DNA of 64,000 bases from Octopus sinensis (lineage: Eukaryota): NCBI RefSeq assembly GCF_006345805.1, contig NC_042997.1, forward strand, positions 197,594,001 to 197,658,000, read 5' to 3'. Of this stretch, positions 1 through 64,000 are shown in pieces. The notes under the pieces were generated by a model that made no database searches, had not been told where the DNA came from, and saw only the letters and a program-made list of their open reading frames with translations. How positions within the stretch are numbered: the stretch's first letter is position 1; every line of letters begins with the position of its first letter. Position numbers and translations under genes: made by a program.

Positions 1-279
1 CGGCCATTATAATCAACATTGAAGTAACAGCAAGTGGATAACAAAAGGGGTTTAGCAAGGTGACAAGCTAGTTAGAAGTTATATAATTTTCTGAGCAAAA
101 AAACTCCACCAAAAAAACTCAAGTAACTATTCCATGAAGATTCATCTTACACAACATATAGATAGGCTACATCTTATGCAACATGGGTTGCTATGGTTAC
201 ATGAAGTAAATATGACAGAAAGCTATTTGTTACATGAGGATAACTGTTTGATAAGATAAATATTTTAAAACTTACTGAC

Positions 280-342
280 CTCTTCTTTCCATTTCTGCAA
301 ATATTTATATATGATGACCAACCAAGGTACATGACTGTGTTC
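280..342 (-). CDS. NAE1: NAE1 coding exon 9 (EHSHVPWLVIIYKYLQKWKEE); gene continues beyond the left edge
   Basis: Matches DHSHTPWIVIIAKYLAQW; acceptor tttgccag, donor gtcagt; 63 nt. Confidence 0.95.
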
Positions 343-524
343 CTGGCAAATAATGAAAATAATGAGTAGAGACGGCATGTTATTAACGAGATTGTGAATG
401 GCAATGAAAGGACTTTGATAAACCCGAGTGACTGACTGACTAAATGATTAAGCAAACAACTGATCAGTCAATTGGTTGAATAGTTAATCGATTATCAAAT
501 AAAAAATGAAGTGAAGTAGAACCA

Positions 525-560
<36 letters not shown>

Positions 561-561
<1 letters not shown>

Positions 562-1097
562 GAGGGTGAGTCAAAAAGTAATGCCATTTTGCCTAAGACA
601 GGTATAATTACCAACACAGGAACATGTATCATACATCAAAATGAAGCTGGTCCTCTGTGGATCACATCCCTACTACTCAACGTAGTCACCATTTCTCTCA
701 GTAGCAATGTCTTACCTTTGAATTAGAGCATGTATCCCTGCCCTGTAAATTTCTGTTGACTGTTGTTTGAGCCACATCTTCACTACAGTTTTCACTTCCT
801 TGTCACTGCTTCTCAAACCTTCTTTCATGGGGCCGAAGAGATGATAGTCCAGTGACGAGGAAGTGAAAACTGTAGTGAAGAAGTGGCTCAAAGCACAGTC
901 AACAGAATTTTATGGGGCAAGGATACATGTTCTCATTCGAAGGTGGAACATTGCTATTGAGAGAAACGGTGACTATGTTGAGAAGTAGGGATGTGATCCA
1001 CAGAAGACCAGCTTCGTTCTGATGTTTGATACATACTCCTGTGTTGGTAATTATACCTGTCCTAAAAAAAATGGCATTACTTTTTGACTCACCCTCG
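561..1097. mobile_element. Mariner-derived foldback MITE made of two inverted transposase 3' ends
   Basis: TA flanks; arms 561-808 and 850-1097 are reverse complements; arm encodes SDEEVKTVVKKWL...RRWNIAIERNGDYVEK*; 41-bp spacer encodes DYHLFGPMKEGLR on the minus strand. Confidence 0.9.
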
Positions 1098-2372
1098 TAT
1101 ATATATATATTATATATATATATATATATAATATATATATATATACATATATACGATGGGCTTCTTTCAGTTTCCATCCACCAAATCCACTCACAAGACT
1201 TTGATTAGCCCAAGGATATAGTAGAAGACACTTGCTCAAGGTGCCATGCAGTGGGGTTGAATCCGGAACCATGTGGTTGGTAAGCAAGCTACTTACCACA
1301 CAGCCACTGCATAGAAAATTTTATTTTGCCATTTTTTTTACTTGTTTCAGTGAGTGGACTGTGGCCATGCTGGGGCACCACTTTGAAGAGTTTAGTCAAA
1401 TAAATCCTCCTCCATACTTATTTTAAAGTGGTAATTATTTCATCAGTCAGTTTTGTTGAACCACTATGTTATGGGGATGTAAACAAACCAACACTGGTTG
1501 TCAAACAATGGCAGGTGACAGACACAAATGCAAACACACACACACACATACAAATATACTGATATATATACATATATATGGCAGGCTTCCACACAGTTTC
1601 TGCCCAACAAATCCACTCACACAGTATTGGTCAGTCTGGGGATATAGCAGAAAACACTTGCTCAAGGTGTTGTGCAGTGGGACTGAACCCAAAATCATGT
1701 GGTTGCAAAGCAGGTCTCATAACCATTGGCAAAATTAGAAACCATAACAAATAACAAACCCTGACACTGGAGCTCTATGCAGGGCTGCAGTCTGCCTGAT
1801 CTTCTCAAACCATCCAACCCACAACAGTATGAAAAACAGACATGAGATGATGATGATGATATATAAAATACACATCACCATCAATGATATTTTGTGCCTC
1901 TGCTTTCCATGCTGGCATGGATTGGACATATTGTCAATGGCTTTTGTCAGTTCTTATTCAGAGCCACCACCCTCTTGGAACAGGTTAGATGACCAGATCT
2001 TGGATGTTCCAGTTTTGGCAAAGTTTTTATGGCTGGGTGCTCTTCCTATCACCAACCACTTTAGAGTATGAAATGAGTACATTTTGTTATGGCCCCAGCA
2101 CTGGAGGCGTTGCCCTGTTCGCGGCAAAACTAAAGAGTTACCTTTACTCTTAAGTGGTCTCTATCCATTCAAGATAAATGTGACAAACGAAAGAGAGAGC
2201 ATGAGTGAGACTGGAAGAGAGAGATTGATAGGAGGAGTAAGGCAGTAGGTGAGCAAGTAATGGAAGTGAGAGAGTGATAGGCAGCAACATGTTAGGAGAT
2301 AAACAGAATAATGAAAGGAGTAAGGAGAAACATTTTTTTGGGGGAGTTTAGACAAAGAAAAGTTTTATTTAC

Positions 2373-2482
2373 TTTTTTATCCATGTCGTTCAAATTTAAC
2401 TTATCACAGAAATCAATCAGCCCAGGGAATGGACAGTCCAGTCGGAGATCTTCATGAGAATTATCAGGGTGGGATTCAATAA
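2373..2482 (-). CDS. NAE1: NAE1 coding exon 8 (IIESHPDNSHEDLRLDCPFPGLIDFCDKLNLNDMDKK)
   Basis: IESHPDN..EDLRLD.PFP motif; acceptor tctttcag, donor gtaaat; 110 nt. Confidence 0.97.
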
Positions 2483-2665
2483 CTGAAAGAAAAAAACAAA
2501 ACAAAAAAGCTATAAACTCCAATAATTGTCTTTTGCATTGATACAGGGGTCACGCATTTATAAGTTTAACCCTTTAGTGTTTAAACTGGCCAAATCGGGT
2601 CCAAATATGTTTTATGTTCAAATCCTACAATATCATTCTAAAAATAAACAATCACATCACCAAAT

Positions 2666-2925
2666 CTGTTCAAATCCTACAATCAAACCCAAATATATAT
2701 TATTTACAATTGACGGATATTTGTCCTCAACTTGTTTGTTGTTAACACAACGTTTCGGCTGATATACCCTCCAGCCTTCATCAGGTGTCTTGGGGAAATT
2801 TCAAACCTGGGTTCTCATTCCTAAGGTATTTTTCAATGTTATTATCATTATTATTATTCAAGTCACTGCTTGGAATCGAACTCAGAATCTTGAGGTTAGT
2901 AGCCTGCGCTCTTAACCACTACGTC
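2666..2925 (-). mobile_element. tRNA-headed SINE-like element with hammerhead tail, copy X1
   Basis: Minus strand: box A-like TGACGTAGTGG, box B-like AGTTCGATTCC, (AAT)n linker, then the hammerhead-containing segment. Confidence 0.75.
2744..2790 (-). ncRNA. Minimal type I hammerhead ribozyme motif, copy 1
   Basis: AGACAC-CUGAUGA-A-GGCUG(GAGGGUAUAU)CAGCC-GAAA-CG-UU/GUGUU: full core, 5-bp stem II, palindromic ACGU stem III, 5-bp stem I. Confidence 0.8.
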
Positions 2926-2984
2926 ATGTTTTATGTTCAAATCTTACAATATCATTCTAAAAATAAACAATCACATCACCAAAT

Positions 2985-3167
2985 CTGTTCAAATCCTACA
3001 ATCAGACCCAAATATACATTATTTACATTTGACGGATATTTGCCCTCATCTTGTTTGTTGTTAACACAACGTTTCGGCTGATATACCCTCCAGCCTTCAT
3101 CAGGTGTCTTGGGAAAATTTTGAACCTGGGTTCTCATTCCTAAGCTATTTTTTGATGTTGTTGTTGT

Positions 3168-3199
<32 letters not shown>

Positions 3200-3275
3200 A
3201 TTATTATTCAGGCCATTGCTTGGAATCGAACTCAGAATCTTGGGGTTAGTAGCCCATGCTCTTAACCATGACATC
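2985..3275 (-). mobile_element. tRNA-headed SINE-like element with hammerhead tail, copy X2
   Basis: Same layout as X1 with a longer microsatellite linker. Confidence 0.75.
3063..3109 (-). ncRNA. Minimal type I hammerhead ribozyme motif, copy 2
   Basis: Identical to copy 1, offset by 319 nt. Confidence 0.8.
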
Positions 3276-5162
3276 ATGTTTTATGTTCAAATCCTACAAT
3301 GTCATTCTAAAAATAAACAATCACATCACCAAATTTCAAAGCTTCAAGATAACGTCTGATTAATTCAAAACAAATGTGAATTCAAAAGCCTTACATTTGT
3401 CAGAGTAGTCCAAATGCTAAACGGTTAAGGGATGAAGTTGAGTGACTCAACCCTTTAGTACTTGATTGGTTGCTATTTGTTTTATTGTCTATAGAAAGAT
3501 CGTTGCCAGTGTCACGTAAAAAGCAGCGTTTGTGCATTGGGCTTCATGGAGGCAGTGACATTAAATCAAGTGAGAACTTAGTTGTGGCCGATGCCAGTGT
3601 CGCATAACTGGCCCTTTAAAAACCCCTTTCAATCGTTGGGTGATATGCTGTGCTTGTGAAGACCTGTTGTACTGAGTGAAATTGTTGTCGTGGGCAATGC
3701 CAGTGCCTGCTGGTGGCATGTAAAAAGCACCGTTCATGCATTGGGCCTCATGGAGGCAGTGACAGGTGACCAAGACCCTTGGCAATATACTGTGCTTTAA
3801 AGGCGGCGAGCTGGCAGAAACGTTAGCACGCCGGGCGAAATGCGTAGCCGTATTTCGTCTGCCGTTACGTTCTGAGTTCAAATTCTGCCGAGGTCGACTT
3901 TGCCTTTCATCCTTTTGGGGTTGATAAATTAAGTACCAGTTATGCACCTGGGATCGATATAATCGACTTGATCCATTTGTCTGTCCTCCCTGTGTTTGGC
4001 CCCTTGTGGGTAGTAAAGAAATGTCCTTGTTTGTCCTCTCAGTGTTTGGCCCCTTGTGGGTAGTAAGGAAATAGATATACTGTGCTTGTGTTGACCTGTG
4101 AAGCCAAGTGAGACCGTAGTTGTGGCACTCACTATACTCTTGGAGTGGTTGGCATTAGGACAGGCATCCAACCGTAGAGGCCTTGCCAAATCAGATCAGA
4201 ACCTGGTGCAGCCCTCACACCCCAGCTTACTAGTTTCCAGTCAAGCTATCCAACTCATGCCAGCATGGTGAGCGGATGTTAAACGACAATGACGATGATG
4301 TTAGGCTAAGTTTACCTGAGTGGAGTTTGAGCAAACAACATGAGGTTATTTAACTAAAAACCAGAAAAGTATTTGGCTTGGCCCTACACTGTTTCTTCTA
4401 CTGACTGACACAACAACAGCCATCCAAGAATTTGGACCTGGAGATCTCCATTTCCAGCAACTTTGAGGATCACCTCCCAGGTGTCAGGCGTCAATGAAGA
4501 GCCCTCGACTACAAGATGACCAAAGTTTTTTTTTTCCAAGGGATGGGGTCTCCTGCCCCTAAGCCCTAGACCATCACCTAATCACCCTTACTCGTCTTGT
4601 TGCTTAACAAGAACAACAACAGCAGCAATTTCAAACACACAAGCCCCCAGATTGAAGGCTAGGGGCTAAATGAATTTAATAATCCACACCTCTCACCAGC
4701 ATTACATTCATACTAATTTTACGAACCAAGGGAGGGAAGAAAATTAAAGTGAAGCCCAGTGCAGAACTCACTGGTTGTAGGCATATCTGTGTCGTTAAGA
4801 AGTTTGGTTTCTAAACACATGGTTTCAAGTTCAATATCACTGCACAGCACTTTGGGTGTCTTCTATTATAATAAGGGATTCATCTGAGCCTTGTGAGTGG
4901 ACTTAGAAAAAAATTAATAGAAAACTCTCATAAAAAATGTATGTGTGTGTTTCAGTCACCTTGGCAATAAAATGCCTCAAGACTTCTGTCCAGTGCTTAA
5001 TCAAATCTACCTGGGGCCATGTGGAAGACATTTGCCCAAAGTACCAAGCGGTGGGACTGAACCTGAGACCACATGGTTGGGAAGCAAGCTTCTTAACCAC
5101 ACAGCTACACCTGCTCCTAAGAATAGAAATAATAGGACAACGATGAAAATAAATATAATTAC

Positions 5163-5272
5163 TTGTGTGATCTGCCGCAACAATCCGAGCATAACCTATA
5201 AAGCCGTAGGACCGACAGATTAAGAGGGGGATATCAGCTTCTCGGAGGTTAGCCGCAAGCTGCAAGAGTGGC
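5163..5272 (-). CDS. NAE1: NAE1 coding exon 7 (PLLQLAANLREADIPLLICRSYGFIGYARIVAADHT)
   Basis: IPLLICRxYG motif; acceptor ttttacag, donor gtaatt; 110 nt. Confidence 0.96.
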
Positions 5273-7369
5273 CTGTAAAAATTAAAACAAAACAACATAT
5301 AAGTAAATAATGGTTTCAGATTTTGACACAAGGCCAGCAATGTTGGGGAGGGGATAAGTCAATAACATGGACCCCAGTGTTCCACTGGTACTTATTTTAT
5401 CAACCCTGAAAGGCAAAAAAGCAAAGCCAGCCTTGGCGGAATTTGATCTCAGACTGGTTCTGATTCTGTCCCTTAACATATTCTTTTACTCTTTTACTTG
5501 TTTCAGTCATCTGACTGCGGCCATGCTGGAGCACAGCCTTTAGTCAAACACTTGTTTTAGAAATCAGACTGTGGCCATGCCGGAACACTGCCTTTAGTTG
5601 AACAAATCGACCCCAGGACTTATTCTTTGTAAGCCCAGTGCTTATTCTATTGATCATTTTTGCCGATCCATGCAGTGGGACTGAACCCAGAACCATGTGG
5701 TTGGGAAGCAAGTTTCTTATTTCTTTATTGCCCACAAGGGGCTAAACATAGAAGGGACAAACAAGAACAAACAAAGGGATTAAGTCGATTACATCGACCC
5801 AGTGCATAACTGTTACTTTATTTATCGACCCCGAAAGGATGAAAGGCAAAGTTGACCTCAGCAGAATTTGAACTCAGAATGTAATGTTTCTGCCAGCTCG
5901 CAGACTTTTCTTATCACACAGCCACTCCTGCACCTATAAGTAAATAATCATCATCATTTAACGTCCACTTTCCCTGCTGGCATGGGTTGGACAGTCTGAC
6001 TGACGACTGGCAAACCAGAAGGCTGCACCAGACTCCAATTCGATCTGGCAACGGTTTCTATAGCTGGATGCTCTTCCAAACGCCAACCACTCTGAGAGCG
6101 TAGCGGATGGTTTTTGTCTGCCACCAGCACGGGGGCCAGTCAGGCAGCACTGGTACTGGCATCGACCATGCTCGAATTGTGCTTTTAATAGTACTATATG
6201 TTTACTAATGGACTAAGCCTAAAATATTTATTCACATCAATGTAACCTGGGACTAAACAATAACACTTTGAAAATGCTATCTGTGTTTTGAAGTGTAAAC
6301 AACAATAATAACAACTGTTCTACTATAGGCTTGAAATTTGGAGAGAGGGAGCTAGCTGATTACATTGACCCCACCAATGCTCAACTGGTACTTATTTTCA
6401 CCAACATCATCATTGTCGTCGTTTAACGTCCACTTTTCATGCTGGCATGGGTTGGATGGTTTGACTGAGGGCTGGCGAAACTGAAAAGTTGACCTCAGCA
6501 GAATTTGAACTCAGGACATAAAGAGTTGGAAGAAATGCCATAAAGCATTTTGTCAGGTGTGCTGATGATTCTGCCAGCTCATTTCATAAACTATTATTAA
6601 TCCTGGTCACGGCAGTCTAATTCCAACTTTACCTTCTAAGGCACAGGAGTGGCTGTGTGGTAAGTAGCTTGCTTACCAACCACATGGTTCCGGGTTCAGT
6701 CCCACTGCGTGGCACCTTGGGTAAGTGTCTTCTGCTATAGCCTTGGGCCGACCAAAGCCTTGTGAGTGGATTTGCTAGACAGAAACTGAAAGAAGCCCGT
6801 CGTATATATGTATATATATGTGTGTGTGTTTGTAAGTACCATTTAGGCGTGGCCGTTGCCAGTACCATCAAACTGGCCCTCATGCCGGTGGCACGTAAAA
6901 GCACCCACTACACTCTCAGAGTGGTTGGCGTTAGGAAGGGCATTCGGCTGTAGAAACTCTGCCAGATCAGATTGGAGTCTTGTTCACCAGACCTAAGTCA
7001 AATCGTCCAACCCATGCTAGCATGGAAAGCGGATGTTAAATGATGATGATGATGTGTTTGTTCCCCCCAACATTGCTTGACAACCGATGCTGGTGTGTTT
7101 ACATCCCCGTAACTTAGCGGTTTGGCAAAAGAGACCGATAGAATAAGTACTAGGCTTACAAAGGCGGTGCTCCAGCATGGCTGCAGTCAAATGACTGAAA
7201 CAAATAAAAGAGTAAAAGAAAATAATAAGTTTATTGTGCTCAGGTGCACTACAACTCATCAGAGGAGACAAAAGCAGTAATAATCAGGTAAAGAAAGACA
7301 GCAATGATAGCTAAAATGGTCTGCGAAAAAGAGTTAAAAACAAAAACAAAACCAAGAAAAACAACTTAC

Positions 7370-7449
7370 TTTTCATGTAGATTTGTTGCCACAACAAGAG
7401 TAAACCGGTTAAAAAATTCTGGATTACTCTCCAAAAGCTTTTCTGGTGA
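7370..7449 (-). CDS. NAE1: NAE1 coding exon 6 (SPEKLLESNPEFFNRFTLVVATNLHE-K)
   Basis: Matches [26 protein letters not shown]; acceptor cttatag, donor gtaagt; 80 nt. Confidence 0.96.
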
Positions 7450-9473
7450 CTATAAGATAAAGAAATTAATTAAATAAATATATAATATAATCTTATTTCT
7501 TTATTGCCCACAAGGGGCTAAACATAACGGGCACAAACAAGGACAGGCAAAAAGATTATGTCAATTACATCGACCCCAGTGTGTAACTGGTACTTAATTT
7601 ATCGATCTCGAAAGGATGAAAGGCCAAGTTGACCTTGGGGGAATTTGGACCCAGAATGTGAAGACAGACAAAATATCACCAAGCATTTCGCCCGGAGTGC
7701 TAACGATTCTGCCAGCCCCCTCGGTCTGTGGAGGTGGGTAGTAATTTGTTGATCAATGTTATGGTTTGGTAAGAATTACTTCTGTGATTGTTGTCTTGTC
7801 CATAATGACATCTGGCACAGTTAGATGTCATCATGGGCAAGATGTTTTCAAGTTCGCATTTGTAAGTTCTTTTAAAGATGCTTCTTCTAATGGCTACACT
7901 TTGACATCATTTTTGTTCAATGCTCCAGCAGAGGCTTAAAGGTATATTTTTTGGCAAGGGATACGTAAAAAGCACTGTCCGAACGTGGCAGAAGCCAGCA
8001 CTGCCTGACTGGCATCCATGTCGGTGACACGTAAAAACACCAATCAATCGTGGCCGTTTGTCAGTCCCCTGTGCCAGTGGCACGTAAAAAAACACCCACG
8101 GAGTGGTTGGCGTTAGGAAGGGCATCCAGCTGTAGAACCACTGCCAGATCAGACTGGAGCCTGGTGCAGCCTCCTGGCTTCCCAGACCCCAGCTGAACCG
8201 TCCAACCCATGCTAGCATGGAAAATGGACGTTAAGCGATGATGATGATGATGATGATGACAGTTGGCACGATGTTTTTGATCCTTTGATACAGGAACAAC
8301 AGTCTCCACAACAAACTGAGATATCTTTTGGTTGATGAATCCTTTCTCCTTCACACATCAGATATACTAGGATGGTGAGGACAAACTTTTGTTTCTGAAT
8401 GTACTTACTGTAAGACCAAAGTAATTTTTCTTATAACCATTGATTAATGATGTCTTAACTTACAACACTAGTGACTGTTATACATGGTACATTATGGACT
8501 TCCCATTGAATGGACAGGGTATAACTTTGCTGTAGCAGCTTTCAAACGAGGGATTTGGTTTATCCTTGTATGTTTCTTACAAGGTTAAACCAAATCCCTC
8601 ATTTGGCCCAGGGTGGAACCCAGCCATAATAATAATATTGTCTGTATCTTTGTCACTATTGCTTTTAACTATCAGAGCAGTAATACTTTCAGTGCAGATG
8701 TCACTAACTTTTACATTGTTTTTGTTAAAAGACTTGCAAAATCCAAATGAGAAAATACATACAAATATAAATGTCTCATACTCAACAAGAAACACAGTGG
8801 ACAAATAGACAGAATGCTACCTTTAGGGTGCAGACCAACCAAATTTGCATAGCGTCAAGAACAATATGCTACCCTTGAGCACGACCATTGACTCTGGAAG
8901 TCTCAAAGTAGAAACTATCAGGCGCTATTAATTCATAAAAGTTCTACAAGCATTTTGAAAGGTGGTTAAAATTTAGTGATATTTTCTATAATTTCAGTGT
9001 CTGTCAATATATCACAAATGCTATACAGGTAATTATTAGAATATCCATATGTTTGATGAGCAAGAAATCTCCAAATATATAAACGGCAAAATGTGTGTGT
9101 GTGTGTGCGCGTGTCCTTTATACAAATTTCACAATTTTTCAGTTAGAGGGCTCGCACTTTCTATAGTCATTCAAAAACCATCCAAGGGTGGTCGTGCACA
9201 TCTTTACATTTCCCCAGTCACCCCGCAAAGCCATTAAAAAAATCAATAGGAGTGACTTTTTTGTGAATTTTCTATCCAAAACCCAATCAAAATGCCCGAA
9301 ACTTGATACGCCAATTGAATGCCAGCTAGCTATATGTGATTGGTTGGAGGTTTGGATAGTACTGGCGTGTATGTGCGCACGCACACAGCTGTATATGTAT
9401 GCACTAGCACTATGACCAGGCGTTGCCAGGTCATAGTGCTAGTGGTAATTAATGAGAACAAAGAGATATTTAC

Positions 9474-9545
9474 CTCTTCCACGTAATCCCCGCTGACCTC
9501 TTCATTTAGTTCCATCAACAGATTTGTTGCTACATGTGCACGAGA
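9474..9545 (-). CDS. NAE1: NAE1 coding exon 5 (SRAHVATNLLMELNEEVSGDYVEE)
   Basis: Matches [24 protein letters not shown]; acceptor atttcag, donor gtaaat; 72 nt. Confidence 0.96.
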
Positions 9546-10394
9546 CTGAAATTCAAGGAAAATAATAAAATAATAGAGGCTGTGTTTAAAGATAGCTGTA
9601 ATAAAAACAATATAACAGGAATCTGTCATCCGTGTTAATCTATAATACAAATTGGACATGGGCGATTGTTGTATTCTTTCTTATCTTGAGGTTCACAGCC
9701 AAACGACTGGGTGGATTCGAGTGAAAAATGGCACACATGTGGAGACAGGTGCATAGATTGGAATGCAGTTTGTATTTTTTTCCTAACCCCCATACTAATC
9801 GAGAAAATCGATCAAAACTTTTTCTAATGGAATTTCCCTCTTTCTTCTGTCATTAAAACAATCAGTTGCTTAGAAGCTGTTTTCTGACAGGGTGGGGGTC
9901 AGGGAATTTTCTCATAGCTGGAGGCTCCAATCGAAACAGGGGACCCGAAATGATAAGGTTGACAAACGCTGTTATAGATTATGCCTAACCGAAAACGATC
10001 ACAGCCACATCATCCAAACAGACCGGGTGAAACCGGGCTTAGCTGCTAGTTATACAATAAATATTAATTATGAAATATGAAACATGAATGATTTCCAACT
10101 CATTATGAAAATGCTGATTTAATGCATGGAATTCAGTGTGAAATTCGGTAAATAGCAAATATTTTGTTGATAACGAAGCACAATTTTACTCATGCCTTTC
10201 TATCTCAATGTAGACATTACATGTAACACTTGACCTTCAGACTGATGTACATCATTTGTCTGTGATGGCTTGACGGCTGTTTGAGTAACAGGCAGTTGCT
10301 GAATGATGTACTCCCCCCAAAAAGGTGTGTAATATAAACACCAGCTGGCTTTACATTGTCCAAAAACAATAAACAACAAGACCTGTGCTTGCGA

Positions 10395-10972
10395 AGACCT
10401 GTTGAGGCAAGTGAAATCAAAATCACATTCAATGACTGGCATCCGTACTAGCGGAGTGCAAAGAGCACCATATGAGTGTGATCATTGACAGAGTGGCTAA
10501 CTGGCTTCTGTGCCAGTGGCATGTAAAAGGGCACCATTCGAGTGTGATCGTTACCAGCGTTGCCTTACTGGCACTTGTGCCTGTGCTAGTAGGGTGCAAA
10601 GAGCACCATATGAGCGTGATCGTTGACAGAGTGGCTAACCAGCTTCTGTGCCAGTGGCACATAAAAGGGCACCGTTCGAGCGTGATTGTTACCAACATCG
10701 CCTTACTGGCACCTGTGCTGGTGGCATGTGTCAAAAGATTCGAGCGAGGTCATTGCCAGTACCGCATGACTGGCCCCCATGCCGGTGGCACGTAAAAAGC
10801 ACCCACTACACTCTCGGAGTGGTTGGCATTAGGAAGGGCATCCAGCTGTAGAAACTCTGCCAAATCAAGATTGGAGCCTGGTGCAGCCATTTGGTTCGCC
10901 AGCCCTCAGTCAAAATCGTCTAACCCATGCTAGCATGGAAAGCGGACGTTAAACGAGATGATGATGATGATG
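10395..10972 (+). mobile_element. SINE family with internal tandem modules and (GAT)n tail; further copies near 3500-4300, 6850-7055, 7970-8260
   Basis: Recurrent TGGCACGTAAAAAGCACC modules and shared 3' end ...ccaacccatgctagcatggaaagcggacgttaaacgatgatg. Confidence 0.75.
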
Positions 10973-11229
10973 AATAGAAAAAAGCTGAATAGCCAGTCAG
11001 AATTTGTATTCTACCTACGGAATGTGGTGATTATTAAAAAGAAAACAAAGTGAAACTGAGTGATGCTGGGTGGTTGGTCCTAGGAAGGGCTTCCAATCAT
11101 AAAAAAAACCCTGCCAAAACAGACACAGAAATCTGGCGCAGGCTTCTGCCTGACCAGCTCCTGTCAAACCATCCAACCCATGCCAGCATGGAAGGCTGAT
11201 GTTAAATGATGATGATGTCACAAACATAC

Positions 11230-11260
11230 CTGGCCAATTGTGTCTTTAGCAAGGAAGAAG
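11230..11260 (-). CDS. NAE1: NAE1 coding exon 4, 31-nt microexon (FFLAKDTIGQ)
   Basis: Acceptor tcttttcag, donor gtatgt; restores frame between exons 3 and 5; matches FFLQRSSIGK. Confidence 0.92.
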
Positions 11261-11699
11261 CTGAAAAGATAAAGGAAAGACGATAGATAAGTACAAATTA
11301 TATCCCGACTGAGTCAATAAATATAAGATAGTTAATGATAATAATTTTTCCTACGAGAGGCACAAAACCTGAAATTTTGTGGGAAGGTGGTAAGTCAATT
11401 ACAATGAAATAAGTACCAGTTGCAATAAGTACCATTCTATCATCCACACGATGAACACCTCCACCATGCAGTCTCACCAGAGTCGTTCCTGTGATGACTG
11501 GGTTAAACACAATGGCAAATAGTTAAATATATATATCTTGCATGGTTGTGTGGTAAGAAGCTTGCTTACCAACCACATGGTTCCAGGTTCAGTCCCACTG
11601 TGTGGCACCTTGGGCAAGTGCCTGCCTTCTACTATAGCTTCGGGCCGTCCAAAGCCTTGTGAGTGGATTTGGAAGATGGAAACTGAAAGAAGCCTGCTG

Positions 11700-11740
<41 letters not shown>

Positions 11741-12107
11741 CTGTATGTTAGTGTATTTGTGTTTGTCTCCCTATCACTGCTTAACAACTGATGCTGGTGT
11801 TGGTGTGTTTACAGCCCAGTAAATTAGCAGTTTGGCAAAAGAGACCAATAGAATAAGTATTACGTTTACAAAGAATAAGTCCTGGGGGGTCAATTTGTTC
11901 GACTAAAAGGTGGTGCTCCAGCTTTTAGTTGAACAAATTGACCCTGTTAAGGGTGCGTTGGATAATGTCTGAAAAAAAAAAAAAAGACAGGATCATCATG
12001 GCTGGGACATCCTTGACCACAGGTTTGCTCAATAAGACCTCATTTGGGGCCAAACAACAACATAATGGCATCAATAAAAATAGTAAACAAAACATGACAA
12101 AACATAC

Positions 12108-12168
12108 TTGTTGCCAACATCAGCGCCAGTCACTTTGTCTCCATCAACTATGGTGAAAGAACCAATTC
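12108..12168 (-). CDS. NAE1: NAE1 coding exon 3 (IGSFTIVDGDKVTGADVGNN)
   Basis: Matches IGSFTIIDGNQVSGEDAGNN; acceptor ttttacag, donor gtatgt; 61 nt, frame continuous. Confidence 0.96.
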
Positions 12169-13065
12169 CTGTAAAATGAAGCCAACGTAATAATTTAATA
12201 AAATAACAAATAACATATTCCCACCTCCCACACTTTCATTTAAACCCTTTTTTGACATTAAGCCCTTATTTTTTTTTGTTACCTCTGAGTTCCTTACATC
12301 AAACACTACAAATTGAAAATCTTGCCTAAACCTTTACCAGTCATCTATTTCTTTAGATTGTTGCACACCCCAGGTGTTGGTTTGTTTATGTCCTTGTAAG
12401 TTAGTGATATGGAAAAAGAGACCGATAGAATAAGTCCCACACTGGAAAAAAAAAAAAAATCCTGGGACCAATTTGTTTGTCTAAAACCCTTCAAAGTGGT
12501 GCCCCAGCATGGCCTGTGGTGCAAAACCAGGTCAGTAAGGCAGGGACGCTACTCCCAGAGACCCCTTTTGGAGCCTGCCTACCTCCACCATTTGGTGTTT
12601 GATAAAATAAGTACCAGCAGAATACTGGGGCTGATGTAATTAACTTAGCCCCCTTTCTTGAAATTGCTGACATTGTGCCAAGATTTTAATTCAAAAGGAT
12701 TAAAATTCTGAATGGAGATGGTTTGTACTAGGATTAAAAGAATAAGTCCTGGGGTCAATTTGCTCGACTAAAAGCGATGCTCCAGCATGGCCACAGTCAA
12801 ATGACTGAAACAAGTGAATGAGTAAAAGAGCCTGTTCCGTTGATTAGATCAACTAGAACTCTTGTCATTGAAACAGAAAAGTGCTAGTTAGGGGCTAATA
12901 GTGAAAATGGATTGCCCAGTGGTCAATCCAGATCATGTCATATGGGTGAACTCTTTCATATGGAAAGAGGAGAGGATGTTGAAGATGAAAACAGAAACAA
13001 GAATCCATATAAAACACACACACACATTATTACATTTAAAACCTGAGCATGATCTGGTAACTAAC

Positions 13066-13169
13066 CTGGTAAAACAAGGTTTTTCAGGATTTCTGTTCCA
13101 GTAGCAGTTGCATTAATAAGACAAACTTTAGCATTTTCCAAACATGCTTGGCCGTGGTCACCCCATAAC
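13066..13169 (-). CDS. NAE1: NAE1 coding exon 2 ([35 protein letters not shown])
   Basis: Near-identical to remembered human [35 protein letters not shown]; acceptor ttattcag, donor gttagt; 104 nt. Confidence 0.98.
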
Positions 13170-14544
13170 CTGAATAAAATAAAACAACAAAAAATGTAGA
13201 AAAAACAGAAATAAAATACATATACAAAAAATACATAACCCCCACCTGTCTCAGTAGCAACATTTCCCATGAAGAATATATTTATATCCAAAAGATACAC
13301 TCCACTACAAAGACAGAATGGTGCTATTTACAAAGACAGGGATTGGTAAAGTGGTTAATATTGATCCCTAGCAATTTATGTAGCTATCCAATGGGTCAAT
13401 AAATACCTAAAATGGCTTTGAGCGGCTGTGTGGTAAGTAGCTTGCTTACCAACCACATGGTTCCGGGTTCAGTCTCCCTGCGTGGCACCTTGGGCAAGTG
13501 TCTTCTACTATAGCCTCGGGCCGATTAAAGCCTTGTGAGTGGATTTGGTAGACAGAAACTGAAAGAAGCCTGTTTACCCATGCCAGCATGGAAAGAGGAC
13601 GTTAACCGATGCTGATGATGATATATTTGTGTGTGTGTTTGTCCTCTCCAACATCGCTTGACAACCGATGCTGGTGTGTTTACGTCCCCATAACTTAGCG
13701 GTTCGGCAAAAGAGACCGATAGAACAAGTACTAGGCTTACAAAGAATAAGTCCTGGGGTCAATTTGCTCGACTAAAGGCATGCTCCAGCATGTTATGGGA
13801 AGTAAATGAAAACAGCAAGAGGTGTGAACTTAGTAAATATGAATATGGTAAACTAATTACAACACAAATTATATTGTTGATAGCTTGACTTTTGGGCACA
13901 GATACAAACAGTTTAGTAAGCAAGCCCTTGTATAAAAACGATAAACGTTGCCCTTTTCAAGCCTAGCCAGGTTCATGGGCCCGGTTTCCGTGGCATATAT
14001 GTTCCCCCCAGCTGAACAGGATGCCAGTCCATCGCAGCGTTACTCAAGAAACAAGAAGAGAGAGTGAGAGAAAGTTGTGGTGAAAGAGTACAACAGGGGT
14101 CACCACTACCCCCTGCCGGAGCCTCGTGGAGCTTTTAGGTGTTTTCGCTCAGTAAACACACACAACGTCTGGTCTGGGAATCGAAACCATGATCTTCCAA
14201 CCAGGAGTCCGCTGCCCTAACCACTGGGCCATTGCGCCTCCACAAACCCATATATACACATGCAAAACACATAGACATGCACACACACACACAGATCATC
14301 ATCATTTAGTATTTGCTTTCCATGCTGGCATGGGTTGGACGGCTGTGCAGGTGTGGTTGTGTGGTAAGAAGGCTGACTAAAGCCTTGTGAGTGGATTTGG
14401 TAGATGGAAACTGAAAGAAGCCTGTTGTATATGTGTGTGTTAGTTGCAAATGAATGTCACTGTCACGCAATTGGTGTCCTTCGTTTTCAATCTTTCATGA
14501 AAGCATGTCTGGTCTTGGGGAATAATACCTTACTTGGAAACAGG

Positions 14545-14784
14545 GGTACTACATGAGAACAGTGGTCCCGGTGCGCGCTCTCGCGTACTCGCACATCCGC
14601 ACTAGCTAGTCATGGCTAGTTGATCCTTACTTTGTGCTTTTGTGTTATTTACTTTGTGTAAAAAAATTATTTATTTTGTGTTTTATTTACTTTGCTAGGT
14701 AGTCGTTGTAGGATCGACTACTTACGACTAGCTAGCACGGATGCGCGACTGCGCGTACCAGGCCCACTGTTCGCTAGTAGTACC
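14545..14784. mobile_element. MITE with about 80-bp imperfect TIRs and 9-bp TSD (MULE- or Merlin-like), inserted in a SINE remnant
   Basis: TSD ggaaacagg at 14536-14544 and 14785-14793; ends GGTACTAC...GTAGTACC. Confidence 0.8.
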
Positions 14785-15096
14785 GGAAACAGGTAAAGGC
14801 TGATGACTAGAGGGGCATCCAGCTGTAGAAAATCCGGCTCAGCAAGTTCCTCCGATCCATGCATGCATGGAGAACTGGATGTTAAATCATCACACACACA
14901 TACATATGTATGAGTGTGTTAATGTTAGGGTTATAATAAGCAACGAAGATTTACAAATCAAAGGGCTCAACACTTTAGCAGAATTAAATTACAAATACTA
15001 GGTTGACAAGGACTTCGAATTTTGCATGTATTGACTTACTCAGCAAGTCATTTACACACACACACAAGTTTAGTGTGACTGTCGGTACTCTATAAC

Positions 15097-15684
15097 TATT
15101 TCTTTACTACCCACAAGGGGCTAAACACAGAGGGGACAAACAAGGACAGACAAAGGGATTAAGTCGATTATATCGACCCCAGTGCGTAACTGGTACTTAA
15201 TTTATCGACCCCGAAGGGATGAAACGCAAAGTCGACCTCGGCGGAATTTGAACTCAGAACGTAACAGCACACGAAATACCTATTTCTTTACTACCCACAA
15301 GGGGCTAAACACAGAGAGGACAAACAAACGGATTAAGTCGATTATATCGACCCCAGTGCGTAACTGGTACTTAATTTATCGATCCCGAAAGGATGAAAGG
15401 CAAAGTAAACCTCGGCGGAATTTGAACTCAGAACGTAACGGCAGACGAAATACCTATTTCTTTACTACCCACAAGGGGCTAAACACAGAGGGGACAAAAA
15501 AGGACAGACAAACGGATTAAGTCGATTACATCGACCCCGGTGCATAACTGGTACTTAATTTATCGATCACGAAAGGATGAAAGGCAAAGTCGACCACGGC
15601 GGAATTTGAACTCAGAACGTAACGGCAGACGAAATACGGCTACGCATTTAGCCCGGCGTGTTAACGTTTCTGCCAGCTCGCCGC
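15097..15684 (-). mobile_element. Multimeric tRNA-derived SINE: one head plus three tandem bodies
   Basis: Body starts at 15097, 15281, 15455 (periods 184, 174); single head at about 15640-15684. Confidence 0.9.
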
Positions 15685-16172
15685 AATAGTCGAAATTAAA
15701 ACATTGTGCAGCTCCAGGCGAAACTCGGAGTAAGATGAGACCGATTCGACCAAAATGTATATAAAAAAAAGAAGTCTACCTAACAATCTATCTATTACAT
15801 CATATCACATTTAAGTGAATTCTGTGTTACTAGCATTAAACTAATCATTCCACCGGTAGAGTCGAAAACGAAAGGTAAATTCTTCGCAATACAATCCTTA
15901 AATAAAAATGTAAACCAAGATTTTTTGTATAGCTATATATATATATATACATATATACATTTTTCACTTGAAATCTATAATGTCAACAACTCATTAATTA
16001 CCAAGAATAAATATGTAAGCAATGAAGTTTGGCAAAAGATAAATATTTAATTGAAACTTCAATACTATAAAGAAACCGCTACCAAAGTATAATTTGATAC
16101 TCTGTGAGACAAATAAAGGCAGTTGGAAGTTCTTTTGTTTAATTTGGAGCTATTAAGATATTAATGTCTTAC

Positions 16173-16246
16173 CGTAGCTGACGATCATATCTATTCACAT
16201 TGACTTTATTCTCAGAGGTTGGACTGGCCGCCGTCGTTGTTGCCAT
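16173..16246 (-). CDS. NAE1: NAE1 coding exon 1 (MATTTAASPTSENKVNVNRYDRQL-R)
   Basis: ATG at 16246 in AAAATGGC context; YDRQLR motif of the APP-BP1/NAE1 N-terminus; donor GTAAGA; 74 nt, phase 2 joins exon 2. Confidence 0.93.
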
Positions 16247-16340
16247 TTTCAGAAAATTTCAAAATGCTTCTCTCTCATAACAAACGAAGACACATTTGTC
16301 ATACAGCTTCCGGTCCGGTTTTGGCTTCTCATTAAGGGGA
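16247..16340 (-). promoter_or_regulatory. Probable NAE1 5' UTR / core promoter
   Basis: Unique sequence directly upstream of the ATG, with ETS-type CCGGAAG (16307-16313, minus); TSS not determinable. Confidence 0.5.
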
Positions 16341-16440
16341 CATCACTTGTGTTTTATGACTCGGACACGAAAATTACTTTAGATTGCAAGAGTTACCTTT
16401 CTTGAAAGAAAAAATTTAATAATTTAAATAATAATAATAA

Positions 16441-16581
16441 TAATTAATTCTTTTTATTGGCCACAAGGGCTGACACACATGATTAGGAAACATAAAGGGA
16501 CAAAATAGGACGAAAGATTTCAAAGGGTTTTGTCCGTTTGTGAAAAAATCGTGTAAAAACAGTGTAACAACGATTTTTTTC

Positions 16582-16644
<63 letters not shown>

Positions 16645-16654
16645 AAAAATAATG

Positions 16655-16694
<40 letters not shown>

Positions 16695-16744
16695 TGATGA
16701 TAATAATAATAATAATAATAATATTAAAAATGATGATGATGATG

Positions 16745-16779
<35 letters not shown>

Positions 16780-17065
16780 TAATTCTTTTTTATTGGCCAC
16801 AAGGGCTGACACACATGATTAGGAAACATAAAGGGACAAAATAGGACGAAAGGTTACAAAGGGTTTTGTCCGCTTGTGAAAAAATCGTGTAAAAACAGTG
16901 TAACAATCAAATAATGTAACAACGAAAAACTCCCAATATGGGGAGGCGCTTCGAAAGATTCCTGGTGGAAAAAAAACCCCCATAAAAGCCAACGGGAGCC
17001 TGGTCAAAAGGAGGGTAGAGAGCCCCTTTCTCCTTTTATAAAACCTTTTTTCATCACAGGCGAAA
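16441..17065 (-). mobile_element. Two tandem copies of a retroposon-like 3' end (16441-16570, 16776-about 17065) around an (AAT/GAT)n tract
   Basis: 130-bp direct repeat, period 335; each copy abuts (ATT)n at its minus-strand 3' end. Confidence 0.6.
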
Positions 17066-17094
17066 CCTGAGAATTTGTCCATTTATACTGGCCT

Positions 17095-17550
17095 AATGAA
17101 ATTATTGTATACAGTGCTCAGGTGCACCACAATTTGTCAGAGTATATGCAGTAATGTACAAATGACTGGAAAGCGAACAATGCATGAGTCAGATACATGC
17201 TTGCGTGTGTGTATGGAGGGGAGAAAGATCAGGTGTAGTGTTGGCGAATCTCAGAAAGCATGGAAATTTTGAAGGATGCAGTGCTCCGACAACTAACAAC
17301 TAATGCTGGCAGTTTGTTCCATGCTTCAGCAACTCTCAGCATGAAAAAATGTTTCCTGAAGTCATGGGAGCTGTGCTGTTTTCTGACTTTGTAAATACGT
17401 CCACGGGTGTTAGATGGGTGGAGTTTGAAAAGGTGCTCAGAATTATTGTTTGTAAGATGGTTAATAATTTTATGGGTGTCTGCCAAGTCAGCTGCCAGAC
17501 GTCGGAGTTTCAATGTATCCATGCCCAGGGAACTTATTGTATTGACATGA
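17095..17550 (-). mobile_element. CR1/L2-type LINE 3' fragment
   Basis: TLKLRRLAADL...KHFFMLRVAEAWNKLP is the C-terminal signature of CR1/L2 ORF2. Confidence 0.85.
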
Positions 17551-18044
17551 AGGCGCATGGCTCAGTGATTAGAGCGTCGAGCTTACGATCGCGATGTTGT
17601 GAGTTCGAATCGGGCTGCGTGTTGTGTTCTTGGGTATACTGGGCTTCATATATTTGTGTCTCAGTGTCACTTAGATGGCATGTGCTGCTCTCTCACTCAC
17701 TCAACAACAACAACAACAATAATAATAAAAATAATTTTAAGATTATGATTTAACCTGACTTTTGCAGAGCTTCCGAAACTAAACGAGGGAATAAGTATCG
17801 AGGCCGCTTTTGTTGACAACAGGAAGTTGTTAGGGTTAGGGTTAGCATGTAAGGATAACATGCTATGAGAATGGTCTGAATGTTTTCCAACAGATAAGGT
17901 CTAATATCGAAGAATATATATATAGTACAAAGCACCCGACAGTATTAAAGACAATTTTCGTCAAAACAATTCCATTCGCAAAGCTTTTATTGATCCATGA
18001 CATTATGAAGGGACCTACAGAACATTATCTGAGGTTACAAAGTG

Positions 18045-18464
18045 GGATCTTTTCGGTTTGAACGGCAGTTTTTTCTAGCGGTGTCATATGAAATTGTCAC
18101 CCATAATTATGATCCTAGTATCGATCTATTGCATTTCAGTCTGTTTTAGGGTTAGGGTTAGGAGTAGAGGGAAGGGTATCTTTTTTCTTCAGAAATGTAA
18201 ATAAACCCAATCTGTTTCTTAAATGAGGGACATGTTCATACGGCACTGGATGTTTTTCACCTCAATAGACGTCATTGATTGGTTGAAATTGCAGAAATTG
18301 AAGAAAAAAAGAACAACAAATATCTTACAAACTGTAGAATTTTCTCAATAGAGCCAAGAGAAAAAGGTGTTTTATAAACACATTCTACCAGTATACGAAG
18401 TTTAAAAGTGTTTAGTTACGTGGAAATTATTAAAAAAAAACTGCCGGTCTAACCGAAAAGATCC
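18045..18464. mobile_element. Merlin-like MITE, copy 1
   Basis: About 29-bp TIR starting GGATCTTTTCGG; flanks acaaagtg / acaatgtg (8 bp, 1 mismatch). Confidence 0.8.
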
Positions 18465-19030
18465 ACAATGTGTCCTGGTCTCTTTTGATCTATTAGTAGA
18501 TATTGGAACTTCGTGGTCTAACAATAAATTTGATATTATTTATTATAAACGAGATGAAAAAGAGTCAAGACTATTGAAAAGGTTGCAAGATGCAACGAAA
18601 ATTTTAGGAAAATAAAAATTAGAAATAAGTGGAAATTTTACCGGTGCGTGTGTTAAATTATAAGGAACAAAAAAGAAAATGACTCTCCCCAGATACAACA
18701 AAATATGCTTCAACACACGAACTCATATAAAGAATCTTGCAAACCAAATCCCAAAACGAAAGAAAATATAACTTGTTGAGAAAGTGCGATAGTACAGGAT
18801 TCAAGGGAGATAATTAAAATGTTGACACTAGTTATTTCCCTTGCACTAAAAACTGTTCTATTAGTTCAGAGCAACGTTAACACATTGAATGCAGTCAGCG
18901 AAAAATTTGGCAACTATGGTAGCGAAAAGGCTATTTATAAGTAATATTTCTTGAATGTTTTTTTGATAAAAAGGACACATCTTCCTATAATATTTGCATT
19001 GAGTTTTCCTTTCTCAAAAGAGATAAACAT

Positions 19031-19193
19031 AGGTGTAGGAGTGGCTGTGTAGTAAGTAGCTTGCTTACGAACCACATAGTTGCGGGTTCAGTCCCACTGC
19101 ATGGCACCTTGGGCAAGTGTCTTCAACTATAGCCTCGGGCCGATCAAAGCCTTGTAAGTGGATTTGGTAGACGGAAACTGAAAGAAGCCCGTC

Positions 19194-19257
<64 letters not shown>

Positions 19258-19512
19258 ATGTTATATATATATATATGTGTGTATGTATATATATGTATGT
19301 GTGTGTGTCTGTGTGTGTGTGTTTGTTCCCCCAACATCGCTTGATAACCGATGCTGGTGTGTTTACGTCCCCGTAACTTAGCGGTTCGGCAAAAGACACC
19401 GATAGAATAAATACTAGGCTTATAAAGAATAAGTCCTGGGGTCGATTTGCTCGACTAAAAGGCGGTGTTCCAGCATGGCCACAGTCAAATGATTAAAACA
19501 ATTAAAAGAGTA
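19031..19512 (+). mobile_element. Full-length copy of the most abundant tRNA-derived SINE; others near 13420-13790, 21003-21365, 27000-27510(-), 36465-36868, 42785-43258, 53680-54053(-), 56724-57128
   Basis: Box A/B-like head, gcaccttgggcaagtgtctt core, internal (TA/TG)n, tail ending (AAAAGAGT)n. Confidence 0.9.
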
Positions 19513-20272
19513 TGAAATTGATTTGTATATCTTCTAATTAGTGAAAACCTTTCAGAATATTTGTGATTATAAATGTCGACAAATGCGTTTATAGGATAAC
19601 CCGAATGTACAGACAAAATCCGACAATTGTAGCGGTACCGTTGTTATATTTTTAGCTGATAAACTTAACTTGTTGTCTTAAAAAAATCACCACTTGGTTC
19701 CTGGGTGCTTTTGGCAGAGAACATACTATTGGGGAATTTCAACCGTGTTTCGTGGTCTGCTACCACAACAGTTCCTTTTTAGGATCCAGTTAGCTCAAGA
19801 CATTATCAGGAAGAACCACGTCTAGGTTTCGGCCCCTACTCCTCTACCGTTTTGACGTGGCGGGGCACCCCTCCTTTCGGAGGTGTCTTCAGCTCTGGTG
19901 TTGGGTGCATGTCTTCTTTCTTCTGTTCCTTGGCCTCTTCGATATAGCGTCAACGAGTGTCAGCGGGCAACTGACTGACTTGAGCCCAGTTTCCAGTACA
20001 GTACTGGCGGCGAAGTGGCAGAGTCGACAGAATGTCAAATAGAATTCCACTTTTTGCTGCGACTTTCTGCTCTCTGAGTTCAAATTTCACTGAGGTCAAA
20101 TTCGACTTTCATCCTTCTGTGGTTGATAAAAAAAAAAGTAGATTGGTGCAGTTGTTAGAACGTCGGACTGGATACCATGCTGTTTTCATTCAAGCCTTGT
20201 GGATTCTGAGTTTAAATATCATCACGGCCTACATAGGTGACAGATATAATAGATTACAGATATAATAGTTAA

Positions 20273-20689
20273 AGGGCGGCGAGCTGGCAGAAACGTTAGC
20301 ACGCCGGGCGAAATGCTTAGCAGTATTTCGTCTGCCGTTACGTTCTGAGTTCAAATTCCGTCGAGGTCGACTTTGCGTTTCATCCTTTCAGGGTCGATAA
20401 ATAAAGCACCAGTTACGCACTGGAGTCGATATACTCGACTTAATCCGTTTGTCTGTTCTTGTTTGACCTCTCTGTGAATAGCCCCTTGTGGTTAGTAAAG
20501 AAATAAGTATTTCGTCTGTGTTTACGTTCTGAGTTCAAATTCCGCCGAGGTCGACTTTGCCTTTCATCCTTTCGGGGTCGATTAAATAAGTACCAGTTAC
20601 GCACTGGGGTCAATATAATTGACTTAATCCGTTTGTCTGTCCTTGTTTGTCCTCTCTGTGTTTAGCCCCTTGTGGGTTGTAAAGAAATG
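20273..20689 (+). mobile_element. Dimeric SINE (head plus 2 bodies)
   Basis: Two bodies joined at aagaaata-agtatttcgtc; gatataatagattac at 20243-20257 and 20690-20704 is a likely TSD, with an extra partial copy at 20258-20270. Confidence 0.85.
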
Positions 20690-22057
20690 GATATAATAGA
20701 TTACCCAGTTAAGTAACAATCACAGGCACTTTGGAAGCCTTTAATGAAATTTTCAGTTTGAGAATACCTTCTTCTTCCGTCCCACAAATCTCGGAGTTTC
20801 TGTGCAGGGTGAGAGACATTGCCTTGTCTCCAGAATATACAGTAAATAATGCTCTGTCTTCTCACTAGTTTCAGAAGCTCCGAAGAAGGTCATGGGACAC
20901 TGTCTCCCGTCTTCTGATTAAGACAATAAAAATAAATAAAATAAACACTGTACATTTAACCAGCTGGCGTAAGCAACATTTGAAATATTTCAAACCCTAT
21001 CAGGTGAGGCTGTGTGGTAAGATGCTTGATTCCCAACCACATAGTTCCGAGGTCAGTCCCACTACGTGGGACTTTGGGCAAGCGTTTTACTATAGCCTCG
21101 GGCCGGACAAAGCCTTGCGAGTGGGCTTGGTTAACGGAAACTGAAAGAAGCCCGGCGTGTGTGTGTGTGTTTGTGTGTCTGTGTTTGTCCCCGCCCTGAA
21201 ACCATTGCTTGACAACCGATGTTGGTGTGTTTACGTCCCCGTAACCCAGCGGTAGAATAAGTACTAGGATTACAAAGAATAAGTACTAGGGTCGATTTAT
21301 TCGACTAAAGGCGGTGCTTCAGCATGGCCGCAGCCAAATGACTAAAACAAGTAGAAGAATAAAAGAATGCATGGATGGACCTAGTTGCGGTACATGAAGT
21401 AGATACAGGAGTAGAATTTGAACCTAAACAATATCAGTTGCGCACTGGGGGTCGATCTAATCGACTTAATCCGTTTGTCTGTCCTTGTTTGTCCCCTCTG
21501 TGTTTAGCCCCTTGTGGGTAGTAAAGAAATAGGTATTTCGTCTGTCCTTAAGTTCTGAGTTCAAATTCCACCGAGGTCGACTTTGTCTTTCATCCTTTCG
21601 GGATCGATAGATTAAGTACCAGTTGCGTACTGGGGTCGATCTAATCGACTGGCGCCCTCCCCGAAAATTTCGGACCTTGTGCCTAGAGTTGAAAAGAATT
21701 CTATTTATTACAAAGTGAAGGCTTCAAGAAATATATTCAAACGGTATTTCATGAAGGACTAGCACTTAAATATTTTCTCTTTTATTCGTTTTAGTCAATT
21801 GAATCCGGCCATGCTGGAGTACGGTCTAAAAGGGTTTAGTCAAACAAATCGCCCTCCGCCTCAGCACTAATTATTTTAAAGTCGGGTACTTAATCTATCG
21901 GTCTCTTTTGACGAACGGCTAGGTTAGGCTGATAAAAACAAACCAACACCGGTTGTCATGAGGTGATAGTGGGGACAAACACAAAGACACAGACTCTATT
22001 GCTCACACAAAGAAAAACACGCACGCACGCACATACACACACACACACACATACACA

Positions 22058-22102
<45 letters not shown>

Positions 22103-22824
22103 GTTTTCGTCAACTAAATTCACCCACAAAACATTGGTTGGTCAGGGGCTATAACAGAAAACCTGCCCAAAGTGCCGCCGTACTGTGGGATTGAACCTGA
22201 ATCTACGTGGTTGCAAAGCTTCTTCCCCACACAAGCAGCTTCTTCACCACACAGGCAAGCCTACCTACACGTATGTTTCTCTTCTGCATGTATGTATGTA
22301 TGTTTGTATATGTATGTATATATGTATGTATGCGTGTACATGTATGTATGTATGTATGTATGTATGTATGTATGTATGTATGTATGACATTGTTCATATA
22401 CTCTTTTTACTCTTTTACTTGTTTCAGTCATTTGACTGCAGCCATGCTGGAGCACCGCATTTAGTTGAGCAGAACAAACAAATGTGCAGAACAAACAAAT
22501 CTATAGGAACATCTGGCCGTTTGGCCATCTGCTTCTATACCATAGGACTACCTGATCACGGCTGATCTGGTTCTACATCGGGAACAGTAGCCGCATCAGT
22601 GGGGTTATCAAAAGATGGGCCGCAGCCTGCAACTGAATCAATGGGGTGTCCTCCGGTGGTCGCATACAATTTCTAAAAAAATTAATTTTATGCATTTGTT
22701 GGTCATTGAGCAGTTCACGATTCTGAGATAGTCTTTTGTGTCACAATTTGTTTACTATTTGCTTAATGGAAATGATGGGGTTATTTCTATGTTTAAGACA
22801 TGATACAAAAGGCGCCTGAATCAT

Positions 22825-23210
22825 GGAAAGCACTCCGTCGGTTACGACGATGAGGGTTCCGGTTGATCCAAATCAACGGAACAGCCTGCTCGTGAAGTTA
22901 ACGTGCAAGTGGCTGAGCACTCCACAGACACGTGTACCCTTAACGTAGTTCTCGGGGATATTCAGCGTGACACAGAGAGTGACAACGTCGGCCCTTTGAA
23001 ATACAGGTACAACAGAAACAGGAAGTAAGTGTGAGAGAAAGTTGTGGTGAAAGAGTACAGCAGGGATCACCACCATCCCCTGCCAGAGCCTCGTGGAGGT
23101 TTTAGGTGTTTTCGCTCAATAAACACTCACAACGCCCGGTCTGGGAATCGAAACCACGATCCTATGACCGCGAGTCCGCTGCCCTAACCACTGGGCCATT
23201 GCGCCTCCAC
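22825..23210 (-). mobile_element. Full-length tRNA-derived SINE (386 bp) with 13-bp TSD
   Basis: TSD gcgcctgaatcat at 22812-22824 and 23211-23223; box A TGGCCCAGTGG, box B GGTTTCGATTCCC; related copies near 13955-14243 and 41560-42237. Confidence 0.92.
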
Positions 23211-23290
23211 GCGCCTGAATCATAAATAATGTAAAGCAAGTGAAAAATGTGCCGTTACAAAAAAGGAAATTAATGTTCCTTAAACTAGAT

Positions 23291-23437
23291 CGGTGGTTCT
23301 CAACGTGTGGTGCGCAAAGGTAGTACTAGGGGTCCATCAGAATGTTAAGCTGACACACCTTTCAATATCCTGGGATCTGTGGGAAAACTAATTTAAATAA
23401 AAGGGGTCCTTGGTAGTGAAAAGGATGGGAACCACTG
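23291..23437. mobile_element. hAT-type MITE
   Basis: TIR cggtggttctc / gggaaccactg; perfect 8-bp TSD aactagat. Confidence 0.85.
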
Positions 23438-23578
23438 AACTAGATGAACGCCAACTGTATGAATATCATCGTGATGGACATTCCGATCTTTCCTCTGATG
23501 AAATAAAATTAAAAGAAAAAAGAAAAACGCCCTAATATAAAACAAAACTAAAGACAAAAGAAAAATGATATCATAAAC

Positions 23579-23710
23579 CAGTGGCTCCCAACTCTTTCAC
23601 TATCAAGGCCCCCTTTCCAACGGACCCCTTTTAATATGCTTATCTTATGTATGTATGTATGTATGTATGTATGTATGTATGTATGTATGTATATATTATG
23701 TCTGAGGATT

Positions 23711-23750
<40 letters not shown>

Positions 23751-23816
23751 GAAAATTTGAATTTAGTTCATGGGCCCCCAGTACTACCTTTGCGGACCAC
23801 AGGTTGGGAAACGATG
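23579..23816. mobile_element. Related hAT-type MITE in opposite orientation, with internal microsatellite
   Basis: cagtggctcccaa / ttgggaaacgatg; flanks tcataaac / gtataaac; shares gcaaaggtagtact with the previous MITE. Confidence 0.7.
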
Positions 23817-24618
23817 GTATAAACCATTCTTTAATTAGAGACGTTCTAAGTTGTGTTGAATGAACTATGAGTGTGGGCAATCGCATTTAAGATGTTCGCG
23901 TACATTCGGACATGGAAAGACAAGCGCTGCAGAAATTGTTTCCACAGAAAAATTCTCCTCATAGACTATATATGTGAAAAATATATCATTAGGCTATGAA
24001 TGAGGTCAGTGGATCCTAAAATTGTATGTGTTCCTGCGTTGTTGTGCGTCATCAGCTACGAATACCGAGTCGTCGTTTACAGCTACAAAGAACTTATTGT
24101 TCTTGTATTAGAACAGCAGATGATTCATTTACGAATGTGCACAAAGCTTTTTTTCCAAACCGGAATTTATTAATTAGAAGCACAGCAAGCTGCGTTCAGT
24201 GACACAAATGTATACAGTCATATTTAACATGTTTGTGTCCACTCGGAGATGAAAAAACACACACGCTGCAGAAATTGTTTGATTGTACACACTTATATTT
24301 TATTCAGAACTACTTTGTGTGTCTCTAATTAATATAACAGTATACAATTGAATTTCCAAGCCATTTATACTGGTGTTCTGTTGTTTAGTAGCATCTTTCA
24401 AAAGTTCAATGTTAACAATTAAATACTGATATTATAAAAGAAATACACCTGCTGATATGTAAATTAGAATAATGTATTTTGAAAAACAGTGTGTTGTAGA
24501 AGAAGAAAGTAATTGCAGGCAGAGAGCATTATATATATCAGAAATAACAATAAAAAAGATATCGAAATATTTAATTAGTCCTGATATTTCGAGTTGAAGA
24601 CTCTTTTTCAAAAGCTTA

Positions 24619-25351
24619 AGAGAGGGAGAGAGAGAGGACTAGAGTGAGAAGGAGAGAGAGGGAGTGAGGGCTAGAGTGAGAGGGAGACAGGAAAGAGAGA
24701 GAGAGAGAGAAAGAGAGGCAAGGAGAGAGAGAGAAAGAGAGGCAATGAGGAGAGAGAGACGAGGAGAGAGAGATGAGGAGAGAGAGATGAGGAGAGAGAG
24801 ATGAGGAGAGAGAGAGATGAGGAAGAAGAGATGAGGAGAAGAGATGAGGAGAGAGAGAGAGAGAGAGAGATGAGGAGAGAGAGATGAGAGAGAGAGAGAG
24901 GATGAGGAGAGAGAGATGAGGAGAGAGAGATGAGGAGAGAGAGATGAGGAGAGAGAGATGAGGAGAGAGGGATGAGGAGAGAGAGATGAGAGGAGAGATG
25001 AGGAGAGAGAGATGAGGAGAGAGAGATGAGGAGAGAGAGATGAGGAGAGAGGGATGAGGAGAGAGAGATGAGGAGAGAGGGATGAGGAGAGAGAGATGAG
25101 GAGAGAGAGATGAGGAGAGAGAGATGAGGAGAGAGAGATGAGGAGAGAGAGATGAGGAGAGAGAGATGAGGAGAGAGAGATGAGGAGAGAGAGATGAGGA
25201 GAGAGAGAGATGAGGAGAGAGAGAGATGAGGAGAGAGAGATGAGGAGAGAGAGATGAGGAGAGAGAGATGAGGAGAGAGAGATGAGGAGAGAGAGATGAG
25301 GAGAGAGAGATGAGGAGAGAGAGAGATGAGGAGAGAGAGATGAGGAGAGAG
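24619..25351. repeat. Polypurine minisatellite, unit about GATGAGGAGAGAGA (14-16 bp)
   Basis: About 730 bp of near-pure purine repeat read directly. Confidence 0.95.
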
Positions 25352-25883
25352 TTATGTATGGATACAAGTGTAAAATTTTTATATTATACTAGATTACCCG
25401 TGACCCGTTAGGTCAACTGCAAAGTCTGAGTTTCCCAGCAACGGAATTTTGTTTTGTGTTTTTTTTTTCTTTTGTAAATTATTTCACATGCTTTCAACGA
25501 ATCTGACATCGAAATCACGCGTAAGCGGCTCCTTTCTCCAGAAAAAGAAAGATTTCACCGCTATTTCTTGCATGCTCTGATACCACGTAACAAGTATTTC
25601 GCAAATAGCTGTTACGTGGTAGCAGGGCGTGCTAGAAATAGCAGCTAAATCTTTGGAACTGAAATACGTTGATTGCACTCCAAACCATTTTTGTAATAGT
25701 ATTCCCCTGGGGTGATCTTTCGTTTTGACTCTCAGAACTGTCGTTCAGATCAGCTGGTTTTGTTCGTTAATTTTCCTAAAAGTTTTTTTTATGTATTTAC
25801 TTATGTTTTAAAGTGAAAGAGAGAAGAAGGTGAAAGATGTATGAACGTGTATATGAAATGGACGTGTGTGCATGTGTGTGTGT

Positions 25884-25924
<41 letters not shown>

Positions 25925-27227
25925 ACTTACACATACTTGAGAACACACACGTTCACTCACTCACTCATTCTCTCACTCACTCTCTCTCTCTCTCACACAC
26001 ATATGCACACGTACATACAAAGATATACGCATATGTATTGATGTATGTACGTATACATGACAACACACTCCTTCACTCACTCTCTCTTTCTCTTTCTCTC
26101 TCTCTCTTTCTTTCTCTCTTTCTCTCTCGCTCTCTCTTTCACACACACACACGTCCATTTCATATACACGTGCATACATCTTTCACTTTCTCTCGCTTTC
26201 ATTTTAAAACAAAAGTAAATATATAAAACAGTTTTACGGAAATTAACGAACTCCAGATGAAAAGCGAAAGATCGCCATTCACTTGAAAATAATGAAAAAA
26301 TAAAAAACAAAAATATTGTCTGTTTAAAGAATGCTAAAATATAAATACTCACTGTACAAACAACTTACATTTTTGAAATCACATTCAGTTAAGAATATTT
26401 CTAAATGATTAAAATATTGTGTACGTCTAAAAGTCGATGTCATTCTTCTTAACGAGCGGGAAGACTATGTGTGTGTATATGTCACAGATAGCGGACGTGT
26501 GTTTGTGTTGATTGACACGGCATGACATTAATTATATGTGTATGTATTCTGTATGTGTGTTGACGTCACGGAAGTCATGTTTTTTTTCGTCAAGAAATAA
26601 CAAACAAAAATTGTATTTAATCGTTTTCATTAATAAATAGAGGTACAGATATCACAATAATTTGTACTGCACTCCGAAGTTAAGTATGAAAATAATTATG
26701 CGAACAAAATATTGCGATAAAATATACTATTCCTGAGATACGCTAACATCTCTAGAGTTTTAGTATTATTAAGATAGATGTACATATAAATGAATGTGTG
26801 CACGCATCTAAGTAAATTTTTCCGTCTAAATACATGTTTGCATGTGAATATATATATGTATATATATATATATATATTATATAATATATATATAATATAT
26901 ATATATACGTGCATATACATACATACATACACACACACGCACACATACACACGCACACACTCATATATATATGCATGTTTGTATGTATGTATGTATGTAT
27001 GTATATTTACTTGTTTCAATCATTAGATTGCAGCTATGCTGGGGCACCAACTTGAAGAATTTGCAGTCGAATATATCGGTCCCAGTACTTAATTTTTAAA
27101 AGCCAGTTACTTATTCTATTGGTCGCTTTTGCTGAACCGCTAAGTTACGGACATGTAAACACACCAGTATCGGTGGTGAAGCGGGGGCTGGGGGATAAAC
27201 ACACACACACACGCACGCACGCACGCA

Positions 27228-27270
<43 letters not shown>

Positions 27271-27609
27271 ACGCAAACACACGCGCACACACACACACAC
27301 ACACACACACAACACACACACACACACACACACAAAACACGCACGCACACAAATATGTAGTATTATAATATATATTATATATATATAATATATATATAGA
27401 TATACACGACGAGCTTCTTTCAGTTTCCGTCTTCCAAATCCTCTCACATGGCTTTGAATAGCCCGAACCATGTAGTTGGGTAACAAGCTTTTTACCACAG
27501 AGCCACACCTGCGCTTATACGTGTATGTATGTGTTGTGTGTGTTTATGTATATATGTATAATATATATACATACACTCACATATGTGGTATATATATATG
27601 TATGTATTA

Positions 27610-27668
<59 letters not shown>

Positions 27669-28230
27669 TATATATATATATATATATATTATAATATATA
27701 TCTCTTATTATAAAAGGCAGATTTTATCTGCCTCCCTTTGGGAGTTATACAAATCTACAATATAGCATTTCTTCAATTACAATTTACCTGCATTTTAAGA
27801 GTACAATGCATCGCGTCATGCCAGGTCCAGTTTTAAAATTTAAACTCCAATTAAGCAAAATTTACAGAAAACTCACATTCTGGTGTGTGTGTGTCAAATG
27901 CTTTTCTTAGTCTGGTTTACACCACACGCAAACGCACACACACAGTGGGCAACGAATAAAATGAAAGTAATTGACTTACTGTAGTGAGTGATTCTTTCAC
28001 TCTGCCTCCCACTTCCTCTTTCAACACATAGACACGCAATATATAAATAAAATTGTAAGCTAACGTGCGTGTGTGTGATTGTGAGTGGGGGGGTGTGGGT
28101 GTGCGCGCGTGTGGTGTGTGTGTGTGTGGTGAGGTGCGTGTGTATGTGTGTGTGTGCGTGTGCGTGCGTGTGTGGTGACAGGAAAGTTTTTTACGACGAA
28201 TATAACACCTATATCAAGTAGTAGCAGAAA

Positions 28231-28610
28231 GATAAGACAGTAAGGTGTGATTCGAGGGAGATTTGGCTGCTATTGGCTGCTATTCTACCATGTCTAGCTG
28301 CCATGTAGGGGTCTCTCCCTCATAGGCTCATACATACATATATACATAGATAAGACAGTAAGGTGTGATTTGGGGGAAATTTGGCTGCTATTTCTACCAG
28401 GTCTAGCTGCCATGTAGGGGTCTCCCTCATAGGCTCATACATACATATACATAGATAAGACAGTAAGGTGTGATTTGGGGGAAATTTGGCTGCTATTTCT
28501 ACAGGTCTAGCTACCATGTAGAGGTCCCCCTCATTGGCTCATATATATATACATACATAAGACAGTAAGGTGTGATTTGAGGGAGATTTGGCTGCTGTTT
28601 CTACAGGTCT
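28231..28610. repeat. Tandem array of about 105-bp SINE-fragment units (3.6 copies)
   Basis: Unit starts at 28231, 28349, 28454, 28556. Confidence 0.9.
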
Positions 28611-28921
28611 GTTAGGCCTTCTCATGTAAACTCAAGCTTTCTCAGCCTTGAACATAAGACCAAAGCAGAGAATGTATTCTTTTATTCTTCTGCTTTTTCC
28701 AGCCATTGGTCTGTGGCCATGCTGGGGCAATGCCTTGAAGAAGTGTAGTTTAATAAATCAACTCTTTATTTTGTAAGCATTGTACTTATTCTATCTGTTT
28801 CCTTTGTCAAACCACTAGGTGACAGGGATGTAAACAAACCAACATTCGTTGTCAAGCAGTGGTGGAGGACAATCACAAGCACAGACACGCACAACACACA
28901 TACATGCATACACATATACAC

Positions 28922-28952
<31 letters not shown>

Positions 28953-28973
28953 TATTATGTTTGTATATATATA

Positions 28974-29229
28974 TTGCAGCGTGGAAGGTGTTTGTAAGCC
29001 ATTTAAGAAACACACAAAAACCGTTACATTCACTTCAACATTTAAATTAATTTGCCAAATATTTTCGTCGCTTTGAGACCGCGACCTGTTCACTGACAAA
29101 AATATCGTGCTAACAGGTCGCGGTCTCAAAGCGATGAAAATATTTTGACAAATTTAATTTAAATGTTGAAGTGAATCTAACGGTTTTTGTGTGTTTCTTA
29201 AATGGCTTATAAACACTTCAACGCTGCAA
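28974..29229. mobile_element. Palindromic foldback MITE
   Basis: About 117-bp inverted arms (28974-29090, 29112-29229) with a 21-bp spacer. Confidence 0.85.
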
Positions 29230-29390
29230 CTGTTTTCGTTCCAGCACACGATCTCAGATCAAGTCACTTGCTATGCAAGTACATCTCTGTAACTATATAT
29301 ATTTTATATATATATATATATGTATATTGGTAAAAACAGTAAGATAACAACAAAGAAAGAAAGAGACCTCAATTATGTAAATAGAGGAAA

Positions 29391-29774
29391 TTTTATATAT
29401 AAAAGTGAGGTTGTGTGTCTGTCTCCTACGATTTAGATTCCTAACTACTCCCACATTTTGCGGTGCAGTTTAACCAAAACCGGGTATATTATCGTCGATT
29501 CATATCGAGACCGTCTGGGTATTAGCGCGCGTCTACGATGAGTCTACGATTTAAAAAAAATTTACCATCAATTTTTCCCATTTTTAATCCATTTTTGACA
29601 TATATAAGGGAAGTAACTCTCTAAAATTTATTATTAAATCTCAGAACGTAAAAAGCTACAGTAACACCCCTCCCCCTTCTGGTTAGCCATATTGAGATGG
29701 CTATTAATTTACATCTCTAAAAATGCTTATATAATTTCCCTTACAAACCGAGCAACGCCGGGCGATACTGCTAG
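29391..29774 (+). mobile_element. Non-autonomous Helitron, copy 1
   Basis: 3' hairpin CCGAGCAACGCCGG followed by CTAG|T; body shared with 45400-45915; 5' TC not preserved. Confidence 0.75.
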
Positions 29775-29888
29775 TATATATATAGAATACACTCACATAT
29801 GTGCGTGCGTATATATGTATGTTATTATTATATAATATATATATACATAATTTGCTATATTTCGGAATGGTCATTTTGCCAGTTTAGC

Positions 29889-29924
<36 letters not shown>

Positions 29925-29950
29925 ATGTAGAGAGAGAAAAGAGAGATGGA

Positions 29951-31197
29951 GATGGAGGCTTGGGTCAATGCTGGTTGTGGCATGGCGGGACCCATTCCTG
30001 TAGAGAATGGTGTCAAGCAGGGTGACATCCTTGTTTGTCTCAACTCTATTTTCTTTGTACTTCGCTGTTGCTTTTACTCATGCTTTTCCTGAGGTTAGCA
30101 CTCTGGGAATATATGTCAGATATCGATCTTCTGGCTGCCTCATTAATCTGCGCTGATTTGCGGCCGATTCAAAAGTTTTCCAGTCTCTTATTCGTGACCC
30201 CATTTATGCAGATGACTGTGACTTAGTCACTCATACAGTGGGTGACATGCAAATACTTAGGAATCGTATTTCTGCTTCTTGCAAGGCATTTGGACTCAGC
30301 ATTAGTCTGGACAAGACTGTTGTAATATTCCAGCCTGCACCAGGAAATCCATATGTGGAACCAGCTACCTTGGTTGAAGGAACAATACTGAAAGTGGTAG
30401 AGAAGTTTGTCTACCTGGGCAGCACACTCAGCCGTTCTTGCTCTCTGGATGATGAAATATCTTTCAGGCTGCAGAGAGCAACTGATTCCTTCCGGTCTCT
30501 TCAGTCTCATCTCTGGTCCCAGCATGGCATCACAAGGCAAACAAAAATTGTTGTGTACCGTGCGAGTGTACTGAAATCACTCCTCTACTCATGTGAGACA
30601 TGGACCCTTTACAAACGTCATAAAAGGGTTCTTGAACGCTTCCATCAGAGATGTCTAAGACACATTCTGAATGTTGGCTGAACCTTAAAAACTACAGACA
30701 CACAGGTCCTGAGGAAAGCTGATATCTTGAGTATTGAGGCCATAGTGCATAAGCACCAGTTTCGTTGGACTGGACACCTTATTAGAATGAAGGATAGCAG
30801 GATCCCTAAACAGATGTTCTATAGGGAACTTGTTAGTGGAAAGAGACCCCTGCGATTTAAGGACTGTGTCTAGTTCTCATTAAGGGCCTGTGATATGCAG
30901 GAGACTGACTGGGAGAGCAATGCCTGTCATCGCCACAGATGGAGGAAGCAGGTTAAGGAGGGGCTCGACACTTTTGAGAGAGCAAATATTCTCATGAAGA
31001 ACTTAAGCGTGCTGCTTGAAAGCGCACTGCTAGTATAGTGAATGGGAAAAGCTTGGTCTGCAGTCATGTATGCGTGTCAAGATCAGGGCTCATTAGTCAC
31101 CAACTGAACCCAAATGCAAAATATAAGTTAGTCTTAGAGCGCACAATGTTCCTAAATCACAGCAATGGTCTTCCTCGGTCACGAGTGGACCGCCATC
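29951..31197 (+). mobile_element. 5'-truncated RTE-clade LINE (degraded RT C-terminus and 3' end) with (ATGT)n tail
   Basis: NGVKQGDIL, YADDCDL, YLGSTLS, LLYSCETWTLYK, FHQRCLRHIL motifs; stops and frameshifts. Confidence 0.9.
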
Positions 31198-31253
31198 ATG
31201 TATGTATGTATGTATGTATGTATGTATGTATGTATGTATGTATGTATGTATGT

Positions 31254-31807
31254 CAGGTCACTTTCGAGTGCTACTGGTAACATGTAACCCAGTACAACCT
31301 GTTGCATGGTCGGGTCGTCGGCGACTAAACCAGTAACCCCACCAAGCTTGATTGGTGAGGAGGGTGTTTATTGGACACCCTGCGGGATGAAAAACAAAAC
31401 CCGTCAAATAGCGGAGGAACTCTTGAGAGTCAACGGCCATCCAATAAATGTCTTAAGGCTGTATCATGCGCGGGGACATAGAAATAATCGGATTGAATAC
31501 CCGATCGCAGAGTTAAACCATTGGGAGTGAGGGACTCCGAGCCTTTATTAGGGCATCCTTCTAGGAGAAGGTACCTCAGGTAAATGGGATAGCGCCGACA
31601 TAAAACCTGCGGCTCAGTGGTTACCAATGATGTTGACTTGTTCTACTTTTCGGATTATGGCTGCTGTTGCTTAGTGAATGAGATTGACTCAGTGCTCAGC
31701 TTTTCCTCACTTTAAAAAAAATCTTCTTGCACAGGCATTGCACGATAACAACATTGATTAAGCTTCGTGCAATGGCCATACTCGATAACGAGGGGGCAGC
31801 CACCACC
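31254..31807 (+). mobile_element. Short non-coding element with an RTE-like 3' end (putative internally deleted RTE derivative)
   Basis: 31769-31804 is 27/36 identical to the RTE 3' end at 31162-31197; flanked by (TATG)n. Confidence 0.55.
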
Positions 31808-33005
31808 ATGTATGCATGTATGTATGTATGTATGTATGTATGTATGTATGTATGTATGTATGTATGTATGTATGTATGTATGTATGTATGTATGCATGTA
31901 TGTATGCATGCATGCATGTATATATGTATGTTATGTATGTATGTATGTATGTATGTATGTATGTATGTATGTATGTATGTATGCATGTATGTATGTTATG
32001 TATGTATGTAAAACATTGCGGTGTTGACAAAAAGATCTGATATTGACAGTTTTGGACTGAAGTTTAAGGAGTTCAGGTTCCAATAACATTTGCAATCCAA
32101 ACAGATTAATAAAGTAGGACATGATTATAGAAACTGGTGTAAGATGGAAAAGAGGGGAAGATCGGGGTTTTTTGATAACTGTGCAAGTTATGCCGTCGAA
32201 TCGAACGGCTATTTCCACGTAATAATAAATTCTCATTGTCGGTCTTAAAATATGATCCATTGTTAAGCATGTCAAATAATTTTGAAGAAGTCGTTTTTAA
32301 TTTAAATGATTATGCTTCAGAGCTACACATTTAATTAGCTTTTTTTCTCTCCTTCAAATATCGGTTATATTGCATTAATTAGTTTAGCTTTTAGCAATAT
32401 TATGGAGAAAAAGGAGGGAAAAAAATGTTTATTGTCTCTTAAAATTAATACGTTTCCTGTTGCTAATTTATTAACGGGGAAATGGAGAAGAATTCGTGAC
32501 GTCATTCATTTTCCCAAGAATATTGGTTTTTAACAGACGCGGGCAATGCAGCTGAGGAGTGGGGGTGGGTACGGTGGGAGCGGTGGAGAGAGGATTGATC
32601 GATTAGAACGTCGCAGTATTTGACCACTGGTCAAGTTTGATCGAAGCCCGGAGAAATGACCTTAATTGAATTTGAAACGACTGTGCGGATTCACAACTGA
32701 ATACGTCACCGCGGGGTCCTTTTTTGGCTTTTTTATTCGACACTCTACCGATTCTGTTTTACTCCCACACATCTGAAGGTTTAGTTGTTCGAATCGTCTC
32801 CACTACTTAATTTTAAGTCAGGTATTTATTCAACCGCACTCTGTTTACCGAACCGCTAAGTTGCAGGAACATAAACAGACCGATACCAGTTGTGGAACAC
32901 TGCTGGGAAGACAAATCCTGACTCGCTAACACACGTATACATACATACATACATGCATGCATGCATGCATACATACATACATACATACATACATACATAC
33001 ATACA

Positions 33006-33039
<34 letters not shown>

Positions 33040-33079
33040 CATACATACATACATATATGCAAACATACATACTATATGC

Positions 33080-33110
<31 letters not shown>

Positions 33111-33155
33111 CATACATACATACATACATACATACATACATACACACATACATAT

Positions 33156-33888
33156 CTACAGGGTATGCGTTTGTAATCCAAGAACAGGAAATATCAACCA
33201 AGTACCTGATGCACAAAAGGGATAGAGATGCAGGAAAAGCAGTAAAATGTTACAACCGATGCAGACATTGTGGAGTTCATACTGAAGATATCACTCACAC
33301 CATAAGCAGTTGTCTGAAAATGACATCACGGTATTATCTACCGATGAGACATGATGTTGTAGTTGGGACGCTCTATAATGAAATCCGTCGGAAGGATAAT
33401 CCCGAGGACAAAGAAATAAAAACCCACAATATGGTAGAAGCCATAGCCACTCATAATAAAAAGGAATACTGGTGGAATGTACCAGTGAATACATCAATAA
33501 AATGGAAGCACAACATACCTGATGTAATGATTTGGAACAGAGAAGAGAAACTGTGCACAGCTGTGGAAATTAGCTGCCGAGCTGATGTTGACATAAAACC
33601 GAAGATTAGTGAAAAAGAGAATACCTATGTTCAGATTGCAAGTTCAGGTTTATACCTGTAATTATTGGCGCCCTGGAATATGTAACACAGTGTCTAAATA
33701 CCAACCTTGAGAAATTAGGCTTCTCAAAACCAGAAAGGCGAAAGTTCATTCGATGAATACAGATCCAATCCATCACTGGAACTGTAAAAATCTGTAAAAC
33801 TTTCTAGTGTCTCATTTAAATATATATAAGTATGACTAGATATGTAACTGTAAGCATGAGAATAAATACATAAAACATGCAAATATGT
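33156..33888 (+). mobile_element. R4/Dong-type (REL endonuclease) LINE 3' fragment within (CATA)n
   Basis: CRHCGVHTEDITHTISSC...RHDVV zinc knuckle and KHNIPDVMIW..EISC endonuclease motif. Confidence 0.88.
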
Positions 33889-33975
33889 ACATACATACAT
33901 ACATACATACATACATACATACATACATACATACATACATACATACATACATACATACATACATACATACATACA

Positions 33976-35040
33976 TTCCACAGAAACAGTGATGTTAACA
34001 GGCTCTACCTAAGAAGAAACGAAGGTGGTAGAGGCCTGAGATCAGTGCAGACAGCTTTTGAATGCTGTTTGGTTTCACTCAGGCAGCACCTGCTAAACAA
34101 CAGCAGCAAAAATAAATATATTAATGCAGTGCTGAAAAGTGAAGCGGGGAACATTGTACGAGTTGGCAGTGAACTCCTTAAGGAACACTCTCTTCCTGAT
34201 GATCTCATATACAGCCCCAAAACAGCTGGGCTCTCTTACCTCAGAGAAGACCTGGATAGAAAGCACTCAGCGTACAAAATAAAAATAAAAAGACTATGCA
34301 TGGGTATGTTGCCCGGAAGCTTGAAGAAGACAGTAGAATTGACACGAAGCGCAACCTCTCTTGGACACAAGACCACTACATCACACTTTGAAATGCTATG
34401 CGTTTGCAATCCAGGAATAGGAGATCACCACAAAGTACCTGGTGAACAAGAGAGACAATGATGCTCTTGTAATCCCAAGGTGCAACCGCATGTGTAGGCT
34501 ATGTCATGGTTCTGTGGAAGACATCACGCATGTGATTAGTAGCTGTCCTAAAATGTCACGGTACTACCCCACTATCCGGCACGATGTTGTTGCTAAACAA
34601 TTTACAATGCCCTCTGCCAAAAATACTGTCCTGAAATAAACTTAGAAAATCCCTCTCTGTTATGGAATACATTCATAAACACCAACTCAAGGAATACCGG
34701 TGGAATATTCTCATCAAAACGTCTGTCAAATGTAAACATAAGAGGCCGGATATTGTTGTTTGGGACAGAGGGGCAAAGGTATGTACCATCATGGAGGTTA
34801 GATGCCATGCAGATATAAATATCTCTTTGAAAATTAAAGAAAAGAGGATATCTATGGACAACTGCTTCGAAACCTCCAGCTTCTATATCCTAACTATGAA
34901 TTCATATTCATACAAATGGTACTTGTAGCTCTACGTTTTGTTAGTAAATGCTAAAAGGAGAATCTGGATAAACTGGGATTTCCAGAAAGAAAAACCGATC
35001 GGTTAGTTCGTACTTTACAAGTGCAACCTGTGAGTCTATT
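33976..35040 (+). mobile_element. Second R4/Dong-type LINE fragment starting in (CATA)n
   Basis: RLYLRRNEGGRGL, CRLCHGSVEDITHVISSC..RHDVV, KHKRPDIVVW motifs; frameshifted. Confidence 0.88.
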
Positions 35041-35070
35041 CTCTCTGTCTCTCTCTCTGTCTCTCTCTCT

Positions 35071-35119
<49 letters not shown>

Positions 35120-35192
35120 ATATATATATATATATACGCACACACACTCAAATATGCATATAAATACAAAATACACAGATAAACACAACCAA

Positions 35193-35240
<48 letters not shown>

Positions 35241-35366
35241 ATATAATCATCTCATCATCATCACGTGACCGACCAGTTCATCAGATGTAGTTACACATCG
35301 CTGTTCACAATGCGTTCGCATTGTTTTAGCCTTCGAATGACGCCACCCCGCTAGCTAAGCGAGCAG

Positions 35367-35423
<57 letters not shown>

Positions 35424-35806
35424 TATATATATTGTATGGTGTGTATGCGTGTTGTGTGTTGTATACGACGCGCTTTTTTCAGTTTCCGTTAGCCAAATCC
35501 CACTCACAAGGTGCCACGCAGTGGGACTGAACCCGGAACCGTGTGGCTGGGAAGCAAGCTTCTTATCACACAGCCATGCCTACACATACATACGTACATA
35601 CATACATACATACATACATACATACATACATACATACATACATACATACATACATACATACATGTGAGCGTCTGTGTGTATATATATAGAGAGAAAGAGA
35701 ATTCTGACGATGGTTCAGCTGATCAAAACTTCGAAGTAAATGTCAACAACATACTTGTTTAAGAATTATATATATGTATATATATATATATATAATATAT
35801 ATATAT

Positions 35807-35851
<45 letters not shown>

Positions 35852-37248
35852 TGTGTGTGTGTTTGTATATATACATATACAGATATATACACGGCGTACT
35901 GCATCGTACATTTTTGAACAAGGAGAGGAAAAAAAATGTATAATTATTCCTTGGAAATAAACGTCTTGTCAATCAATCACAGAATAAGATCACTTGAGAT
36001 GTGAAAAGAATCTCAGGTTCCATACAAGCCGTGTGTAGTAAGAAGAATATGGATTCTGTTGGCGTCGAAAGATGCTGTGATTATTTGATAATAATCAACA
36101 GTTGAGTGTCAAATTGTAAACCTTGTCTTAACATTTCCAACATGGCGTATATAGAGTCAGAGTGTCCGTCTCGACGCTCAATGAGATTTTCCCCTCACAT
36201 TTCATTGTGCGACTCTCACGTGTTAATGTTCATATATTTACTTAATGTTCAGACGGTGAATACAATTGTAAAGATTTCTTGGTTGTGTAAACTCAAAACT
36301 GGTCGACAAAGTCGTGTACATTCAACATAATGCTTTCTAGAGAATTGCCTTTGAAAACATGTATGCACATAACGGATACATACATGAATGCATACATACA
36401 TACATACATACATACATACATACATACATACATACATACATACATACATACATACATACATGAGTAGCTGTGTGGTAAGTAGCTTGCTAAACAACCACAT
36501 GGTTCCGGGTTCAGTCCCACTGCGTGGCATCTTGGGCAAGTGTCTTCTGCTATAGCCCCAGACCGACCAATGCCTTGTGAGTGGATTTGGTAGACGGAAA
36601 CTGAAAGAAGCCTGTCGTATATATGTATATATATATATGTATGTATGTGTGTGTGTTTGTGTGTCTGTGTTTGTCCCCCTAGCATTGCTTGACAACCGAT
36701 GCTGGTGTGTTTACGTCCCTGTCACTTAGCGGTTCGGCAAAAGAGACTGATAGAATAAGTACTGGGCTTACAAAGAATAAGTCCCGTGGTCGATTTGCTC
36801 GACTAAAGGCGGTGCTCCAGCATGGCCGCAGTCAAATGACTGAAACAAGTAAAAGAGTAAAAGAGTAAGAGTATACATACATATATATACATAAGGCGGC
36901 GAGCTGGCAGAAACGTTAGCACGCCGGGCGAAATGCTTTGCGGTATTTCGTCTGCCGTTATGTTCTGAGTTCAAATTCCGCCGAGGTCGACTTTGCCTTT
37001 CATCCTTTCGGGGTCGATAAATAAAGTACCAGTTACGCACTGGGGTCGATGTAATCGACTCAATCCGCTTGTCTGTCCTTGTTTGTCCCCTCTATGTTGT
37101 GGGCAGTAAAGAAACATACATACATACATACATACATACATACATACATACATACATACATACATACATACATACATAGATACATACATACATACATACA
37201 TAGATACATACATACATACATGTTTCACATATATATAATATATGTGTA

Positions 37249-38062
37249 CGAGGTCTGATCAATAAGTACCGGACTGTTGCCACCGTAACAAAATTAAAGT
37301 ACGCTGAGTAATGCCGCTTGGTAAAAATTGACCTTGAACTCTTTTATGCATGCGCACTAAGTTTTAACGTCCTAGCTCACTTCCGCTGTTTACAGCAGTG
37401 CTTGGAAGGAAGGTGTGTAGCTGTGATCGTCGCATTGACCATGACAGAGAAAGTTGTTATGGCAATAGCTGCTCAGAAGCCGACGCAAAGTTGTAGAAAG
37501 TGTATGGAGAGAAATGTATGAGCCGCACACAAGTGTATGAGTGGTTCAGACGTTTCCAAGATGGCCGAAAAAATGTGGATATTGACGAACGTTCTGAGAC
37601 ACCCGCAACCAATAGAACTGAGAAAAACAATACCGATTTGCATGCAGCTTGAGAGGAAATCGTCGAATCACCATCCGTAAGTTATCAGGGGATGTACAGA
37701 TTAGTTACAGTTCAGCTCAGTCCATTTGCATTGAAGATTTGGGTATGAGAGGCGTGTCTGGCAAGATTGTACCAAAACTGCTTTCAGCTGACCAAAAAGA
37801 CACTCGAGTTTCAGTTGCACAAGAACTCCTTGATTTGTTGAGAACGATCTAAACGTTTTTGAAAACTTTGCGTAGGCCTCTGAGCAGGTATCGCGAAGCT
37901 TTTGGCAAAATTTGATCTAGATTCTCTGCTCAACTTCCTCTGTCATGGTCAATGCGATGATCACACGCTATACGCGTTCCTTCTAAGTACGGATGTAAAC
38001 AGAGGAAGTAAGCTAGAACATTAAAACTTACTGCGCACGCACAGCAGAATTCAAGGTCTATC
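37249..38062 (+). mobile_element. Mariner 5' fragment followed by an inverted copy of its own 5' region
   Basis: TA-CGAGGTCTG terminus; MSRTQVYEWFRRF and RRITIRKL..LGMR..VPKLL (frameshifted); 37870-38060 is the reverse complement of about 37325-37500. Confidence 0.8.
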
Positions 38063-38142
38063 TGTGCCAAGCGGCTTCACTCTGCATGTTCTGGCTTCGT
38101 TGCTATGGCATCAGGTCGGATACTTATTGATCATGTGCGTGT

Positions 38143-38190
<48 letters not shown>

Positions 38191-38330
38191 ATAAATATAA
38201 TATATGCGTCTATATGTATATATGGATATATGGATATATGTATGTATATATATATATACATATATCCATATATCCATATATACATATAGACGCATATATT
38301 ATATTATATATATACATACACATATATACG

Positions 38331-38402
<72 letters not shown>

Positions 38403-38420
38403 TATACATATATGCCTATG

Positions 38421-38498
<78 letters not shown>

Positions 38499-39439
38499 AT
38501 ATATAATGTATACCAATATGTCAGTATTATAAATACATACATATATACGTATACATGTATGTCAATGTATGTATATATATATATTCATACAAACAAGCGT
38601 ACACAATCATATACAAACACACGCCTACATACTCCCGTTATATGCTACAGAAGTAGTATTAGATTAAAATAACCATTTGTATATCATACTTAATGCAAAT
38701 ACATCGCGTAAACGCAAATTAACCATGAGGTTCGTCCGGGGATAATATCTCTTGTCGACGTACAATGATTTAAAACACAAATATATTCCGGTAGCAGACG
38801 TAAATGATTCACCCGGTTGAATAAAAATTCGTTATATGCAATAGAAGCAGGATTAGATCAAAATAGCCATATTTAGCCCAGCAATAACAACAAGAATAAC
38901 AATAAGCAAGACCAGAAAGAACAATAGTACAGGTGGCTGTGTGGTAAATAGTTCGCTCACCTCTGTCGTGGATAGACGTGTTGTTTTTAGCGGTGAGTCA
39001 AACGTTTTGTTGAACGTTGGAAAAATTTTCTATTGGAATTGTTGTTTATTGTTTAATATTTTCGAACTGTGAACATTGTTGAACTTCGAAAATTTTTGTG
39101 CCTTTTCCCGGTGACGGGAGAAAGTAATTGTTGAAATATTGAAATTATTAATAATATTAATATTGAACTTATTAAAGCCATTGTAGGCTTTATTGTCGTG
39201 CCCCCACCACCCAGCGAGGTGGGATTTGAACTGTTATTCTCATTAAGAGGAAAAAAAAATATTATAGGTTTCCCGTTTTTGGGATAAGCAATTTATTATT
39301 GTGTGAAAAATTAAATTTTAGCCGTTGTAGGCTCTATTGTGGCATCCGCCCCTAGCGTGGGCGAGATTTGAACTCTTGTCCTCGTTGTGAGAAAAAAAAT
39401 ATTATAGGTTTCCCGTTTTGGGGATACTGTATATTTATT

Positions 39440-39590
39440 GTAAAGTATAAAAGCCATCTCAATATGGCTAACCACAAAGTGGGGGTGTTACTGTAGCTTT
39501 TTAGCCCCAGGAGATCATCGTCTCCAGCTGGCTCTAGACACCCTTTCAGTGCCCTTGGTTAGCCATATTGAGATGGCTTTTATACTTTAC
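39440..39590. mobile_element. 151-bp MITE with 35-bp perfect TIRs
   Basis: gtaaagtataaaagccatctcaatatggctaacca at both ends, inverted; ATT on both flanks. Confidence 0.85.
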
Positions 39591-40069
39591 ATTGTCGAGC
39601 GGTTACTGTTTACATCTCGCTCTGAGATTTAATAATGTATATTTATTACTGTGTGAAAAAATTAATTTCGAACGTTGTAGGTTTTGTTGCTAAGTCTCGC
39701 CCCTCAGCGGGGGTGGGATTTGAACTGTTGTCCTCGTTGAGAGGAAAAAAAGTAAAAATTATAGGTTTCCCATTTTCTGGGATTAAATTGTGTATAAATT
39801 TATTTCGAACGAATATGTCTGTTCTTGTTCGTCCCCTCTTTGTAATGCCTTCATGGCAAATATTTATGAAATGAATTAGCTTGCTTACCAACCACAAGGT
39901 CCAGGGTTCTGTTCCACTGCATGGCAAGTGTCTTCTACTATAGCCTTGTGAGTGGATTTGGTAGACGGAAACTGGAAGAAGCCTCTCGTGTATATACATT
40001 TAGCCATTTCTCCGCAGACTGAAAACAATGATGAACAATCGTAATTGGTTTTTGAATCTGATTGGGTTC

Positions 40070-40486
40070 GGATCTTTTCGGTTTGAACGGCAGTTTTTAA
40101 AATAATTTCCACGTAACTAAACACTTTTAAACTTCGTATACTGGTAGAATGTGTTTATAAAACATCTTTTTCTCTTGGCTTTATTGAGAAAATTCTATAG
40201 TCTGTAACATATTTGTTGTTTTTCTTTCTTCAATTTCTGCAATTTCAACCAATCAATTACGTCTATTGAGGTAAAAAAAAAACATTCTGGGCCGTATGAA
40301 TATGTCCCTCGTTTAAGAAACAGATTGGGTTTATTTACATTTCTGAAGAAAAAAAGATACCCTCCCCCACCCACCCTAACCCTAAAACAGATTGAAATGC
40401 AATAGATCGATACTAGAGTCATAATTATGGGTGACAATTTCATATGACACCGCTAGAAAAAACTGCCGTTCAAAGCGAAAAGATCC
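40070..40486. mobile_element. Merlin-like MITE, copy 2 (opposite orientation to 18045-18464)
   Basis: Perfect 8-bp TSD ttgggttc (40062-40069, 40487-40494); GG-initiated TIR. Confidence 0.88.
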
Positions 40487-41290
40487 TTGGGTTCTCATGA
40501 AATCTCAGTTGATCTGATTAACGGAACAGTTTGCTCGTGAAATTGACATGCAAGTGGCTGAGTACTCCACGGGCGCACGTACCTTTAAGGCAGTTACCAA
40601 GGAGATTAACCATGACGCAAAATGTGAAGAAGTTGGCACTTCGATTAACAGGTACAGTTCATTTTTACCAGCTGGAGCAACGTGGAATAAAGTACCTTGT
40701 TCAAGGACATAACACGTCGTCGGGAATCGAACTGACGACCTTACGACCGTGAGCCGAATATCTTAACCACTAAGCCAATGCACCTTCAGTGACAGCAACA
40801 TCAACAACAATAACACGACCAAAAATATCAACGCGAACAACATCGACAACGTCGACGATAATAGCATCAACATCAACATCATCGACAACAAACATCAAAA
40901 ACACCACCACCACTGAAACCACCGCCACTTCCATCTCCACCACCAAGACTACCACCAAAACCACCACCACCATCATTATCACCACTACCAACAACAATAA
41001 GAACATCAACACCATCACTAGCAGCAGCAGCACCACCACCATCACCAAAATCATCACCAGCATCAGCACCACTACCGCCGCCGCCATCACCACTACCGCC
41101 GCCGCCATCACCACAACCACCACCACCACCACCACCACCACCACCACTACCTAACATAACTACCAACATAACATTCATCCTAAACCAGGACTGCCATGTT
41201 ATGTTGGCAAAAATCTTTACTCCAATAATAACATTAGCATAAATAATTCAATATGGAAGACAAGATATTACTGAGATCGCCAAGCTACTC

Positions 41291-41329
41291 CAGACTGAAG
41301 AAGGGCAACTACCTTGAAACTAGTCTCTG
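41291..41329 (+). ncRNA. Minimal type I hammerhead motif of a different family
   Basis: CAGA-CUGAAGA-AGGG(CAACUA)CCUU-GAAA-CUAG-UC/UCUG; palindromic ACUAGU stem III, GUC cleavage triplet. Confidence 0.65.
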
Positions 41330-41713
41330 AATGCTGGCTTTGTTGGGTGAAATGTGCTTATCTCCCCTGTTTGAATCGCTTGTGTCACGTAGCCAACTAA
41401 AAATAGTGTTTCTTGGGGCTAAATAGTAGTAGCATTCTTCCCTTTCTTGGGTCTGCCACATTAAGTTGGCAACAAACCACCACTTGTTCGGTTAGATTAT
41501 GAAGAAAACACTGTAAACATACACGCGTGCACACACACACACGAACACATTTATTTATTTATGCGCCCTTTTCAAGCCTTGCCAGGCTCATGGGCCCGGT
41601 TTCCCGGTTTCTATGGCGTATGTGTTTCCCCCGGCTGGACGGGACGCCAGTCCATCGCAGCGTTATTCAAGAAACAGGAAGAAAGAGTGAGAGAAAGTTG
41701 GGGCGAAAGAGTA

Positions 41714-42086
41714 GTTAGTTAGTTAGTTAGTTAGTTAATTTGGCTCAAAAGCAAATAGCAAGGCCATGTAGGGGGACATGGAGTTAAGTACAGGGTGGTG
41801 TTCATGTAAAGAGTTCAGGCCACTTGAGGTCAAGGGAGGCTTTGAACAAAGCGGTCGTCAGCATCTTCACTATCTCGTCTGGCAGCTTGTTCCATGGATC
41901 CGCAACCCGGACGGAGAAAGCTCCTCTCCTTCGATTGAGATGAAATCGTCGCAGGTAGAGCTTTTCGGAATGACCCCGCAGCCGACGCTCTGGAGCAGGA
42001 GTGAAGAACAGCTCTTTCGAGAGGTTACACTTTCCGCTTATGATGTTGTGGGCGAGAATGAGATCACCACGGCGGCGGCGTTTTTC
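41714..42086 (-). mobile_element. CR1-type LINE 3' end with (TAAC)n tail, nested in a tRNA-SINE
   Basis: RRRRGDLILAH...RVADPWNKLP; host SINE resumes at gggtcgccaccac. Confidence 0.9.
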
Positions 42087-42716
42087 TAGAGGGTCGCCAC
42101 CACCCTCTGCCGGATCATCGTGGAGCTTTAGATGTTTTCGCTCAATAAACACACACAACGCCCGGTCTGTGAATCGAAACCGCGATCCTCCGATCCCGAG
42201 TCCGCTGCCCTAACCACTGGACCATTGCGCCTCCACACACAAACACATACACATACAAATTTCTACAAGACATTGCCATTGAATACAGAAGTGTTGTGGT
42301 GTGGAGCGGGGAAGAAGCAGCGAAGTGGAATGGCGATTGTTTTGTTTGAGATGCTCTGAGGTCGGACAATGACAAAAACAAAAACTGACAATAAAAAAAC
42401 AAAAGAACAAAAACAATTACTCCCCCCTCCCTCCACCAAAACATCTTGTTATGAATGGCTGAAACGATTTAATAAAAATGACAATGGAAGAGTAAGAGGG
42501 AGGGGCATATAGAGAAAAAAAAACAAAACATACATTGAGTGACGTCACATTGTTTTTGGCAGAGCCAAAAAAAAAAAGAAAAAAACACAAACGCACAAAA
42601 TGACAAAGAATAGGAAAAAAAACCCCAAAAACTCCAAAAAACGTATCAACAAATAAACGAAAATAAAAATATAACAAGTGAAAAGCAAAAAGCAAAAGGA
42701 GGATTGTTTAGGAATT

Positions 42717-42764
<48 letters not shown>

Positions 42765-42924
42765 ATAATAATAATAATAGGCACAGGAAGATTGCTTACG
42801 AACCACATGGTTCCGGGTTCAGTCCCACTGCGTGGCACCTTGGGCAAGTGTCTTCTACTATAGCCTCGGGCCGACCAAGCCTTGTGAGTAGATCTGGTAG
42901 ACGGAAACTGAAAGAAGCCCATCG

Positions 42925-42958
<34 letters not shown>

Positions 42959-43000
42959 TGTATGTATGTATGTATGTATGTATGTATGTATGTATGTATG

Positions 43001-43032
<32 letters not shown>

Positions 43033-43268
43033 GTGTGTGTTTGTGTGTGTGTGTGTGTGTGTTTGTGTGTCTGTGTTTGTCCCCCCATCATCGCTTGACA
43101 ACCAATGCTGGTGTGTTTGCGTCCCCGTAACTTATCGGTCCAGCAAAAGAGAATAAGCACTAGGCTTCCAAAGAATAAGTCCTGGGGTCGATTTGCTCGA
43201 CTAAAGGCGGTGCTCCAGCATGGCCGCAGTCAAATGGCTGAAACAAGTAAAAGAGTATAACGAGAGAG

Positions 43269-43321
<53 letters not shown>

Positions 43322-43324
<3 letters not shown>

Positions 43325-44565
43325 CTTACAAACACATATAACATACAGAAAATTGCACTACTAGGCACTGCACACATCCTACGCAGAACACTTTCCATAC
43401 AATAACCATCAGAGCATCACAACAAATCACAGCACATACCCAAGGCACACAGAGCTGCGCTCGGTAGTGAAGTGAAAGCATGCTATAAAAATAAAACTAC
43501 TGAATGATAATAATAATAATAATGATAATAGCAATAACAACACTGAAAAAGGTAACGGACGAAAAGGGGAAGGTAAAAATCCTCTGAGACTTTGACTTCC
43601 ACACAGACAAGGTGTTAGAGCACCGAAGGCCAGACATAGTAACCTTTAGGAGCGACAAACAAGAGTACCTAATATTTGACATGGTAGTGCCAAGAGATAA
43701 ACTTATCATGAAAGAAAGAGAAAAGATTGACAAATATGGAGACCTGAGAATTGATATCGCTAAGCTGTAGCAGCTACGAGAGTCAAGCGTAAAGGTTGTC
43801 CCTATTGTCATCGGATCATTGGGTTCAATACCACCCAATCTGAAAAAAAACCCAGAACATCTGGAAACTTTAGAAATACCCAACAATCTAGGTGTATTGC
43901 AAAAGTCGGCATTACTTAAAATTGTACGCATATTGCGTAAAGTGCTGTCTGTCTGAGGTCCTTGTCGTGAATTGACCAACAGTGCAAACCCACGGTACAC
44001 ACAATATCTTCAATCAACGACCTCACGATATTGTATACTGTGCGACGTTGCAACAAGTATGGACTTGACAGAGCAAAAAAGTGGTACGAACATAAACCCG
44101 AACGAATCATCGAAGATGATAATGCAAAGATCTTATGGGATTTTATGATTCAGTGGGACCATTAGATAGAGAATAGTAAACCAGACATAGTCTTAAAGGA
44201 GAAAGAAAGCAAACGATGCTGGATCATAGATATGGCATGTCCAGCTGACAACAAGGTATACGATAAGGAAGAAAGAAAAGTCGATAGATATAGCAAGTTA
44301 GCTTGGGAGGTTAAGCAATTGTGGTCGCTGAAAATTGTCGGAGTGCTGAGAAAAGTGAATAACATATCTTGAGAAGTACGTGGAACAAATAGGGGCTGCA
44401 TTAAGAGTGGAGCATTTGCATAAAACAGCACTGCTTCGGACTGTTCGAATACTCCGGAAGGTGCTCGAAAAATAAGGGGTGTTACCTTAGTTCACTGGTA
44501 GTGAACAGCTGACACCGTAGTACATCTCCAGCGTTAGAAGCTGTACAAAAACAATGAAATAATAC
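43322..44565 (+). mobile_element. Three stacked R4/Dong-type LINE 3' fragments in a (TAA)n tract (about 43322-43505, 43540-43975, 44000-44565)
   Basis: QKIALLGTAHILRR, KIL.DFDFHTD..HRRPDI, KPDIVLKE..IIDMACPAD motifs; all on the plus strand. Confidence 0.85.
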
Positions 44566-44603
<38 letters not shown>

Positions 44604-44620
44604 TAATAATAATAATAATG

Positions 44621-44673
<53 letters not shown>

Positions 44674-45070
44674 CTTTACTACTTTAGGCACAAGGCCCGA
44701 AATTTTTGAGGAAGGGGGCCAGTCGATTAGATCGACCCCAGTACACAACTGGTACTTAATTTATCGATCCCGAAAGGATGAAAGGTAAAGTCGACCTCCG
44801 CGGAATTTGAACTTAGAACGTAAAGATAGACGAAATACCTATTTCTTTACTACCTACAAAGGGCCAAACACAGAGGGGACAAAAAAGGACAGACAACGGG
44901 GTTAAGTCGATTATATCGACCCCAGTGCGTAACTGGTCCTTAATTTATCGACCCCGAAAGGATGAAAGGCAAAGTCGACCTCGGCGGAATTTGAACTCAG
45001 AACGTAACGCCAGGCGAAATACGGCTACGCATTTCGCCCGGCGTGCTAACGCTTCTGCCAGCTCGCCGCC
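44674..45070 (-). mobile_element. Dimeric SINE whose two bodies carry different tails
   Basis: First body ends ...ggcccttgtaggtagtaaagaaata; second ends ...aaaaatttcgggccttgtgcctaaagtagtaaag. Confidence 0.85.
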
Positions 45071-45399
45071 ATTATTATTATTATGATGATGATGATGATG
45101 ATGATGATTGTATATTTATTATTTGTTTGTTTAATAGAAAGTACAATGGTTTTTGTAGACCAGAATTATGGTGTATGTTTTCTTGAGTTAGAGCCATTAC
45201 TATACGACAATGTCGTTAATTGCTCTGATCATATTTTAGTATTGTGTTCTGTTCTCTCTCTCTCCCTTCCACCACATTCTCTCTTATCACCATACACAAA
45301 CACACACACACACACCACACACACACACACCACACACACACACACGGACACACGTGTCTCTTCCTCCTCCTCCTCTCTCTCTATATATATCTATATATA

Positions 45400-45915
45400 T
45401 CTATATATATAAAACTGTAGTTGTGTGAGTGTCTGTCTCCTACGATTTAGATTCCTAACTCCTCCCACATTTTGCGGTGCAGTTTAACCAAATTCGGGTA
45501 TCTTATAGTCGTGATTAATATCAAACCCATCTGGCTATTAGCGCGCGTCTACGATGAGTCTACGATTTAAAAAATAATTTAACATCATTTTTTATTCCAT
45601 TTTAATGCATAATTTTTCGTGTGTCGATGGCGGCGGAGTTGGCGTCCACGCTCAAACACCTGCACCTGTGTTTGCTTCTCCCTTCTTCCCTCCCTCGTGA
45701 AGCTGTGGGGAAGGGAGTTTAAGGAAATCAACGTCGTAATGCGTTGTCAAGGAGACCAGCGTTCTTTTAGAACAACGACTTAATGGCTTGAAGACACCAA
45801 AACAGAAATGGCTAAGAAAGCCCGAATTGGCATCTATAAAGGAAGTAACTCTCTAAAAATGCTTATATAGTTATTTCCCTTACAAACACCGAGCAACGCC
45901 GGGCGATACTGCTAG
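45400..45915 (+). mobile_element. Non-autonomous Helitron, copy 2
   Basis: A|TC...hairpin...CTAG|T, no TSD, inserted in (TA)n. Confidence 0.85.
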
Positions 45916-46030
45916 TATATATATATATAAAGAGAGAGAGAGAGGGTGAGAGACTAGGAGCTCATTATTAAATATTCTAAGTCTGTGAACAATATTATAT
46001 ATATATATATTATATATATATATATATATA

Positions 46031-46072
<42 letters not shown>

Positions 46073-46532
46073 AGAGTTTACGAAAAAAACACAAGACGAA
46101 GACAGGTGGTGTACAAAACAAACAGATGTATTAGTATAACGCTCAGGAGTAGAAAAAGTCTTTTACGATTCGAGCCTTCGCTCTTCTACAGAAAGGGACA
46201 CAGAAAAAACAAGGAGAGAAAAAAATGTGTGTAGTGGCTAACGATCTATCTATCTATATATGTATAAAGAAAACAAAGATATTTTATTCCACACGAGTTA
46301 GAATAAAGGTAAAATAAAAGTTGAAAATGCACTGAAAATAGTTAAATTATTTTTTATTAATTGTTTGAATATTAACCGGTTTCATAGTTTACACTGATTT
46401 TCAAAAGTTGAAATAGAAAACGTGGCTTATGTCGCAGCTGTCTCGCTTCTGACTAGTGTTTGAAGTTTTGCCCTATTTTTATAGGGAGTTCATGGCTCAA
46501 ATTAGTATGTTTTGAATAGGATTTTATAGGTA

Positions 46533-46901
46533 GAAGATAGTCACATGACTGATCTGAAAAAATTTTATAGGTACCCCCGCTACGTCTGTGTTTTAGTATC
46601 AAGTGACAATGTTTGGCGTCGTAAGTTAAGGCTGACACGGTTGACTGAACAAGTCCAAACAATCAATGCTCTGAATGTTCCCTGTCAAGTGTTTGTAGAG
46701 AATGAACACGTGATCAAGTTTATAACCCTTTGTACGTTTCCTGCTACGTCCATGCGTTAGCGTCACGTGATAATATTTTGATTTGTTCAGTCAACCGCGT
46801 CAGCCTTAACGTACGACACCAAACATTGTCGCTTGATTCTAACACGCAGACGTAGCGGGGAACCTACAAAACTTTCTAAGACCAGTTATGTGGCTATCCT
46901 G
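46533..46901. mobile_element. MITE with about 120-bp imperfect TIRs
   Basis: 46533-46660 is the reverse complement of about 46780-46901; exact ends uncertain. Confidence 0.75.
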
Positions 46902-47062
46902 CATATAATACATACAGGCATACAAAAATTCCCTGTTGTTGATGTTGAAATTCCAATGAAGGAGTCTTGGATCTAGGTTAGAAACCAGTTCTTTCTCTAT
47001 TGGCAAGAAATTTTGAAATAAACTGAATAATGACATACATACATACATACATATATACATAC

Positions 47063-47476
47063 AAAACAGACCTGGTATAATGATTTGGGATAGAGAAGAG
47101 AAACTGTGCACAGTTGTGGGAATTAGCTGCCCATGTTAACATAAAGCTGAAGATCAGTGGAAAAGAACAACTATGCTGAACTATTGAGAAATCTGCAGTT
47201 ACTCTATTCAGATTACAAGTTCATGTTTATACCTGTAATTATTGGGACCCTGAGATATGTAACACACTGCCTAAATACCAACCTTGAGAAATTAGGATTC
47301 TCAAAACCAGAACGGAGAAAGCTAATTTGAAGACTACAGATCCAATCCATCACTGGAACTGTAAAAATCTGTAAAACTTTCCAGGAGTTCAGCATTTAAA
47401 TATATATGAGCGTGTCTAGATATGCAACTATATGCATGAGAATACATGCATAAAGCAAAACATACAAATCTGCACA
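47063..47476 (+). mobile_element. R4/Dong-type LINE 3' fragment flanked by (CATA)n
   Basis: Colinear with 33510-33888, including the 3' UTR. Confidence 0.88.
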
Positions 47477-47515
47477 TATACATACATATATACATACATA
47501 CATAGGCGCAGGAGT

Positions 47516-48114
47516 GATTCGACGGTCATTCGGAATGCTCACAGCAGCCATATTCCTACCACTCTATGTCACGCTGGTGAGACCCATACTGGAGTATGGG
47601 ATTCAAGCCTCTTCTCCTTATCTCCTCAAATACATACAGCATCTCGAAAGAGTCCAGAAGCTGGCTACCCGCATGGTTCATGGTCTCAAAAATTTGTCCT
47701 ACGAAGAAAGGCTGAAGACGCTCGACCTTTATTCTCTTGAAAAACGCCGCCGCCGTGGTGATCTCATTCTCGCCCACAACATCATAAGCGGAAAGTGTAA
47801 CCTCTCGAAAGAGCTGTTCTTCACTCCTGCTCCAGAGCGTCGGCTGCAGGGTCATTCCGAAAAGCTCTACCTGCGACGATTTCATCTCAATCGAAGGAGA
47901 GGAGCTTTCTCCGTCCGGGTTGCGGATCCGTGGAACAAGCTGCCAGACGAGATGGTGAAGATACCGACGATCGCTTTGTTCAAAGCCTCCCTGGACCTCA
48001 AGTGGCCTGAACTCTTTACATGAACACCACCCTGTACTTAACTCCATGTCCCCCTACATGGCCTTGCTATTTGCTTTTGAGCCAAATTAACTAACTAACT
48101 AACTAACTAACTAA
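47516..48114 (+). mobile_element. CR1-type LINE 3' fragment (left arm of the inverted duplication)
   Basis: LYVTLVRPILEY...LERVQKLATR...SYEERL; (TAAC)n tail. Confidence 0.92.
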
Positions 48115-48252
48115 GTACCTGCCAATATATACAAACGGTACAATTACAAAAACTGTAAACCACAGTAAAACTTATAAAAAGAAGGGAAGGAAAAAATTCA
48201 GAAATTAACAAATTCAACGATGTGAATATTAGTATAATATATATAATATAGA

Positions 48253-48335
<83 letters not shown>

Positions 48336-48557
48336 GTGTGTGTGTGTGTGTGTGTGTGTCTGTGTTTGTTCCCCTAGCATTGCTTGACAACCGATGCTGG
48401 TATGTTTACTTAGCGGTTCGGCAAAAAGAGACCGATAGAATAAGTACTGGGCTTACAAAAAGAATAAGTCCCGGGGTGGAGTTGCTCGACTAAAGGCGGT
48501 GCTCCAGCATGGCCGCAGTCAAATGACTGAAACAATTAAATGAGTAAAAGAGTAAAG

Positions 48558-48595
<38 letters not shown>

Positions 48596-48791
48596 GGGGA
48601 GAGAGAGAGAGAGATAAATAGATAGATATAGATAGATAAATAGATAGAGAGAGAGAACAAAGTGTTCTCACTGATCGCACGGAGTAGTAAACACATTTGA
48701 CCTTCGCTGATCCAAAGGGTGTGAGGCCTCATATGTCTCCTCTTGCACAGTAACGTCTATTGCTGACCTCCTCACCATGGTGGTGATGGTG

Positions 48792-48838
<47 letters not shown>

Positions 48839-49716
48839 CGTCGTCGTCGTCGTCGTCGTCGTCATGTCACTGAATACCGGAGCACATTTTCTGTCAGTAA
48901 TAATGTCCGTTAAAACCATCTTCAGGTTTTTACTTTCTTCAACTGAAGTTTTCAGGTCTCGTTGGGAGCTTAAAATGCCAGAAAAAGAAACGAAGAAGAC
49001 CGCATCGTAAACGTGAATTATTCACTGTCTCAAACTACATAACATGCATGATGCATTTAAAAAACCTTATACATAAGGTTTTCAATTGCATCATATATAT
49101 ATACGATGATGATTCGTCAGTCAAGATGAATCCGTTAAGTGGATGGCATGTAATATTTGGTAAAGGATGAAGGAAAGCGAATAAAGACATGTGTACATTA
49201 ATGCTTTAAGAATAACAGAGAGGGACTTAAGAAGAAAAGTTTAAAATGACAGATATTTCAGGAACATCGTTATTGATGATATTACGCATCTGTAAAAGAT
49301 CGATCGACGTTGCCTGCTTTTCAACAGCCAAATAAAATAGACTGTAAATATGGTTACCTCTCAATGCAGTCTTTTAACTGAAGAACTTGTCTAAGACAAT
49401 TCTTTCCACGGTGGTTACATTTAGCGTTTGTTTGTTTGTTTTTTTTTACTTGTTTCAGTCATTGGACTGTGGCCATGCTGGAGCACCGCTTTGAAGGGTT
49501 TTAGTCTGGGGGGAAAAACCCTTGCCTTCCAACGTACATGTTTTCCTTTTTTTTTATGTATGGTACTTATTCTGTCTGTCTCTTTCAGTGAACCGCTAAG
49601 TCCTGAGGAGGTAGACAAAACAACACCAGTAGTTAAGCGTTGTTGAGATACGCACTCACACATACACACACGCGCAGCACACATGTACGCACACATATTC
49701 ACACACCTATGTGTGT

Positions 49717-49748
<32 letters not shown>

Positions 49749-49750
<2 letters not shown>

Positions 49751-50030
49751 GAGGTTGGACAAAATAATGGAAACACCTTGAAATTTATTTTAATATAGGG
49801 TAGGACTATCTTTGGCAGTAATTACAACTTGAATTCTACGAGGTATGGACTCGTACAAAATTGAATTGTTTCCAAAGGAATTTTTGTCCATTCTTCAGCT
49901 AAAACAGTCTTCAGTTCTTGTAGTGATGATGGTGGAGGATATCCACTCCTTACTTGTTTTTCTAAAATGCTCATTATATGTTCAATATTGAGATCTGGGG
50001 ACTGTGGTGGCCAGATAAGATGTATATATA
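49749..50030 (-). mobile_element. Tc1-type transposon 3' end
   Basis: WPPQSPDLN.IE motif; terminal tagaggttggacaaaataatggaaacacc next to TA. Confidence 0.8.
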
Positions 50031-50987
50031 CGACGGGCTTCCACGCAGTTTCCATCTACCAAACACTCACGAGACATTGGTTGACCCGGGTTTAAAGTAT
50101 AAGACTGTTACTTAAGGTGCAGTGCAGTGGGACTGAACCCGAAATCGCGTGGTTGCAAAGCGAGCTTCCTAACTACATAGCATGACCATTTGTTTCTTTG
50201 TTTGTTTTTGATAAAGGGGTGTTTTTGTTGTTTTTGTTTTGTTTTTGTTTGTTTGTTTTTCGTTTGTTATGTTTTGTTTTTTTGCAGTGAAATTCTTCCA
50301 TTGTTCAGACATTCTTATTGTTGTGAAAGAGTAAATAAAAAGCTGTTCTGATCCCTGGTTTCTTCTAATGTTATCGATTTCTGTGATTAAGTATTGATTT
50401 CTTACATACCACTACTGCTTAATAATATAACAAATCAATGCAGGAGCCTCTACGTCGACGCTCGACCTGCTAGAAATAGCAGCCAAATATTTTTCAGATT
50501 ACTCCCTACTGTCTATTAAAATTAAATACATGCTGAATGGAGTAATTCTAGATACGCTAAGCCAGAAAGGGAAGGCGAGATGGTCACGGCTAGAAATCTT
50601 CGATCAAAGGTATTCTCGGTTAGGACTGATCCAAGGTAAAACAATAATATCAACAAGATCTAATATCTCTATGAGTCACTGAAGAAGCCTCTACGTGGTC
50701 ACTCGACCTGCTAGGAATAGCAACCAAATTCCCTTCAAATTATACTTTACTATATTTAGAAAGTAAAGAACTACGTTCCAAGTTTAAATTTGGGCATTCG
50801 TCGTGTGTGAATATAAAATTGAAGAGATTGGAGTCAAGAAGGAGTATGGTTGGACATTTATCTATTATTTACTATAATTGTTTCGACGCAACGTGGTTCT
50901 CCAGGAATGCCAGTATTTGATTATGCAACTGTTTGTTTGCATAATGAGATTTAGTTGTGTTTCCTCAGGCGATATACGAGTATTGTC

Positions 50988-51209
50988 TCCGTTAGTTGAA
51001 AAATCGTCGATTTCACGGCCATCTTCTCTGTTCGTCGTGGTTTGAATTTAGTAGCGGCTAAATGCCAGCCAGCACCATCTACTACCATTCATAGCAGTCC
51101 GACAAATTCGATCTAGTGGCACACACCATGGGTCTATCAGCCGATGCTAAATTCAAACAACGGCGAACAGAGAAGATGGCCTTGAAGTCGACGATTTTAA
51201 ACTAACGGA
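50988..51209. mobile_element. 222-bp MITE with about 70-bp TIRs
   Basis: tccgttagtt...aactaacgga; flanks tattgtc / tatagtc. Confidence 0.75.
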
Positions 51210-52982
51210 TATAGTCATATATTACCTGAAGAAACACTAGATTATATTAAATATAATCACCTACTTCAATGATATTGAGATCTGCTTTTGTTGTTACACA
51301 CGTGGTTTGTCGGTATATGTGTGTGAGAGGAGGTTGTGAGTGTGGTGTGTGTGTGTGTGTGTGTGTGTTATAATAAAAACAATTTTACATTAACGTGAAG
51401 GGTTACTCAATACATTTTGTCGAGTACAAATTTATTATTCTTTAACAAGAATAGTACTGACAGTGACTTCGAAGTTTCTGTCTGTTTAGCTATATATATA
51501 TATCACGCAGATTTGAGAAAGATTACGGCAGCCATTAGATTCCTTTTCTGTCTTTTTTAAAATATAAATTTAAAAAATAAATAATAAGTAAATAATAATA
51601 AATAATAAATAAATAAATAAAAAATAAAATAAAAATAATAAAATAAAATAGAAAATGAAATAAAATTAAAAAATTTAATTAAAATAAAAAATAAATAAAA
51701 AGACAAAGTAGTATTTCGAATCAGAACCACTGAGGGTCCAGGCCTACAATGGACATGGTTCAGCCCCTGAGCATGGCCCGAGATGCCAATGAGAAGCCCA
51801 TGAACATTTCACAGGCCACTTTCCATCCAAATTATCACAGCTTTATTGCAGCCCGAAGATAGTCTTGTTCCGCTTGGCAACAATTCTCTTGAAGACTCTG
51901 CAGAGAACTGTATTTGCCAGTTGGCTGCTATGGAAACCAGGATAATAACACACATAAAACTCCTTCACCGTGGACACAGTGTTGCAACAGTTGCTGTTGT
52001 TGATGTTGCTTTTGTTGTTGTTGTTGTTCTTTTTCTTAAATACAATCGGTTTTTTTTTAATCTAATAAATGATGTAATGATATCACCGTTTATATGTTAC
52101 ACATTGTCTTTATTAAGAACGAAATCATGCGGTATAACTTCTGATGTCTTATGACAAATTTTCAACACTAAGCAGCTCTGTATACGTATGATTTATAATC
52201 TTTTTCTTGTAACATTTTATAACATTTTCCAATGATTTACAATCCCCAGTTTTTTGGTTTTTCTCAAATAGAGAACAACAGTTAGCCGAAGTAATTGAGT
52301 ATCGGCTTCCTTTTGGTGCCTGCTCGGTTGTATGCTTTGTATGTTTTTATGTTTAACACGTATGCCTTATTTGAGTTTTGCTATGCTAATATTACTTTTA
52401 AAAACAAAAACAAACTTTATTGACAGGTTTTATTAAAATATTTCCCCCGAAACAACAAGAATCCTAAACAGCAAATTGTTTAACCAATAACAAAAATGCT
52501 AACACAGGAACGTATTCTAGCGAGTGATTCGATCGGTATTCGGTTGTTTAAATTAAAACTGTTGCCCAGTGAGGGACGTCAGGGAACGATCGTTACTCTA
52601 GCGTGTAACAAATGAAGCGAAGATGAGAGGCGAGGGAAGGGATGGGGTATAGAAAACTCATATTGTTTGTTGTGGCGTACAAACAATCAATAAATACTTA
52701 CTGCAGTAAAATCCATGATTGCAATAACACGAATGGAAGTTGTGTGATAGGAGAATGTGGTTTTAATAGTACTGATGGTTCTTTAACTCTTTTGCTGATT
52801 TCGGCGACTGGACTGCGGCCATACTGGAACACTACCTTCAAGAGCGCCATGTCGGCACTCAGTACTTATTTAATTGATTTCTATTTATCGAAGTGCTTGG
52901 GTTATGGGACATAGAAAGGCACGTTATAAACAAAACATCGGTTTTCATTGTAGGATAAAGCAAGAGCACACACATACACATA

Positions 52983-53430
52983 TATTTCTTTACTGCCCAC
53001 AAGGGGCTAAACACTGAGGGGACAAACAAGGACAGACAAAGGAATTAAGTCGATTATATCTACCCCAATGCGAAACTTGTACTTTATTTATCGACCCCGA
53101 AAGGATGAAAGGCAAAGTCGACCTCGGCGGTATTTGAACTCAGAACGTAACGACAGACGAAATACCTATTTCTTTACTACCCACAAGGGGCTAAACACAG
53201 AGGGAACAAACAAGGACAGACAAACGGATTAAGTCGATTATATCGACCCCAGTGCGTAACTGGTACTTAATTTATCGACCCCAGTGCGTAACTGGTACTT
53301 ATTTAATCGACCCCGAAAGGATGAACGGCAAAGTCGACCTCGACGGAATTTGAATTCAGAACGTAACGACAGACGAAATACCGCTAAGCATTTCGTCCAG
53401 TGCGCTAACGTTTCTGCCAGCTTGCCGCCC
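52983..53430 (-). mobile_element. Dimeric SINE with an internal 32-bp slippage duplication
   Basis: Two bodies plus one head; cgaccccagtgcgtaactggtactta repeated at about 53245-53300. Confidence 0.85.
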
Positions 53431-54106
53431 TACATATAATGCACACAAGCACACACACGCAAGCACATTTGTATGTGTGCGTATGTCATTATTCAGTTTT
53501 ATTTCAAGACTTCTTGTCAATAGAGAAAGAGCTGGTTTCTAACCTAGATCCAAGACTCCTTCATTGGAATTTCAACATTAACAACAGGGTATTTTTGTAT
53601 GTATGTATGTATGTATGTATGTATACTCATTTACTCATTCTCATTTACTCATTCTCATTTACTCATTTACTTGTTTCAGTCATTTGACTGCGGCCATGCT
53701 GGAGCACCGCCTTTAGTCGAGCAAATCTACCCCGGGACTTATTCTTTGTAAGCCCAGTCTCTTTTGCCGAACCGCTAAGTGACGGGGACGTAAACACACC
53801 AGCATCGGTTGTCAAGCAATGCTAGGGGGGGCAAACATAGACACACAAACACATACACACACACACACTTATATATATATACATATATACGACAGGCTTC
53901 TTTCAGTTTCCGTCTACCAAATCCACTCACAAGGCATTGGTCGGCCCAGGGCTATAGCAGAAGACACTTGCCCAAGGTGCCACGCAGTGGGACTGAACCT
54001 AGGACGATGAGGTTGGTTAGCAAGCTACTTACCACACAGCCACTCCTGCGCCTATGTATGTATGTATATATATGTATGTATACAGTATTCAGTGACATGA
54101 CTACTG

Positions 54107-54175
<69 letters not shown>

Positions 54176-54658
54176 TCACCACCATGGTGAGGAGGTCAGC
54201 AATAGACGTTACTGTGCAAGAGGAGACATATGAGGCCTCACACCCTTTGGATCAGCGAAGGTCAAATGTGTTTACTACTCCGTGCGATCAGTGAGAACAC
54301 TTGTTCTCTCTCTCTATCTATTTATCTATCTATATCTATCTATTTATCTCTCTCTCTCTCTCTCTCTCTCTCCTCCTCTCTCTCCTCCTCTCTTCTCTCT
54401 CCTCTCTATATATATTATATATATATATATATATATCTTTACTCTTTACTCATTTAATTGTTTCAGTCATTTGACTGCGGCCATGCTGGAGCACCGCCTT
54501 TAGTCGAGCAACTCGACCCCGGGACTTATTCTTTTTGTAAGCCCAGTACTTATTCTATCGGTCTCTTTTGCCGAACCGCTAAGTAAACATACCAGCATCG
54601 TTGTCAAGCAATGCTAGGGGAACAAACACAGACACACACACACACACACACACACACA

Positions 54659-54720
<62 letters not shown>

Positions 54721-54834
54721 TAATATTCACATCGTTGAATTTGTTAATTTCTGAATTTTTTCTTCCCTTTCTTTTTATAGTTTTACTGTGGTTTACAGTT
54801 TTTGTAATTGTACCGTTTGTATATATTGGCAGAC

Positions 54835-56342
54835 TTAGTTAGTTAGTTAGTTAGTTAGTTAATTTGGCTCAAAAGCAATAGCAAGGCCATGTAGGGGGAC
54901 ATGGAGTTTAGTACAGGGTGGTGTTCATGTAAAGAGTTCAGGCCACTTGAGGTCCAGGGAGGCTTTGAACAAAGCGATCGTCGGTATCTTCACCATCTCG
55001 TCTGGCAGCTTGTTCCACGGATCCGCAACCCGGACGGAGAAAGCTCCTCTCCTTCGATTGAGATGAAATCATCGCAGGTAGAGCTTTTCGGAATGACCCT
55101 GCAGCCGACGCTCTGGAGCAGGAGTGAAGAACAGCTCTTTCGAGAGGTCACTTTCCGCTTATGATGTTGTGGGCGAGAATGAGATCACCACGGCGGCGGC
55201 GTTTTTTCAAGAGAATAAAGGTCGAGCGTCCTCAGCCTTTCTTCGTAGGACAAATTTTTGAGACCATGAACCATGCGGGTAGCCAGCTTCTGGACTCTTT
55301 CGAGATGATGTATGTATTTGAGGAGATAAGGAGAAGAGGCTTGAATCCCATACTCCAGTATGGGTCTCACCAGCGTGACATAGAGTGGTAGGAATATGGC
55401 TGCTGTGAGCATTCCGAATGACCGTCGAATCAAGAACAGAATTCCGCGTGCTTTGTTGGCTGCATGGACGCACTGGGCCGAAGGCGAAAAGGAGGAATCC
55501 ACCAAGATACCCAGGTCCTTTACCTGATCGGTCCTCTCCAGCAGCAGACGACCCGGCTCGAAATCAAGTTGAGTTGCACGAGTAGAGCCGACAGGCAGAT
55601 GACAGCACTTTGACACGTTCAGACACAGGTCCCAATCGTTAGACCACTTCCAAATTTGGTGGAGGCATCGACGAAGATCCTCTATATTACCGCGAGGAGC
55701 GACCAGTTTGATATCGTCGGCAAATAGAAGGGTGTGTTGCGTGAGGTCGTCGGGTAAGTCATTTATGAAGACTAAGACAACAAGGGCCCCGCACTGAACC
55801 TTGAGGCACGCCACTGCTCACACTGGAGACGTCGCACCGCGAACCATTAACTGGACTTGGAAGGAGCGATCTGAGAGGAAGGCACCAACCCATCGTATAA
55901 TATCCGATGGAAACTATATGCTTGAAGCTTGACAAGTAATAGGCGGTGGTTTACCGAGTCAAAAGCTTTGGCAAAGTCCAATAAAACGATGTCAACACAT
56001 CACTATCATCGAGGATGCGCGTCACCAATTCTTCCATTACTAGTAAGTTGGTCAAGCATGATCTCTTCGGCACGAAGCCGTGTTGGGAATCAGAGATAGA
56101 GGCTGTGTTTAGGAGGTGAGCATCATACTTTTCTTAAGGATGGTTTCGAACATCTTGCTGATTATTGATGTAAGGGAAACCGGTCGGTAGTTAAGCGGGT
56201 CTTCGCGGCTCCCTTTCTTGAAAATTGGGCAGATTATCGCTGTTCTCCAGTCTGCAGGTATAACACCCGTCGCCAATGACATATTGAATAGTCGTGTTAA
56301 GGGCTCGCAGATGACCGGAGCCAACGCTTTGATAACCCGTGG
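54835..56342 (-). mobile_element. CR1-type LINE, longest copy (1.5 kb, degraded RT)
   Basis: PIFKKGSREDPLNYRPVSLTSI, LLDFAKAFDSV, LLFADDIKL, KDLGILVD motifs with frameshifts. Confidence 0.93.
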
Positions 56343-57309
56343 TTACTTCCTTAACTTTTTTTATCGTGCATTTAATTGCGTTGTTGCAATAAAAGGTATG
56401 TTTACAAATTCGGGTAGCCAGGGAGAAAAGAAAGATAAAATTGTCACACAAAATTGTAGATATTACAGTTTTAAGTTAAAGAAGACAGTAGTGTTTTTGC
56501 AATAAAAAGGATGTTTACATTTTTTAATACTCAAGGAGAAAGGAAAGAAAAGAAAAGGAGGGTAAAATTTTCACAGAAAATTGTAAATTAAAGTTTTAAA
56601 ATTTACTAAATGTGATCTTTTGTGTATCCGAAAAGAGAAAACTATAGTGTTCTTAGAATAAAAAGGATGTTTAAATTTTCGAATACTCAGGCAGAAAGGA
56701 ATGGATAAGTATTCACAGAAGTTAGGCGCAGGAGTGGCTGTGTGGTAAGTAGCTTGCCTACCAACCACATGGTTCTGGGTTCAGTCCCACTGCGTGGCAT
56801 CTTGGGCAAGTGTCTTCTGCTATAGCCTCGGGCCGACCAATGCCTTGTGAGTGGATTTGGTAGACGGAAACTGAAAGAAGCCTGTCGTATATATGTATAT
56901 ATGTGTATGTATGTGTATGTATATGTTTGTGTGTCTGTGTTTGTCCCTCTAGCATTGCTTGACAACCATGCTGGTGTGTTTACACGTCCCCGTTACTTAG
57001 CGGTTCGGCAAAAGAGACCGATAGAATAAGTACTGGGCTTACAAAGATAAGTCCCGGGGTCGATTTGCTCGACTAAAGGCGGTGCTCCACATGACCGCAG
57101 TCATATGACTGAAACAAGTAAAAGAGTATATTAAAGTTTTTAAAGCTGATCGTTTTGGTGTTCGAAAACTGTAGATATGTAAGTTTCTTAACTTATTTTG
57201 AGGGAAATCTAAAATGCTCACAGGAAATTGTAGATATTCCAGTCTTTGAGAGTTATTTTTCTGTTGTCCTGCTGGGTTGTATTAGTGTTTCTATGTCTTC
57301 GACTGCTGA

Positions 57310-57430
57310 CTGGCCAGAGCAGCAAGGAACACGTCCAGCCGCTGTCAAGGCTGGCGCTCTCTTTGAGGCATTGTAAAAAAAAAAATCATACAAACATTTC
57401 TATAGCTTGGATTGACTTTAAGAAGGCATA
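57310..57430 (+). mobile_element. Small R4/Dong-type RT fragment
   Basis: CKKKNHTNISIAWIDFKKA resembles the AWIDYKKA RT motif. Confidence 0.6.
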
Positions 57431-57598
57431 AAACTTGGTGCATCATATGGTGCCTTCGAACCTTTCGCGGTCGATAAAATAAGTACCAGTTGTGTACTAG
57501 TGTCGATGTAATTGACTGTCCCCCTCCTCCAGATTTCAGGCCTATATTAGAAAGGATTATTATCGTAATAGTAGCCATGTATGATATCATTTCATCCT

Positions 57599-57647
<49 letters not shown>

Positions 57648-59110
57648 ACACGAATTCACATCGAGAATCTTGCAAGCCAAATTAAAAAACGAAGTATTAA
57701 GTATATATAGGTATGTATGTTTGTATACACACTACGGGCTTCAACACAGTATCCGTCTACCAAATTAATTCACAAGATATTTCCCGACCCCGGGGCTATA
57801 GTTGAAGACACTTGACCAGAATGCTGCGCCGTTGGACTGAACACGAAGACACGTGGTTGCAAAGCGAACCACTTAGCCACAAAACCGTATGTACGTCAGA
57901 TTTTGCAAAATGTAAAAGCATATTTTTGTCGCCACGTCTGGAATTGTAATTCTTATGCTCTCATGCAACTATTAGATTGCCTTCAAGAAAATATCATTTA
58001 TTAAAGAAACATGCTATCAGAAACTGCCTCAAATTTCCGATTCGCCTTCTAGCCAGTTCATATCTTTCTCTCACGTTTGTTTGATGGATGGTTCTTTCTT
58101 GAGAAAACAAATAATAATCGATATGCAGACAGTTGTTTTTTTTTTAAACCTGGTTACCAATCTGAATTTTGTTCGTGCTTCTTGAGAAAGAATATAAAAA
58201 AGAAATGTCGTGTTAATGTTAGATTTGTGAATTAAGTGGAGAAATGCTCGTTTTAAACTCCAAAAGTAAACAAGTATTATTAGATACGTTCAGTCCAGAT
58301 TAAATTACTTATAACGATAAAAAATAATTTGAAGATTTCAAAACACATTTATTAGAGTCGAAAATACAATGCGTCTATACGTAGTCACTCGACTTACTAG
58401 AAATAGCAATAAAATATCCTTGAACATACACCCAGTCGTTTTAAGAAGGAAAGGACACATTTGATAATGTCAACCGAGATATGCAATGCCCAAGAGAGGA
58501 ACAGGTTGGTTATGGGTCGAATGATATCCAACATAGGATTGATATGGGGACAAAAACAAAAACAACAAACTCAACAACAGAAACTGTTTAACTACCACAA
58601 ATCGAACTCCTCTGAATTCTTTTCTACTCTAGGTACAAGGCCCGAAAATTTTGGCGAGGGGCCCCAGTAAACTAGATCAACCCCAGTACGCACCCAGTAC
58701 TTAATTTATTGACCCCGAAAGGATGAAAGGCAAAGTCATCCTCGGTGGAATTTAAACTCAGAACGTAAAGGTAGACGAAATACCACTAAGTACTTCACCC
58801 GGCGTGCTAATGTTTCTACCAACTCACCGACTTCAAGAACTTCTCTAAATTCGATTGATCTCTATGTTAATCCATATTGAATATAAAATATTAACATGAG
58901 CATACAATCTGAACCTGATGAATGCTTAAATGCAAGAAAGTATACTAGTTCAATGGGAATAGACATTTAATATTTAATTTTCAATATTCCATTTGTTCAA
59001 TAAGACAATCAATACATTTCATTTCTTTCTTCTATATCCTATATTAATATTATAAGAATATAAATAAAACATAAAATACAGACAGAGTTGGAATTCATTA
59101 GAGTAATATA

Positions 59111-59182
<72 letters not shown>

Positions 59183-59780
59183 GTATGTCGTATGTAGGAG
59201 TGGTTTTACGGTAAAAAGTTTGCTTCTCAACTACATGGTTCAGTTCAAATGCGTAGAACCTGGGGCAAGTGTCTTCTACTATAGCCCCAGGCCGATCAAT
59301 GTCTTGTGAGTGAATTTGGTAGACGGAAACAGCGTGGAATTCATTGCTTTAGGGGGAAAATTTGTATTGGAGAAAAGATTGGTATAAACATTGGGTTACC
59401 ATTTTAATGAGTAATTAAACTCAATCTCTATAAAAGAAAAGAGGAAGCGTTCCGAATTGCTAATATAAACCACTAATTAAAAATGTACTCTTTGTATCGT
59501 GTATTAAGTTGTTAATTTCCTGAAATGATAAAGGAATCCATTATTGCTTCGCCAGAACATTAAAGGAAATCACATTAAGAGTCATCGATATTATTTATTA
59601 TTTTAATCTAAACTAACAACCAAATAAAGCTAAATTGAAGTCAGAAAAATATTAAACAGAACGTGTTTTTCAGATTTTAGTGAAACCATCAACTAAATTA
59701 GGAATTGGACAAACTCAAACAATTACATTGTAATTAGTTTCTGTGTCCTTAATCGGTTTAATTGGTATAATTGTTATTTA

Positions 59781-60565
59781 AAGCGGCGAGCTGGTAGAAA
59801 CGTTAACACGCCGGGCGAAATGCTTAGCGGTATTTCGTCTGCCGTTACGTTCTGAGTTCAAATTCCGCCGAGGTCCACTTTGCCTTTCATCCTTTCGGGG
59901 TCGATTAAATAAGTACCAGTTACGCACTGGGGCCTATATAATCGACTTAATCCGTTTGTCTGTACTTGTTTGTCCTCTCTGTGTTTAGCCCCTTGTGGGT
60001 AGTAAAGAAATAGGTATTTCGTCTGCCGTTACGTTCTGAGTTCAAATTCCGCCGAGGTCGACTTTGCCTTTTATCCTTTCGGGGTCGAGAAATCAAGTAC
60101 CAGTTATGCACTGGGGTCGATGTAATCGACTTAACCCATGTGTCTGTCCTTGTTTGTCCCCTCTGTGCTTAGCCCCTTGTGGGTAGTAAAGAAATAGGTA
60201 TTTCGTCTGCCGTTACGTTCTGAGTTCAAATTCCGCCAAGGTCGACTTTGCCTTTCATCCTTTCGGAGTCGATAAATTAAGTACCAGTTACGCACAAAGG
60301 GTCGATGTAATCGACTTAATCCGTTTGTCTGTCCTTGTTTGTCCCCTCTGTGTTTTGCCCCTTGTGGCTAGTAAAGAAATAGGTATTTCGTCTGCCGCTA
60401 CGTTCTGAGTTCAAATTCCGCCGAGGTCGACTTTGCCTTTCATCCTTTCAGGATCGATTCAATAAGTAGCAGTTCCGCACTGGGGTCGATATAATCGACT
60501 TAATCCTTTTGTCTGTCCTTGTTTGTCCCCTCTATGTTTAGCCCCTTGTGGGTAGTAAAGAAATA
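59781..60565 (+). mobile_element. Tetrameric SINE: one head plus four 184-bp bodies, 17-bp TSD
   Basis: Body starts at 59829, 60013, 60197, 60382; TSD ggtataattgttattta at 59764-59780 and 60566-60582. Confidence 0.93.
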
Positions 60566-61428
60566 GGTATAATTGTTATTTACATTTTCAAGATTTAATA
60601 TGAAAATTTCACAAAGTGTAATCCGTTTTCTGCCTCAACAACATAAGGTATTTCTGACAGTTTCAAACAAGCAATAAGTACATGCATAGCTGTGTGGTTA
60701 AGAAACACGTTTTGCTTATTATGTGGTGTCAGGTTCAGTCTCACTGCGTGGCACCTTGGGCAAGTGTCTTCTACAATGCCCAATGCTTTAAGTGTGAATT
60801 TGGTATGCAGAAAATGTGAAGAAGACTCGTATATATATATATATATATATGTGTGTGTAGGTGTGTCTTTGCGTCAGTGTGTCTTTGCACCCCCTTGCCG
60901 TGCTTATCAACCGTTGTTGGTTTGTGTACATTCCCTTAAGTTAGCGTTTCAGCAAAAGGATTCGATAGAATAAGTATCAGACTAAGAAAACTGGAGTCGA
61001 TCTGTTCGACTCTTTTACTTGTTTTAGTCATTTGACTTCGGCCATGCTGGAGCACCGCGTTTAGTCGAGGAAATCGACCCCAGGACTTATTCTTTGTAAG
61101 CCAAGTACTTATTCTATCGTTTCTTTTGCCGAACCGCTAAGTTACGGGACGTAAACACACCAGCATTGGTGTTCAAGCGAGTTGTATTGTGTGTGTGGAG
61201 GGGAACAAACAAACACACACACATATAACCATAATCCTCCTCTGTAATTTATATTAATATTTATTAATAAATATAATAAAATACTATATTAATATTTATA
61301 TTAATAATTACTCTAACCCACCATATCTCACCTACCTATAACCTCTCCACCCTCACAAGTGGTGTTCTTTCTCTTCTCTCATTTTTCCTCTTCAGCCAAA
61401 AGCTCTTAACCGGACACTAACCTATCAA

Positions 61429-61460
<32 letters not shown>

Positions 61461-62689
61461 CATCTATTCAATTCCATACACTTCTGCATACCTTAGTACT
61501 CCCCTTCCAATACCAACCCACATTCATCATTCCACTAACCACTGCTATCTTGACCACCGACTCACCCCCACTTTGTCCACCCCCTCTATCTTCTCTCATA
61601 CCTTTCTACATACCTCAGTAATCTCCCTTTGCCACCGAACTGAACACTTCTCTCAAATAATTGCCATTACTTTTCTCACGATCTCAACTTTCAATAATTT
61701 TATACCTATTTACCATAAACTGTGACAACCCCAACATAACAGACCACCATTCAAATACTACCTACCCTACCCTCCTAGTCATCTCCCAACTCTTCACCTC
61801 TTATTTCTTTATTGCCCACAAGGGGTTAAACATAGAGGGGACAAACAAGGACAGACAAACGGATTAAGTCGATTATATCAACTCCAGTGCGTAACTGGTA
61901 CTTAATTTATCGACTCCGAAAGGATGAAAGACAAAGTCGACCTCGGCGGAATTTGAACCCAGAACGTAACAGCAGACGAAATACGGTTACGCATTTCGCC
62001 CGGCGTGCCAACGTTTCTACCAGCTCGCCACCTTACCTGTACTTAGTACCTTCATTATTAACCCCTCACTCTTCTTTAACTATCTTTTCCCCTCTCACCA
62101 TTCCCTGTTTGAACACCCCTCATAACCCCACCGACATTCCTACTTCCCTTCTCTAATGCAACTTGCTTTCCATATTTAATCATTCCATCTTTGAACTTCT
62201 CTGCATTAAGATCTAAAATGTAATACCTTCTCTACCTTGATGTCGGAGGCTCATCTCATCCAATGTTAATTGCAACCATACGGCTGCATATTGTAATGAA
62301 CTACATTTGCCACCTTTATTATGGATCGCCGAGCGCCCAGAAGCAGCTGTTGGACTTATAACACCTTTCGTCCACTTCTTTAGTTTTGTCTGTCGTTCGT
62401 ACTCTGTGTAAGTTTAACTTATTAATATGAATATCTGTATATTTATACTTAAATAGTCATCATTTGAAAGTCTCTACCCTTTGATTTATCTCCTTTTGCA
62501 TGTATACACAACTTTTACCTTTTGCTTGTTTCAGTCATTAGACCGCGGTCATATTGGGGCACCACCTTGAACATATATACATATTTTATATTTCATACTC
62601 AAACTATTATATTTAATATATTTAATATATTTAATGTGTCTAATTTATCTATCCGCATAATTGCCGGTCTCGCTTTCTCTCTTGCTCTT

Positions 62690-62732
<43 letters not shown>

Positions 62733-62744
62733 CTGAGAATAGGA

Positions 62745-63140
62745 AGCCAGGCATAGTCTTAATTGAGAAAGAAAACAAACTATGCTGGATCAGAGATATA
62801 GCATGCCCAGCTGACAACAAGGAATGCGATAAGGAATAAAGAAAAGTTGAGAGATATGACAGGTTAGCTTGGGAAGTTAAGCAGCTGTGGTCGATGAAAA
62901 AGGTAGTAGTAGTACCAATAATTGTCGTAGCCCTGGGAAAAATGAGCAAAAATCTCGAGAAGTACGTGGAACAAATAGGGGCTGCAATAAGGGTGGAACA
63001 CTTGCAGAAACCAGCACTGCTTGGAACCGCTCCAATATTCCGGAAGGTGCTCGAAAAATAAATGTTGTTAGCTTAGTTCACTGGTATTGAACAGCTGACA
63101 CTGTGGTACATCTCCAGCGTTAAAAACTGTGCAAAGGCAG
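62745..63140 (+). mobile_element. R4/Dong-type LINE 3' end with (TAA)n tail
   Basis: Colinear with 44165-44565. Confidence 0.88.
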
Positions 63141-63142
63141 TA

Positions 63143-63195
<53 letters not shown>

Positions 63196-63199
63196 CGAT

Positions 63200-63235
<36 letters not shown>

Positions 63236-63565
63236 AATAATTATATATACAGGATTGAGGTAACTCCTCCAGAAGATGTAGAGTCAAAAGTAAAAGAAGA
63301 GTGCTATTGTCATCTAGTAAACGATATTTCGACATCTCGTTTGTCTTCAACAGGTTCAAAAAATAATTTTGTCTATCTACTTCATTTTGGCACTTTTCTT
63401 TTAATTTTGATTCTATATGTTCTGGAGGAGTTACCTCAATCCTTTATATATTAACCAAAATGAAGTAGATTGACAAAATTAGCTTTTGAACCTGTTGAAG
63501 ACACACGAGATGTCGAATTATCGTTCACTAGATGACTAATAATGATGATGAGGATAATAATAATG

Positions 63566-63631
<66 letters not shown>

Positions 63632-63633
<2 letters not shown>

Positions 63634-64000
63634 TGATAAGTGAATTGAGAAACCTAGATAGAAAAATCAGAAAACTACTAACAGAAACAAACTACATTGA
63701 CACACTGGCCTCAGATGACAACATAGCAGAAATCGTCAGAGAGACAAAAAAACAACATGATAACTGAATTACAAAAGATAATAAAGAAGAACTGGCCAAT
63801 ACCTTGCAAGGCTTGACAGAGGGGAAGTGAGGCCAAGTAAAAGCCAACAAAAGCTCAAAAGCTCTGAACCAAAAACCGAAACGGAAGGACTGATTCTCAC
63901 AGCACAAGACCAATACCTGACTGCAAGCAATTATAGAAACAAAATAATGAAAACCGGCCTCAACACCAAATGCAGAATGAAACAGTTGATCACATCATCC
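63632..64000 (+). mobile_element. R4/Dong-type LINE fragment starting in (TAA)n and running off the right edge
   Basis: ETEGLILTAQDQYL...KCR...ETVDHII motif. Confidence 0.8.

What the first reader, a model, noticed from the sequence alone, without database searches (positions are those of the whole stretch)
2744..3109. Two identical hammerheads 319 nt apart in the sense strand of NAE1 intron 7
Seen: both motifs read in the NAE1 transcription direction, the nearer one about 260 nt upstream of the exon 8 acceptor. They are identical over 47 nt although flanking parts of the repeats differ. Inference: tandem copies let the palindromic ACGU stems pair in cis. Double cleavage would sever the pre-mRNA and release a 319-nt monomer able to circularise, in competition with splicing of a conserved housekeeping gene.
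Basis: inference. Interest (0 to 1): 0.7.

Follow-up and report, generated by a model that had tools for sequence, protein, structure and literature searches.

The report
Intronic retroelement repeat with minimal hammerheads
Two identical helix-III-less hammerhead ribozyme motifs do sit 319 nt apart in the sense strand of an NAE1 intron. They belong to a short tandem insertion of a SINE-like, Penelope-type "retrozyme" repeat, a known kind of selfish element that probably has little effect on the host gene.

Summary
On the minus strand, which is the NAE1 sense strand, two identical motifs lie at 3108..3063 and 2789..2744: GACAC-CUGAUGA-A-GGCUGG(loop)UCAGCC-GAAA-CG-U-U|GUGUU. Predicted cuts fall at 3068|3067 and 2749|2748, 319 nt apart, and the nearer cut is about 265 nt from the acceptor at 2483. 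A minimal-hammerhead descriptor hit only these two sites in 64 kb and none in 200 shuffles. Rfam hammerhead models miss them because helix III is only the palindrome ACGU.

[quoted passage not shown] This class is active only as dimers.

The motifs sit in a 2.2-unit tandem array (3342..2608) with units of 350 and 319 nt and 35% GC. Each unit also carries a tRNA-derived box A/box B module, an (AAT)n run and a T5 run, as in the Schistosoma SMalpha SINE. An 11-nt direct repeat flanks the insertion.

Splicing competition is unlikely: ribozymes of this class are slow, the acceptor is close, and helix I competes with a local hairpin. This is a new member of a known kind, of low to moderate interest. 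No relatives could be retrieved, so copy number, covariation and activity remain untested.

The parts
3063..3108 (-). Upstream minimal hammerhead. Helix I 5' strand GACAC 3108..3104; CUGAUGA 3103..3097; extra A 3096; helix II GGCUGG 3095..3090 / UCAGCC 3081..3076 with loop AGGGUAUA; GAAA 3075..3072; C15.2 3071; G16.2 3070; U16.1 3069; U17 3068 | G1.1 3067; helix I 3' strand GUGUU 3067..3063.
2744..2789 (-). Downstream minimal hammerhead, identical to the upstream copy. CUGAUGA 2784..2778; extra A 2777; helix II 2776..2771 / 2762..2757; GAAA 2756..2753; CG 2752..2751; U 2750; U17 2749 | G 2748; GUGUU 2748..2744.
2749..3067 (-). The 319-nt monomer that double cleavage would release (5'-OH G3067 to 2',3'-cyclic-phosphate U2749). 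GC 35%. Circular MFE -64.2 kcal/mol, z = -1.45, 59% paired.
2608..3342 (-). Tandem array of 2.2 units: a 5'-truncated unit 3342..3277 (66 nt), unit 1 3276..2927 (350 nt) and unit 2 2926..2608 (319 nt). Units are 93.7% identical over 252 gap-free nt and differ mainly in (AAT)n length.
2872..2926 (-). tRNA-derived module of unit 2: box A TGACGTAGTGG (2926..2916), a 33-nt spacer, box B AGTTCGATTCC (2882..2872). It has the same spacing as, and aligns with, three tRNA-like SINE heads elsewhere in the window.
   Evidence: ARAGORN finds it only at 80% threshold. The Rfam tRNA model does not hit.
3222..3276 (-). The same module in unit 1. Box B is intact (3232..3222); box A is degenerate (TGATGTCATGG).
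2640..2644 (-). T5 run (Pol III terminator-like), one per unit, about 33 nt before the next box A. Equivalent runs lie at 2963..2959 and 3313..3309.
3169..3208 (-). (AAT)n microsatellite between the tRNA-like module and the hammerhead in unit 1. The shorter run in unit 2 is at 2858..2847. This accounts for the 350 vs 319 nt unit lengths.
3449..3459 (-). 5' copy of the 11-nt direct repeat (ACTAAAGGGTT on the minus strand), a candidate target-site duplication.
   Evidence: only two copies in the window, 0.05 expected.
2568..2578 (-). 3' copy of the same 11-nt direct repeat. Together the two copies bracket an 870-bp insertion (3448..2579): a 108-nt leader, the array and a 29-nt tail.
2483..5162 (-). 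Host intron of NAE1 (2680 nt). Flanking exons are 5272..5163 (...ICRSYGFIGYARIVAADHT) and 2482..2373 (IIESHPDNSHEDLRLD...DMDKK).

Best explanation
The two motifs are the ribozymes of a non-autonomous retroelement that inserted, in sense orientation, into an NAE1 intron as a 2.2-unit head-to-tail array. Each unit of about 320 nt reads: tRNA-derived box A/box B module, (AAT)n, Penelope-type minimal type I hammerhead, about 100 nt, T5 run. In layout it resembles both a metazoan non-LTR retrozyme and the Schistosoma SMalpha SINE. A single hammerhead cannot fold because helix III is only A15.1-C-G-U16.1. When two copies are on one RNA, as in the NAE1 pre-mRNA or the excised intron, or when two RNAs meet, the ACGU palindromes can pair into a 4-bp shared helix III and form a double hammerhead. 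[quoted passage not shown] This chemistry serves the element's own life cycle. For NAE1 the insertion is most likely neutral, and any cleavage is slow and happens mainly after the intron has been defined or removed. Shown here: the sequence anatomy, the statistics, the host gene and strand, and the tandem structure. Inferred: dimeric folding, cleavage, circularisation, retrotransposition as the origin, and neutrality for the host.
For: All conserved core nucleotides are present, with a 6-bp helix II and a 5-bp helix I. These are the only two descriptor hits in 64 kb, with 0 in 200 shuffles. [quoted passage not shown] The array has units of 319 and 350 nt and 35% GC, within the published 170-400 nt, under-50% GC range for animal retrozymes. 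The array has a 5'-truncated first unit and a complete 3' end, and an 11-nt direct repeat unique to the two flanks. This fits target-primed reverse transcription of a multimeric RNA. Box A and box B match consensus with at most one mismatch each and a 33-nt spacer, with 0 hits in 40 shuffles, and the module is homologous to other SINE heads in the window. One T5 run lies in each unit. This parallels the SMalpha layout described in PMC6765202. The sense strand of the insertion carries no AATAAA/ATTAAA signal and no strong splice-site consensus. On kinetics, min-HHRs are slow even as dimers, slow intronic ribozymes do not affect splicing, and only about 265 nt lie between the cut and the acceptor.
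Against: No second copy of the unit is present in the window. None was found in the metagenome or viral collections. Family status, copy number and helix covariation are therefore untested. No Penelope-like ORF is nearby; the only RT hit is a degraded, sub-threshold RVT_1 fragment more than 50 kb away. Rfam hammerhead models give no hit even at E<=10 on a 76-nt query. In thermodynamic folding helix II is well supported (0.69-0.91), but helix I is not (0.03-0.04), because its 3' strand forms the hairpin GUUGU-GUUA-ACAAC. Forcing helices I and II in both copies costs +4.3 kcal/mol. The 319-nt circle is not strongly self-paired (z = -1.45), unlike described retrozyme circRNAs. The candidate TSD also encloses a 108-nt leader unrelated to the unit.
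Confidence: 0.7

Rival explanations
1. Inert relic. The array is a decaying repeat whose hammerhead motifs are intact in sequence but never cleave appreciably in vivo. Nothing is released or circularised from this locus.
For: The class has very low in vitro activity. Helix I is out-competed by a local hairpin, and helix III is only 4 bp across a 319-nt distance. Units have diverged by 6.3% and box A of unit 1 is degenerate, so the insertion is not young. The circle has a weak fold.
Against: Both 46-nt motifs are free of any substitution while the units differ at 16 of 252 positions (P about 0.03). Dimeric cleavage has been shown for this class (Lunse et al. 2017, cited but not read). Animal retrozyme RNAs accumulate to high levels in all species tested.
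Confidence: 0.22
2. The ribozyme pair cuts the NAE1 pre-mRNA co-transcriptionally, competes with splicing and thereby tunes expression of the gene, as proposed for the CPEB3 intronic ribozyme.
For: The motifs are in sense orientation in an expressed housekeeping gene, and the two ribozymes are intact and identical. There is precedent: the CPEB3 ribozyme modulates its host mRNA.
Against: The effect requires a fast ribozyme or a long downstream intron. Here the downstream distance is about 265 nt and the class is slow. The motifs lie inside an obvious mobile-element insertion. Intronic retrozyme copies are common, at 42-44% of copies in Xenopus. No match to the conserved intronic hammerhead families HH9 or HH10 was found.
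Confidence: 0.05
3. Chance resemblance to a hammerhead within an AT-rich tandem repeat of no RNA-level significance.
For: There is no Rfam hit. The two copies count as one event because they arose by duplication.
Against: The strict descriptor gives 0 hits in 200 shuffled windows. The motif also shows features not required by the core: the extra nucleotide at 9/10.1, G10.1-C11.1, palindromic 15.2-16.2 and retrozyme-sized tandem spacing.
Confidence: 0.03

Closest known systems
Minimal hammerheads (min-HHR) of Penelope-like elements (Cervera and de la Pena 2014, PMC4209133; Lunse, Weinberg and Breaker 2017)
   Same: Type I topology. No helix III of its own, with a palindromic 15.2-16.2. An unpaired nucleotide between A9 and G10.1, a G10.1-C11.1 pair, a long helix II (6 bp) and a short helix I (5 bp). 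A second copy lies nearby in tandem. The motif is missed by standard hammerhead models.
   Different: No Penelope RT/GIY-YIG ORF flanks the repeats, so they are not demonstrably pLTRs. The unit also carries a tRNA-like module, which is not described for pLTRs.
Metazoan non-LTR retrozymes (Cervera and de la Pena 2020, PMC7229834; Li, Clavereau and Pollet 2026 preprint)
   Same: Head-to-tail repeats of 170-400 nt, each with one type I hammerhead. Low GC, no ORF, no LTR/PBS/PPT. A candidate TSD longer than 4 bp. The predicted product is a monomer of about 320 nt that a tRNA ligase could circularise. Dimer-dependent cleavage, as in the axolotl.
   Different: Described invertebrate retrozymes (coral, mussel) have canonical hammerheads with a real helix III and efficient monomeric cleavage. 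Their circles are highly self-paired, whereas this one has z = -1.45. The 2020 review (PMC7761336) states that retrozymes seem to lack promoters, whereas this unit has box A/box B and a T5 run.
SMalpha / Sjalpha SINE-like retroposons of Schistosoma (Ferbeyre et al. 1998; summarised in PMC6765202)
   Same: A unit of about 330 nt with a Pol III-type internal promoter followed by a hammerhead. The units occur in tandem arrays and as dispersed copies. The ribozyme is thought to cut multimeric transcripts into monomers.
   Different: The host phylum differs: this window is probably from a mollusc, not a flatworm. No sequence comparison was possible. The T5 run in every unit here would stop Pol III before the next unit, so multimeric transcripts would have to come from Pol II read-through, here of NAE1.
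Newt/salamander satellite 2 hammerheads (Epstein and Gall 1987; Forster et al. 1988)
   Same: Tandem units of about 330 nt. Helix III is too weak for monomeric cleavage, and the ribozyme is active as a double hammerhead.
   Different: The newt motifs keep a 1-bp stem plus a tetraloop and the loop 1-loop 2 tertiary contacts. Their arrays are huge satellites, not a 2.2-unit intronic insertion.
Conserved intronic ribozymes (amniote HH9/HH10 hammerheads; the CPEB3 HDV-like ribozyme)
   Same: A self-cleaving motif in the sense strand of an intron of a protein-coding gene.
   Different: Those are single, monomer-competent, evolutionarily conserved motifs. Here there is no Rfam HH9/HH10 match and the motif is embedded in a repeat insertion.

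Membership tests
Hammerhead ribozyme (general) | Conserved core C3 U4 G5 A6 N7 G8 A9 ... G12 A13 A14 A15.1, with U16.1 and H17 at the cleavage site | tested here: met
   CUGAUGA ... GAAA-CG-U-U|G is read directly in both copies.
Hammerhead ribozyme (general) | Three helices around the core | tested here: inconclusive
   Helix II is 6 bp (probability 0.69-0.91). Helix I is 5 bp and possible, but its probability is 0.03-0.04. Helix III cannot form in a monomer (ACGU with no loop). A 4-bp intermolecular helix III is possible by sequence, but it is a pseudoknot that the folding tools cannot score.
Hammerhead ribozyme (general) | Match to the Rfam hammerhead covariance models (Hammerhead_1, _3, _II, HH9, HH10) | tested here: not met
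   No hit at gathering score on the whole window, nor at E<=10 on 1.1 kb or on 76 nt. This is expected for helix-III-less variants.
Hammerhead ribozyme (general) | Site-specific self-cleavage | not testable with these tools
   This needs in vitro transcription of monomer and dimer constructs.
PLE-type minimal hammerhead | Helix III absent or reduced to a short palindrome (15.2-16.2 self-complementary) | tested here: met
   A15.1-C-G-U16.1 = ACGU. The criterion comes from PMC4209133.
PLE-type minimal hammerhead | Extra unpaired nucleotide between A9 and 10.1, and a G10.1-C11.1 pair | tested here: met
   A at 3096 and 2777. G3095-C3076 and G2776-C2757.
PLE-type minimal hammerhead | Longer helix II (6-8 bp) and shorter helix I (4-5 bp) | tested here: met
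   6 bp and 5 bp.
PLE-type minimal hammerhead | A second copy in tandem or nearby, to allow a dimer | tested here: met
   Two copies 319 nt apart on the same strand.
PLE-type minimal hammerhead | Located in the pseudo-LTR of an element encoding RT plus GIY-YIG endonuclease | tested here: not met
   No such ORF lies next to the array. Of 8 long ORFs in the window, only one gives a sub-threshold RVT_1 hit, at 55185-55814. The literature notes that most genomic min-HHRs are solo or truncated.
PLE-type minimal hammerhead | Genome-wide consensus family with compensatory changes in helices I and II | not testable with these tools
   No other copy was retrievable.
Metazoan non-LTR retrozyme | Head-to-tail repeats of about 170-400 nt, each with one type I hammerhead, and GC below 50% | tested here: met
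   Units of 350 and 319 nt, GC 35%.
Metazoan non-LTR retrozyme | No LTR, PBS, PPT or coding capacity | tested here: met
   Only short ORFs of 98 aa or less lie across the array, and none is on record. The array has no terminal repeats other than the units themselves.
Metazoan non-LTR retrozyme | Target-site duplication longer than 4 bp | tested here: inconclusive
   An 11-nt repeat unique to the two flanks is present, but it encloses an extra 108-nt leader and a 29-nt tail. No empty site is available for comparison.
Metazoan non-LTR retrozyme | The monomer folds into a stable, highly self-paired circle | tested here: not met
   Circular MFE is -64.2 kcal/mol, z = -1.45 (21 of 300 shuffles as low), 59% paired.
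Metazoan non-LTR retrozyme | Expressed as linear and circular RNA of unit length | not testable with these tools
   No transcriptome data are available.
SMalpha-type SINE-like hammerhead retroposon | Internal Pol III promoter (box A and box B) in the same unit as the hammerhead | tested here: met
   Unit 2 has TGACGTAGTGG, a 33-nt spacer and AGTTCGATTCC, with at most 1 mismatch each and 0 hits in 40 shuffles. The module is homologous to SINE heads in the window (36/55 identity; spacer 16/33, P = 0.003). Box A of unit 1 is degenerate. Promoter activity was not tested.
SMalpha-type SINE-like hammerhead retroposon | Sequence homology to SMalpha / Sjalpha | not tested
Conserved intronic hammerheads (HH9/HH10) | Match to the family model and conservation in the orthologous intron | tested here: not met
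   No Rfam HH9/HH10 hit. Orthologous introns could not be retrieved.

The most novel reading that the evidence does not exclude
The unit represents an undescribed SINE family, probably from a cephalopod or other mollusc. It fuses a tRNA-type Pol III promoter and terminator with a Penelope-type minimal hammerhead, making a 'self-promoted retrozyme' outside flatworms. That would contradict the general statement that animal retrozymes lack promoters. On this reading the sense-oriented dimer in a constitutively transcribed housekeeping intron acts as a steady source of 319-nt circular RNA, and perhaps as a master copy.
Probability: 0.2. Interest if true: 0.5.

Novelty: new member of a known kind. 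Interest (0 to 1): 0.3.

Why it matters
If the reading is right, this locus is a clean natural example of a dimer-dependent minimal hammerhead pair carried on a Pol II pre-mRNA. It also links three element types that are usually discussed separately: Penelope pLTR ribozymes, non-LTR retrozymes and tRNA-derived SINEs of the SMalpha type. That link is useful for annotating repeats in mollusc genomes and for the open question of who transcribes retrozymes. It does not by itself indicate a new regulatory mechanism for NAE1.

Tried and rejected
1. Rfam at gathering threshold on the whole window, then at E<=10 on 1.1 kb, 76 nt and 111 nt. No hammerhead or tRNA family hit. I take this as a limit of the models for helix-III-less motifs, not as evidence against the motif.

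2. Tandem Repeats Finder did not report the 319/350-nt period. The repeat finder, BLAST and nhmmer did.

3. Relatives were sought with exact or degenerate hammerhead and tRNA-module patterns. The metagenome collection (2 scans) and viral contigs returned nothing. Genome contigs returned only 28 unrelated bacterial hammerheads that share the helix II sequence.

4. A protein route to the organism or orthologous intron failed. The search for homologous proteins with the two-exon NAE1 peptide found no candidate. The look-up of encoding contigs with the 98-aa ORF across the array, and the listing of cluster members with 10 window ORFs, found nothing on record.

5. I tested whether the 108-nt leader or the 29-nt tail is a diverged unit. 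Neither is significantly similar.

6. I looked for a Penelope ORF in the window and found none.

7. [quoted passage not shown] They are cited only through reviews or from memory.

8. MFE and cofold folding of the isolated motif cannot represent the double hammerhead, which is a pseudoknot with a non-canonical core. I used it only for helices I and II.

Full report
**1. What is in the sequence**

Read on the minus strand, both sites carry the same sequence: 5'-GACAC CUGAUGA A GGCUGG AGGGUAUA UCAGCC GAAA C G U U | GUGUU-3'. They lie at 3108..3063 and 2789..2744.

The 36-nt core string occurs exactly twice in the window, both times on the minus strand and 319 nt apart. None is expected by chance.

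In standard hammerhead numbering the parts are:
- C3-A9: CUGAUGA.
- An extra unpaired A.
- Helix II: G10.1...C11.1, 6 bp (5 Watson-Crick plus one G-U), with an 8-nt loop.
- G12 A13 A14 A15.1, then C15.2 G16.2 U16.1 U17.
- Helix I: GUGUU pairing with GACAC (5 bp).

I wrote a descriptor for helix-III-less hammerheads. It requires the core, an optional nucleotide after A9, a G...C-closed helix II of at least 4 bp, GAAA, a palindrome of 0-6 nt, U, H, and a helix I of at least 4 bp. It found only these two sites in 64 kb on both strands, and nothing in 200 dinucleotide shuffles.

**2. Host gene and strand**

The translated exons on either side (5272..5163 and 2482..2373, minus strand) match human NAE1/APPBP1 in the PDB at E=2.5e-19 (1r4m_A residues 137-207). 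A tblastn with a human NAE1 sequence written from memory places further exons at 13174-13064, 12196-12098, 9548-9453, 7461-7372 and 345-274. The start-codon exon (MATTT...YDRQLR) lies near 16.2 kb.

The motifs are therefore in the sense strand of the 2680-nt intron 5162..2483. The nearer cut is about 265 nt from the acceptor. By my count this is the sixth intron from the start-codon exon, so the label 'intron 7' is unverified. This is a minor point.

**3. The motifs are part of a repeat insertion**

- The repeat finder, BLAST, MAFFT and nhmmer show a head-to-tail array at 3342..2608. It consists of a 5'-truncated unit (66 nt), unit 1 (350 nt) and unit 2 (319 nt).
- The units are 93.7% identical over 252 ungapped nt and differ mainly in an (AAT)n run.
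- The mismatch-free stretch around the ribozyme is 64 nt, and there is a second such run of 60 nt elsewhere in the unit.
- With 16 differences placed at random, a 64-nt run somewhere has P about 0.13, and a clean 47-nt motif has P about 0.03. Identity of the two ribozymes is at best weak evidence for constraint at this locus.
- The 11-mer AACCCTTTAGT (plus strand) occurs only twice in the window, at 2568-2578 and 3449-3459, against 0.05 expected. It brackets an 870-bp segment made of a 108-nt leader, the array and a 29-nt tail.
- Neither the leader nor the tail is recognisably related to the unit.

A 5'-truncated first unit, a complete 3' end and a flanking direct repeat are the usual signature of target-primed reverse transcription. 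I treat the TSD as a candidate only.

**4. A tRNA-derived module in each unit**

- Unit 2 carries TGACGTAGTGG (box A consensus TRGCNNAGTGG, 1 mismatch). After 33 nt it carries AGTTCGATTCC (box B consensus GGTTCGANNCC, 1 mismatch).
- The same test finds three other sites in the window, all with a 33-nt spacer, and none in 40 shuffles.
- The module aligns with those SINE heads: 36/55 identity overall and 16/33 in the spacer alone (P = 0.003).
- It is not a foldable tRNA. ARAGORN reports it only at 80% threshold, and the Rfam tRNA model does not hit.
- In unit 1 box A has decayed.
- Each unit also has one T5 run on the sense strand, about 33 nt before the next box A.

The unit therefore reads box A - box B - (AAT)n - hammerhead - about 100 nt - T5. 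That is the layout of a Pol III-transcribed SINE. A Pol III transcript would contain only one ribozyme. Two ribozymes on one RNA require read-through by Pol II, which the NAE1 pre-mRNA provides.

**5. Which known class**

Cervera and de la Pena (2014, PMC4209133) defined 'min-HHRs' in the pseudo-LTRs of Penelope-like elements, and also found them dispersed in metazoan genomes. Their features are:
- no helix III, or only a short palindrome;
- a G10.1-C11.1 pair;
- a palindromic 15.2-16.2;
- a longer helix II and a shorter helix I;
- activity only when two copies form a double hammerhead, and low activity in vitro.

The review PMC6765202 repeats this and cites Lunse et al. 2017 for dimeric cleavage. 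Every sequence-level criterion is met here.

Animal non-LTR retrozymes are tandem repeats of 170-400 nt with one type I hammerhead and low GC. [quoted passage not shown] A 2026 preprint argues that they derive from Penelope pLTRs, and reports that 42-44% of Xenopus copies are intronic, although depleted relative to intergenic DNA. Schistosoma SMalpha elements combine a Pol III promoter with a hammerhead in tandem units of about 335 nt.

The present unit sits at the intersection of these three descriptions. Points of difference:
- No RT/GIY-YIG ORF is nearby.
- The circle is not strongly self-paired (z = -1.45, 59% paired).
- Rfam hammerhead models do not recognise it.
- The retrozyme review states that retrozymes seem to lack promoters.

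**6. How it most likely works, and what is inferred**

*Shown:* the anatomy above.

*Inferred:* two copies pair their ACGU palindromes into a shared 4-bp helix III. [quoted passage not shown] A tRNA ligase may circularise this RNA.

Thermodynamic folding of a 550-nt context supports helix II (0.69-0.91) but not helix I (0.03-0.04). The reason is that the 3' strand of helix I forms the hairpin GUUGU-GUUA-ACAAC. Enforcing helices I and II in both copies costs +4.3 kcal/mol. The double hammerhead is a pseudoknot and cannot be scored with these tools. This argues for slow or conditional cleavage.

**7. Effect on NAE1**

Work summarised in PMC10919898 shows that only fast intronic ribozymes reduce splicing and that slow ones have no effect. 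The CPEB3 ribozyme is thought to matter because its half-life of 2-3 min matches the roughly 10 kb left to transcribe. Here only about 265 nt remain before the acceptor, and the ribozyme class is slow.

The insertion brings no AATAAA/ATTAAA signal and no strong splice consensus on the sense strand. The candidate TSD lies 85 nt upstream of the acceptor, outside the usual branch-point zone.

I therefore rate regulatory competition with splicing as unlikely (about 0.05). A neutral insertion, whose ribozymes may at most process the intron RNA, is the best reading.

**8. Organism and age (weak)**

A SINE just downstream of the exon ending at 5163 matches, from my memory, the abundant octopus tRNA-derived SINE. 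No tool confirmed the source organism.

If the window is from an octopod, Penelope-like elements and SINEs are abundant and recently active there (PMC13282606). With that paper's scale (JC distance 0.065 is about 18 My), the 6.3% unit-to-unit divergence would put the insertion at roughly 9 My, provided the units were identical at insertion.

**9. Limits**

No relatives of the unit could be fetched. Copy number, family consensus, helix covariation, presence in orthologous introns and expression are all untested. The verdict rests on sequence anatomy, chance statistics and published class definitions.

**10. Verdict**

This is a new member of a known kind: a Penelope-type minimal hammerhead in a retrozyme/SMalpha-like tandem SINE. 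Interest is about 0.3.

Noticed in passing
window 41291-41329 (+), 18571-18607 (+), around 24611 (-): A relaxed min-hammerhead descriptor finds three further single candidates, against 0.07 expected per shuffled window. The candidate at 41291 reads CAGA-CUGAAGA-AGGG..CCUU-GAAA-CUAG-U-C|UCUG, with a palindromic CUAG. The other two use the U3/A8 core variant reported for Schistosoma Cercyon PLEs. This suggests the genome is littered with Penelope-type hammerhead relics.
   Followed up: partly
window 40777..40723, 23198..23144, 14231..14177 (minus strand): Three tRNA-like SINE heads have box A and box B at exactly the same 33-nt spacing as in the hammerhead unit. ARAGORN calls 40784..40710 tRNA-Val(CAC)-like at 90% threshold.
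   Followed up: partly
window 5115..4950 (minus strand): A tRNA-derived SINE (GGTGTAGCTGTGTGGTTAAGAAGCTTGCTTCCCAACC...) lies immediately after the donor of the exon ending at 5163. From memory it resembles the abundant octopus SINE, which hints that the window comes from an octopod. No tool verified this.
   Followed up: no
window 2682..2667 and 2630..2615 (and the same positions in the other units): Each unit contains the 16-mer TTGTAGGATTTGAACA twice, 52 nt apart, which points to an internal partial duplication. The array ends right after the second copy plus TAAAACA.
   Followed up: no
window 2937..2927 and 2840..2829 (minus strand): The tRNA-like module plus (AAT)n is flanked by AACATAAAACA and AACATTGAAAAA. 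These may be the TSD of a mini-SINE that entered the ancestral hammerhead unit. This is speculative.
   Followed up: no
window 3399..3369 (minus strand): The 108-nt leader between the candidate TSD and the array contains an 8-bp hairpin, ACAAATGT-N15-ACATTTGT, followed by a T4 run. Its significance is unknown.
   Followed up: no
window 3977-4072: A 50-nt tandem repeat (1.9 copies, 91% identity) lies in the same intron, within a block of other SINE-like repeats (3500-4300).
   Followed up: no
window 55185-55814 (-), 47514-48023 (+), 41802-42158 (-): Degraded retrotransposon ORFs. The first gives a sub-threshold RVT_1 hit. The other two share a nearly identical C-terminal peptide (..LAHNIISGKCNLSKELFFTPAPERRL..). 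They are probably LINE fragments, and no GIY-YIG domain was seen.
   Followed up: partly
loci L001-L028 (bacterial genome contigs): 28 bacterial contigs (Clostridia, Paenibacillus, cyanobacteria) match CTGATGANGGCTG-N6-14-CAGCCGAAAC. They are presumably bacterial hammerheads that share the same helix II sequence, and are unrelated to this locus.
   Followed up: no
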